Made by a program: the position numbers and the translations under genes
Notes under the pieces: model-generated
The model's input: only the letters and a program-made list of their open reading frames with translations
Databases searched by the model: none
What the model was told of the DNA's origin: nothing
Origin: Ramazzottius varieornatus
Lineage: Eukaryota > Animalia > Tardigrada
Direction: 5' to 3'
Length of the DNA stretch: 64,000 nucleotides
Assembly (NCBI GenBank): GCA_001949185.1
Contig: BDGG01000013.1
Coordinates: 434,001-498,000, forward strand
Part shown: piece by piece, positions 1 through 64,000 of the stretch
Position numbering within the stretch: the first letter of the stretch is position 1
Layout of the letters: the number at the start of each line of letters is the position of its first letter

Positions 1-2475
1 GACTGGCTGGACCACTCTAGCGTGTAATTACCCCGGCTGTGCATCTGTGACAAAAGTCAAGCAGCCTCACCAACAGAAGTAGCAATCATCAACACAAGAA
101 GACTCCACCGCCATCAACGTCGCGCTGGTTCGCCCAGGCTGCTGTAGCGTGGAGGGAAGCTAAATTGAAGGCAAAGTGTCACAACGGTGCTCACTGTACT
201 CGAAGGCGGTGTAGGAAAGCTGGAGCGGTTCCTTTGCCCACCGACTAACTTACCTGCTCGCTCTGTGTACCAATTAGATGTTTCTTGAGCTGTAATTATG
301 ATAGGCCACATGATGATTCGACTTTCCTATGTTATTACTGCCGAGCTGTTTCGGTAACACGGACGCTTTATAGAAGAGTGAAATGAACTCTGAAGGGTAG
401 CGTCTAGGGAAGACAGGTTAAAGTGGAGCTAGGCTCTGGATTTACAGCCAGCATTATACTGTACATAAAGATATGCTAGCGCGAAGTAGAATCGTAACTC
501 ATATCAGGACCGGTGAAAGCCTGTTAGGCGTTTAAATGTTCTACTTTATGCTTCGTTCGAGAGCCGAGGCTACCACAAGTACAGAATTGCTTTCATCCAG
601 AGTTTCAAGCGTCGGGTCCAGTGGGAGAAAATGGTGCGGCGAAAATTTCACACCTGCGATTGTTCGGATAGATACATGTATCCGAAAATGACTAAACTTT
701 ACCAATATAATGCGCTATTGATATTTCGCCTGGATGATTTGATCATCGTTATTACTCCTCGACGGCCAAAGGTGGAGTATTGGGTCAGCGTCGAGCATTG
801 CGATCCGAGCATACAAGCGGTGAGAGCCTTGTTGGAAAGACGAAGGTCAGTACTTGGCAAGGTTCTAGCTCGTTGTCTATCTCGACTGACGAGTTCCTGC
901 AATTAGCCATGTGACAGACTCTCATTACGACTTGTTGATTAGTTGGTGAGATGGAGGAAAGTCTTGTCGAAGCAGGCCAATGAGGTCGCCGTCGCGCTAC
1001 CGCCATCAATCACTCGGTTTTTTCAGGCAGTGAACGACATCCAACGTCTCGCACCTCGTCATTGTAGGTCTCATAAGCTTCGCAAACCTTTCAAAGTACC
1101 ATTTTAATTTTCAACGTCTTTATCTGGGCTTCTTTCAACAGATGGCAAGAAGCCAACACGTCGGACACGAGCTACGACTTCCCGCGACCTATCATTATGG
1201 CCGTATGATTGCCGTTATTTCTGTAAAATAAGAAGACGTTAGGCTGCGTTCGGTGGATTGTAAGAAACGGTGGGCGTGAAAAAGCTCCCTAATGCCGGTG
1301 TGAACGTTCTCAGAACTTGATGTCCATCACAAGCTTTTTGCCAGTTCCGTTCTGCCATGCACCTCCGAGGTCGCCAAGTTTGCGCGGCTGTCATTGGCAA
1401 TAATGAAACGCTATTTGTTTTAGACAACTTACCCACGACGGACCTGACACCGTGTGTCACGGTACTGCCCAACCCCACCGATCGCCAGATTTCAAACGAT
1501 GAATGTCTTAAGCAGAGGAACGAAGCAATCTCACAGTAGAATACTCAGGAACCTGGGTCCACGTCGACGGCAACTAGTCATGTAACCCGGCTGTAATAAC
1601 CTCATTGTCGCAAACACCGCCAGTGTATCTGAATCACTCGCAACAAAATAAAGAAATGATCGGTAACCAGAAGCTTACAATCACAGGGAACTCACAGTGC
1701 GGAAGAGTGATAAGGTTTGCTGTCGAGTCGATCCCTGGGCTTGACCGAACCTGTCAAGTGACCGGAAATTAATACCGACCATCAGACCTGTCAAATCTTA
1801 CACCGGAATTCCGGTTCATCGAAACCAGTGACCGTCATAAACGGGACGGGTTATATGTGGAGAGGCCAAACAACGACTTCTTGCACTAGAAGGTTTTATG
1901 TTTGGATGTTAGTGAAACCCTCGTCTGTTCTTCGAAGATATTCTTGTATTCTGGTACAGCGAACAGTGAAGTATTTCCCGAATTGCTGTTCTTTTGGATT
2001 ATGGGCGACCCACAGCGTCATTACTTTTGTTACTTCATGATCATGGGGCTCCTGTCACCGAGCAGTTTACTGGATAAGCCCCATTAGTGTCATCAGAAAA
2101 GCGTCTGTTATGGAAGGGGTAGTGTGCACAATGAGTAGCGGTTGACAAGTTGAGAGGTCGTGCACGCATGCACGCACGTCTCGATTCTGTGCTGTATGGC
2201 TGGAAAATGCCGTGCAAAATAAAAGGAAGCTAATCACTTTGTAACGAGCCTTTTATGACACTAATCCATTCTACACTACTCTCAATGTCAGCTCCTCAAT
2301 AGCCACTGATGTGGCGCCTGCCATCCATCTTCAGTTTTCGAAACGACTTGATCCAGCCAGAAACCCCGGTGTTGCTCTGTCAAAACCTTGGCTGCGAGCA
2401 ACCGTACAAAGACACCAAGTGCTGGAAAAGCCGTATGAAGTACGTAAGCACACAAACTCGGCACACTGGTTTTTT

Positions 2476-2672
2476 CAAATGGCGCACGCGTCCAGCCACC
2501 ACACTGGAAACGTCCGTCACTTGGGAAAACGGCCTCGTTAAGTTTTCCAAGTGGCGCACGCTTCCAGCTGAGGATACAGACAACCTGCACCACTTGGATA
2601 CGCAATCTCACCAGCGCTACCCCCAAGTGGCGCACGCTGTCGGTCAAAAACGCGGAAGATGTGCGCCATTTG
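2476..2672. repeat. CAAGTGGCGCAC-N25-GTGCGCCACTTG family array (3 units)
   Basis: Forward 12-mers at 2476, 2548, 2624; reverse 12-mers at 2512, 2585, 2661; inner spacers 24, 25, 25 nt. Confidence 0.85.
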
Positions 2673-3345
2673 AGGAAAAAATCGTTTCGGGTCTGATTGC
2701 CGAGCTTCCCTGTGTTGTAATGTTGACATCCCTCGAATTGTTTCTGCGAACCGTAAGTAATGTGTGGGAGTCACTGACGTTATCGTATGTATGAGTGATG
2801 ACGTGATTGAGGATGTAACAAACAAGATGGTTGGCCGTTGATAAGTTGATGGCTTGGAGCGACGCGCAGGGAGACACATGCAGTCTCTTCCCGATCGACA
2901 CGAGATGAAGGACTACTCATCACGTTCTAACATCCTCCATTAATCGCTCCTTGTCCATCAAACTTACATTTGTTCCCGACAGACCAACAACTCTTACTCA
3001 TCTCCTAATCCGAACAAGGATCTCTTCAATTGAAAATCAATACGGCTCACTCGAAAATAACACACGTTTTTCCTCTTAATACTGTATTTTACAGCAAACT
3101 GCGAGGTAAAAACTCGTGAAACGAGTGATGACGAAAAACACAAAACTATAAATACTATGAAAATCCAACCACGTCAACAAAATATTTCAGAAATGATTAA
3201 ACATCAGTCTAAAACAAATACACATAGAACTCTGTTGTCAAAACTGGGAAGCCATTTCAAAAGGACCAAAGACTTTCATTATTGCGAAAAACCATCATAT
3301 TAGTGAAAAAATGCTTTTCAATTACTTGAAAAATACGAAGGTATT

Positions 3346-6002
3346 TCAAAATGGCGGTCGGTAATACGAGTAAGGTGAAGGCGAGAAGAAGCCGGAAGTT
3401 GGAGAAGCGGTGGGCCATAATGAAGGGTAGGCCGTGGCGGCGCCACTAGCGGCCATCGACATGTTGGACAGCGGGCTCTTGAAGAGCGGGTTGTACCTGG
3501 ATGCAGCTGCGCTGGCTGCCAGCGAGGGGAAGCGACTGAGGTAGGAGGCGTAGTTGGCGTAGGCACTGTGGAGGAGACCGGCGTCCAGCGATGAAAGACC
3601 GTTGGCGGAAGCTGAGCTGGGCATACCGTTGCCGTTGACTGTCAGGTTGGTGTGGGTGCGAAGGTGGGCGAAGAGCTCTTCCGAACTGGTGAAACGCTTG
3701 CCGCAGTAGTTCTCGCCGGGACTGATCCAGTTGCAGACCAATGACTTGCCACCGGGTCCTGAAGGGGTGAGGCTACCCAGAGCTCCAAGAGAAGAGAACG
3801 GACCTATAAGGACAGAATAACGGTTACGTAGAAACTGGACAGAATCGTGTAAAACTGTCCAAATGAATTCCGCCAATATTTCCGAAACCAGAACACAAAA
3901 AATTCCAACAAATCAAACTGTTGTCCCGAGCGGGTTTAGTTATTTTAACTGAACCCTCGAAGTTTTAGGTTGCAGAAGCCTTGCACGGATCACCTGGTGG
4001 TTTATCTGTAGAATGGTTTTGAGTGTCCTTTGCAGCATGGAAGTCTCGCACATTTTGGCGTAGATTTAACGGACAGATGTTTGCAAACCGATAGATTTAG
4101 AGCATTTCTTATCATTCTCAGCAGCTCGAAGCTGTAACGTCAGCTTACGGTCGGCGCTATAAAATTTATTTACGGCTTGAAGGGAAGCCATTTTAACTCA
4201 CTGTCTCTCTATTCGGCAGCCCTGTTAAAGATTTACGAGAATATCAATCACGGAAGTATCTCGATAGTTGCTTTTCAAAGTGTCTTGGCTGCAACGAACG
4301 TGCTAATCAGCACGTTCCTTCACGTATGATTTTCCCCGGCATACCATGAGCTTTTATAATGAGTACGTTTTTTAGCGGGACTCTGTTTTCGTTTACGGGG
4401 ACCATAAACATTAGCTAGCATGATTTACGTGGTGGGGACCTGTCAAAGCTGCCAGGAACAGCCTCATCAGAATTTCACAACAGCTTGTATATGACCATCA
4501 TCAATCTTTTATATATACCCTATAGTTTCAGATGCCCTGACTTGCCTGCCCTGCCTCGACGGTCTTACTATCTTATCCGTCTTCCCCCATAAACAGCCAC
4601 GACCTGCCTGCGCGCTACAAAGTATGCCTGCCAGAAAAGAGGCACTAATGTTAATTGATGGCCACCATTACCTATACTGCACAAGTTTATCACTTTATCA
4701 TGTCGGCTTCTTGCCGCCGCTGGCTCGCCAGCGATGCTTGCTGGAGGACCCATTACAGCCTCATACCGAACAAACGTTCACCTATTCTAATTTTTCAGAA
4801 CAGTATAAGGTCGTCCTATAAATTTCGGAGCTGCCTAAGGTCGGTGGACTAAAATTCGAGATGGGTAAAAACAGCTTTTAGAAGGTCGGTCTTTCTCTTA
4901 ATGTTTCCATGTCACATTGTAAAGCTGCACCATTTAGTCAAGCTTTGTGAAAGTGTTGTTGAAGGTGTCAAGTGATTAATTCGGGAGGACTTACTCAAAG
5001 CGCTATAATCCATCGGTGTCATGGGAGGATTAGTGGCGCAGTGTAGGGACTGGCTAGCTGAGCATCCGTAGCAAAAGGGATCGCGGCAATATCCCGGCAT
5101 CATGTGCGGCATCCCGGCTCCGCCACCGTTCTTCATCCTGGCCACAAAGTTGAGCGGGTCAGACAATGGCGAGGCTCCGTGTACAGTGGGAAAGGAGACT
5201 GGTAAAGGTAGTCCGTGAGGTGAACGCGGTGTGGGCTTGGGTGGAGTCTTGCTGCCCAGTCGAGGACTCTGCGAAGTCTTGGGCGATTTCCTGGCTTCGG
5301 ACTCGGATTTCTCCTTCGAGGCATCTTTGTCAGCTTTTTCCGATTTTTCCTTGGGGTCTTTTTCTGGGGAGTCGCGTTTGTGAGAGGCGTCAGTTGAGGG
5401 GCTAGACTTAGTGGAAGACTTGTTCTCGGTAGTGGGTGTGTCGGGGTTGGGTTTGGGTCGCTTATTTTCGGAGCCAGCGGTGGATAGTGGTGCAGACCGT
5501 TTGGATGTGGGAGGAAGCTCGACGTTCTTGATGGTTTTCTGGAGGTCTGGAGCCCCGATACTGTTGCAGGTAGCAGCCAGCATCGCCAAGGGACTCTTTT
5601 GCGCATCCATCTGTAACATCAAATTGAATCAAAACAAGGCGAAAGAAATAAAGAGATATTTGCCTTCACGTCGGCCATAGAAAAGAATGGTGTAGAAAAA
5701 GGCCAGAAACGATGGTAGGAATCGTTGTTTGAATAGACAATACCATGGCACGATTTGATTACAATGCGAAAACTGCCGAGATCTTCGTATATGTATAATA
5801 GAGAAGTTTTTGGACTGATGGTTGAAAACAACTAGAGGTATCCGAATTAGGAGGGGTTATCTTGGATGACGTTGCATCAGGAATACTTTTGGAGTTCTCG
5901 ACAGTATGAGTCGCTTACCGTAGAGGAGCCGCCGAAATCTGGGCGGATATACTGGGAAGAGGACGAAGTGGAAGAGGAGGTGCTGGTGGTGTGTCCCAAC
6001 AT
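3346..6002 (-). CDS. noc: NET-family (NocA/Elbow/ZNF503/ZNF703/TLP-1) C2H2 zinc-finger transcriptional regulator; 3 coding exons: 6002-5919, 5610-4995, 3803-3346
   Basis: Exon 1 MLGHTTSTSSSTSSSSQYIRPDFGGSST (QY[LI]RP motif). Exon 2 has the Sp motif MDAQKSPLAMLAATCNSIG and the buttonhead box YCRDPFCYGC. Exon 3 has a single finger VCNWISPGENYCGKRFTSSEELFAHLRTHT and an Ala/Tyr/Pro-rich tail. GT-AG junctions are phase-compatible (0, 1). noc versus elbow paralog cannot be distinguished. Confidence 0.92.
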
Positions 6003-9000
6003 GGCTGATTACAGGCACGATACAGGGATAATGAGCAGGATAATCCCTGATTAAAGCGCCCCGGTGGTAATCAGTCCGCAAACAAGACGATATCCCCTGT
6101 CAGGCTATAATCATCCAGATCACACTGCCAGACAAGGCGGTCAACTTCAGGTCACTCCTTTATCATCCGTTCCACACGAGCTCTTTATTAAAGCAGAAAA
6201 ATAAAAAAGGAAACGGTGCGAGTACTGTCGGAAGAAAAATTAGTATTTTGCTGGAAGCACAAATTGTGGCAAGTTCAGAAGCGCGCTAATCCTGACAAGC
6301 ATGGTGTAATGGTGATATGGCGGATAAGAGCGTCAAGTATAATAGAAGAAGCTGAAGACGGCTGGAAAACATGGCGTTGAGGTCTTTGAGTGAATGAGTG
6401 GCTGCATATCGGTGCTTACATGACATGCGGGCTACACGAGCAGCGTAGTGATATGAAACAGAACACACCATGAGAGAGTGTGGCACATGTGGTACGCATC
6501 AATCAAGGGCGGCCAAAAGAGGGCCAATGGTACGGCGGTGGAGGCGGGAGACCTGTCACGACTAGTGTACACGTACGCGCCGGTATAAAGATAGCACTGG
6601 TCCCGGCGGCTGTCACAGCCGTCAGTCAAAATTGATGGGGGGTGATAAATGCCAACAATTGCCATTATGAGACGAGGAAGAGGCAGAGGGCAAGAGCAAG
6701 AACGAGAATGCCGGCTATAATCTCTGATCAAAGCTTATCCACCGCATCCATGTTCGTTATGGACTGGAAATACAGGGAGAAAGTCACGCAGGATCCAGAA
6801 TATAGAAATATGCGGATATTCATCACGCGATCTGCCTCGCTAACTTCCAATAGAGTACATACACTAAAACATGTGCATGGATGCATATGAGCCTTTATGT
6901 CGATGGTCCCCTGGTCAACGTAAATAGCCCTAATGCTGACAGCTCAAGTCCTACATTTCAAGCGTAAGTGATGGCCCTTTCCTCCTCTACACATGCGACG
7001 ATAAACAATTTATTACAAACCTTGTCAATCAATCTCGATATGTTTATGGCTTTCTCACGAAAGCGCTTCTTGATTGATCACTTCGTGGCAGTGGGTGTGG
7101 GTCTGCTCGACATGGACTAGCTTATAGGCGAGACAACAAGGAATTACCAAAGTGTTGTAGCAGAGGTGGACGGGATGCTGACTTGGAAGCGTCGTCAGAT
7201 ATTTTGTGCCAATCAAGAGGGAAAATGGAGGTAAATTGTTCTGTTGTTTATTGCTCGCTGTGAAGGTTTTATGGGAAGCACGTATTGGATTACGGTATCT
7301 CAACGAGGGTTATCGACAAGCCTAGCAGGAGATGAGTGGTGGAAGCGACGGGCTGGGGATATCGGATGATGGGCAGCCAAGAGATGCTAGACTGAGTTGT
7401 CAATGTTGAATATTAACGCTGTGCTTGACTGCAAAGTCATTCATCATGTCAATCATTAAAAGATTTATGTCAAAGCAAAATGCCGTAATATTTAGAATGA
7501 CATACAAGAGCGGCATATGCGTAGGGCAGATACATGCAAGAACTGCCTGCATCGCTCAGCTCAGGCCGACATGTACAGCCACTCTTTCACTCACTCACAT
7601 CCCTGACTGATGTGACAATTCACCCCGCTCTTTCGCATCCTTCTCACTCCACCATAATTAAACCCTCAACAACTCACTGCATTTATCAATATGGAATTTC
7701 CAAATATAAATTTCTGAGGCATATGCGTTTCAACCTTCAGGCTACCGCGCCCTAATCAGACGGACAACCTGCGAGTAGGGAGTATGTCTTGCCGCCAGTG
7801 TGCTTTCGTCCTCAGTTCCAGACCGGATGATCTGAAGAACTGAAATTGGTGTGCTTTAAAAGGCCAGGACAAAGTTGAGGACTTTTGAAATGTCACGCAC
7901 AAGAACGGTCTCCCCCTTGGTTCGTAGTTCTGGCCCAAGCAGAGAGGGCACCGATTCGATCAAATGATTGAATTTTGTTTTAGCAACGCAAATCTGTAGT
8001 TTCTAGGTCCCGGCTTTCCTGGGGAAGCTCTGAATTTTCCTCAGAAGCTCAGAAATCGAAAGGGTGATGCTAAGGCACTGTGTAGACCGAGAACTGATGC
8101 GGTAATGAGGTTCGCCAGGCATATCAAGCCATAGAGATGGTGGCAGAGAAGAGCGATGGCAGTTGTGATGGTCATAAGGAGACGATCCATCACGGCACTT
8201 GGCTGATTTTATGTTGGGCATTCATATTCATATTGAAAGATTAATCATGTCAAGACATGGGCTTGCACAGATGACAGGCACATCATTAAGCGCAGCAGCC
8301 ATCGAGACAGATGATGCCACGACGACAGGCCATCGCCGTTAACATTGTCAAAAATATGCATAGAGAGCCTTTACCCATACAGCTTCCACTGCCTCTGACA
8401 AAAAAACATCCGTCATCTCCGCCTCGTCTTTGCACACCACGTGACACCGTCTTAATCGAGTGGTGTGCATGAGTTGCCTAGAGAGGTCCCTGTCCAACTT
8501 CCGTGTTCAAGTACCTCATCAATCATGTTGGGACTCTCTCCTTCAAATGTGTATCTTCTCATTATCTCCTTGCTATCATTGCTTCAGCACTTTTTTCAAC
8601 ACGGCCTAAATTATCATTTGCGCTGACGACTGTCAGACTAAAGGCTGACATTTATTTCAACAGGAGTGCCAGCTTCCTTCTTCAAAAATACATTACACAT
8701 TCACTCCATCATTCTTCAGCAGCCTGAGCATTCACTTTAATACATAGTGAGTGAGCATTCACGCGCCACCACATTGAGGCCTCGTCAGGATTTTCCCAAC
8801 AGGAACAAGAAAAATATTTTGAAATGAGCAACATAGTCAACACTATGTAAGTCTGTGCGAATGATTTTTGAAAAGCTTGTGAACGGCAACATTTTAAATG
8901 TTTACTTTGATGCTCAACGTTCGCCCCGAGAAGAAAGAAGTTGTCCCAGCTTTTACGACTCTTTCTTTTAGCATTGACAGGAAGAAGACGCCATAAACAG

Positions 9001-12000
9001 AGAGCGATAACAGTGGAAATGACCGTGATTTATATAGCACTAGCACAGTTGTTAAGACCTATATCGGGCAGTCGTAAACTTAAGTGCTGCTCCAGCAGTT
9101 TTTGGACAAGTGTAAGCTGGTCGGCCTTGTGTGAGCCACTGACTTCCGGTCGTCAAACTTATTTAGCAACCCATTTCAGGGGCTTGAGGTGTGATTGCGC
9201 TTTATGTCCTCCACGTTGCCTGATACTGTAAATCCATAAAGCGCAATCTTCCATAACAGACTCATAACTGCATCTTATTTTGCCTCCTTAGGTACTGCAC
9301 ACGCTTGAAATCATCCATGCTTTCAGCCAAAGGTTCGCCGCTTTGCCAGGTTTTCCTCGGCGCATTTTCATAAATTTCAGAAGTTCTTAAACCTCCTGCA
9401 CGTGATAGGAAGAAATTAGAAAGCTCAGTCCCCATAACGAACGTTTCTGTTGGGTTCCCAAGTCTTCTGGCCAAGGCAGAGAAAGCGCAAGGTAGAGAAA
9501 GCACGTTGTTTCCTTTGGTGTTGCGAGCGGAACTCCTTAGAGACCATGTTTGGCGGTAGGTTGCCATTGAGAAGGTTAAACTTTCAAAGACCGCAGCGAT
9601 ATGTTTACATGGAGGTATTCATATCGCTATGAACGGTATGCAACTGTGCCTGGCCAATATGCGGACACCAGCTGCGACTGTAAATTACCTCTGTTGTCCG
9701 ATCTGGCGTCAACAAGCGATAAGGGCAGCCCGGGACTGCCCGGTTGGTCTCGGACTGTCACGGAAGCTACAGACAGAAGAGATGGATGGCCATTATTTAT
9801 TATGTGATAGATGAAAAAGATAATATCGCATTAGTGCCTTACTTAATCAACCTGTCGTTCTCTCTATAGACCTCAGGACTGAATAATATGTCCCTCTGAC
9901 CTGCCCTACCTCTTTATGAAAGGTAGGTATGATCGGCTGGCACTATTGTCTCAATATATCAAGCTGGCAGGTCGATTGCACTCGAACGCGTCGTTAGTCT
10001 CTTCATAAATTCAAAAATATGCTCCTGCTGTTTGATATTGCTTTGTGCGACAAAGACAGTGGACATGATTAATGACGCTGTTTATCGAAACATATTTTAT
10101 CCGACTAGTGCCTTCCAACATTTTTCCATTGCGTATTCATTGAGTGTTCGCCGAGAGAGCTTCCTACCGACACACAGTATATCTTGTCGCAAAGCTGTCT
10201 AATGTGAAATTCCATTGAGATAACAAATGATGGCGGCTGTAATAAATTTACAGCTTGACTTCTTTCTCTGCGCATTCTGGCCATCTTCGGAAATTGATAG
10301 CGTCTGTCTATCGCATGCTTCTGCTCTCGAGGGACATATATCGCTTCTGAGCGGAGATATTTAATGACCATTTCAATGAGCCAACGAACGCCAAGCGCAA
10401 TTAGCTTGACTTTATGCTCGGCGTAAAACCTGTAACAACATGGCTGCAAGCGGCCAAAGGCGGATAACGCCGCCGATACATCTTTCAAATGGTCCATATA
10501 TCAAGTCAAACGTCGACAATTTACGTACTTCTAATTACCCTCCTATAGATAAAATAAGATAGTCTCGAGTATCAGTGCCAAGTGCTTTTCAAGACCCTCG
10601 TTTCGAGTCTAGCTGGTTTTGATCGAAACATCGGCCTTTCTGGTACAAGTCCTGCCGTGGAGCTCATTATTTCTTTGTGGATGTTTAATTAATTTTTCTC
10701 CTGGTACAAAAAGCCGGAGTTCAGAGGAAACTGCTGTACTTCTTTCTCAACTTTTCCTCCCAGAGCAAACGCCCTGCTGAGACCAGGGGTAGAAGCAAAT
10801 CACAGTGTATGCTGTATCAAGGCGATTGACGGCACTAGTGTTTGTGGGCGATAATAACATGTTGAGATGATAAGGAGTAATGTTGAAGAACGTGTGATGC
10901 GAGAGAGCTGGGCCAAAACGAGCGGTGACAAGGTACGGTGTCATTGTCAAAGCTGTCAGTAATGACAATGATCGATGACGGACGTCTCTTTTGATCTTCT
11001 GCCGACACCCCCGCACCACCACCACAATCACCATGTCTGTGCATATCTCCTCGCAAAGATATCCCGAATAAACTGAATTAGAAACGACAAGGCGAAACTA
11101 CAGTCAACTTCGATAAAAAATGTTATGATGCGCGATATGCTACCAGAGCGTTATCTGGTGACGTTACCCCATAAGCAACTTCTCAACTTCGCCATGGAAG
11201 GATGGACGGGAAGTAATGGAAGGGTACGGAAGCCGTTGGCCATTTATGACATTGCACATGACCAACCACTTTGTAATATCAGGGTGGTTGTATCTGTCAA
11301 GAGAAGCGAAATGAAATGTGAAAATGGCCTTTATAGCTATACTGTAAAGAGTAAGCTGAAGGTCTGCAGATCACGGAGGGATAATTTGATGGACAGCTAT
11401 GTGAAAATAAGCTTTGGTTGGATTCATCCTTCTAATTATACGTGGCTGGGTACTCCGCCCTCCCGTCATAGCTCGCACGCCACCTAGGTCTCCACATGTC
11501 GCCTGTCTAAACTTTCTCCCTATGGTTTGCAACGAACACCGCCAATTAACCTTCAGGTCGTAATGTGCAGCTGTATCAAAGCAGACATGTTGACATGAAA
11601 GTCTCCTGGCGAACACCTATAAATTATCTGGAGCGTATTTTTAACTGCCAAGTGACACTTGGGTCGTTTCCTTCTGTTCATCTCAACACGGACTGTCCGC
11701 CCTTTTCGTCTTGACGGAGATTTCCAACAGACAACAGCCTGAATTCCAGGGCTCTTTCCGAGATATTGACCATTCGCTGTTTGGCATCATTAATGGTTAT
11801 AAACTGCAGCGTTATCTCATCGCATTCGGACCTCAGACGTTCACGCGTGTTTGATCAGAAATCAAGTTCGTCGTAAAGCGAAATTTCAAGAAGCTGAAAG
11901 ATGTAACATTTCATGAAGTACGTTTCCACCAGTTTGGTCTCGAATATTGGAACGCGGAATCATTTTTACCGGATTGATCTAGGTTGATATTTGATTGTTT

Positions 12001-12533
12001 GTTCAATATCCACATTACACTTGAAAGCATGAAGCATGAGTGTCGGATGGCAGCTTTTGAGGCTTTCTTAGCATAGCTGGCCACGTGGACAAAGGCGCAC
12101 TGTATAAAATTGTCATTGACATACAAAACACGGCGTGATGGATGGTCTGTGCCACAGAGGGCTCAATACTGAACGATATGATTTATGTGCTGTATTGACT
12201 GCCGCTACTTGCCCTCTATCCGCGCTGGCGGAAAGGAAGACAGACAGGAAGGAAGTTGGGCCAAGATGTCGAGCCAGTTCGCGCCTGCTCATTTCGGTCC
12301 TCCTCTAATTGTCCCCGAATGTGGATCATCACATTGTCGCAGGAGGTGCCGGCATGCTAACGACGCCTGCTTGCAATCGACCATGCCAGACAGTAAAAGC
12401 AAGATGGATGAGCCCTTGAAATGCGCTGCTGCATATCCAACGAGGAAATACTGTTTGCCGCATTCTTCGAACTACTGCGCTATGCTTCCTTCAAGTTACT
12501 GAGTTCAGTAGTAACTTGAAGAAAACATGAACT

Positions 12534-12616
12534 TCTGCCGTGGTGATTTGAATTTTATCCTGGTACTGTTTTTATGCTTCGCAGCACCAGAAGAAACTTC
12601 GAATCACCACGGCAGA
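12534..12616. repeat. ~35-bp imperfect hairpin (fold-back), preceded by a small 12-bp-stem hairpin at 12489-12521
   Basis: TCTGCCGTGGTGATTTGAA...TTCGAATCACCACGGCAGA pairs over ~35 bp with 4 mismatches and one G:U. Confidence 0.7.
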
Positions 12617-12641
12617 TCACGTAGAAAAGATCGCCGGTAGT

Positions 12642-13170
12642 CGGGTATTGGCGGCCCAATTTGGGGACAAAGCTTTTTGTCACCAAATGAACCTTTTCTG
12701 ACATGGATTTCTTAGGAATATTTAGGAGCATCGGATGCTAAGTTCGCTACGCTTCGCCACGGCTTAAAGCTCAAAAAACTGTTCGCCTATTCAGGAAGAT
12801 ATTCTCGAAAGTCACAGGGGTGAATACCAGCCGATACACCTCCCATTAAGGTTTGATGTCGAAATGGATGCATGTGCATTCTCACGCTGCATGATGTCAT
12901 TCCAACGCAAATTTTGCGAATTTCGCAAAACATTTTGCAGTCACAAATTGAAACCCGTTGAGATAGTCCTATCCCTCCAAGCAGACCTCGGATTACTTTT
13001 CCTCGATTTTTGATATATCGGAATGCGTTGTCACCTTAACTTTACCAAACTTTACCACTGTCCCTGCGGGGACAGTGGACTTTTACCCTTAGGGTGCCAA
13101 AATTTCAAACTTTATTCTTGTACAATTTGGTCGGCAAATAATTGTCCCCAAATTGGGTCGCCGAGGCCCG
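12642..13170. mobile_element. MITE, ~530 bp, ~29-bp imperfect TIRs
   Basis: CGGGTATTGGCGGCCCAATTTGGGGACAA (12642) and TTGTCCCCAAATTGGGTCGCCGAGGCCCG (13142-13170); no ORF; internal palindrome CCACTGTCCC..GGGACAGTGG at ~13055. Confidence 0.7.
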
Positions 13171-13424
13171 TGTTATTATCTCAATTCGAAACGAGTCGAT
13201 AAACTTTAAAAAAGGCAATGAAACAGACTACGAAAATCCAATAGTCACTGTTGAAATCTGCGTTTGGTTGTCTCTCGGGACGGCTGAAGTTCAGACTTGT
13301 TTCTTGATTTGGATTGCAGAAGGCCAGAGAACCCTCTGCATCATAATTCGAACTTGGTAAGCTTGGGAAAGAGAGGTCCATTTCCGTGATGTCGGCTGTC
13401 AGACAAAAAAGGAGACCGGCTCCT

Positions 13425-13545
13425 ATGTCAGATTGGCAAAAGGCAACGATGCTTAGCGCCATCAACGTGTCAAGGAAAGAATGGGAAGTTGTGTCCCTGT
13501 GACAAGTGAATGCATGTTTCCTTCGAGATGGATATTGCATTGAGA
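13425..13545 (+). pseudogene. Possible remnant of a pogo/Tigger transposase C-terminal region
   Basis: Reads KATMLSAINVSRKEWEVVSL*QVNACFLRDGY, the A..W..V....I.NCF pattern downstream of DDE_1 domains; compare LTVFDAVDWAMEAWKSVKPSAIFNCFHKC at ~22200-22300. Contains an in-frame stop. Confidence 0.4.
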
Positions 13546-15478
13546 GGGAGAGAAGGCCACCGGCTGAGCATGTCGCGGTTATGGATGAGGTACTCCGTCA
13601 TCTTCCTGTCCAGTCTTGGCTTTCCAAATGTAACGATGCCTGCCAAGATGGATGCTTTTTTGATGAGGCGCGACACCAACGCACATGTCCTGTTATATTT
13701 TCCATATCGTCTCATCACATGGCATTCATAAACAAAACTCGTAACGTTCGGCTTCTTCATTTTAAGAACTAATTTCCTCTTCGTCTCTCGGCGCGAGAAA
13801 AAAACTCTTGTCGAAAAATACAATAGACATGGTCTCACGATCACATTCTCAAGAAGCTCACAGTTGGGCAAATTTTGCAAATTACCAAAGTTGGGAGGCG
13901 GAGTGCGTTGGTTTTCTGCAAAATTTCAACTGAGATTGTTACTGTATACTGCAACTGCAATTCCGCTTTCAGTGTTTTGTAGCGCAGGTTCTCCAAAGCT
14001 GCGATGTACAGGGTGATCCCTATAAGTTCGAACGATTGTTGGTCGTGAATAGAAAAATTAGCTGTGCTTTCACTTCACCGAAAATTCGAATGGTTGGGAA
14101 GCTCATGGCTCTAGTGTCTGAAATCGAACCTGCTCTCCTCCTTCCGGGTTCGCTACTTCCAGAAATAACTTGCAGTACTAGTCCGTAATGCCCAAAACTG
14201 AACCAGCAGGAGAAAAAAAACCACCAGATAAACACGTCCACTACCTTACTGCGCGTAGATGACGCTTGTGTATTCCCTCATCTCGCTAAGTTCTTGAACC
14301 ATTCAATAGGTTTCTGTCCCTGCAAGTCCTGAAGAACAGATTAGTTTAAACCGGGTGGTTCTACGACCAGAGCACCTTGGTGGAAAGCATGTGCAGATCT
14401 CAGACCTTTACTGATGAAGCACCCTGACGTCAGCGAACAGCGTGGCTAACTATGCTGAAGTTCGAGGTGAAGTTAGATGATCGTTGTTGAACGTGTAATT
14501 TATGACGGTCATATGTTTCAATTTTATGGTCGCCATCAACCTCCTTTACGGTCTTTCATTACTTTCGCACCGATCCAAAGAGCAGCCTTCACGGCACGAA
14601 ACGGTCATATACTCAGGGCTATATTTCATCATTTAATTCATAATACTGTAAAAGCCTATCACACGCCTGCCACGAACCGAAGACGCGGTACCGAAGATGA
14701 ATCTTGGCAGGTTGGCAGGAAAAGTAATTGCTCTTGAGAACGACGTCCGTTTTCCGCTTTTCCATGTCCCCCCATAAAGATTAAGTACGCATAAAGTCTC
14801 CTGACTTTTTTGTTCCCTCGTGATATGGTTAGCTTGATGAAACATGCAGTGAAGTTTTCTGTGTACGAAGTTCAGCGTAAGATTTTAAGCCTGGTGGACA
14901 TTCGCAAGATTTTTGCAATTTGTAAGCGATGGGTCTTAAGAAAGAAGCGGTCATTGAAGTAGAAAATATCTTAATAATAGAATATCAATAAGCCGAGCTT
15001 ATGCTATTTGATATTTTATGAGCGGCTTATGGCAGCTTAGCATTTGCCAAATTACAAAGAAGGGGATGCCCGAGGGTGCGCTGCAGTCGTCTTTGATCAT
15101 AATGGTCGCTTGATGAGCTGACAGGAAAGCTTGACTTGGATTAACGGCAGACAAAAGGTCGCAAAAGCCCGGGTTGTTGCTGCATGGCTTTTTTGTCCGG
15201 TAGCTCTGACAAAGCCATCATGATTGCTATGTACCAAAGAGCAATTACCGTCGGTGTACATATCCATCCATCACGCTTTTGCTGTGACAGGTATGGACGC
15301 CAAAAGTCAGACCAGCTATTGTTCAGCTTTAATAATAGCATGGACAAAGGCAGCTGCCGATGGCCAGATTAATTTCCCGATCACTGTCACCGAAATGATT
15401 TTTTGACGAGTGGCTATAAACGCTCAAAAAAGTTTGTGTATGAGACGTAGCCAAATGAACTGAACCAGATCGTCGTAT

Positions 15479-15601
15479 CGAGCGGCGCACATCTCCGTTG
15501 TTGTCAGCTGGAAGCCTGTGCCACTTGGGAATACACTCGGGTTTCGCTGTATCAAGCGGCGCACGCTTTCGTTGCTACCAGATGGAAATGTGCGCCACTT
15601 G
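15479..15601. repeat. CAAGTGGCGCAC-N25-GTGCGCCACTTG family array (2 units)
   Basis: F 15479, R ~15516, F 15553, R 15590; ~25-nt spacers. Confidence 0.8.
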
Positions 15602-17217
15602 GGTCGGCGGTCTGGTTCCTATCGTGACGTCTCGTGTAGGCTTCGAGAGATCTAGAGTATAATGGTGTGAGACACATGTGACAGGTTGTCAGGCCGGAGA
15701 ACCAGCAAAATGGCCCCAATGAAACAACATTACGCCATCAGCGTTAAAGAATGAGCCCGAGAGAAGGAGAACGAGGCGAGCCCATCAGTGTTATGGAAAG
15801 CCGACAGGGGGAAAATATATGCGCGGCAGGAAATGCTGACATGTCATCATAAATCATTCTGGGGAAACTGCGAAGCTCAAACTCATTACGTGTGATAAAT
15901 TTCAAACGACGCATTTGTCAAATTGAACTTGACAGGACACAATAACCGCCTGCCGTCCGAGCTCCACTCCTGTGGCAATCATCTCCATCATTTTCCCAGC
16001 CGTATAACTCCCACACAGTACATACCATCGTAAAGTACTCGTGCTTCGCCACACAGCTCCACCGAAGTAAGGAAAAATCCTTGCGACTCTTGGGTATGTA
16101 TTAAAGGCTCAAATGCTTCAAAACCACGAGTTTCACGGCTGAAAGCTTAAACCTTGCCGCAGAAGTCAGCTGGACGACCTGAGAGACAGAATCTTCGTGC
16201 CGTTTTTCCACGATATTTCCTGCACTCGCACACGACCGTGATCGAGCCGTAAAATAGCTGCCATGAGGAGAAACGGACTAAAGCAAAAAGCCGGGTGCGA
16301 TCGCCAGTGTCCATGGCTGGTTGTTGACTCGGTTGATCAATGAGCGCGAACCGCGATGCTACGGATCCCGCCATCGCAGCTCATCAGACCTTGATCATCA
16401 GGCACATGACATCGCCGGCGCACGTCAACGCACTTCTGATAATTACTGACCATTGATCGATACAGTGACGGATCTATGATACAGTGGATGCCGCAAGAGT
16501 GATTGACACCCGGTCAGCATTCTTCCTTAATTACCACCCATTGTCAAGATAGCTCACCTACGACAATGCCGCCATCTCATCATTGTGGACCGACCTACCA
16601 GAACCGAACATATATACCAGCCATCAATGTATTCCTTCTATCCTCCTGCAATGGTCCGTTTACGCGATTGCTGATCATTTCAGCTGGCTTTAAGCGTAAA
16701 AACCAGGACGACTCCGATAAATTTGCACCTCTTTTTGCGTCAAAGAGAAACAAAATTTCACCTTCACCTTATAATTGCACCATGAAAGAATCTGTAATAA
16801 ACAGTAATATTGCTGAAGACTTTGTCTGACGTTGACTTTAATCAAAAACGTAAGTAGCTAAGCCAGGGGTACCAGACCGTGGCACCATCTACTGTACGGC
16901 AAGCCCGCTGCTCGGTGCATCCGGTATCCACATAATTTTTTGCAGGCTCCATCCAGAAACGGATTTTTACAAGGTCCCCTACGAATCTTGTAGTGTGATT
17001 TCTGCATTGATCCGCTTTCCGCAATATTTCCGAAATGGAGCGGTGATGAGCAACGTTTTGGACAATAGTTAAAGGTTCTTTACCGTGTCACTTGGTGTCA
17101 ACTTCAGATATGGATGTGTCTTGAAGAGCTTTAAATGCCCATGTTGTTAGAGAGGTGAAAACCCACCCTGTCCGGGAAGTGCCAAATAGCAAAAACCCCC
17201 GTCACATGTGTTCTTCG

Positions 17218-18051
17218 TAATGATGAGCATTACATTTTACATTACATTATCTTACATTACAATTACACTTGTACACGACACTTAAATCACGGGGAAGTTG
17301 TAATGTAAATGTAAAATGTAATTACAACTTTTACCTGCCAGAATCTGCGGTATTTTTGGGTGTTTTGCCGCCAGAAATCTAAAAGTCGGCTGACTTACGC
17401 GGAAAATGTCAGAAACTTCCTGAGTATGGTCATTTCTCAACCGTATTTTCATCTTTGTCTGGAAGACAATCACCAAGATCTATATTCTACGCAAACATAG
17501 ACATAGCTGGCTCGTCGTTTTCGTCGCTCCTTGTCACTTTTAGGCGTTACAAACCGCTCGGTCTGTAAAATGTAAACTAGTGTAAAATGTAATTACACTT
17601 TTACAATTACACTATTTTACATTAGCTAGACTCAAAGCTGGCGTTTACCTAAATTTGGGCCGTTTGTTTAGCTAAACGGACGTTGGGATTGATCAAGCTC
17701 GCCAAACAGACCCCGCCCACTCAGTTTAGCTAAACGGATTGAAATCGTCCATTTAGCTAAACGGAGCCTGTTAATCGCCTCCGTGATGTCGGCATCGTGC
17801 GCGAAAATGTTCCGCTCAAAAAACTCCCTTCAATTTTTCTGACGTCACAGCCTTTTCTACGTACTTTGGTATGTTAGACTGTGATTGATTATTTCGGTAC
17901 TCAGACCTGAAATTTCAATTGATTACGTGCTTGGTTGATTTACTTAAACAAACGCCGTTTTTAAACGACTACTTTTACGTAAACGCCAGCTTTGAGTCTA
18001 GCTACTACACTTTCCATTACACGGACCATCTGCGTGTAATGCTCATCATTA
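17218..18051 (+). mobile_element. hAT-like MITE copy 1 (more diverged; interrupted by a nested MITE)
   Basis: 16-bp TIR TAATGATGAGCATTAC; TTACA-rich subterminal repeats; colinear with copies at 18901 and 49160. Confidence 0.9.
17623..18004. mobile_element. Nested MITE (~380 bp) with 26-bp perfect inverted ends
   Basis: TAGCTAGACTCAAAGCTGGCGTTTAC (17623-17648) and GTAAACGCCAGCTTTGAGTCTAGCTA (17979-18004); internal TTTAGCTAAACGG repeats; absent from the other two host-MITE copies. Confidence 0.9.
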
Positions 18052-18308
18052 ACGTTAACCGTACCTCTGTGACCGTACGCTGTACTCAAATATTCTGGCC
18101 ATCCGAAAACTGTAGCTACATCGGCAGTCCGGGAGCTACAGAATACGGCTAGCTTGGGTACCCGATGTACAGAATAGGAACAGTGTACTCCACCCGTACA
18201 GTCGGGAGCGTTTATGCGCTGGGAGGCCATCAAAAAGCCTACTATTATGTAGTTATAAGGGGTGGCTATCTCAACAACCGAAATTTGGGGTGGATAACTC
18301 AACAACAA

Positions 18309-18900
18309 AATACCGCAGAATGAGACTAGCCGATAACCCTTCTGAACGTTATTGGTTAGCGTAAGTTTTGAAGTGTAACATTTTCTTTTGTCAGGAGAAA
18401 ACAACGCGACCAACGTCACGGTTGTCTTTGACCATGAAGTGAGGGAAGAATTTTCCAAAGACACACCACCCGATTCACACAAAGTACTCTACTATGTACT
18501 GGCAGTTGTACCAGCAGAGCAGTCGATCAACTCCACTTTCGTCAAGAGAAGATTTCGTCATGAACTTCCACACGAGAATTTCCTCTTTGGTTTCGACATG
18601 GATGATGACGACAATAATCAAAGCTCTAGCGCACTGTAACCAGCATCAGCAAGATCAAGCTCTTTCTAACTTCTTGTGTTTCGTCGCGGAACCTCTCATG
18701 CCAATGCAACCCTCGCCGAAACCCTAAGGTTCAATGCGATCGGTTCAATTGTTTGCCTGTCATGGTTAGTCTGTCAGGAATTCAATGGACGAGGAAAATA
18801 ATGAAGCTTCCAGATATGGCAAACACAGTACGGCAAAACGACGCGCCGGTTGATTCGGGTTTCCGGCCCAGGTTGTTCCTTCATTGGATAGTGTCTCGCA
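18309..18900 (+). pseudogene. Captured copy of the last intron (minus its GT), last coding exon (18395-18639) and 3' flank of the mucin-like gene
   Basis: Reverse complement of 49597-50188 (592 bp; only one mismatch noticed). Ends in GTCTCGCA, the reverse complement of the TGCGAGAC TSD at the donor site. Confidence 0.92.
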
Positions 18901-19337
18901 TAATGATGAGCATTACATTTTACATTACAATTACACTTGTACACGACATTACAACCACGGGGAAGTTGTAATGTAAATGTAAAATGTAATTACAACTTTT
19001 ACCTGCCAGAATCTGCGGTATTTTTGGGTGTTTTGCCGCCAGAAATCTAAAAGTCGGCTGACTTACGCGGGAAAATGTCAGAAACTTCCTGAGTATGGTC
19101 ATTTTGCAACCGTATTTTCATCTTTGTCTGGAAGACAATTACTAAGATCTATATTCTACGCAAACATAGACATAGCTGGTTCGTCGTTTTCGTCGCTCCT
19201 TGTCACTTTTAGGCGTTACAAACCGCTCGGTCTGTAAAATGTAAACTGGTGTAAAATGTAATTACACTTTTACAATTACACTATTTTACATTACACTTTA
19301 CATTACACGGACCATCTGCGTGGAATGCTCATCATTA
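18901..19337 (+). mobile_element. hAT-like MITE copy 2 (437 bp)
   Basis: Same length as, and near-identical to, the reverse complement of 49160-49596 (about 3 mismatches noticed). Confidence 0.93.
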
Positions 19338-22089
19338 GTTCTTCGAGAACTCGTGGCCGGTCCGGACCTGCCAACATCATCTCTCACCCGATGGATACCG
19401 CCGGCGGGATCCTCATCGGTGACGGTTCAAATATGCAACCAGGCCCCGAGTAACGGAATCTCCACCTTGACACACACTAACTTCGGGAAGGTGCCGTTTA
19501 AGCAGGAGGTAGAAAGGATTCACGAAGACGTCAACTACCAAATTAGTGAGGCGACCGCTCAAAAAATCCCAGACTTCATCGACCGGAAGGACACAAATCT
19601 GGACATGTCCCTATTCTTGTTCAGCGCGGTAAGCTTCAAGCCAGTGGGAAGATCCTTTCTATCCGGACGCGACCCGAGAGGGACAGCTCACGATGTCCGA
19701 TGGGACAACCAAAGAGGTTTTCTCCAACGGCGAGCAGAGAAGGATATGGAGTCTGGGCAAAGTTCCTCAGAAGTCTGGGGTCACGGCGTAGAGGCATAGT
19801 CGAGGAAATTTAGGCAGGGGACGGGACAGCCCGGGCGTAAGGGTCAGCGCTTGCACGGGTCGGCTAGGGCCGGAAATGGTGGAAAAATGACCACCCTAAA
19901 TGGCTCTGATATACAAGAGGTGGAAATTCCCATCCTGGAAGAACGGGGTGGGAACGGCAGGATGGAAAAGATGGGAGCAAGTGGCAGGGTGAGATTACCG
20001 GTATTCCGTGACATCAAACCCGGAAATCACGAGTTGTAAAAGTTTCTGGTGTCTGTTTCAAGGGTTCTCAATTAATTACCCAATTTGTAACCCATAGAGT
20101 AGTATTCCTTTCAATCTCGGCCACACACCGTCAGCCAGTGCGATCCCGGCATGCCACGCGGAGCATTCCATGACATCAGTGCATCGAAACTAATAGACGA
20201 CATCAGTCCGACGGTTACAGTTACTGGGATTATCTAGGGCGGTGCTGCAATGTATAAAATGCATACCGGATCAAAAATTTGATTACGAGTTGTACCACAG
20301 TATGCCTCTGTGTATTACTAATCGATAAACTATTCAAAATACTCAGCCGGTGTGGCTGCATTTTGAACACAGTACAGTAACCCACGGCGATTCAAAAATA
20401 CTGAATCCTTTTTAAGTTTTCACCCCTCCGATTACGCAAGGACAGTCGCAGTATTTCCGAAGTCATATTCCTGTTCAGCAGCAGTTACTAGAGAAGGTTC
20501 AATGCAGGAAGATACACATCATCGCAACCAAGTAGCTATGGGTATCACCGCTTCGTGACTCGACACCGACCGCGGCTTCCATTTACTGGTCGCATCAGAA
20601 GCTCCGCTTCAGTACTGGCGCGACGTCGGGTCACTCTGTTAATAAGATCGACATTAGCATAAAGCCATCGTACTGTCTTACATCCATTTGGCTGGTGGTT
20701 CGTGGTCAATTTTCAGTTTTGGTCGGTCTAGGAAACCACCGGGCGCAAATGCGGGAAAAATTAGATGTAGTCCGATGTATTGACCCGATGGAACACGTTG
20801 GATGCGATGGGAAACGGTGTAAAGTACTTTTCTGATCCTGAGGCTGGCAGTGTTGCCTGTGCTTGCTGATGTAGAGCAGTTCGTCGTGCAGCTCTTAAGA
20901 CGAATCTGAACTGCGGATTGTACTACCTGGTCAAACAGTTCACTATACAACCAGTGACGACTCGGGACTGGCTTACCGTGTCAAGCATTATCCCATTCCT
21001 TTTTTGTTAAGTGTATTTGAGAAACCCGCTTTGATACCCGCCGGTACGGCGGCCCATCGAAGGTTTTTTTTTTGTTTGTTCAGAGCCCTGCAACATGCAG
21101 TACGTTCTGTACTGCACCACATTTTACTGCAATGCAGTGTAGTTGCAGTCGCCGAAATGGTGAGAAATGGAGTTGCTGTTTTGAAAAGGGGAACACCATT
21201 CGCCGCATTATACTGTTGTTGCCTCAAAAACAGTGGCAAAATCTTTCTGCTGGTCGGACTGTACCATTTTTCGTTTAAATCTCCGTGAAACATCCACGTT
21301 CGCGATGTATTTGGCATGTATATCCGTTTCCATGCAAAAATTCTGAATCTTTAAATGCGGTTCAGTGCAGTTGCAGTTCGGAGGATAGCCGAAAAATGCA
21401 GATGCAGTGCAGTTGCAGATTCAATTGAGGTATGGACTTACTGTATTCATTTTAGAAAGGAACAAAGCTGCGGCTGTGCTTGAAGGTGGAAGTACCACTA
21501 AGTACAGATGAGGGCTGACAGAGAGAAGGAGAAGACTATTCGCTGTGTAACTGTAACGAGATATTGCAGTTCTCAAAACTCTTCCTCTTCTTCTGCAGAG
21601 TAATTAAATTCTCTGCCGTTCTACAGAGCGTAGATTGTATATTGTAATGTGATACGTTACGTTGGTCTCATGGTGTTGACGGAAAGAAGTTTCGTTAACC
21701 TCAGATCTTGAATGGACTAACGAATCAAATCAGTAACTGGAAAAATTCACAGTTTTTGTGTCATTAAATTATCCACCCCAAGTAAAAAAGCAATCGGTCA
21801 ATCAGGTGTAGTGGAAATTTTGATATAGGGTTTACTGTATTCTCTGCGGAAATGGTTGTACGTCACTGATATCTGGTTCACTAGAGTGTTAGCGTAGCTA
21901 TTACACAAAGCCAATGGCGTCAGATCTTGGCGTATTTACGGACAGCTTTAGAAGCCGTTTTATGGAGTCAAACTACAGTAAGAGACAGCTTACAGAGAAA
22001 ACTGACGTCACACGACAGCTGAGACAGAATGGTTAACACGGTAAGCCTTGAAACTCTAGCAGATAAAATTCAGAATAAACAGAAGACAA

Positions 22090-23559
22090 CTAAAACTCGT
22101 CTGTATCAAAACTTATGAGATCGCCCACTATGCCCATCACTGAAGAATGATCCGAAGCAACATTCACCGTCTCAGGTTCGAACGCATCTTGGAATTTCTG
22201 GTCGACCATTTTACATTTGTGGAAGCAGTTAAAAATGGCGGAAGGCTTTACGCTCTTCCAAGCCTCCATAGCCCAGTCGACAGCATCAAACACCGTGAGC
22301 CCTTTCACGAAGTCTTCCACACCATTGATCACTGGGAGTTCTTCAAAAAACTCTTTGAAAAAGATGTTTTTTAAAATAATCTTTAAAACTCTTGATTATT
22401 CCAGCATCTAACAGCTGAGCTCGAGCAGTTCAATTCGGGGGGAAGAAGTGCAACGTGACATTCGAGCGGGACGAAGCTTCATGCGCGATAAAGTTGTCCA
22501 CAACCAAGAGAACATGGCGATCTTGCTTGACCATTTCCGCATTCAACCAGTCTAACCACGAGTTAAAGATTGCGGTGGTCATCCAAGCCGTGCTGTTATG
22601 ATAGTAGGAAAATCCATACTTATCTACCGTGACATCATGAACAGCATTCTTTTCAAACGCCCGAGGTCGCTCTTCTGTACCGATCACACAGATTACGAAC
22701 TTCTCACCGGCTGCAGAACAAAGAAGGAAGATAGTGATTCTGTCTTTAGCGATTCTGACGCCTGTTTTCTGCCATCTTCCAATGATGAGCGACTTCACAC
22801 CGAAATTTCTCCAAAATAAACTGGCCTCGTCAGCGTTCAGCAAGTTTCGTGGATCTACGTTCATTAGGACTTCAGGCAAATCAACGGTGAACCAGTTCTC
22901 CAGAGCTACCAGGTCCTTACTCGACTCTTCACCTATGCACAAGACCCAAGCTTTACTATCTAATCAGTCGAAGTGTACAAGTTAAACGTACACAAGTCAA
23001 ACCAAAAATGTTTCCTCATACCATGCAAAGTTTTCATGCAATGTCGTGTCTCTTCTTGAACTTTTCCATTCACCCTTGACTTCCTCTGAAACTTTCGAGC
23101 TTGAGTCTCGACGCAACAATGGTGGCCACGTTTGTTAGAAATACAGGTCTTACAGGTATTCGCCGCTTACGGACCCATTTGAGAAATTTCAAAACCCCTT
23201 CATCCACTTCCGGATACTCCAACTTGATGACTGCTTTCTTTCCCTTTCTGACACTGACTTCTCCTGTCTTCAATGCTGTCGCAGTCTTATGTCGTTCTTT
23301 GTATATTCTCCGAATACTGGATTCGCTCAAGTCGTACATGTCGGCCAAATCTCCGGCTTTAAACTACACAACAAAAAAGGGAACGATACAAATAACCAGC
23401 TACATTATTGAAGAATAAACGTAATACACTGCAGAACAAAATTACCCCATGATCCATCTTGTAAATTATCTCTGCACGACGCTGAAGAATAGTCTGGAGA
23501 ACAGCAGGTGCTATCGGCCGACGATCCTGGTTAGGTGGCCGATTCTTCAGTTTTCCCAT
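22090..23559 (-). pseudogene. pogo/Tigger (CENP-B-like) DDD transposase pseudogene with two spliceosomal introns
   Basis: HTH (LADMYDLSESSIRRIYK), CENP-B HTH (YPEVDEGVLKFLKWVRKRRIPV...FRGSQG*), and DDE_1 core NADE...VVDNF...PPN*TARAQLLDAGII (DD29D spacing). Introns 23445-23364 and 23021-22933 restore continuity. Stops at 23070 and 22430; 1-bp frameshift near 23037. Confidence 0.88.
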
Positions 23560-24165
23560 AGTACAGTCTCGGAGTAGAGCAAATGAATTCAGTAGGAAAA
23601 CGTTCGACGAGAAGTGACAGAAAATACAAAGCAATCAGCGCAGTCGGACAAAATACTATTAGTCTGTGCGAGCCATTCACTGAACAGCTTATTTCATAAC
23701 TGAACCAAGCAAAATGTGAACTCTCCGGATTGATTGGATTGATTGGATCCTGTGGCGTCACAGCTGTTTCAATCGTATGAGCTACCGCCTACCGACCATA
23801 TCTGCAGTTTCACATTTTGAATTGAATGTGCATCCATTTCCGGAGAGAATACAGTATAGGCTATATCGTCTCCCACCGCAGACTGGCTTACTAGCCTACC
23901 CCTGGGCGCTTGCCATGTGGAGGCCGAGAACTTTCAAGAAAAACCCGAAACCTTCCCTTGCCCTTCTCAAATTTCATCAGCTGTGCCTCTACGCTATGAC
24001 CCCAGACTTTTGAGGAACCTTGCCCACAGCCCATATTAAACCCTCATACTGAAAATATCGTTCGTACGCACATCGGTGTTACCGGGGACTGTATGGTTTA
24101 GCTTACTCTCATTCACGAGTTATGAATACGGAACGTGGGCAAATGAATTCACTCAGATAGCTTTG

Positions 24166-24214
24166 TAAGTGGCGTACGCTGCCAGGCAATAAGAATGATG
24201 TTGTGCGCCACTTG
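24166..24214. repeat. CAAGTGGCGCAC-N25-GTGCGCCACTTG family, single unit
   Basis: TAAGTGGCGTAC at 24166; GTGCGCCACTTG at 24203; 25-nt spacer. Confidence 0.8.
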
Positions 24215-24448
24215 AAACAACGATCAGGGAGGAATCATTGGCTGGCGTCCACTTAGTGACCTGCGCGTTCTCTACATTATCTGACGCTGAGACTGACAGG
24301 GCCGTGTATAGTATGACGTTAGCCTGTGTTTCGTAAAGTCCATTAGGAAAAGAGCGAAATTGTCCACTACCGTGAACGACTAAGATACGGGTACACCTGG
24401 AAGAAGCTGTGGACTGTTGTATGAACAGACCTTAACACTGTGCATGCA

Positions 24449-24915
24449 ACCGTCCTCTTTGTGTATACAATCACTCAGTTTTATTCACTTCCCAGTTTTA
24501 GCTTTTGGTCTTTCGGGTCTGGGTCTTTTTTTTGCATGTACCTCGGTCTTCTCACCAAAGCAACACTAATGACCAGCGGTCAGCAAAATCCCAGCACGCT
24601 GGAAATTTTTTCTACAGTTTCGGGTGGTTTTGGTGAAATTTGGTGTTTCGTCTCTTCGCGCGAAACACGTGCACGGTATTCGCTTAAAACAAACTGAGCA
24701 CTGGGAACATATCTATCGAAGCCGAGCCTGGGATAAATTTTGTAGTCATCAGTGCGGTCAGAAGAAAATCAAGACCAGTTCTCTCTTTTGAGATTTGGCG
24801 TTCATGGCCTGCCAATTATCCCAATTTTGAAATTTCGAAAATTGCCTATTGGTTGGACCAGCCTCCGCAACACGGTACCAGCCAATAAAGTTCCTGTATA
24901 CACAAAGAGGACGGT
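24449..24915. mobile_element. MITE, ~467 bp, 21-bp perfect inverted ends
   Basis: ACCGTCCTCTTTGTGTATACA (24449) and TGTATACACAAAGAGGACGGT (24895-24915); TA at the right end suggests Tc1/mariner type. Confidence 0.8.
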
Positions 24916-25619
24916 AGTATTCTGAAAACATGAAAACGATCGTGCTGAAAGTGTTAATTTTGATTGTTTTTCAGACGTGAACGAGACTGGAAACTTGAAC
25001 CTTGCGTTGACTGAAGTGAGCACTCTTCTGTTAGTATGTTCTGAATGGTTTTGTGCGAACGACTTTCTTTTCACGCTGGGGCACAACAAATTGAAAATCC
25101 CTGTTCTACTAGCTCGCGTTGCTGATCCTTCGTGAAGCTATTTCCGTACCACCGAGCTGGTTACAAAGTCGGACATCCCTTGCAGTTTGGCACAAAACCA
25201 ATGAATACAGGATGGATTTGCTAGTTTATACCGTACTCCGTACTTGCGCAGCACTCACGGTGCTTCACGCTGAAAGAGTCTAAATCAATTAATGCATTTA
25301 ATTTCAATCAGAAGGCGCTTCAGCATGCTCTCACGCATTACAACATAGCTCAAAGCCACGTGAATACATCAAATAACTTACACAACACATCGGGGAGAAA
25401 GTTTGTGACCAGCAAAAAACAACTAAAACACCATTAAAACTTTGAAGAGAAAAACAAGCGCGCAAAGCGGGAAGGAGACGGGAAATGTACTGAGTATGGA
25501 ATTATTCGTTGTGATGGGAATTTAAATGAAAAGAGTATGGATTGCTTCCAAAGGGAAACGTTGTGAATGAATCTTATCAGAAGTAGGGCGAATACGAAAT
25601 AGACCGCTACGAGCTGGGC

Positions 25620-28600
25620 TCAGATGCCATCGGCTTTGCCACTGAAACTCGACTCGGGCATCACGTAACTGATATCGTCCCACGGGTGACGGTAGAGACC
25701 TTGCTTCAGACGACGTTGATCCAAGTAATGACCTAAGAGGGAACATTCTTAGAAATGACCTAAGAGGGCGCAAATACAGCACATTTTTCAAATCAGAACA
25801 CGCCTTCCGATTTTCGCAGAACTGCTTTTTTCCGAGTCGAGTCCAGTCAAATTTTAAACGATTTGACAATCACCCATTTCTTTCACGCAGGTTTAATAGA
25901 TATTTATTTTTACCAATGAAGCCCATGCTGCGTCCGAGCACGAAGATGCCGTTGAGGATTCCAATCTCGACATACTCGTCAGCTTCTTCGCGGGTAAAGC
26001 AGCCCGACGAGCGGAAGAGGTCCAGGAAAGAGCACGCGATGAAGCCATCGACGTTGAGGATCAGGTTAGGCTTCTTCTTTGTCGTGATCTTCTCGACCTC
26101 AAAGGCGTAGTCCAGGATGGGCGAAGCCGGGAAGTTCTTCTTGACATAATCGTGGAGAAGGACGATCCTCATATCCGGATTGTTAATCTACGAAAATCGT
26201 AAAATATAAAATAGTTCTTTTTATTCTTAAAAACTTCGTATGGCATCGATTCTGCTTACGGATTTGACCCGATGGCCGATACCCATAATGGTCTGGCCAC
26301 GTTTCTTCGTCTCGTTGACGAAGTCCATCGGTGACTGCCCACTATCGTACGCCTGTCCAAACATCCTCGCGGCATCGTCCAAAGCTCCACCGAAACGATC
26401 TCCCTAAAACACAGCAAGTTCAAACAAAAGTGTACTTTCAAGAAAGCCTTCTTAGACCTCGCAGAGCTGCATCAGTCGTGTACCTGCATACACCTATTCC
26501 ATGGTCAGTGCTTGACCAAGTGTATGCAGGAGCTCGAAAGTACCTTATACCGCCTCTGCAAGAACCTGCATACACAGCCAACGTGAAAAATGCAGTTCAT
26601 GGTCTACGCAGGTACCCAACAGTCGTTCATACAAGCGCTATATGAACCTGCATACATACTTAATATGCAAAACGTGTTGCACAGTGTATGCAGGTGGATG
26701 TGAAACGAACAAAGTGTTGCAGGACGTCACTTACGATGGTGAGAAGACCCGAGCACAGACTGGACACCAGATCTTTTCCAGCTCGTGCCGTGACGATGGT
26801 GTTGTGTGCTCCACTGACAGCCGGACCGTGGTCAGCTGTGACGATCAGACACATCTCCAGGAACTTGCCGGCATAGGGTGGCAGTCGGCGCTGAAACCAC
26901 AGCAGACTCAGGACGCCACCCACCCCCATATCCTCCCTCAGGATCTCCGAGATGGGAATGCCAGCGTACAGCAGCTCCTGACCACGTTCATCGCAGATGC
27001 TGGTCATGAAGGAGGCCGGTTTCCGGATCAAACCCAACTCACGCGCCCAGGCATAGTCCATGGGCACTGGTGGCGGTGGCAGATCGGGACCGGGGACGAT
27101 GGCACCGCTGGCCACCAAACTCTGATACACATCCCTAGAAAAGGCAGCTCAGTTATTCCCCACATATGGAAGCTCGGCAAACAAACTCGATCAGATTGTT
27201 TTCCCAACTGGTGCACACTGTCAGCAAATAAAACAGGGAACCTGCGCCACTCAGGATCTCAACAAGATCTTTCTTCCAAGTAGCGCACACTTCTGGTTAA
27301 TATCACTGACAGCATGCGTCACTTGGAAAAACGACCTAGTCGAGCTTTTTGTCAAGCTTCCATATCATTCAAAAAACAGATTATTAAAAAATTCTTCTTT
27401 GCTCGAAACAGTTTCGAAATGCGGAGTTCTCATACCTGATATTGTCACCGAGTTCGTCAAAGGACCGTGGTACAACCGCTCCCGCTTCCCTTAACGCCCT
27501 GTTCTTCTCGACCGACGTCTCCCTTTCGGCATTAGCGCATGCGCCAGCGTGACCAAACTGCACTTCGGAACTGAACATGGAAGCACAGGTACCAATGCAC
27601 CATGCCACCACGGGTTTGGAGATCTTTCCACTCCTGCAATGATCACAAAATTATTGAGGATCAGCCTCATAGAAACCAACAAGAACTTACCTGATGGCTT
27701 CGCAGATCTCGTACTCTTCAACACCACCAACTTCGCCCAGCAAGACGATCATCTTGATCTCTGGGTCCAGCTGGTAGCGCCGCATGTGGTCGATGAAGGT
27801 GGTGCCGGGGTAACGATCACCACCAATGGCGATACCCTCATAGACACCGTTTGAGGCGCGGGAAATGATATTGTTCAGCTCATTGGACATACCTCCCGAC
27901 CTCGACACGTAGGCCACACTAAAAGAGAAGAAACATCAATTATCAGTAACAACTCACAGTCCTGAGACAGAACTCATGGTTCTTCCATCTGCATACATCA
28001 CATCTCATGGTTACGGTAACGACCCTGTATGCAGGTTCGTCACGGTTTCCTCCCAACCACCTGCATGCAACGCTAATAGGCGCTTTTCACGGCAACGAAG
28101 TATACAGGTGGGTACAAAACTCGAACATTCCGTTTGTAGATGCCGAATAAAAAAAGAGAACTGTTTCTGGATAGATTGTGGAGTTCGAGTACCTGCCAGG
28201 TCTGAAGAGCTTGGAAGATAGGATGTTGTCCAACATACCACCGGTATTGCCAATCTTGAAGCATCCCGGCTTGATACCTCCAACGGTAGCAGGACCGATG
28301 ATACTGACGCCCTTCTCGTCTGCTACCTTGTTCATGTGACGAGTGAGGTTTTCGGGGATACCTTCGGCGATGATAGCGATTGTTCGGATCTGCGGGAACG
28401 CCATGACTTCCAGAGTGGAATCATAGGCCGAACGCATGGAGGCAAAGTTGATCACCACATCGACGTCGGGATGGTTCTTCATGCCTTCACTTAAATTCTT
28501 GTACACTGCAAAAGAAACTATCAGCATTCTGCTTAGACGAACAAACTGGATAAGATCGTTTCCTGAGTGACGCCCCCTTTTGCGCTGTCTTAGCCAACAG

Positions 28601-31600
28601 CATGCGTCATTGGGAAAAATGATTTTACCGAGATTTGCCAAGTGGCACACTTTTATATTGCTTTTAGCTGGTGGTATGCGCCACTCAAACAATAATCCTG
28701 TTGAGTTCTTTGCCAAGCTCCATGTTTTGCTTACCGGGAAGAAGGACTTCTTTGTGGCCCCAGTAGAACTTCTGCTTGTGATTACCAACAAACGGATAGA
28801 CCATGCAAGCCACTGAGGGTTCTCTGCGAGAGCACACAAAGTCAAAGTCCAGCATTTCTTGCACAGCTTTGGGCTGCATGCCCCAGATCATGGACTTGGT
28901 GGTCTTGCTGAACAGCACGTAGTCTCGCGGGTGGACGCCGTCACCGTTGATCAAGCCTAGCGTCTTGCCTACCAGGGTTCCCATCTTCGAGAAAAAGGGC
29001 GATTCTTCCTTGGAAAGGTTCGTCGAGGAACTACTTCGAGACTTTATTTCAGGCGTCTCATTTCCACTCTGAAAAACGATGAACAAAGCTGGCTCTATCA
29101 AGGATCAAACATCTTCAAGCTTTTTCGACCCTTCTTTACAAGATGCACAGTATGAAAGTTTTCAATTCGAAAGCGCACCACTTGAGACAGTGCTTCTATT
29201 CCTCGCTCAAGTGGCGCACATCATTGAACTATCAATCGAAAAATGCGCTACTTTGGCAAGGTAAAAACGCCCATTGTGAGCGGCGCACCCCGGCGAGCAT
29301 TCAATGCGGTGAATACGTCGCTTGTTAAAGATTGATTTTGTTCAGTTATTTCGTCGGATTAGTTTTGGAAGGCAGTCCTTTTTTCTTACAAGGAATGTTT
29401 CTTACAATGCCACCCGGGAGAAGGAAGTTTGCTGTGGTGGTAGTTGGCGGAGCCGGTGCGGGGCTTGTCTTGTACTTGAGAGCATAGGCCACGACAGCAG
29501 TCATGTGCGTCTCGGGTCCATACACATGGATGGGAATGCCCAGTTCTTGACCTACAAACCATTCGGGAAACTCATTAGTTATTACATAATACTGTAACTG
29601 ACATGATGATTAGTGGACTCAGAGCCCGGAGGGCATGACGAACTGCAACATACCTGTCTCCCTCATAACCCGCAGGCCTTCTTGGTAGTTTGGTCCACCA
29701 CGTCGCACGTAGATGGTGATGTTGTGCTCGATAATGGGAACCTTGTATTCCTTCAAAGCTTGCACGATTCCCTGAGAAAGCAATACATCAAGTCAATGCA
29801 AAAATCGGAACAAGTAAGAACTGTTTCGGCTGGAGAAAAGAAAATTATCCTTACTCCGAAAGTGGCTGCGACGTTCGTGAAGTTAGCAATACCGCCACCG
29901 ATGATCAGGACTTTTCCTTCGGGATGATGCTCTTTGGTCATCAGCGCCAAGATTGTCTTCGCGTACTCGTAGGTTTGATGCTCGGTGGGAGCTCCAGAGT
30001 ACTCACCATAGTTGGCCAGTTCGCTACTTCCGCCTGCAAAACAGAAATTCAGCGACCATACCAAACAAACTCGACAGAATGCTTTTCCCAAGTGGTCCAC
30101 TTCTCTGATGTTATCATCTACAATGCGTGCGCCAGTTGGGATTTGAGAATAGAAACTTGACAAAATGGTTTTCCGAACTAGCGCACGGCCTCAGTGTTAC
30201 TAAGTGCCAGCGTGCGTCACTTGGGAAAACATACTTTTCGAGATCCTCTGCCGAGCTCTCTGATACAGTTTTTCTGTCGTTTTGCGCGCCCCTACCTAGG
30301 TCGCAGATGGTGTCGGCATAGATGACAGACGCGCCACCACCAGCCACCATGGTCCAGATGCGGCCCTTAGCGTTTAGGACTGTCAGCTTCAGCGAAGCGC
30401 CAGACTTGGCGTCCAAGTCGGCGATGAAGGCTTCTTCAGGTAAGGCGTCACGGCCGAATGGCGGAGGAAAGTCGATCTTGCCCCACTTAGAATGTGCCAG
30501 GAAATCAGCGGTGGCGTCCAGCTTGGCAGCCAGATCGAGAACGTGAACCTTGCCATTGGTCACCACTGCAAAAAGAAATCAATTAAACTAGGTGTTTGGT
30601 TATCAGGATAAACTTCGCCGGCCAAACTTTGTCCGAATCCTGGGCGCAGATCGAGGAAAAAGTCAGAGGGTTTGACATACCGAGAGGATTTATTTCGAGG
30701 TATGTGAAGTAAAGTTCAACATAGAAAGTATAGATTCCCAGGATGAAGTCGCCAAGAATTCTGTAAATCACCCCACGGGCTTAATTATAAGCTGGCAGAT
30801 TCGAGACCGGCTAGGGGTTATGGAGGAGATTTTCTTACGATTGGTTGGCCGGTGGGACGTTTTTCAGGAGCGCCGTCTTGATATCGGCAAGCGTGGGTCT
30901 CTGATCGACGGCCACTTCCAAGCGTGAAGCCTTGGAGTCAACGTCGCCGACATCGACGCCGCCTTCCGTCGTGAACAAGATGGTATCGCCATGTCGGTGT
31001 GACAGTATGGCCAAGTAGTACTCTTCTTCCTGCAACAGTGGAAATCGTTCAACGGACTTTAGATATCAGCCGAGAAAACTCACGTACCGGAGCATGTGCC
31101 ACGAATGGCTCGATGATAAAGTTGCGTAACTTCCCATGGGCCTTCCCCACTTGAAATTCCTTCCCTCTTCGATGCGCGATCCAGTCTCTGACGGCTAGAA
31201 GTTCCGAGTTGACTTGAATCAGGCCGAGCTTCCCGCGACGCTTGATCAACTGGTCGGGTTTCACCACCAATTTCTACAAGGAAGACATTCTAACCAATCA
31301 ACAATCAAAGGCAACTGGAATGTATCATTTCGTTCGATTCGACGCGACCGAATCAACAATCAACCAGACCCGCGAAGTGAATGAAAATAAGTGCCTGATT
31401 CGATCAGATGGCGCATTGTTGAGCAATCAGCAGGTGGTTATGACGTCACGGATACTAAGCAGCTGGATGAGGTCACCGGTTTTGGCTCGTTAAGCTGAAG
31501 TGCGCCACTCTGTCGAGCCAGTGGTCGATGTGCATGTTCTAGTCTTCTACACTTAAAATCGATGCCACATCAGCTGTATAAACGTAACTTAATTTTCTTG

Positions 31601-32095
31601 GTAAATAAGAAGAGCGCTGGACGGGAAGAGGAGAGGGAAAGTAACAAGTATTGAGGATCAATACGGGAATTACTCAAACTGATCGCTTGACTGGGTAATG
31701 TGGAAGGACGTGCGCCGTCTCGGGAGACATGACGACGAGGCTCGACACTCGAGCTACCGAGGAGATTTAAATCATTAACGAGCCTTGTTCTGCCTTTGGG
31801 AGCCAAATCCTCAGGCAAACTTCCCAGTTTACACAAGCAATTTGCAGGCACAAAATCGATGGCGGCGGGAAGCCAAGCGAAAAAGCTGGAGAGAGTTGGC
31901 TGCTATAAGTTGAGAGATTTCTGGATGGATACTTGCCTCAGCTGCTAGCCAGGGATGTTCTTCCGATAATCGATCAAGATTCGTCTGCTCATTAACCGCC
32001 ACATAACGGGGCTTGGCGAAGACGTCAGATACAATCGATAAATGTTTGACCAAAAGAGATTTCCCAGTGGCTTCCGAAATGGCTTTGGCGCTCAT
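25620..32095 (-). CDS. ACLY: ATP-citrate lyase (single-chain animal type); coding exons 32095-31937, 31273-31088, 31029-30839, 30760-30681, 30565-30296, 30033-29855, 29771-29654, 29551-29406, 29068-28735, 28505-28193, 27919-27691, 27633-27436, 27134-26735, 26403-26260, 26187-25914, 25732-25620
   Basis: [75 protein letters not shown] (phospho-His), [12 protein letters not shown] and [22 protein letters not shown] all in order; junction phases are compatible. Probable non-coding first exon near 32485. Confidence 0.97.
26480..26700. repeat. Intronic array of ACCTGCATACA in alternating orientation, 82-nt period
   Basis: Forward motifs at 26482, 26564, 26646; reverse (TGTATGCAGG-like) at ~26521, ~26603, ~26686; related array at 27986-28112. 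Confidence 0.75.
27205..27325. repeat. CAAGTGGCGCAC-N25 family, 2 units, ACLY intron
   Basis: F 27205, R 27242, F 27277, R 27314; both spacers 25 nt. Confidence 0.8.
27986..28112. repeat. Second ACCTGCATACA alternating-orientation array, ACLY intron
   Basis: CATCTGCATACA, TGTATGCAGGTT, ACCTGCATGCA, GTATACAGGTGG at ~35-40 nt steps. Confidence 0.6.
28564..28687. repeat. CAAGTGGCGCAC-N25 family, 2 units, ACLY intron
   Basis: Degenerate first unit 28564-28613; F 28639 and R 28676 with 25-nt spacer. Confidence 0.75.
29139..29290. repeat. CAAGTGGCGCAC-N25 family, degenerate array, ACLY intron
   Basis: R 29173 GCGCACCACTTG, perfect F 29208, degenerate R 29243, F ~29277. Confidence 0.7.
30089..30223. 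repeat. CAAGTGGCGCAC-N25 family, 2 units, ACLY intron
   Basis: F 30089, R 30127 (26 nt); F ~30175, R 30212 (25 nt). Confidence 0.75.
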
Positions 32096-33648
32096 GGCGA
32101 GTCAATTTCTGCAACAAAACAAAGCAAATTATTTTCCACGTCCACAGAATCGAACCAATCCTGGTCGCTTTTTTCCTCGAGGGTCAACAGCTTCTCTATT
32201 CCTCCCTGAAAAACATTTTGCAACGAGAAATACCGCAACGGAGCAGCTTAAGATAGCTGTCTTGGAATATCGCTCTGCAAAAAAGTTATTCCGGCACTAG
32301 CAAAAATATTCACTCTCGAACTCCAGATCCACTACTTTCTCACCGCTCGCCACCCAACGCATCCCCGGACTCAGTAAGAGCATTAGAAATTTTGGAACGA
32401 AAGTATGCAAGTTTTGTTCTAGAGAAAAGCGAAGAGGATAAAGATGCGTCGGAGTATTTGGGAATCAAAAGTTTTAAAACTTACCGTGGTGGAAATCGGA
32501 GATCAGTCTACGTCCACGTCCACAGCGCAACGACGTCACTGGTCAAACTGAACAGCTGATCGCTCTTCCGGTAAGTAAGCAACTTCCTACTCGGATTGCA
32601 CAGTGTGGTAGGTGTTACCCCGACTGGATGCGCAAGGACTGATAAATATCTGCGCCGACTGTAGATATCGATCAGCACACACGGTAGCAGCTGACTTAAT
32701 CTCGTTCGCTACCGCATAATCCGGGAAGAACTGTTGCACGTAGCGATTTCTGATGCGGTCCGTTCTCGAAGCGCTAGCTGAACAAGCAGAGCATAAACTT
32801 GAAGAGCTGATGAAACTACCGCTGGCAAAGTGAAATGTCTTGCCATCACTCGCTCGGAGGCACCGCGTGAATCAACGGCGAAAGACTGAGCAATCGACCG
32901 GCGGAGATGAACTTGTAGTACGTACTCTATTGACAGTGGCTAAGACATTGCTCAATCGCCGATCGAAGTAAAGCAAGTACTGACAAACCGGAAACGGATC
33001 ACGGGCTTGAGGTAACTGAAACTGATACGACTTGTCACGAGAAACGAACACCGCGTTGAGCAATGAACACCGTAGTACTGTAGCAGTACGCGGGACGTCA
33101 AAGAAGAGGCGAACAAAGATAAGGGCGGTGTTTTTCTGTTTCTCTGAGAGTGATTATCCGAATTAGTTCACTCTTTCAAACTTCTGAACGATTCGCAAAG
33201 CGCAATACCACGCATAATCTACCCACGAAACTCAACAAGATTGTTTACACAGGTGGAGGACGCTCCAGCTGTTGTTGGCTGCAACCGTGCGCCGCTTCGA
33301 AAAAGCGAACTTGTCGAGCTTGTTCGCCGATCGTCAACCTCAAATTACACATTATACAGTATTATTTCCATTCAGTCTTTCCCTTTCGAATATCTGTCCC
33401 TCGTCCATATGATCGACGTAGATATATCCGTCCGCGGATCTAGATGGTCTGCGAGGTTTCGGGGAGGGGTTATCGGTCGCCGGGGAAGACACCTCGTAGA
33501 TGTGGAACCGAATGTTCCCTACATTAGCTCCTAGTACGATCCATGCTCGAACTTGTGGTTTCTCAGATAGCCGAAGAAATTTACTGGATATATCGATAGC
33601 TAAAGCTCTTCCCGAAGTGACTACCAGCTCTATGGCTGGTTCGTCCAA

Positions 33649-33805
33649 TACACGTACTCCGCCTAATTATGGGAATGGACAGAATTTGGGCACCTGCCGA
33701 AAGCCGCAGCATTCCGAATTGTTGGGTTGGTTTTGGCTGGCCCCTTGCGCTTTTGACCGGTGCCCAGAATTTTGTCCATCCCCATAATTAGGTAAAGTAC
33801 GTGTA
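33649..33805. mobile_element. Short fold-back MITE (~155 bp), TA-flanked, Tc1/mariner type
   Basis: TA-CACGTACTCCGCCTAATTATGGGAATGGACAGAATT...AATTTTGTCCATCCCCATAATTAGGTAAAGTACGTG-TA. Confidence 0.85.
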
Positions 33806-35214
33806 CTAGCAGATGAAACGTTGAACTAAAACTGAAGGATATTTGAGCAGTGTCTAGCCTGTGCTAGCCTCAAGCCCAGCTCTTGCCCATTGTCCAGATG
33901 TAGCACACGTACGACGAGAAATCATGAGACAGTAAAACTATGGGACTTACGGAAAGGACTGCAAACGGAAATTCGACCGCAGAAAAGTGTCGAAAAGTGT
34001 ACACGAACGACGGGATATTATGGGCCAGTAAAATTACGGGCCAGGCGGAAAAGAGTCAGTTTTACAATCTGCATGGAAATCGGAACAGAAATGACATAAC
34101 GTTGTGAAATTCAATCGCAGAAAATTGTTATGGACAGCGGCCATCAGCTGATCAGCTGTTTTAGTCTAACGCTTCAACGCTGCTGTCGACTTCTTCCCGG
34201 AGAAGCCATGGACTAGCTTGAACTGTTGAGGGTGTGCATGTTCCGGTAAAATGGAAATCTAACCTATTTAACGAATATGACCAGCGTTAGCTCTTCCGCT
34301 CAGTATCCAGGACCAGCCATGGCGCTGCGCAATAGCCAATGTGGCGAAAAATTGGTTCCCGTATGTAGTGTCCGTCATGTAACCATCGGCTCGTAACGGG
34401 GTCGGTCAAGTCAAGAGAATCCGGCTTCGCCTACAATGTCCTACATAACGGCTCAGTGGGTGCAGCGTACGTACACGGCTAACGCACCGGCTTCAGAGGT
34501 CGGCTAAGGACCTGACTTGGCCTGGGAATGTAATTCTGTAATTTCAAATTTATCAATTAATTGAATTGTTTTCTTGAATCAGTCTTTTCAAAGTACCATA
34601 TACGAAAACCACATTAAAACACAGGCCGAAATTTCCACAATATCATTCGACAGCTACATTCAGCCTAAACAAGATCTTATGAGAGGATAAGTGTGGATCA
34701 TCTCCAAATCCAGCGACTTCGGAAACAAAAGAAAGCGCACCTCTGAAATCGAAACTCAATTGCAAATAGAGAAATTTTCCAAATTTTGCTTCAAAAGACA
34801 TTCAAGGCTTACTTTCGTTGACATGGAGAAAGCACGACAAACACAAAGCGAATTAGTTAACTGATCACACGCACGATCCGAACCACAAATGATGCGTGCC
34901 GCAAGTTACGCATCTGGTTCTGATGGGGTTCGGAACATGCACGGATAGCGACTATTCAACCGCCTTGGTTGTTGTTCCGGTCATTGGGCGTCTGATTAAG
35001 TAGCATTGTCCCGTTTAAATTTAAAATACATCTTGATTGAATAGAACGGCTGCACGTCTGTACTGGGGCCTGATTCATGCGTATGACTCCATTCGGAAAC
35101 ACACATTACGAAAATCAGAGATCTTATCAGCTGATCCTCCCCGGTAGCGGAATAACCGAGAGGCAATCTCAACTTTGTAGAACGGCCATTCGATAGCTCT
35201 TCGAGCTGTTTGGA

Positions 35215-35523
35215 CTATAGAAGGCTCGGCGAAGCTATAACAATCCGCTTTAGCCGTTCTTAGCCGTGGCTAAAAATATATTTCAGCCGTGGCTAAAGCA
35301 GCTAAAACACTTTTAGCCAAGGCTAAAAGTATTGTGCGTTTGATTGATTTCTTGATGTCGAGTCGGCCATGATAGCGTTGGCATCAATCAATCATTCGAA
35401 CGCACGATACATTCTAGCCGTGGCTAAAAGTATTTCAGCTGCTTTAGCCGCGGCTCAAATATTTTTAGCCACGGCTAAGAACGGCTAAACGGCTTGTGTT
35501 AGTTCGCGCCGAGCCTTGTATAG
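35215..35523. mobile_element. Near-fully palindromic fold-back element (~309 bp) with TAGCCGTGGCTA subrepeats
   Basis: CTATAGAAGGCTCGGCG...CGCCGAGCCTTGTATAG; arms pair over roughly 140 bp. Confidence 0.88.
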
Positions 35524-36640
35524 TTTGAACATTCAAAGCCAATCTGGGCTTACGAGGTCTGCAGGAGGTTCACCGTGTGGAGAGTCTTGGGGTCTATCGT
35601 TGGTGAAACAGAGCTTAGACTACTAGAGCAGCGTCCATCGGTCCTCGGAAGCGCCGGGCGCAAGAGAAAACGTGGTATTGGAATCGTGCTGGTCCATCTC
35701 AGCTCACTCGCTTCCCGTGTTTGTTCGAAGCGCGTTGCGAAAAAAGCGCACATCGCTACACATTTCTGCGTTTAACTACTCAGTTAGCGTCTTGCGCTTG
35801 AATTTGTTTCACCGTTGCTGTTTTGAGCCTATGGGCATGAGTTCAGAACCCGAATAATTGTACTTGGTCGTGTAGCAAATAGTAAAATTTCGGGATGATC
35901 CCGTTTTTTCCAACTCCCACCCAACTTTGCATTCTAAGCACTCCTGTTCGGATCTTTCTGGTCAGTTGTTTTGCCTTGGAAGTTGTGCGGTATTTCCGGT
36001 GCCAGCTTACCTGTTTCGTAATGAATAATACACGAACGATGGATAATTATGGGCAGTATAAATTTTAGGACAGGCTTTTTCGCCACCGTGGTATGAAAGC
36101 ACGTACCTAGACGACCGATTCACACTAGTGTACTTTTCAACCTTTTTCTATGGTTGCAGTTTCATTTTACCGTCTTTCCCGCCTGTCCCGTAACTTTACT
36201 GTCCTTAATTAACCATCATGGGTGTACAGCGCAATGAAAGCATTAGAGGAAGAATATAAAGGTATACACAACCTGAAGCGTGAAGCGTGGTGAGAGCGTG
36301 GCAACTGACGTAAAGTATTTGTGGAAAAACTGAACTGCAGCTACTATAATGTCATACGATATCTCGCGCATGCTCGGACTGTGTAGTTACAATCAGCAGC
36401 CAAGGTAGACGCACGCCCTTATAGACCGAAGAAGCAAAGTGCCACGCGACCCAACATGAATCAGTACGAAAAACGAAAAAAGCGAGTCACGCCAGAAAGC
36501 GCTACCGCTTCTCGAGACCTGGAAGTTAGTGGTTCGACTCATGTTTTTATAGTTTTCATATTTTTATATCTATTACTAGTATTGATTGTGATTCCCACCC
36601 AAATTAGCGTTCCCGGTCTTCCCAGGCAGACGCTCCCGAT

Positions 36641-37769
36641 TAGCGCTGGCAGAAATACGATAAAATTCGATACGATATTTTTCGATACAATATCGACGGA
36701 TATTTTATCGCGGTCTTCGATATTCATTCGATATCGGTGTTTCGATACGATATTTTCCCGATACCGTATGTTCGATATATCGTATCATATCGCAGCGATA
36801 CATAGATATTTCTGGAATTTTAGTTTTTCGGAATTCTACTGGTTCAAGCCCAAAAACTCGAGAAGTCGATTTCCAAATGAAGTATTAGTAAGATCGATAG
36901 CGTCGGATGCAGTAAAGACATGACTATACCGAGACTTCAGACACATGGAAACTTGGACAGAATTAGTACCAGAACCGAATGGGCAGAGTGTGCTCGGTAC
37001 ACCATGGTCGAAATTAGAGTAGGGAACCGCTCAACTTTTCCTTGGCGGAAACCAGAATTTCACAAAGTTTTCTTGTCCACGCTGGACTGTGCGGAATAAT
37101 TTTTGGTAATCTCAAGGCGAAAGCGGGCGGTAACCCTTTAACGCCGACGCAAAAGCGGAAGTGAGCGGTACTTCAGGCAAGGTTAACGAGTCTGAATTCA
37201 GAAGCAACTACTATGGAAGAAACATGAATTCGCGAATCTAAGGAATACATTGCTGAAATTGCGTTTATAGCATTCAACTCATGGATGTTACAGTACAAAA
37301 AACCCAACTGTACATACGACAACAGTTTCCTGTGGTTGCCTATCATATAGATTGTTCGCAGTGTGACGCAACAACGTTTACTTTTAAACATTTATCGTAA
37401 TTATCATCGACGCGGGGCGGGCGGAAAACAGTCACATCAAATACTAAGCGAGTCCAAGCGGTAACAATTTCAGCAGATTCCAGGGCCGCCGCGTGGACCC
37501 GCCGCGCGTTCCAATTCCCTACTCTAGTCGAAATCAAGTTTTGAAATCGACCATGGTCTTCCGTAAACGGAGAGTTTGCCATTCGGCACAATAACGATAT
37601 ATCGAAAATATACCGATATGGCGCGAGACGATATCGCCGAATATTTTACTGCGTTATTAGATATGAGCTTCATATCGATTTTTTTGACACGATATCTGCC
37701 GTACGTTTTATCGCAAAGATTCGATATATTTCGATACGATATCGGTATACCGTATCGTTGCCAGCACTA
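36641..37769. mobile_element. Non-autonomous hAT-like element (1.13 kb) with CGATA/GATAT-rich subterminal repeats
   Basis: TIR TAGCGCTGGCA / TGCCAGCACTA; degenerate 8-bp TSD CTCCCGAT vs TTCCCGGT (6/8); dense CGATAT/TATCG motifs at both ends. Confidence 0.75.
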
Positions 37770-39085
37770 TTCCCGGTCCTTATGTTTGGGCGGGTTTTCC
37801 CGGTACTTTAATTCTGGACTCGTTTGGGTGGGAATATTCCCGGCATTCCCGGCCTCAGTCCAGGTGTGACCGGCTTGAGTCGTGACGTCAGGCTTAGCAG
37901 CGCCATTCCCTAGTAGAGTGGCTGGAGATCCTCCATTTCCCGAACAAATCTGCGATTGGCTCAATTCGACTACTTTGCTCAGCCTCTTTACCGGCTGAAC
38001 GCACGCAGTGAAAATTTTCGTCAACCAACCAGTCTTGTAGTTGTTCAGCGTTCGAGTGCATCTAATCAAGTCAAACGGTGACGGAACTGCTATTTTTAGG
38101 TCGGTGTCGTCATGTTCTGATGCTCACTGCACACCCGCGCTCAACACCTGTTCCTTCATTCGCCAAATTCGCTAAAAAGTGAGAATTTCCAGCAAGTCTA
38201 TTCCCCAGCTGTTTGCCACCTTAGAATTTTCCAGCGCCATGGCTGTCCAGGACGTACGTACAGCAGTGCAGCCTTCGATGTGGTGTTTACTTGTAGCAAG
38301 AATCACCTGCCCGTGACCCCGTAGAGAAAGGGCCTGGTCCGTAATTTTTACTGGCCCATAATATCCCGTCGTTCGTGCACCACTGTGAATCAGTCGCGTA
38401 CGTAGGTGCCTCCGTACCGCCGCAGCGAAAAGGTCTGTCCCATAAATCTTTTGTCCAATATCGCGACCGATCGCGCTCAGCAAAAATTCATTTATTAAAT
38501 CACAACATTCACACACTCAGTGTAGTTTGATATCCTTTCAAAATTTATTAAGCATGGGCGCCATGAAGATAAGTGCTGGTAGGTTTCCCATTACGTAGTG
38601 CCCGTTAATTTGAGCTCATTGCACTCCTCCTTTCCAGCATGCGGTACACTGAAATTTGTCATTTGTATCAGTGGCCGGAACAGTTAGCAGGAGCCGCGGA
38701 GCATATACCGCCACGTAAGGAGGTCTCCCTGCCCTCCCCGGTGTGAATCCATATGCATTGCATAGAGCTGTAGGACAAATATACTGGGAAACTCGGTTAT
38801 ATAATCATGAATTTAGTGGTAAGACATTATTCTGCTCTCAAAAAACGAGAAGATAGCGAGACAAAAAACAAACAACTACACATAAACAGACTTTCCTTTC
38901 TTTACATCTAAAACGTGAAACAACTCATCAAGACCCTTGACGTCTTTTACGGTGGAGAGAACAGAACAAAAATTTCCACGCCGAATATCTATTGACAAAA
39001 CAAATATGCTGTAAGTGTGCTTTTGTATGAAAATTACTTGTAGAGTGAAATCGAGCGGACACTTCTTTCACAATCCAGACTGCAG

Positions 39086-39185
39086 TAAGGATGTGCATTC
39101 AAATCGGGATCAGCCGGATAGGAACGGAATTCCTATCTTCCAGGCGGATTTAGGAACGGAGCGGAAAACGGAATGCGTCTCCTTA
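39086..39185 (+). mobile_element. 100-bp internally deleted derivative of the hAT-like element at 39917-40990
   Basis: Starts TAAGGATGTGCATTC; ends CGGAAAACGGAATGCGTCTCCTTA, matching 40930-40990. Confidence 0.75.
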
Positions 39186-39622
39186 GAATGACAGAATCGA
39201 ATGATAAATCTATAAAACGTCCGTTCGATAGCTCATCAGACTGTTGAGCGACAGTTCGTCCACAGTCACGTTGAACCACTAAGCACCATAACAAAGTACA
39301 AGCTTGCGTTTTTGAAAGCAAGATCCATGGCTAGTACTGAGAAGTTGCAAAATGAGCTGAACACGATCGTCATCTCAAGCAGCGCACGTTTCCTGTGCTA
39401 TTGGCTCGGAGTGTACGCCAATTGGGAACATAATCATTTTATACTGGGTTATTTTGCGTTGATAGTGAGCTTTATCCAGATAGGCGGGGTTAACCAAAGG
39501 ACTTCGAGGATACAACGCCTCAGTCAGTAGTTTCGGGCATCGCTATCGTTCAATATTCCGGCAGAAAGAAGCGATAAGAGATGGAAGACGACCGTGAAGA
39601 GCACATCCAGTAGCGAGCTCGC

Positions 39623-39790
39623 ATGATCGCGGTCATGAAGTCGCGGTGTCAAGTTGTCAAGAAGCTGGTGGTAGTTGTGACCTGCTTCGCTCTACTATAG
39701 CTGCCTTACCGTGGCCTCCTGGTTTAAAAGTCCTTCATAACCAAACCCTGGCTGACAATGGTGCGTCCTCGTCGCCAAGACCGCCGTCAT
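39623..39790 (+). pseudogene. Fragment of a TRH-receptor-like class A GPCR (TM6 to start of TM7)
   Basis: Translates MIAVMKSRCQVVKKLVVVVTCFALL*LPYRGLLV*KSFITKPWL/WCVLVAKTAV, matching the TRHR pattern SRxQVxKMLxVVVxxFALLWxPYRxLxVxNSF. Two stops and a frameshift; not in the ORF track. Confidence 0.75.
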
Positions 39791-40107
39791 AAGTCATCCT
39801 TCCTTCAGTTCTCGAGAGTGCGAAAGACGTTACAGCCGTCTGCGTGAGACGTTAAACAAAATTTATGGACGTTTCATTGTAGTTTGTCAGCGGTGCCATT
39901 AACCCCTCTTCTGTACTAAGGATGGGCATTCCGCCAGACCTTCTCCCTGGAACGGAATTCGGAAAGAAACTCCTAATTTTCGTATTTTCCTATTTTCCGA
40001 TTTCTAGTTTAAACGAAAAATCGGAATTCCAGTACGGCAGTTTAGAAGGCACAAACCACGCGGAAGCTCGGCTCAGTCCCAGCTGACAAGCTCTGGAAGC
40101 TTGTTTC

Positions 40108-40156
40108 CATGTGGCGCACGCTTTCTGCCAGTTCTACTGGGGGCGCGCGCCACTTG
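40108..40156. repeat. CAAGTGGCGCAC-N25 family, single unit inside the hAT-like element
   Basis: CATGTGGCGCAC at 40108; GCGCGCCACTTG at 40145; 25-nt spacer. Confidence 0.8.
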
Positions 40157-40199
40157 GCAATACATTCAAGTGGAGTTTGTTAGCAAAGCTCCCGCACAT

Positions 40200-40677
40200 T
40201 AGTCCTCCTCACGACGAGCTATTTATGTCGCAAACAGTTGATTTAAAATTTGAGTTTGCTTGATCAACGGAAATTAGTCGTTAGTGAGGCAAAACTGCGT
40301 TTTTCGAAAGTCTCGGGAACGGGAGCGGAAATGCGCGAGTTTTGCGGGGTAGGTTTGTAGGCAAACTCTGCCTCCTGACTAGGCTGAAATTCATGGTTTT
40401 CTCTCTGGCTAGTCTCTGTCTGTCGATATCCCCGACATTAATAGGTATCAAGAAGCCCATACGCGAAACGGTATCTCGCAACGTGAAGCACTGTGCAGAC
40501 AGAGATCAGCTGAGAAATGAAAATTTGAAATTTTGAGTCAAGCGGGCAGAGAATAATCCGTTTTCGCTTTCCAGATAAGCTACTCGAGGGCTGCTTATCT
40601 TGAAAGCGAAAATTTGTAATCCACTTTCAAGATCAACACAATCAACGGAGTTTTACGGCCTGTCGTGAGGAGGACTA
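40200..40677. mobile_element. Nested TA-flanked MITE (~475 bp)
   Basis: TA-GTCCTCCTCACGAC ... GTCGTGAGGAGGAC-TA. Confidence 0.85.
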
Positions 40678-40703
40678 TTGAGTGGAACTATGTTCTGTGC
40701 TGC

Positions 40704-40807
40704 TTCATGAACTTGGCGAATTGGCGTCACGGTAAGCATGTGCCGTATGCTTCATCATACCCGTAAACTTCACAGTTACTGTGACGTCAGTTCGCCAAGT
40801 TCATGAA
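40704..40807. repeat. Nested ~104-bp hairpin / mini-MITE
   Basis: TTCATGAACTTGGCGAATTGGCGTCACGGTAA ... TTACTGTGACGTCAGTTCGCCAAGTTCATGAA. Confidence 0.8.
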
Positions 40808-41539
40808 ACATTACAAGTACGCCAATTATTCGCAAAAAGCGGGGATTTAACCGTGAAAACCGATTCTTTCAAGCGGAATTCCGTTTTGATGGTTCCAGCG
40901 TTCCAAACCGGGTCCGGTCGGAACGGAGCGGAATTCCTATTTTTCCAGGCGGAATTAGTAAAGGAGCGGAAAACGGAATGCCCATCCTTATTCTGTACTC
41001 CCTCCTCAACTGGAGATCCAGAATGGCTTCGATCCGTGGCTAGTCACAGCCTCCAAGATATCCGCAAAGTACTGTATTTCGGTAAGCTACGACCAAGATC
41101 AATCTTTCGTCCCTTTTATGGGTGGTAGAAGAAGTCTTTCTTCTTTTGCACAAAAAATGCTTTTGCCGGCACGATTCGTCATTGATTCGTAACCTAAAAG
41201 AAAGAAGATAATCGCAGTAATTCAAACCAACTGCCTTTGTGACCTTTGACTGCCTGTTGCTCGGTACTATGTCCTTGCCAGTTTACACCGACGCAATGTT
41301 GCCGAATAGGTTCGAATCATTTTCAGTTTTGCTTACTAAACCCAGAAAAAGACTGTGTCCGGTCCGTTTACCAACCATGAAGCGGTTGTCGCGCAGGCGG
41401 AAACATCTGAGCTTACTCCATACGGTGCATGTTGAGCTGTAGCATTTTCAGATCTGTTGTAAAACTATGCTGTAGTACTTTGCCATCATCTCGTGTGACA
41501 GCATCCGCATCACTCCAGCCGCTGGTGCCGGTTCGTCCC

Positions 41540-42827
41540 ATGTCATCGAGGTCGCCACATCCTTATGAAGATGACAAGGACAGACATAAAAAGATCAAGC
41601 TGGCCTCTGTATCAGTCGACAGCGAGCTGGGTGACTTCAGTGAGCCGGCCATCCTTAAGAGCGGAGTGTTCTGGGATATCGAGAACATACCGGTAAAGAA
41701 AGCGCAGGCGGCTCGTAGGGTACCCGACATAAAAAAGGCAATGACAAACTTTGTTCGAAATGTCAACCATTATAACGTGGATAATCCACCGAACAAGCAA
41801 ATTGAAAAGTTCATCGTCGTGGCACGTCAAAAAGGCCAAGATACAATGCCGACCACAGCGGAAGTTGTCAAAAAACATGTGGTAGATAATCAGGTAATTT
41901 GAACTCACAATTTATTTAGACCACGGTGATTTGCTCATTCAGACCGGTGGTTCATATGCACTATACTGTAACAGGGATGCAGCTTTATTGCACATTTCCT
42001 GTCCTACTTCGACGACTCCCATTTTGCTACAACTGTCTCTTCACTTCTGTTTTTTCAAATCAGGGTTCACAGCGACTAAATAGTAAAAGATGTATAGCAC
42101 GTTTTACATGCATGATCTTGTTGAGCAGATAGAGCTGTTAGACCTGCCTTACAGCTCTGATCCAGACTTCTGCGATGACGCCATCTATCGCAGCGTAGTC
42201 TGCTTCACGGAGGAAAACCTGCCCCGGTCGCTCGTAGTAGCTATGACAGGGGACGTCGGACTTGTTCGCCGTATCAACCGAATCCAAAGGGACTTCGACC
42301 TGCTCGTGGTCATGCAGCGCGCGGGAAAGCGGACCGAAGTGATGCAACGTCACTGCGACAAAATCAAGCAGACCAACGAGCATGGTAGACAACAAGCCGT
42401 CTACTTCTTCGACGAAGTCATCCGCAAGTGTCTGCACAACGACTCCATCCCGCTGACTTTCTCGCACCTATTGCGCCTCAAAGCTCGCCACGACAGGGAT
42501 CCGACGGCACTGGACGAGAACAACCACTTGGCCATACTGTTTGGTGAAAACAACGGTGGCGGGACCGGATCGACCTTAACGGCCAGCTCGAGTACGGCCA
42601 CGAGTTCGATGGCCTCTTCAGGTCCGACGTCGGATTCCAGGAGAAGGAGAAAGAAGAAAGCCCAGCGGGAAGAAGACCAAGATAGCGCATACAGCAGTGG
42701 AAGCGAGAGTACCGCGAGTAGCATTTTGAGTAGAGCAAGTGGCTCGGACGAGGATGACGGCGAAGCTTCATCCTCGTCCAGCCGCTTTTACCGCACACCT
42801 AGCTCTGATGATTTCGACCGCAATTAA
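41540..42827 (+). CDS. NYN-domain (MARF1/limkain-b1/LabA-DUF88 PIN-fold) protein with Ser-rich basic/acidic tail; exons 41540-41893 and 42129-42827
   Basis: GVFWDIENIP, then DFCDDAI and LVVAMTGDVGL follow the NYN motif order; phase-0 GT-AG intron; RRRRKKK NLS-like stretch. Confidence 0.8.
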
Positions 42828-43355
42828 CAGTGATCGGGTCGCCTGGCATAGTTTGAACCTGAACTACAGTACGTTCTCTCAAAATCTGCTACTTATTTCA
42901 TGATCTGGTCATGCTCGGCCCAGATTGGGGAAAGTGGCGGTTGTATCCTGTGTGTTGATAGTGGGTCTAATTCTTCTGTGGTGAAATAAACTAAACCATA
43001 TTCCGAGACGCACGACGGACAAAATTTACGAAACTCTCCATTCACATTGTTATTGCGACGGGCCATCAATGCCACACAGTATACTTGTCTACTGTACCTT
43101 CGCAAAACTCCATCACGAAAAATACACTAGTACAAAGAAAATTACTGAGGGGTTGCTGGTGTTTTGCAAAAGTCGTAGCTGAAGTGCTCGACAACAAATC
43201 GACAGTCCAATTTCAGAACTTTGACGAGTCTATTTTTCATCGGTATTTTTCGTTCTTCTCACTGACTCACCCTGTTCCTTCTTCTTTTTTCGGTATGGAT
43301 TTAATGAAAATGTTTCCCGCTCGTCGCCGTCTTTTATCGATCCGTTGACGATTCA

Positions 43356-43739
43356 TACTCCGTTATTACTATACTGTACGATAAAAGTGTAGGAGGTAAA
43401 GGTCGTAAACTTAGCCGCCCCATACCGGGTTTGTAAAGTTAGCCACGGCTGTGGTGTCTATCGCTTGACTGACCATTTGATTGTCAGTCTTCGCTTTTTA
43501 ACATGGGAGTCAACGTTTTTTAATTGTGGATCTTTTGGATTCTCCGAATCTTCACGTTGACTGTACCTAAGATCATTCGATAGCCCATTATTTCATCTAT
43601 CGATCTATCCATAAATGTTTGGGAGTAAGTGGGAGAGAACAGGTGAACTTGGACGGCTAACTTTACAAACCCAGTATGGGGTGGCTGACTTTACAACCTT
43701 TCTCTCGAACCACTTTGGTCAACGTCGTGTGATGGAGTA
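43356..43739. mobile_element. MITE (~384 bp) with long imperfect TIRs, TA-flanked
   Basis: AAAGGTCGTAAACTTAGCCGCCCCATACCGGGTTTGTAAAGTTAGCC vs GGCTAACTTTACAAACCCAGTATGGGGTGGCTGACTTTACAACCTTT; termini TACTCC...GGAGTA. Confidence 0.8.
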
Positions 43740-44568
43740 TCGTGCCACTTCAGCATGTGTGCGTCACGAAGTTTGATTTTAGCAGCATTGAAGCATCTGG
43801 TCTATTTCTGGGGTTGAGCTGCAGACGACTCAGCACAAAATTCACATAGTTAGTGGGCAATGCAGCAATTCGTTGTCAGTTCGACTATAAGAAAGTTAGA
43901 AACTGGTTTCACAAAGCTGGCGCGTTTCATATGATTATATGGTAGATGACAAATAGTTGTTTTTTTTGTTCTTTTTTATTTTTAAAAAAATCAAATTGAT
44001 TATCCGTATACTGTGACGTTTCTTTTGTGTTTGGCAAGCTGTACCGTTGATGTTTGACTGGTGGCAAACAGAAATGAAACATTAGTGTATGGAAGATTCG
44101 AGCAAGTGGACTGTATCCATGATCTAAGCGTTCTTCTGTACGTAGTCGGCTTATTCTTGTTTACTGTATTGTATTTGGTTGGTAGAAGACAAACATTCGT
44201 GTATCCGAAGCTGCCGACCGGAAGGAGAGGCTGTGTCTTTTTCTGAAGGCTGAAACCTCGGGCATGTCGAATAATCGGCCAGGTTGAAGCACCATTCGTA
44301 TGGATGCATGTTGTCGATGGCCAAAAATACGCGAACGAAGACAATAGGATCGTTTCGACAAAAGTTAAGAGTTTTAACCAGCTACCCAGTTCGCATCTTG
44401 TTCACCTAGGTAACGGACAAGTCATGTGCTGCAGAAGTCACGTTTATTTTGAAGAGAAGAAAATGAATAAAAGCTAGGAACGTAGCAGGCTTCCCAAAGC
44501 TTTGCGAGATTAGGTTGGACCGCGTGTAATCTTGTGATGAAGCATAATTGACCAACTTTGCATTCGCA

Positions 44569-45283
44569 ATGGTTATCAAACACGGACGACCTTCCGAGGC
44601 GAGAAAGCCGTTTATCTGGGCGGCACAGGTCGAGCATGATCGTTTGATTCGCCTGAGATGGCAGAAAAAGTTCGGAAAAGTGTTGGACCAAAGCACGCAA
44701 AAGATTGGCCGTGTCAATATTATCAAACCAGGTGCGTCCAGACCAACCCCGGTCGAGATTGTTCATTTGTGCTGTTTCTTTCTCTGTAGGGTGGTATAAG
44801 GATGTTGGGCGCGATGTAACAGAAGCCGATCGAGTGGCTCGGCCACTCAACGAACTGATCACCATCATGCAATTTCCGCCCAAATACCGTCGTTTCCCTC
44901 CGCATGACGAGCCGGGCCCCGAAATCACGGAGCATGTACCGCGTCTGTCCCTGCAGTTCGACGTGCCGGACGACCAGCGTTCATCGGTGTTGGCCGAGTA
45001 CGGTGGACGGTTTGACTACCTCAGGCGCCGTCATGCTGTACCTATCAATCAACGCTATGTTCAGCCGCCCAACGTCAACGCCACGTATGGATGGCACGTC
45101 TTAAAGAAGATCCGACCGGTCAATATGCGACGAAATACGCCACCACCTGATGAGCAAATCTACGATCATGAACTGAACAGGAAGCGATACGGGCACAACC
45201 CAGTTGTCGCTCAAGAGTTTTATCGTAGTGCGGGTGTAATCAATGCCAGAAAGGCTAGTGTCATCTTGGATATCAGTAAATGA
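44569..45283 (+). CDS. SPMIP1/ATP6V1FNB-like putative axonemal microtubule inner protein; exons 44569-44731 and 44790-45283
   Basis: Phase-1 GT-AG intron joins two ORFs. N-terminal W..Q.E....RLRWQKKF and C-terminal GRFDYLRRR...QRY..P.....YGW...YG...V...FYR..G resemble my recollection of this family; not verified by search. Confidence 0.55.
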
Positions 45284-45995
45284 CAGCCTGAATTAATTCA
45301 TACGTGTTAGAAGTACAGCTTAGACGGGGGAAAATGTTATAATTCTCCCAGGCTTTACGATATCTGACGACCGTGAATGCTGATGACAAACGCTGAGTGC
45401 AGACGGTGACCACGACGATATCCGCCGCTTTCGCCACTATTGTGCCGTTGTACCTGGCCCTCCAGGTGACACCTCGCAGTAGACGCATGCACTGTAATGA
45501 CTATTTAAAGCTGACGACTGCTGTCATTAGAAGTGCCAGCGAAATCTTTCTGTGTTCTCCGAGCCGTGTATTCATTGATGATCAGCCAAGAAACAACCGA
45601 GCAGTGAACATCGTATAAATTTTGAACCCTGAGCCTGTCGGGATAACTAGCTTTCGGTTTTCGTTTCGCACCACGACGTACGACAGAACGTCGCTGTGGG
45701 GTAGGTGGCGTGGTGGTAAAGCAGAGGGGCGACTTCTGACTTCGATGTGCTCTCAAGTGAATACCTGTAATCATGGCTGTTTCTTGATTTAGCCGAAACG
45801 GATCATAGTTTCGCAGAGTAGCAGATCCGTTGTGATGTGTTTTCAGGCTCCGCTGCACGAGTACAGTTCGCGCGCTCGAGATCCGTAAAAATTTTCCGAT
45901 TTCAATTTAAGGCCTGCTAAAGATTCACCGTACTCGTACAGCATGTCAAGCTACAGGCCAAAATTAGATAACGCACACATTACATGGCGCTCTAA

Positions 45996-48397
45996 CTAAT
46001 GTAACAGCGTGACCAAGTCGCAGGAATTCGGTTGTAGTGGTCCCGGGGCGAGCGATATCCTTATCTCTGAATAATTTCTGTATTTGGAAAATTGGAAAAT
46101 TTTGCACGGATTTCGTGCGAGAGGTTGTTTGTACGGTAACCAGCATTTAAAAACCACATCTCAGGATATCTTCCAACAGTCTAAGTTTGCCCGAAAAATC
46201 AGCTCTCTTGTTCACAAATTTGCCGTCCTGTGTCAACTCATGATAGTTTCCGTCTGGGCCGAAGAACGGTCCTTCGTGCCGCCTGCAAAGAAATAAGAAC
46301 GCCGATACTCGCTACAGGTAGGGTTGATTGAACGGCGATCAACACGTTGAAGTGCTACTATGGTACTTGCCCAGTGTAAGCTATCTGGTGAACGTTGTCA
46401 TGTAGCGTCTTTGACACTGCGTTACTCGTCTTTTCCTTCAGAAATAGATCGAATTCTCCACGGAAAAGATGGAAAACCTCCATAGCATGGAAGGCACCTG
46501 TATCAAAAAGCGAGCATTTTCAAGCTTTTATGCGATCTGAAGTGTGCAGCTGGAAGACGCTTACCAAATCTCTTGAATCCCGGGTCATACGAAAGCAGAA
46601 ACATCTGGTTTGCGCCGTCCGAGATGGTGGCATGCATCATTGACTCCTTTCACGGCATACACTCCAAACATCAAGTCAGAGGCAACCTGCCGGAACGAAA
46701 CTTGGGCTTTAGTGTTCAAAAGCATATTAAACAGAGTGCCCAGGAGCTTACTTGCTGAGAGCAACATCCGATGACAAATCGCGGGAAACGTTGTAAAACT
46801 CGAAGGCGTCTTCTGCTTTGAGAGACGCTTGGGCGGGTGAGCAACGTCTTCCGGACAGCTCCGTGATAAAAACGGTCAGTAGGTCCAAGGTGGAGGCATA
46901 CGTGTGCTTGACGTTGTCGGCCAACAGGTGCGGAGCATCAACTATGAAAGACATTCGGCTTTTGCGTCGCGACCGGGAAACATCCACTATGGAAGACTCG
47001 ACAACGCCACGAACGGCGAGCCAAGGGTGAGCAGGGACCAGACTAACAAAGCGTAAACAGGGAAAAGTCTTCCCTCAAGCAACCGGTAATAAACATGGCA
47101 ACTTTTCTCTCTTGATACGAATCTGACGCGGTTGCCCAATCCCGAAGTATATCTTCCGGGAGTTTTTGAAGGTGGAAGCCATCGACGACGGGAGTGTAGT
47201 ATATATCTAAGATGGTGTCTTCCGGGCGGAGCTACAAAACAGGATGTTCAACTTAACGCAACCACGACCACGTCATGCGCTCTCGAAAAGTGAACTTGTT
47301 ACACTGTTAGCACGAACCTGCTTTTCCAGCACAGTTGTTCCATTCAACAAAACTTCGTACGACAGGGTTCTCAAGCAGGCAACTGCTTCTGCCGAGGTGG
47401 TATTCGGACAGCCCAGATGCCCAGCTATCGCGAAGGTTCCAGCTGCAGGATTTATGTTCATTGCCCATCCGCATAAACTGTTACCGCTGAATGCGATACC
47501 CGCCTTGACTTTATCTAAGAGGAGGAAAGCTTTCTTGAGCATCAAAAGCTAGACTGAATTCCTTCAATATCGCTCACATCGAACGTCGTCATCCAATAAC
47601 AAGGCCGACGTCAGGACGGCGCCTGCGCTTTCGTCAAAAATAGTAACCTTGGCCGGATCTCCGCCGAAAGCCGCGATGTTGTCGATCGTCCAGTTCAGGG
47701 CTAGCTTTAAATCACCGAGTGTCCAATTTCCGGGTGCCACCTCGTCACCCGTACTCAAGAAACCTGAAAAAGAATCTTGCCCACCCTGTCAATTATCAGA
47801 TATTCCCGAAGAGACAATACCAAATGCTGATACTCTGTAGTTGACAGTGACCACAATCGCATCCACAGCCTTTGCCAGGATAGTAGAGTTGTAAAGATCC
47901 TTATCTCCCACTGTATGTATAAGCCAAGATATATCACGCGGCGGGAGAGTATCAGGTTGTGAAGCGAAACATTAACTTAACGTACTTTCGAAACCTCCAC
48001 CGTATATCCAGAAAAGAACCGGGCGAGGTGTAGCCTTTCCTTTCCGTGACGGAGGTACATAGACATCCAAGTACAAACAGTCCTCACTCATGCTTAGATT
48101 TCTCTGGGGTAACCCTGGTGCAAAAATCGACGGTGACTGAGGGCAGACATGGCCTGCCTGCAGCCGATCTGGATTGTTCAAATAGGAGAAATTCGTGTTG
48201 GGCTGGGCGTGTTCGAATCGTCCAGCGGTACCGTACTTGATGCCATAATAGACAGTGGTCTCGCCTTCCTGAAGCTGCACGCCAGGATGCTCCACGCCAT
48301 TTGCGAGCTTGACGACTCCTTTACGCGACTCATTCTCAGCTGTCACAAAAGCGAGAGTAACGGCCAACCAAAGCAGAATATTCCACCCAGTCACCAT
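45996..48397 (-). CDS. Secreted type-B carboxylesterase (COesterase), apparently disabled or pseudogenising
   Basis: Signal peptide; [60 protein letters not shown]. The nucleophile elbow is DESAG and an apparent +1 frameshift lies near 46648. One junction near 46690-46755 is unresolved. Confidence 0.85.
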
Positions 48398-49159
48398 TTT
48401 GGTGCAGGTAAGAGTAATGGCGGACGATGAGGATGCCGAGTTATGGTGGAACACTGACAACTGTCGACACTGAGGTGACCAGCTTCTCGCTTGTCGTGTT
48501 TTGTTCGATCGCCTAATTGGTAATCATCCAGGAAGTCTGGCTTGAAGAGATGGATATCTGCTACGAGTACAACTTTGGACTTAGACGATCCACAGTTTTT
48601 TGTCGTCCGTTATTGACATAGCGACAGCAATGGCTCCGAACTCGAGCTGCACAACGTGTATTTGCAGTGTGATCTATCCACAAGCCGCAGCAACAGAAAA
48701 CCACAGACGTTAACTGTGGGCGTGGTGAGACGTACTGAAAGATGGCTATCCGGATCGACCTTTAACTTTCCTTTGTAACGGTCTAAAGTTCAGTTTGTAA
48801 GTCCGCTGTTTGACGGGATTTACAGTATTATTAGCACTATATACTTCAGAGTGCCGATCGTTTCGCTAGTGTGTGTCCGAATATGTGCCGTGGACCATAT
48901 GTAATCGCAGGTTTCGATCTCGTCACCGTTACAGGTACAGTTTGTGCATGAGCACAGCGCCTCCTGTCCGTCATCGTCGTCTTGTGGCCAAATCAACACC
49001 ACAGTTCACCGTCAGAAGGTGGGCTGGAACAGCGGTTTATCTGCCCCGCATCCCTCCAAGCCCGCCAGACAGGGGAGGTGCCCCGGCATGGAGGTTTTAT
49101 GCTAACAAATCATCGGGCAAAGCTGATTGCTGATTTAGCCAGACACTGTCCTGCGAGAC

Positions 49160-49596
49160 TAATGATGAGCATTTCACGCAGATGGTCCGTGTAATGTAAA
49201 GTGTAATGTAAAATAGTGTAATTGCAAGAGTGTAATTACATTTTACACCAGTTTACATTTTACAGACCGAGCGGTTTGTAACGCCTAAAAGTGACAAGGA
49301 GCGACGAAAACGACGAACCAGCTATGTCTATGTTTGCGTAGAATATAGATCTTAGTAATTGTCTTCCAGACAAAGATGAAAATACGGTTGCAAAATGACC
49401 ATACTCAGGAAGTTTCTGACATTTTCCCGCGTAAGTCAGCCGACTTTTAGATTTCTGGCGGCAAAACACCCAAAAATACCGCAGATTCTGGCAGGTAAAA
49501 GTTGTAATTACATTTTACATTTACATTACAACTTCCCCGTGGTTGTAATGTCGTGTACAAGTGTAATTGTAATGTAAAATGTAATGCTCATCATTA
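49160..49596 (-). mobile_element. hAT-like MITE copy 3 (437 bp) with intact 8-bp TSD, downstream of the mucin-like gene
   Basis: TIR TAATGATGAGCATT; TSD TGCGAGAC at 49152-49159 and 49597-49604. Confidence 0.95.
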
Positions 49597-49857
49597 TGCG
49601 AGACACTATCCAATGAAGGAACAACCTGGGCCGGAAACCCGAATCAACCGGCGCGTCGTTTTGCCGTACTGTGTTTGCCATATCTGGAAGCTTCATTATT
49701 TTCCTCGTCCATTGAATTCCTGACAGACTAACCATGACAGGCAAACAATTGAACCGATCGCATTGAACCTTAGGGTTTCGGCGAGGGTTGCATTGGCATG
49801 AGAGGTTCCGCGACGAAACACAAGAAGTTAGAAAGAGCTTGATCTTGCTGATGCTGG

Positions 49858-52800
49858 TTACAGTGCGCTAGAGCTTTGATTATTGTCGTCATCATCCATG
49901 TCGAAACCAAAGAGGAAATTCTCGTGTGGAAGTTCATGACGAAATCTTCTCTTGACGAAAGTGGAGTTGATCGACTGCTCTGCTGGTACAACTGCCAGTA
50001 CATAGTAGAGTACTTTGTGTGAATCGGGTGGTGTGTCTTTGGAAAATTCTTCCCTCACTTCATGGTCAAAGACAACCGTGACGTTGGTCGCGTTGTTTTC
50101 TCCTGACAAAAGAAAATGTTACACTTCAAAACTTACGCTAATCAATAACGTTCAGAAGGGTTATCGGCTAGTCTCATTCTGCGGTATTACCGGAGAGAAT
50201 TCGCGTCCAGGTTGTTGCCATTAGGTTCAAATAGTCATCCCGGTCTTTGGTGTTGTTATAAACTAGCCAGATGTAATCGGACAAAACGAACCCGGAAGGC
50301 AAAGGTGGCGCCAGTAATGCTTCTTTCAGCGTTGCCTGAAAGAAACACACTGTTTCAATTGAGCTCCAGCGATGCCTGGCCCACTCTACAACGTACACTG
50401 GACGAATTGGCGGTATAGTCGAAATGGGTCAAAATGTGTGTCGGCTGCAAGTTGGATAAGCTGTTCTGGGAGCTTGAGATGGACATTCCAGGTAGCAAGT
50501 TCTCGAATTGCGCCCGGAGTAGCGGTATATCCACATGCGACTGATTGGTCTGAATAATAACCACGTAGGAGATATCGTGGATTTGTTTCAACGTCGAAGT
50601 TCCCAGGGCTAAACTGAGGTCGCGGTTGACCACGTCGCTGTACAGTGTTATATCGACACTGGTGGCATTTGAACCTGAAGATAATGACCGTTGTTGCTAT
50701 AGATGGGAACTTTTTTCCTGTGTACTTGGAGCTTGATATTGATATGGATCAACATACCTAAAACACGTTGCCATAAGTTTTGGATGACTTGAAGCATGTT
50801 CACGAGTTCTTGAGGCGTGGAGTAGCTGACCGAGAGCCCAGCCGGGATGACGATGAGGTCTTCGCGACGGTCGTTTGCACTGACGGAAGAGTTGGCATAA
50901 GTGAGAAGCTGGGTGTGGTTGGTCTCAGGAGAGGACAGGTACTGGTGGAAAGCGCTCTTTAAAACGTCAATGTTCCATCCGCGTTGGTGAGTCAGTATAA
51001 GCACCATGTAACTCAACCGGTGGGAACCAGTGGTGGCATTTGCCACGTCAAAGTATGGCCGGATCTGCACATCGACTGCGTTTTTCCCTATGTTAAAATA
51101 ATTTTGTATCCCGAGTTTTCTAGGAAACCTCTCTGGGGTTGACTTTGAAATCGATTTTTACCCATGAAGTCGATCCACATTTTGGTCAGTGCTTCGAAGA
51201 CGGCGTCTCGTTCGGCATCAGTTGAGTAATTTGCTTCGATGACATTGTCGAAGACGTAAGATTCTATTGAATCCGGCTGTATCGTTTGAAGCGCTATTTC
51301 TGTTATGTTTGAATGCGGAGAATTTCTTTGCGCTGTCAGTTCTGTGACAGAGTTGCTGCTTGTATCCAAGATGACTGATGGCAAATTAGCCTTCACGAGT
51401 CGCTGGTTGAACTCGGCTGTGATCTTTTCCTGATCGTAGTTAGTAGCGTTGGTAATGACGAAAACAGTATAGGTTACGTAATGGACCTTCGTGCCGGAAG
51501 TGTCAAGGCCGCCATCCACGTCAATGGTAGAATCGTTTGAGACGACTAAGCGTACGTCGATCTGGTTAAAGCCTACAACACACAGTAGCCGTGACGGGGA
51601 TGTAGCTCAGATGGTAGAGCGCCCGCTTAGCATGCGGGAGGTAGGGGGATCGATACCCTCCATCTCCAGTTTTTCCACTTTTTCAGCTGTGTTTTCTTTA
51701 ATACGAAATAACGATAGACTTACCGAAAACATCCTTCCAGACATTGAGCACGGATTCCAGCACAGTTGAACGTTCACTTTCAGATGTGTAGTTGAGCAGA
51801 ATAGTGTTGGGTAAAGCGAAGCCGAGCAACGGTCCGGTCGAATCTCTTTTCGGCTACAAAAAGGATAAGGGAAATGACTGCACGACTCATACACATCCAC
51901 CCAGGCTGAGGTATGAATAGATTCGAAATTGTAGAGGCCTTGTTAATTTTTTATAGTCAATTTGTTTATATTGGTACATCGACGTACCGTGGTAAAGTTC
52001 AATGAGGAGCTGGAGTTGTTCGGTACTTCATGAACGAATTGTGAACGTTCGGGGATCGTCAGGATGGTCAGACCCGGCATAGCAATTCTCGACACCAGAC
52101 GGTCTGCTGTGGCTCTCAAACCATCTACGTCAAGCTCCAGCGGACTTGTTGATTTGACGAGGACAATGTAAAAGAGATCGATCAGCTGCTCGTTACCGGC
52201 AAGAGGGCCGGCGTGCGGAGCTTCACGGTAGATCGACACCTGGATATCCTGTGCTTGTCTCCCTATAAGGACGAAATACCTCATGTTGACAACTTCCTCT
52301 TTGGAGAATATAACAGTTTCTTGCCTACCGACTACGTCCATCCAGATGATTTGAAGGGCTTTCAGCAGCTGCTCTCTTTCGGTCGAAGTTGCGTCGGCAC
52401 TTATGGAGACGGAGTCGAGAATGACGTTATTATGAACGCTAGCATCACCAATGGCACCACCGGTAGCAGAGGCAGGTCTCACAGTGGTGGTGGTGGTGGT
52501 GGCTCGTCGAGTCAGTAGTTCTAATGTGCGGGTATTGTTAGCCAGCAGCTGCAAGAAGCGCACCCTGGCAGCTTCCACGTTGATGTCGGGAAGTTTCCCC
52601 AGTACCAGTACGACGTAGTCGATATTCGTTACTGGGATTTCCGATGAGTTGACTGGTCTGATGGTGGTGTTGTGGTACACTGCAAGCTTGACGTCTTCCG
52701 TCTCGTTACCTGAAAGAAACAAACGCCCGAATGAAAATTTCACTGTCGACATCAACTGGCGCACAGGGAAAGCCTACTGTAAGCCTAGACATACCGAAAG

Positions 52801-55339
52801 CGTCGAGCCAAGTGATCCGTAGGTCGTCCATCGCTTCCGGTATCGTTGTAGTACTGGCCAGTTGTAACATGATGTTTTCGAAGAACACTGCCGAGTGGAC
52901 CTGGGCGAGACCACTCCCGGCCAGCGTAGTCCTTATCAGCTTTTCGGCTGCCAAAGTCGCCAGGGCATCCAACTCGGGTGAACCCTTGACGTTCTTCCGT
53001 CGAATTGTAGTTGTTGGGACCCGAGTAGTTGAGTTTGTCTGCGCCATGACGCCCTGTTTCGCTTCCAGGGAAGCTCTGCTGCCACCAGTGGTAGTTGTAG
53101 TGCTGGCTGAGCTGGTCGTGCTGGTTGATCTCTTTGCGGTTGTGAAATAGATAATTCTCGTTGATGGAAAAGTGGTCAACCTTGTGGTTGGGTGTGTTGA
53201 AGAAGTAACCAGGGTCGTTCTGTGCGTGGTGGAAGAAGTGGTCGGGGCGGTACTCGTAGTTGTGACGGTGGTGGTTGTTCTTTTGGTAGAGGGTGCCATC
53301 GAGGGGGTTGTAGCGGTAGTGATCATGGTGGTAGATGGTGTCGTAGTCGTGCTGGTTGATGTGGTAGAAGTGGTAGTCGGCATAGTTGAGGTGGTGGTGG
53401 TAGCGCGTGTCGTCGTGGTTGTTGGTCTCGTGGTTGGCGGGGTAGATGTAGTCGTTGAAGTTGCGGGTTGCTGAGTCGTCGTGGTAGGCGGCGCGGTGAT
53501 AGTTACTGGGACTTTGGTGGTGGTGACCACGGTGGTCGTGGATGTTGAAGTGGTAGTCGATGTTGTGGCCGTTGAAGTAGACGAAGAGGCGCGTACTACG
53601 ATCTCGGCAGCATTCTGCCTTGTCTGGCTCTTGGACCACAGAACACCAGGAAGTACCACCCACCTAGTCGTAAAACCGTTACTGACGAATGGTCGAGTTG
53701 ATAACGAAGTGGAAGCTGGTGTTGTGGCTTCGGTCGTCACCGACTCTCCACTGGCACCAAACGGAATCTGTTCTTCGGTTGCAGTCGTTAAATCAATCGG
53801 CATGGAAGTCTTAGCCGCAGTCTTGGCCGCGGTGGATGATCCAATTGACGATTTGGTGCTCACTGCGACGAATTCAGTGGTCGAGATAACACTAGGAGCC
53901 GGAGTGAAGGGCAAGTCTGGACTGACGATGAAGAAGTCTTTTTCGTTCAGATCAGTGTTTGCTGAGGCTGACGTCGTTGCCGCTGTTGCGACATTTGGTA
54001 GGGGTGATCCAATGGTCACTGTTGATGTAGCTTCAGGGGTTGGTTGGGTGAATGAATGGACAATGGCGACCGGCACTGTCCCGTCAGGCGCCAAAACCCG
54101 TAAAGCTTCTTGGTGGAATTGAGTCCTGACGTTCTCGACATGGACCTTGGCGTCAGTCAAGCCGCTCATCTCGTAGGTAATATCATAGACCAGCGTCACC
54201 ACCCCCGACACCGTCATATTCTGCAGCGTACTATTGACAAAGCGGATATCCCGAAAGACGAAGCGCGGGCCCAAAACAGAGATCCACAACTGTTTGATCT
54301 GTTGGAGTAGCTGGATAACCTGCGCCGCGTTGTCGTAAGGGAGGAGAACCGAGTCGGTGATCTCAAAGGGCTCCGCTGGGACAGAGTACTCGGTGGTTGA
54401 TGGACGAAGGGTGGTAGTGGTGGATGAAACGCTGGCGTCGCTGAGACTAGTGAGGGTTGGACCAGCAATGGATATTCCCCAAACGCCATGTCCGACTAGA
54501 CGCGAGGCGAGAAGAAGCTGTCGAAAGCTCGGCTCAAAGTCGCGGGAAGTCAGTCGGACACTGCTATTGCCGGAAATGATGTATGTGATGAAGTGTTTAG
54601 AGATGGTGCCGGAAGACGCAGAGGCTTCGTTGTACAAAGTCAGCTGAATATTCGTAGCAATCGGCCCTGAAATAAATCCATCCTCCATGTGTGCAAAGCC
54701 ATTCCGACCGGAAACATAAAAACGAAAATTAAATAATGCTCACCTAAAAGGTTGGACCAGATTTCTTTTATGCTTTGAAGCAAGTCGTCTCGTTGAGTGT
54801 CATTGGTATAAGTCAAGCCTATAGACTCGAGGAAAGCGAACAAGTTTCCTTCCTGGGTGGTGTTGATTGGTATGACTGGGATTCGCGTGAACGACAGGAG
54901 AGATCTGAACTTTTCTTTGGCGTCACGTTGGTCAACTGCCGAGGGCGAGTTCCCCAGCACCGCATACGTGACAATACTGGCGGTGGAGTTGTCGGCAAAG
55001 TCCGTGGGGTTGGTTAAATCTGGCTCGTCGTTGACCAGGACAACTTGGACATCCGTCACCATCGGCGCTAGACGAAAATCAAATTCAACGTTTGCTTGTG
55101 ACGACTTTGGTTGTGGCATTGTTTACCGAGAGCATCTTCCCACACTTGGGTAAGCTGCTGTAAAGCTACGTCACGGTCATTAGTGGATGCATAGGCTAGA
55201 AGAACCGCGTCGGCCAAGGTGAACGACCAGGTGGATGGCTGGATAACCAGAGGCGTTTCCGTTGTGTTCGCCATAATCGGCTGTCGATCACCCCCCGACA
55301 AATCGGAAACTGAATCGTCCAATTTGACTATATCATTCT
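49858..55339 (-). CDS. Large mucin-like protein: Thr/Ser-rich central domain plus ~8-9 repeats of a ~100-aa SEA-like module; 5' end unresolved
   Basis: 660-aa Thr-rich ORF 52706-54688. Repeated helix ending W-x4-G (QVWEDALG, EIWSNLLG, QLWISVLG, ITWLDAFG, IIWMDVVG, KMWIDFMG, NLWQRVLG, TTWTRILSG) followed by V-x-V and [VI]-x-Y-x-V strands. Phase-1 introns usually at that Gly; many NxS/T sites; last exon 50102-49858. Confidence 0.8.
51596..51668 (+). tRNA. tRNA-Ala (AGC)
   Basis: 73-nt cloverleaf, acceptor stem GGGGATG/CATCTCC with G3:U70, anticodon loop TTAGCAT, T-run terminator; antisense inside a mucin-gene intron. Confidence 0.97.
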
Positions 55340-56213
55340 CTGCAACAGAAAATCCAGCGTGGTGATTGATACGTTTCGCATTTTCAGCAGTAATGATGTG
55401 AATTTACAGAGACGTTTTACCAGATACGTATTGGGTCCTTTAGCCCACGATATTATCAATCTTTATGGCTTGATTTACCTGTAACCCTTCCTTGTGCGAT
55501 GAAACGTGCTCCCGAAACACACGAAATCTGGAACACGCGAAAAACTTGCAGTAGACAACATAGTTGAGTAGACCACAAAGTTCAGAGAATAATTACCGCT
55601 AAAAATATGAATAACGCGAAGAGAAGCATGACGAGTGATCTCAATCGAATCCGGTCGCGATACTGTAGAAGCGCAATACGGCGTTCCTTGGAACAAATTC
55701 GAAAATCGAAGGATCGAAGAACAATAAAAATCGGTAGATAGCTGATAGTTGTCAGAAAGTAAAACTATCAGTCATTGCGGAAGAAAGTGAAGGTATCCTA
55801 TCGACATTTGATGGCGATGACATCCGACTTCTCCCCTGCGGCGATCGCTGACGAGAGCAAAAGATGCGCAAGTTCATTGTCACGTTATTGGTTTGCTGCT
55901 CAGTTGAATCTTTAGTAACGTGACACAGCCTTGAAGTGTATCCTGTTCAATGAGCAATGAAACTTTCAACGCTCAGGTAACTGTCGGCCCGCGAACTTTG
56001 CGCTTCCTTTTTGTTGGTCCGCTGAAGACATTCAACCTCGTTTTTAACTGACAAACCATCGATTCCGCCCATTTTCGGGTGACACGTAAGACTGAGATAC
56101 GTATAGTTTTTAATGGGATCGACAATAACGTAGGACCGTCCATCGATAAAGTTAACAACGAAGAGCTCGTCGCAAGAATTATTGTTGCTCCGTCAATCGA
56201 AAAAGTGAAAAAC

Positions 56214-56286
56214 TGGAGATGGAGGGTATCGATCCCCCTACCTCCCGCATGCTAAGCGGGCGCTCTACCATCTGAGCTACATCCCC
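56214..56286 (-). tRNA. tRNA-Ala (AGC), identical to 51596-51668
   Basis: Exact reverse complement; followed by GTTTTTCACTTTTT Pol III terminator. Confidence 0.97.
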
Positions 56287-56798
56287 ACACATAACAGTAC
56301 GGGCAGAGACTATCAATATCATCTTAACGCCACGTACTGCGATACATGTCCGTGCAACAGTTCGTGCAACAGGAAGTTCGTAATTGTTATTCTTCGAGCA
56401 ACAGTACACAAAATACTTATCGTTGTTCTGCGACCGTGAAGCCCTAATGAATTCATGGACCGTAAGGTACATCCACACCAAAATTCGAGGTCGATTTTCC
56501 ATTACCCTGCGAAAATGCAGTGCACATTCAGTTGTGAGTCCTCGGTACTATCCACTATCAAACCAAGCTTACCAAAAAACAAGACTATAAAAATAAACGC
56601 TAAAACAACACACATAAACTTTTCGCTGTTTATAGACAGTGAAGCAAAATACCGAATAGTACGTGTGCATCAGCCACTTCGTCAGAACTCGAACTAGAAA
56701 GGGCAGTAGCACAGATACTGTTCAATAATTTTATGAACTAACTCAGTATTCTTCTACTCCGGAAACTGAGATAAATTTGGTAGTTTGTGGTAGGTGGC

Positions 56799-57143
56799 TT
56801 ATCCGTGGCGAAGATAACCCGTCTTGGCCCTCCCAGAAGCGGAAAACACCAAAACTGGTTCGACTGCTAGGCCATAGACGGGTTCTCTTAGCGGTCCTAG
56901 AAAGTCTAGGTCAACCGGCTCCGATCCTTCGGCATTAGCTCCTTCGGTCCTCGGTCCCACATCGAAAGCCGCGTGGCGAAACATCCAGTTCGGAATGGCA
57001 ATCTTCGGCATGAAGTGTTTCAGCTTGACGACGCGTAAACCATTACTGGCATATTCGGTCCCTTCCTTGGTAGTTAAACCAGCAACGCAGGTAAATAGCA
57101 GCATGGCCACCGCCAGCTGATGGACTGCTCGGAAGCTAGCCAT
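56799..57143 (-). CDS. Small putative secreted protein (~114 aa), unknown family
   Basis: Single ORF starting MASFRAVHQLAVAMLLFTCVAG (signal-peptide-like); no recognised homology. Confidence 0.5.
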   Translation of the reverse strand: MASFRAVHQLAVAMLLFTCVAGLTTKEGTEYASNGLRVVKLKHFMPKIAIPNWMFRHAAFDVGPRTEGANAEGSEPVDLDFLGPLREPVYGLAVEPVLVFSASGRAKTGYLRHG

Positions 57144-57869
57144 GATGAAACACTTACCGAGTAAAAGCTCCACGTAAATGGTGTATCGGAGACATCGGCG
57201 TATTCGGATCAACTGCGGATGATACAGTTATTTGATACGATAAATCGTCAAGACGGTTTCATCGGTTGATTATACTGTACTTAATTATGTGTTTCTGGTC
57301 TGCGGTACATACTTTACCGACAACGCCAGGCGACACGATAGATGATCAATTTCCTGAATGCTGGCTGGGACTTCCCCAAAAAGTATTCCCTAGCGTTCTC
57401 ATCTCTTTTTTTCCTGGTTTGATCAGCACACACAACGGGATAAATTTTCTTCCTACATTCAACCTGGAGAAAGTAGTGAAATATCATATGCGTCAACCTA
57501 CCAAGTAAAGAAACGTTAAGAAGGGCCTGAACGCTTCGTCGACCATGATCCGAAAATCGCGGAAGGGTATTCAGAAGTTCCTCACAGTCTTGCTTGCAAA
57601 CTGATCCATCACACTTTATAGGGTGCGACGATCTGATTGCTGGACCACCTAGATCAATCATGCCGTTCGAGAGTTCGCGCTCCTCCGTCAGAACTCCACA
57701 TCCAAGTTTGACAAAGTCCTTGAGTACATCACTAATGGCTCGAACGTCAACCTGAAGTGAAGGAACATTGACCGCTCTATTTAAATCCTTCGAACATTCA
57801 GAGTTTTCCCGGTGAGATTTGGCTCGTTGTCCAGTTTCTCCTGAGCCTTGTCCGTTTCTTCCGTCAGAA

Positions 57870-58145
57870 ATGGCTGTGATCGACTGTTCCCTTTTGTGTT
57901 TTGCGTTGCTTCTGGTTATCGCCTGTCCTGTATTTTCTCTCGTTGCAGAGGATAGGCCAGACGGCTATGGCTTTCAGTTCGCCCGAAGTTTCGCACTCGT
58001 CCTCTAGTCTTCTCAACCGATCAAAACTGAGACTGCTAGGTTACCTCTTTTCCGGTAAGGGAAGAAGCTCCGACGTTGATCGAACAGGCATGGTTGTAGC
58101 CAAACGTGATATCTTCGACGCAGCCATCGATGAGTTTCTGCGCAG
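57870..58145 (+). CDS. Possible small secreted peptide precursor (spliced; continues across the gap)
   Basis: MAVIDCSLLCFALLLVIACPVFS signal-like; a short GT-AG intron could join to ..SYLFSGKGRSS..VAKRDIFDAAIDEFLR with a KR site; GT donor at 58146. Confidence 0.35.
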
Positions 58146-58157
58146 GTAGACATACTA

Positions 58158-58299
58158 TATTACCTCTAAGGTTTNNNNNNNNNNNNNNNNNNNNNNNNNN
58201 NNNNNNNNNNNNNNNNNNNNNNNNNNNNNNNNNNNNNNNNNNNNNNNNNNNNNNNNNNNNNNNNNNNNNNNNNNNNNNNNNNNAACCTTAGAGGTAATA
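58158..58299. mobile_element. TA-flanked inverted-repeat element spanning the assembly gap (N 58175-58283)
   Basis: TATTACCTCTAAGGTT before the gap and AACCTTAGAGGTAATA after it are exact reverse complements. Confidence 0.7.
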
Positions 58300-58884
58300 C
58301 AGTACCCCTTCCTGGAGGACTCATGTTCGAGCCTCTGTTCGGACGAGCCTCCGAACCATAATTAGACTAAGAGTTATCCGTAATAAAAAGGTCGCACCCG
58401 AAAGTGAAGTGGAAGTGGAAGAACGGAACTCGTTAATGGGGAGACCAATGCCGAAACCTGTCTTCAAACACTGGTAATGTTAGCGTTGGAGTTTGTTGAT
58501 TCGCCGGAACTGTGCATGAGATCGCACTGTGGTGCTACAGTTTATCGCGCACTGGACCAAGCAAACAGTGAATGATGCCCGGGTGAGACTCATAGTCTAT
58601 GATAACATCATGTGATCACACGGGACAGCGATGGCTCATCACGTGGTTGAGTACGCGATAAATCGGCGGCACTACCGTGAAGCACAGCGCTGCGAACGCA
58701 CCTAAAATATACAGTACAGCAGTAGCCCAAGCGGTTTGGAAGTAGAAATCTGCACGCAGTCAGACTCTGGACCGGGTGGACAACAACGGTGGCAATACAA
58801 TTGGCTATGTTTTACAAAGAGCTTGTGAAGTTGCGTACTCGTACACGAAATTCAAGCTGCAGTGCGATGTAAATTAAATTACTA

Positions 58885-59415
58885 TCACAAGATGAAGGGT
58901 GCAACTTGTACCGCTGTGTTCATTAGACGGCCAGCGCTATCTTTCCATATGCTAGGGTCCCACGAGGGCTTCCAGCCCATGGTCCGAAGAAGGGTCTTCA
59001 TCTGCAACCCAGAGGCACGTTGGTAAAATTCGGAACAAGTCATACAGATCTGAAGTGCATACGCTGAAGGTTGTTCTTGAATTACCCAGTCAATTAAGGT
59101 TCGTATAAGACCTGCATTGGGATCAGTGGCACCTGTCTCATGCTCTCCCTGTCTGATGACTTGTCCATCTGGAACAGCACTCGGATATGACGAATCTTGG
59201 TACCCCTGTCGAATAACGTTTCCATTTGGTGGGTCGTTTCGGTTTGGAACAACAGTCGGATACGTCGAATCTCGGTCTCCCTGTCGAATAACGTTTCCGC
59301 TGGGATACATCTCGGACTGACGTTTGAATCTCCCAAATGAAGCGCTCTCCATTGATGACCAGGAGTCAACAAATACTAAACATGATAGCGATGTAGCAAC
59401 AAGGAACTTCTCCAT
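58885..59415 (-). CDS. Secreted prepropeptide-like protein (176 aa) with furin site and three G[NQ]VIRQG repeats
   Basis: Hydrophobic N-terminus, RFKR|Q, repeats visible at DNA level (CCCTGTCGAATAACGTTTCC x2), single-exon ORF. Confidence 0.7.
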   Translation of the reverse strand: MEKFLVATSLSCLVFVDSWSSMESASFGRFKRQSEMYPSGNVIRQGDRDSTYPTVVPNRNDPPNGNVIRQGYQDSSYPSAVPDGQVIRQGEHETGATDPNAGLIRTLIDWVIQEQPSAYALQICMTCSEFYQRASGLQMKTLLRTMGWKPSWDPSIWKDSAGRLMNTAVQVAPFIL

Positions 59416-60961
59416 TTTCGACTAATCTTTCTATGGGTAATACTGCAACCGGGACAAACGTGAAAATACGCAGAAGTTGACGTTCTGCCTACACGATAAA
59501 TAGTCTGAACTGCGGACGATTGAGAAAAAGATTCACACCCTTTGACCGGTAACTTTCCGAGCTAATCAACAGTTAATCTATCTTTGTGGCGTCGTGACTA
59601 ATACAGTGGCGCAAGGTCCGAGAAATAACGTAGACACACTCAGATTTTTCAGATTTTTCGGATTTCAGATTTTCCAGACTAGACTTTGGTTCAGAGAGCC
59701 GTCGGATTTTACTGTTGTACCGACTCAGTATATGTACTGGTCCCAGGGGCATACTTCTACTGTTTTTTCTCGTTCCAAATGAAACGATCAGATCCCGGAG
59801 TAGACTCGGTGTTAAGCTGCCCGGCCTCAAAAACATGCCTATCAGGAACGATTGTCCAGGAATGATAGGCCTATGCACATGTTTCATGTGGATAGTGAAC
59901 TGAGAGCCAGCTGTGGATCGCTACATATCGAACTGTTACAGATAGATACGGTACTCTTTTCGTCCCGAGTCTGGTACCTCATTATAGAGATTAAGTTGCC
60001 ATTCCACTTTTTGTACAAACTGGAACCGGTGTCGGGTTGAAACCGGCAAAGGTTAAATTCCTGGCGAAAGCTGTGGTATCTTTGATATCGGGCTCGAAAA
60101 TAAACAACAACTACAGCGAAAGACAGGACAGGCCCGACAAGAACGGTGGCGACAGCACGGTAAGTACCTCTTTCGCGCATGGCATGACTCTTTCAGGGTG
60201 GACACCCTCTGGGAAACTACGGAACAAAAATGCAGAGACGATGCTTTTTCTTCGGAAAAAACACGAAGGCAGATGTAAACAGGGCTTGGAGCCGCTGAGT
60301 ACAGTTCCCGACAAAATTGATTGGCGTGAAGAACTCCAAAGAGGTCAGTTCGTCATCGAAGACGGGGTCGCAAACCACCGAATCAACCTTTACCAGCAGA
60401 ATGATCCTCACAGTCAGAAAGACCACACACCACCGCTGCAGAACAGGAAGTTTGGGGTCTATCCTCACGACATACTTCCGTCGAGACAAGTTTCGATACT
60501 CAGGGGTGTTCTAATCCATGGAAAATAAATGCATGCATGGAGTGAATTTTATTTTCAGAACTGGTTGGGACACAAAACAAAAAGACGACCAGACATAAAA
60601 ACATTTTGAAAGTCCACAAAATTCGGCAGCTGCTCTATTCCACAGAAATTCATATTGCAATAGGTTATGACTGTACACTGGATAACACAGGAAACCATGT
60701 CTCTTTTTGAAAAGCGATAAACGTGAAACATAAACGCGGGATATGGATATCGATACGTGGCCCAATTTCGAATAAATACTTTCCAAATTAAAAACACTTT
60801 CTGCAACAAAGGCTTCAAAGAAAACCCATGGACAAACTCAAAATCCATCAGAGGAGGAAGAATTCACGGCACACTCACACCAATACAAAATAGTATAAAA
60901 CCTTGGTCAACGAAGCTAGCAGCAGATTTCTGAGAAACAGCGGTACATACGTAAACGTTGT

Positions 60962-63900
60962 TCAACCGCCACAAGAGTATCCATAACTCTCCAGAGCGTC
61001 AACGGCGGCATTGAGCTCGTGCAACGGATGAATTCTCTCCGCTTTCTGCAAAAGAAAACAGTTGCACACAACCTGAAGTAACTTTGGTTTCGTCAGTAAG
61101 AAGCCCACAATATTGTCTGCCTAAGTGGCGCACACCACTGGTATTGATGGATCAACTAGCGCGCCACTTGGGAAACGATCTCGCAAACAAACTCGACAAG
61201 TTTTCTGCCAAGTGGCGCAAGTTAGCGGTGTTAGTGGCTGATAGCGTGCGCCACCTGAAAAGTCAAACGTGACGAATTTGTCTGCCTAAGACCAATTATT
61301 ATGACAGGAGGTTTTTCAGTACTAAACACTTACAGCGTCAGCAATGAACTCCGTCATTCGACGAATGGCTTCAGCCGCTACCGTGATACCTTCGCTTACG
61401 CTACCAAAGGCTGTCTCCAAGTGAGTTTTGAGAATCGAATGCGCATCCTATGGAAAATAACTCGGATGAAAAACTAGCACAGCAATAAACTCAGGAATAT
61501 CATTCCAGTCTTCGCTTCAGCTCTCGGAAAGAGAAAAGAAAAATATATTATTGCGTACGTCATTTTGGGAGATGAGATGGCTGAGTAGAATGCCCGTGTA
61601 GGACATGATGGCGTAGTGCTCCATATTATCGCCAGCCTTGTCTAAGACGTCCGTAACTGCAACAAGAAAGAACCACAACTCGTTAACCAACCGACCAACC
61701 CACAACGCTTCTTTCTATCATAAATGCTTTTGTAACACTGTGAAGACGTTCAAACTTACTGGTTACGTCCAAGTTGAGATCGATGGAGCGGATCATCTTG
61801 CCGTACTGCTCAACGACGCGTTCCATATCATCACCGGAAGCTTCGGCTGCTACGCTGGTCGACTTGATCAACTAATCAAAACAAGAACATTTACCAAGAC
61901 TGAAAACAACAAGTGATCGAACAAGCTGACGGTACCTGAGCGAGGGAAAGTAGGTTGTCCTTGCCAGGTACAACCGGAAGTACTTTCACCACAACCTGGC
62001 AGTTCTCCTCACAGTTGTAGGTCAGGTTGACCAGGCACAACAGTGAACGCAGCACAATCTCCTGAGATTTCTCTCGAGGTATGACATCAGTAAAGCCTGA
62101 TATCGAGGTCTGTATCAGCAGCGGAATGAAATCGGGCAGGTGGCCCAGCTCTTGCCTCCACAACTCTACAAGACACAAAAAAAGAACTCAGACCAAAAGG
62201 CTAGTCAACTATCTCGTCGTTCTATGCAGCATTCAGCTAGAAGAGGGACTTACCAGCATGGGCGATGACATTGATCAGGTTGCTGAAGATCGCTCGCAGA
62301 ATAGTGCCGACTACCGCATTCACTCCCGGCGGGTTTTTGTTCTTCTTGTCCAGCCGACTTACGCACACTTTTATCAGCCTAGAGAGGAAGACTGCAAAAT
62401 GTTTATCAGATGTTCTACATACTTCTGGGTAAGTAAGGTACGTACGTATGGTGTGGGGAAGAAAAAAATCAAACATGATTGTTTTATCAAGTGGCGCACT
62501 TTGTTATTGCCGTTGGCCGACACCGTGCGCTACGATGGAAAACGATCTTGTCGAGTCTGTAAGTAGCGCACGTTCTCAGTGTTACTGGCTGGAAGAGTGC
62601 GCCACATGTTTAGCGACCGCAATTGCCTTACCGCACTATCAACTCGAAACCGGAAGCACCGGAAGCGCCCTTGTGCGTACAGAGGTACAGTGAGTTCTCC
62701 CTGTTCTCGTGCATCACCTGTAAGAAAACGGACGTCAATAACAATAAGCCAAGCTGTACATTCTAAGGAACAGATGAAACTGATGGAACCGATGGAAAGG
62801 ACCTTGTAGAAGAACTCGGTTAGGCGATCGACAGCTTTCAGGTCCGCCATGGTGGGATCCTTCTCCAGCCTCGGCAGCAGCATCTCCAAGTGAGCTATAC
62901 AGTACTCGAGGATGCCCTGTCGCCGGATCTCGTCGATAAACCACCGTAGCTGAGACCCCAACTTCATGATGACGATGGCCTCAATCACTAGACGCGAAGC
63001 CTGGAACAGAAAAAGTCGAGCCTTGCAGAAACCCACTTCACAGGCACCAAAAATAGAAATCAGGATTCCGACACAATGGCGCCTACGGCAGAATACCCTG
63101 ATTTCTACCAGAGCCTACCACACATCACTCAAGTCAGTTTTTGTCACTCCTGACTATTCCTAGTTTCCAAAAACTGTTTGCCTTCAAGTGTTCAATCATT
63201 TTCTAAGATTTATCTTCAGTATGCATCTTGGAAATATTTTTCTCGATTTTCATAAGAAATTTAATCAGGTGAAATTACCGTCATATCTGTCTTGGCGACA
63301 TCTCGTCCTCGTCGATACTGCGTCAGTCTCTCTAACACGGACCAGACACCATCAACCACGTTCTTATCCGGTTGTTTCTGCTTTGAACTCTTCTCCAAGA
63401 TTTCCTTGAGTATGTTGAGGCCTTTCCTGTCCAGGTTAATCTTCAAGCTATCCGTACTCTGCACCAACACCACAGCTGCCACTGCCAGCGACAAGTTCTC
63501 GTTGCTCGCCGCGTCCTTGAAGTAATCAAAAAGTTTCTCCCGGTATTCACAGGCGAAGAAATGCCTACGAACAAAAACAACGTCTGATGCGAGTCAACAG
63601 AACAAAATGGTCCTCGACAAGATCGTCTTCCAGGTGGCGCACGCTGCCAGCCAACAGCACCAAAAATGTGCGCGACTTGGGAGAAGACTGAAACTCGATA
63701 AGATTACTTTGCAAGTGGCGCACCTTTCCGGCTGTTCCCACTGGACACGTGCGCCACTTGAAAAGCAATCATGCCGACTTTGACCAGCTTCCAAACTTGA
63801 TAATAAATCTAAAACCAAATCGAATAAAAATTTTCCATAAAGCTGAAATATCTCAGACGAAACTCATACACCAGAAAAATAATCACATCAAAACCATCTC

Positions 63901-64000
63901 TCACATCATGGTTCCGGGGTTGATTAGCTTCAGCGCCAGCTTGATCGCGTTCAGACATCTTACGGGCATTGGATGCTGCGGTCCCAGTCCCTTGATCAGC
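60962..64000 (-). CDS. WAPL: WAPL (wings apart-like) cohesin release factor, C-terminal helical domain; 5'-partial
   Basis: GLGPQHPMPVRCLNAIKLA; DAASNENLSLAVAAVVLVQSTDSLKINLDRKGLNIL; WFIDEIRRQGILEY; LLCLVNLTYN; LDKAGDNMEHYAIMSYTGILL follow WAPL-domain motifs in order; stop at 60962. Confidence 0.8.
61122..61257. repeat. CAAGTGGCGCAC-N25 family, 2 units, WAPL intron
   Basis: F 61122, R 61159, F 61209, R 61246; 25-nt spacers. Confidence 0.85.
62488..62608. repeat. CAAGTGGCGCAC-N25 family, 2 units, WAPL intron
   Basis: F 62488, R 62525, F 62560, R 62597; 25-nt spacers. Confidence 0.85.
63631..63760. repeat. CAAGTGGCGCAC-N25 family, 2 units, WAPL intron
   Basis: F 63631, R 63668, F 63712, R 63749; 25-nt spacers. 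Confidence 0.88.

Follow-up and report, generated by a model that had tools for sequence, protein, structure and literature searches.

P-element-induced gap repair in Drosophila copies non-homologous DNA from ectopic templates, and abortive gap repair in maize creates Ds and deleted MuDR elements. In these cases an excision gap is repaired by copying, with repeated strand invasion and a preference for cis templates, and aborted synthesis is followed by end joining. P-element gap filling is cited in a survey that has already reported animal Pack-hAT elements formed by gap filling (Tan et al. 2021, Nat Commun, PMC8277862), in which hAT is the commonest carrier (208/370) and whose main text does not mention tardigrades. 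The Pack-TIR elements of that survey, Pack-hAT included, consist of transposon ends and a target-site duplication around host DNA, have a parent in cis, are single copy, and carry a short filler or microhomology at the breakpoint, with double-strand break repair and template switching as the proposed route. Plant Pack-MULE and Pack-CACTA elements similarly place terminal inverted repeats around gene fragments and can give rise to chimeric transcripts; they are often multicopy and captured in trans, by a mechanism that is unsettled. A further related class, the Composite Insertions of maize Ac/fAc, arises by reversed-ends transposition and re-replication (Zhang et al. 2014, eLife, PMC4270019). 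The pick-up of gene fragments by transposons is still argued mainly from indirect statistics.

Here, we describe a composite unit from the tardigrade Ramazzottius varieornatus whose segments are all traceable, with two surviving donors that retain their own target-site duplications, copies of those duplications inside the unit, a filler junction, and a terminus unlike that of its donor. Whereas the P-element, Ds and MuDR cases are laboratory or genetic-screen events, this composite is a fixed natural product with both ectopic templates still identifiable. On its most likely origin it illustrates cleanly, in nature, a gene-fragment capture route that was already known, and no new mechanism; the novelty claimed in a first-pass annotation of this DNA was overstated, as gap-filled Pack-hAT elements had already been published from animals (PMC8277862).

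The composite occupies positions 17219-19337 of the window (the whole stretch of 64,000 nucleotides that we analyzed) and is a two-ended unit of 2119 bp, built of two halves and bounded by a single 8-bp duplication. Its parts are as follows.

17211-17218, plus strand: left target-site duplication GTTCTTCG of the composite, from the letters and from the flank table (L042 left flank).
17219-17287, plus strand: left tip of MITE copy 1, a long-form terminus that is not from X, with indels and substitutions relative to X.
17288-18052, plus strand: remainder of MITE copy 1, from X, 98.9% identical to L002 (C13:405.7-406.6 kb).
17627-18000, plus strand: nested 374-bp MITE within copy 1; X has the same nested insertion.
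18053-18060, plus strand: copied right target-site duplication ACGTTAAC of X, present on both sides at X and only on this inner side in the composite.
18061-18306, plus strand: 246 bp from the right flank of X, 98% identical to C13:406564-406817.
18307-18308, plus strand: 2-nt filler AA, between the end of X homology and the start of Y homology.
18309-18394, plus strand: copy of the last intron, 86 of 88 bases with the GT alone missing; acceptor cag at 18392-18394, mismatch to the donor at 18355.
18395-18639, plus strand: copy of the last coding exon, 81 codons and a stop, with no mismatch to 50102-49858.
18640-18892, plus strand: parent-gene 3' flank, copied without change from 49857-49605 (minus strand).
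18893-18900, plus strand: copied target-site duplication of Y, GTCTCGCA, the reverse complement of TGCGAGAC, from the sequence and the flank table.
18901-19337, plus strand: MITE copy 2, from Y; its last 69 bp contain three of the four mismatches between the right half and Y.
19338-19345, plus strand: right target-site duplication GTTCTTCG, from the letters and the flank table.

The first-pass annotation had placed GTTCTTCG to the left of copy 1 and to the right of copy 2, and both the letters and the flank table agree. The inner flanks differ from it, ACGTTAAC at copy 1 and GTCTCGCA at copy 2, and the probability of an 8-bp match by chance is 1.5e-5. The outer ends carry intact 17-bp terminal inverted repeats. 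The extent proposed earlier for the unit (17218-19337) holds once its start is corrected to 17219, and the nested MITE in copy 1 is an addition to it. The left half (17219-18306) consists of a MITE with its nested MITE, the right ACGTTAAC duplication and 246 bp of the flank of locus X, while the right half (18309-19337) is an inverted copy of locus Y (window 49160-50188) with 4 mismatches in 1029 bp, and contains, from a mucin-like gene, 86 of the 88 bases of the last intron together with the final exon and the 3' flank, followed by the donor duplication and a MITE. The halves meet at the AA filler in unique DNA.

We consider it probable that the composite arose when a resident MITE was repaired by template switching to X and Y, and of the two mechanisms put forward in the first-pass annotation the evidence favors this one, template switching in gap repair, over joint mobilization of two MITE ends. 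It is favored because there is one outer 8-bp duplication, yet the inner MITE ends carry the duplications of other loci. We infer a resident element, a break and the following order of events. An ordinary hAT-type MITE copy would first have inserted at the GTTCTTCG site, creating that duplication, and would later have been excised or broken. The two broken ends would then have been repaired through copying (synthesis-dependent strand annealing), with each growing strand leaving its proper template and re-invading a different copy of that MITE elsewhere on the chromosome. For the left end this would have been X, 44 kb upstream, and for the right end Y, 30 kb downstream. Each strand would have copied about 1 kb, passing from the donor MITE into the donor target-site duplication and then into the adjacent donor DNA, and the new strands, having no homology to each other, would have been joined end to end with the 2-nt filler. 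The product would keep its outer transposon ends and enclose a repeat fragment along with the end of the mucin-like gene (intron, last exon and 3' flank).

The features of gap repair found at this locus are two donors in cis (one 44 kb and the other 30 kb off, within a single contig), the AA filler and a divergent left tip, the right tip being a weaker case. Location of both donors in cis within 45 kb matches the cis bias of gap filling (PMC8277862), and a junction of X flank to Y flank in unique DNA with an AA filler is an end-joining signature after aborted synthesis. This junction also bears on whether the unit is real, as a chimeric clone or a repeat-induced mis-join might create a false duplicate in a 2016 Sanger and Illumina assembly (PMC5034306) of a region whose three MITE copies are 96-100% alike. 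We regard such an artifact as very improbable: the critical position, 18307, lies outside any repeat, a mis-join yields no matching 8-bp duplication around the unit, and both halves differ from their donors, the left one by 11 substitutions and the divergent left tip from X, and the right one by 4 mismatches from Y. The sequencing reported for the assembly (PMC5034306), which combined Sanger reads with 3.5-kb insert pairs and 160x Illumina coverage, would moreover make a false join across a 437-bp repeat unlikely.

Locus Y was identified from the right half. Positions 18309-19339 match 49158-50188 in inverted orientation over 1031 nt, with mismatches only at 18355, 19269, 19272 and 19323, so that the earlier description of copy 2 and its 592-bp flank as a near-identical inverted duplicate of copy 3 and its flank is borne out base by base. 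The donor consists of two parts.

49160-49596, minus strand: donor Y, MITE copy 3 (L021), with its own duplication TGCGAGAC at 49152-49159 and 49597-49604.
49597-50188, minus strand: Y flank as read from the sequence, with the 3' flank, the last exon (50102-49858) and the last intron (from 50188).

The presence of TGCGAGAC on both sides of copy 3 had been noted before, as had the role of the 49-50 kb region as donor of the right half, and here the direction of copying is clear: the flank is co-linear on into the upstream exons, which makes Y the parent. More generally, X and Y are the parents because each has its duplication on both sides and continues into its own flanks. The parent gene, a mucin-like gene with multiple repeats, lies on the minus strand and extends to ~55.3 kb. 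The copied acceptor (cag|G at 18394/18395) leads into an 81-codon reading frame, and in a library-wide search the last-exon peptide has three homologues (E 4e-8 to 3e-6, 40-47% identity, 20 invariant columns), in keeping with the annotated acceptor and intact final coding exon. BLASTP of this exon against another repeat unit of the parent gene gave a non-significant E of 3.4, and with an HMM built from seven repeat units the last exon ranked joint first among the non-training fragments, tied with one upstream fragment, at E 1.3. Searching the parent gene model exon by exon, we found no Pfam family in any large exon. It is improbable, more so than the transposase readings discussed below, that the gene-derived half came from cDNA of a lariat-3'-exon splicing intermediate, an idea suggested by the copy beginning at the third intron base.

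Clustering of three of the four right-half mismatches in the last 69 bp has p = 0.001 (0.017 corrected), but it is weak evidence that the right tip belongs to a distinct lineage. Two of the three tip mismatches are private to Y, and at 19323 copy 2 and Y are both off the family consensus; the common state at 19323 hints at shared descent.

Locus X lies outside the window. The first-pass annotation had reported a 257-bp stretch found nowhere else in the window and had predicted a genomic source beside a MITE flanked by ACGTTAAC; 18053-18308 is indeed absent from the rest of the window, and its one further genomic occurrence (C13:406564-406817, 98% identity) adjoins just such a MITE, with ACGTTAAC on both sides. 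Copy 1 shares all X-lineage marker sites and the nested insertion with L002. The right flank of X is a fragment of a dispersed repeat, with partial matches of 74-93% at seven other loci. Divergence from X is concentrated at the left tip, where 17219-17287 differs by 2 indels (15 bp and 4 bp) and 3 substitutions in 69 bp. These 5-6 changes compare with 11 substitutions in the next 1019 bp (p = 0.002-0.0004), and the best match to the tip elsewhere in the genome is just 90% identical. This segment we interpret as left over from the resident MITE, or else as made by further template switches. The tip sits in a slippage-prone repeat and is itself a mosaic, with a G at 17271 that is common to copy 2 and Y and differs from X.

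Tips unlike those of the donors count against any model in which the donor ends themselves are moved or re-replicated, as identity would then be expected. One such model is alternative transposition, in which a transposase pairs the left end of X with the right end of Y and inserts them at GTTCTTCG in S phase, after which the elements and their flanks are re-replicated, the forks abort and the breaks are joined, a route shown for maize Ac/fAc. The layout of the composite is identical to that of maize Composite Insertions, with two elements that each bring their own flank, an end-joined inner junction and one 8-bp duplication (PMC4270019). The MITE family is apparently of recent activity, and one contig carries X, Y and, between them, the target. 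However, the left terminus is not the donor's own, as it is in maize, and differs from the X tip by two indels and several substitutions. The geometry is also wrong: the left tip of X (C13:405748) and the right tip of Y (C13:483160) both have the element body to their right, leaving the donor ends in direct orientation and 77 kb apart, whereas the maize reaction uses ends that face each other, 822 bp apart. Maize Composite Insertions are also larger, at 10-23 kb against 2.1 kb here. We therefore hold this route, and with it the joint mobilization of two MITE ends proposed in the first-pass annotation, to be improbable. To our knowledge, alternative transposition with re-replication has been shown to date in maize only.

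Repair of a resident MITE also accommodates the copy number of the composite. By the formal criteria of Tan et al. 2021 the composite is a Pack-TIR (Pack-hAT) element, with TIRs at both ends, a target-site duplication, and a cargo whose parent can be identified (18309-18900 and 49597-50188 differ by a single base), and the Pack-type structure recognized earlier stands; a genuine coding exon is part of its host cargo. It is not a multicopy Pack element: apart from the donor and the composite, the assembly has no full copy of either the X-side or the Y-side cargo. Nothing here points to movement as a unit, and the earlier statement that it behaves as one is unsupported or overstated. The assembly also has no paralog of the site, whether empty or filled; the sequence to the right is unique, and to the left the only repeat is a dispersed one of 170 bp that stops short of the duplication. 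A composite built elsewhere by any route might still have been cut and pasted as one unit, with GTTCTTCG made on arrival, and the intact outer repeats and perfect duplication around the whole unit fit such a jump, as does the single copy, given that cut-and-paste vacates the old site. We find this doubtful in view of the missing second copy of either cargo, the fact that the extra step explains no feature, and the finding that single-copy animal Pack elements are mostly transposition-independent (PMC8277862). Overall, it is unlikely that a transposase, beyond repair alone, made or moved the unit, whether through two hAT MITE ends acting jointly or through one Pack-hAT jump; were it so, this would be the first case in a tardigrade where transposase-driven mobilization of a spliceable terminal exon could be traced.

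Template-switch repair, by comparison, is supported by the apparently recent transposase source and by the lack of a further full copy of either cargo. A single event is not assured, as the two halves have unequal interior divergence (11/1019 for the left half and X, 1/960 for the right half and Y; p = 0.006), and two successive repair events may have taken place instead of one.

Like the Pack-TIR elements of Tan et al., the composite is single copy with parents in cis and a short filler at its breakpoint; compared with plant Pack elements, its sequence lets the route of capture be followed. Unlike the Tan elements, which hold arbitrary nearby DNA, it is filled with DNA flanking two other copies of its own MITE, and since this DNA was reached through full-length donor MITEs the composite contains a pair of complete MITEs and a pair of foreign target-site duplications. 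Its donors are also more distant (30 and 44 kb, against mostly <15 kb in that survey). The locus indicates that homology among dispersed copies of one MITE can direct repair synthesis into adjacent DNA, and the outcome of such steering is an acceptor-plus-last-exon cassette between working transposon ends. To call it an exon-shuffling intermediate, as was done before, overstates what is potential only. The host is known to survive massive DNA breakage. With a breakage-tolerant host and a transposon family that looks recently active, such capture could be searched for genome-wide and perhaps provoked experimentally.

No other composite of this kind was found among 28 other copies of the MITE. 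Three candidates (L027, L050 and L054) were rejected because shifts of 2-3 bp in their ends explain the mismatched flanks, and a fourth (L023) looks like an old mutated copy. A perfect 8-bp duplication of their own flanks 17 of the 28 checked copies, X and Y included, and several more match at 6-7 of 8 positions. The 17-bp terminal inverted repeat begins TAATGATGAGCATTACA. Longer elements with the same ends have perfect 8-bp duplications too; in the longest, L058 (7.2 kb) and L063 (5.8 kb), the interiors read N. The MITE ends are 80-87% identical over about 90-106 bp to those of a 3.2-kb partner (L059:50-3248), in which a putative transposase reading frame is present in three pieces. This partner matches DUF659 (E 2.7e-7, 30.8 bits, under the 34.7 cut-off) and, at its C-terminus, Dimer_Tnp_hAT (E 0.022, reaching no curated cut-off), and its matches to the Hermes transposase are co-linear (E 0.24-0.9). 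The best Atlas clusters listed for it are all Dimer_Tnp_hAT, with a top score of 0.95, and its best ten family-bearing matches belong to one family or clan. The 8-bp duplications and these domain signals support the earlier assignment of the family as hAT-like, at the level of sequence. The 3.2-kb partners are 99-100% identical to each other and identical 978-bp derivatives occur at two sites; by these comparisons the family, or the source of its transposase, looks recently active.

The composite spans 17219–19337 and is made of two MITE-ended halves, half A (copy 1 and its flank) on the left and half B (a flank and copy 2) on the right. The MITE copies within the window that concern us are:

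17219–18052: MITE copy 1, complete but split by a 374-bp MITE nested at 17627–18000
18901–19337: MITE copy 2
49160–49596: MITE copy 3, part of the donor of half B (Y, 49160–50188), with TGCGAGAC on either side

The outer flank of copy 1 on the left and of copy 2 on the right is GTTCTTCG, as the first-pass annotation had proposed in assigning one 8-bp duplication to the whole unit, a match with a computed chance probability of 1.5e-5. The inner flanks are ACGTTAAC for copy 1 and GTCTCGCA for copy 2. Because most family copies have a duplication of their own (perfect over 8 bp in 17 of the 28 checked, including Y and the donor of half A, X, and off by one or two bases in most of the remainder), copies 1 and 2 are exceptional, and each complements the other. 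The nested 374-bp MITE belongs to another family, has inverted repeats of ~22 bp beginning TAGACTCAAAGCTGGCGTTTAC, and occupies the same position in copy 1 and in X (L002:1075–1448), where it appears to be flanked by a target-site duplication of its own, ATTA or TTA. A ~170-bp repeat at 17035–17205, with at least 15 genome copies at 71–87% identity, stops 13 bp short of the composite's left duplication.

Both donors lie on the same contig (C13, of which the window covers 434001–498000), X 44 kb upstream and Y 30 kb downstream of the composite. A repeat search of the window recovered inverted repeat arms of 1031 nt (18309–19339 and 49158–50188), and base-by-base comparison placed mismatches solely at 18355, 19269, 19272 and 19323, bearing out the earlier reading of copy 2 and its flank as an inverted duplicate of sequence at 49–50 kb. 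Searching the whole genome (a 55,842,812-bp assembly of 200 contigs) with 18053–18308 returned a single further match, 98% identical, at C13:406564–406817. At this locus (X, L002), a MITE that contains the same nested element has ACGTTAAC on both sides and is followed by the same sequence as 18053–18308; the segment had been expected to recur in such a setting, beside a MITE with the inner-flank duplication. Half A (17288–18306) and X differ at 11 positions in 1019 bp. The X flank also has partial matches of 74–93% at seven other loci in the genome, indicating that this part of the cargo is a fragment of a repeat and is not genic.

Homology to X ends at 18306 and homology to Y starts at 18309, and the AA between the two tracts matches neither donor. 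The junction joins unique DNA to unique DNA and so is no repeat-induced join. Misassembly is unlikely, given this unique junction, the differences of A and B from their own donors, the matching duplication that frames the whole unit, and an assembly supported at this scale by Sanger reads and by pairs with 3.5-kb inserts (PMC5034306). The published Ramazzottius varieornatus assembly comprises 55.8 Mbp in 199 nuclear scaffolds plus the mitochondrial genome (N50 of 4.74 Mbp) and draws on Sanger shotgun, fosmid-end and 160x Illumina data (PMC5034306).

Three routes could yield the layout duplication–MITE–flank–flank–MITE–duplication. As any route by which donor ends are moved or re-replicated should leave outer tips equal to those of the donors, the termini are the discriminating feature. 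The left tip (17219–17287, 69 bp) has the long-form terminus found in most family members, whereas X has the short form; a second indel of 4 bp and at least three substitutions bring the total to 5–6 events in 69 bp, compared with 11 in the adjoining 1019 bp (p = 0.002–0.0004). No other genomic copy matched the left tip above 90% in a genome search. The tip is also mosaic, with a G at 17271 common to B and Y and not to X, a pattern that fits several rounds of invasion without proving them. At the opposite end, the last 69 bp contain three of the four B–Y mismatches (p = 0.001, or 0.017 when corrected for window choice); two of these three are changes private to Y, and at 19323 B has G, Y has A and the family has T. 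This clustering is weaker evidence than the left tip.

Alternative transposition, with re-replication after it, could have joined one end of X to one end of Y; the maize Composite Insertions, which arise in this way, have exactly the composite's layout (PMC4270019). However, this route predicts a left tip identical to that of X, and the reacting tips would be the left end of X (C13:405748) and the right end of Y (C13:483160), 77 kb apart as opposed to 822 bp in maize. As the element body lies to the right of both, these tips point the same way (direct orientation) instead of facing each other. The first-pass annotation had offered two routes; its joint mobilisation of two MITE ends fares poorly on these counts, and its template switching during gap repair is the one we favour.

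On this account, a resident MITE would have undergone repair synthesis, its new strands switching template to two further copies of the family. The resident MITE would have been excised or broken, and each 3’ end would first have primed on its proper template before re-invading a homologous MITE in cis. Each end would then have copied ~1 kb, through the donor MITE and out into the donor flank, and the two non-complementary tracts would have been end-joined with a 2-nt filler. There is experimental precedent for each proposed step, both in the repair of P-element gaps and in the way that Ds and deleted MuDR elements arise. Interior divergence is 1.08% between A and X and 0.10% between B and Y (p = 0.006; p = 0.07 when all four B–Y mismatches are counted), so there may have been two successive repair events, X first and Y recently. 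The composite could also have been assembled at another site and later have jumped as one unit, but a genome search found no second full copy of either cargo besides donor and composite, and nothing therefore shows mobility of the unit.

Tan et al. (2021) catalogued 370 Pack-TIRs, including 208 Pack-hAT, from 100 animal genomes, in a main text that does not mention tardigrades (PMC8277862). These animal Pack-TIRs are mostly single-copy and cis-derived and were ascribed to transposition-independent gap filling, with P-element gap filling among the work cited (PMC8277862). The cis donors of the composite agree with this bias (PMC8277862), and the composite belongs to the same kind, not to a new category. 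What is particular to it is that the template switches would have been guided by homology extending over the full length of other copies of its MITE. As two whole MITEs remain in it, together with two target-site duplications from elsewhere, its route is directly legible, which makes it well suited to teaching and gives a lead for a genome-wide scan.

The genic cargo of half B comes from a mucin-like gene on the minus strand, running from ~55.3 kb (55322) to 49.86 kb (49858). It is built of long Ser/Thr-rich runs and of an unnamed ~130-aa module (N-x-T ... h-x-Y-x-h ... F-x-x-x-L ... W-x-x-[ILV]-[LM]-G) that is present at least seven times, with introns often directly after the W..LG motif, and it matched no family in Pfam. 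Its 3’ end is organized as follows:

50191, minus: end of the penultimate exon
50190–50103, minus: last intron, 88 bp, GT..AG
50102–49858, minus: last exon, stop codon included

The gene-derived tract begins at 50188 (= 18309), the third intron base, and so contains the intron minus its GT, followed by the acceptor, the whole exon (0 mismatches), 253 bp of 3’ flank, the Y duplication and the Y MITE. That the break falls precisely two bases inside the intron may be coincidence (roughly 2–4%) or a hint about the template. Protein searches were run exon by exon, and the exon peptide has three homologues in a 1.8-billion-protein library (E 4e-8 to 3e-6, 40–47% identity). With 20 invariant columns across the set and matches extending into the same W-x-x-V-x-G module, these significant homologues indicate that the copied exon is a real coding exon. 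All three are unnamed, come from assemblies in Logan and ENA, and are the sole relatives found for the mucin-like gene. We regard exon shuffling at the composite only as a possibility. Two tRNA-Ala(AGC) genes, at 51596–51668 (plus strand; apparently within an intron of the mucin-like gene) and 56213–56287 (minus strand), account for the recurrent 'VAQMVERPLSMREVGGSIPS' pseudo-ORFs, and the minus-strand segment 47972–48460, just downstream of Y, holds a carboxylesterase-family exon (PF00135, E 1.6e-17).

The genome contains at least 40 near-full copies of the 437-bp MITE and 84 matches to its left end. Elements of 3.1–3.3 kb have the family's termini (80–87% identity to the MITE ends over ~100 bp) and perfect 8-bp duplications, and copies of this hAT-like element include:

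L059:50–3248 (G000:C2:7872649–7875847)
L061:4748–8009
L064:4936–8024

The transposase reading frame is split into three pieces. Its frames match DUF659 at E 2.7e-7, just below the curated cut-off, and the C-terminus matches Dimer_Tnp_hAT at E 0.022, likewise below threshold; matches to the Hermes transposase are weak and co-linear, and the best language-model neighbours shown are all hAT dimerisation-domain clusters (top score 0.95). Although no single protein test exceeds a curated threshold, these signals taken together with the 8-bp duplications point to a hAT family for the MITE and its 3.2-kb partner. The 3.2-kb copies are 99–100% identical to one another, and identical deletion derivatives of 977–978 bp occur at two different sites (L060, L065), suggesting very recent transposase activity. 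Further deletion derivatives of ~1.19 kb are present at L051 and L062. Two long elements of 7.2 and 5.8 kb (L058:1300–7430 and L063:2680–7780) share these hAT termini and likewise sit between perfect 8-bp duplications, with interiors that read N. Within the window, 22430–23348 on the minus strand holds a pogo/Tigger-like transposase remnant, with a DDE_1 domain at 22430–22942 (E 1.3e-19) and an ORF at 23070–23348 adjoining upstream.
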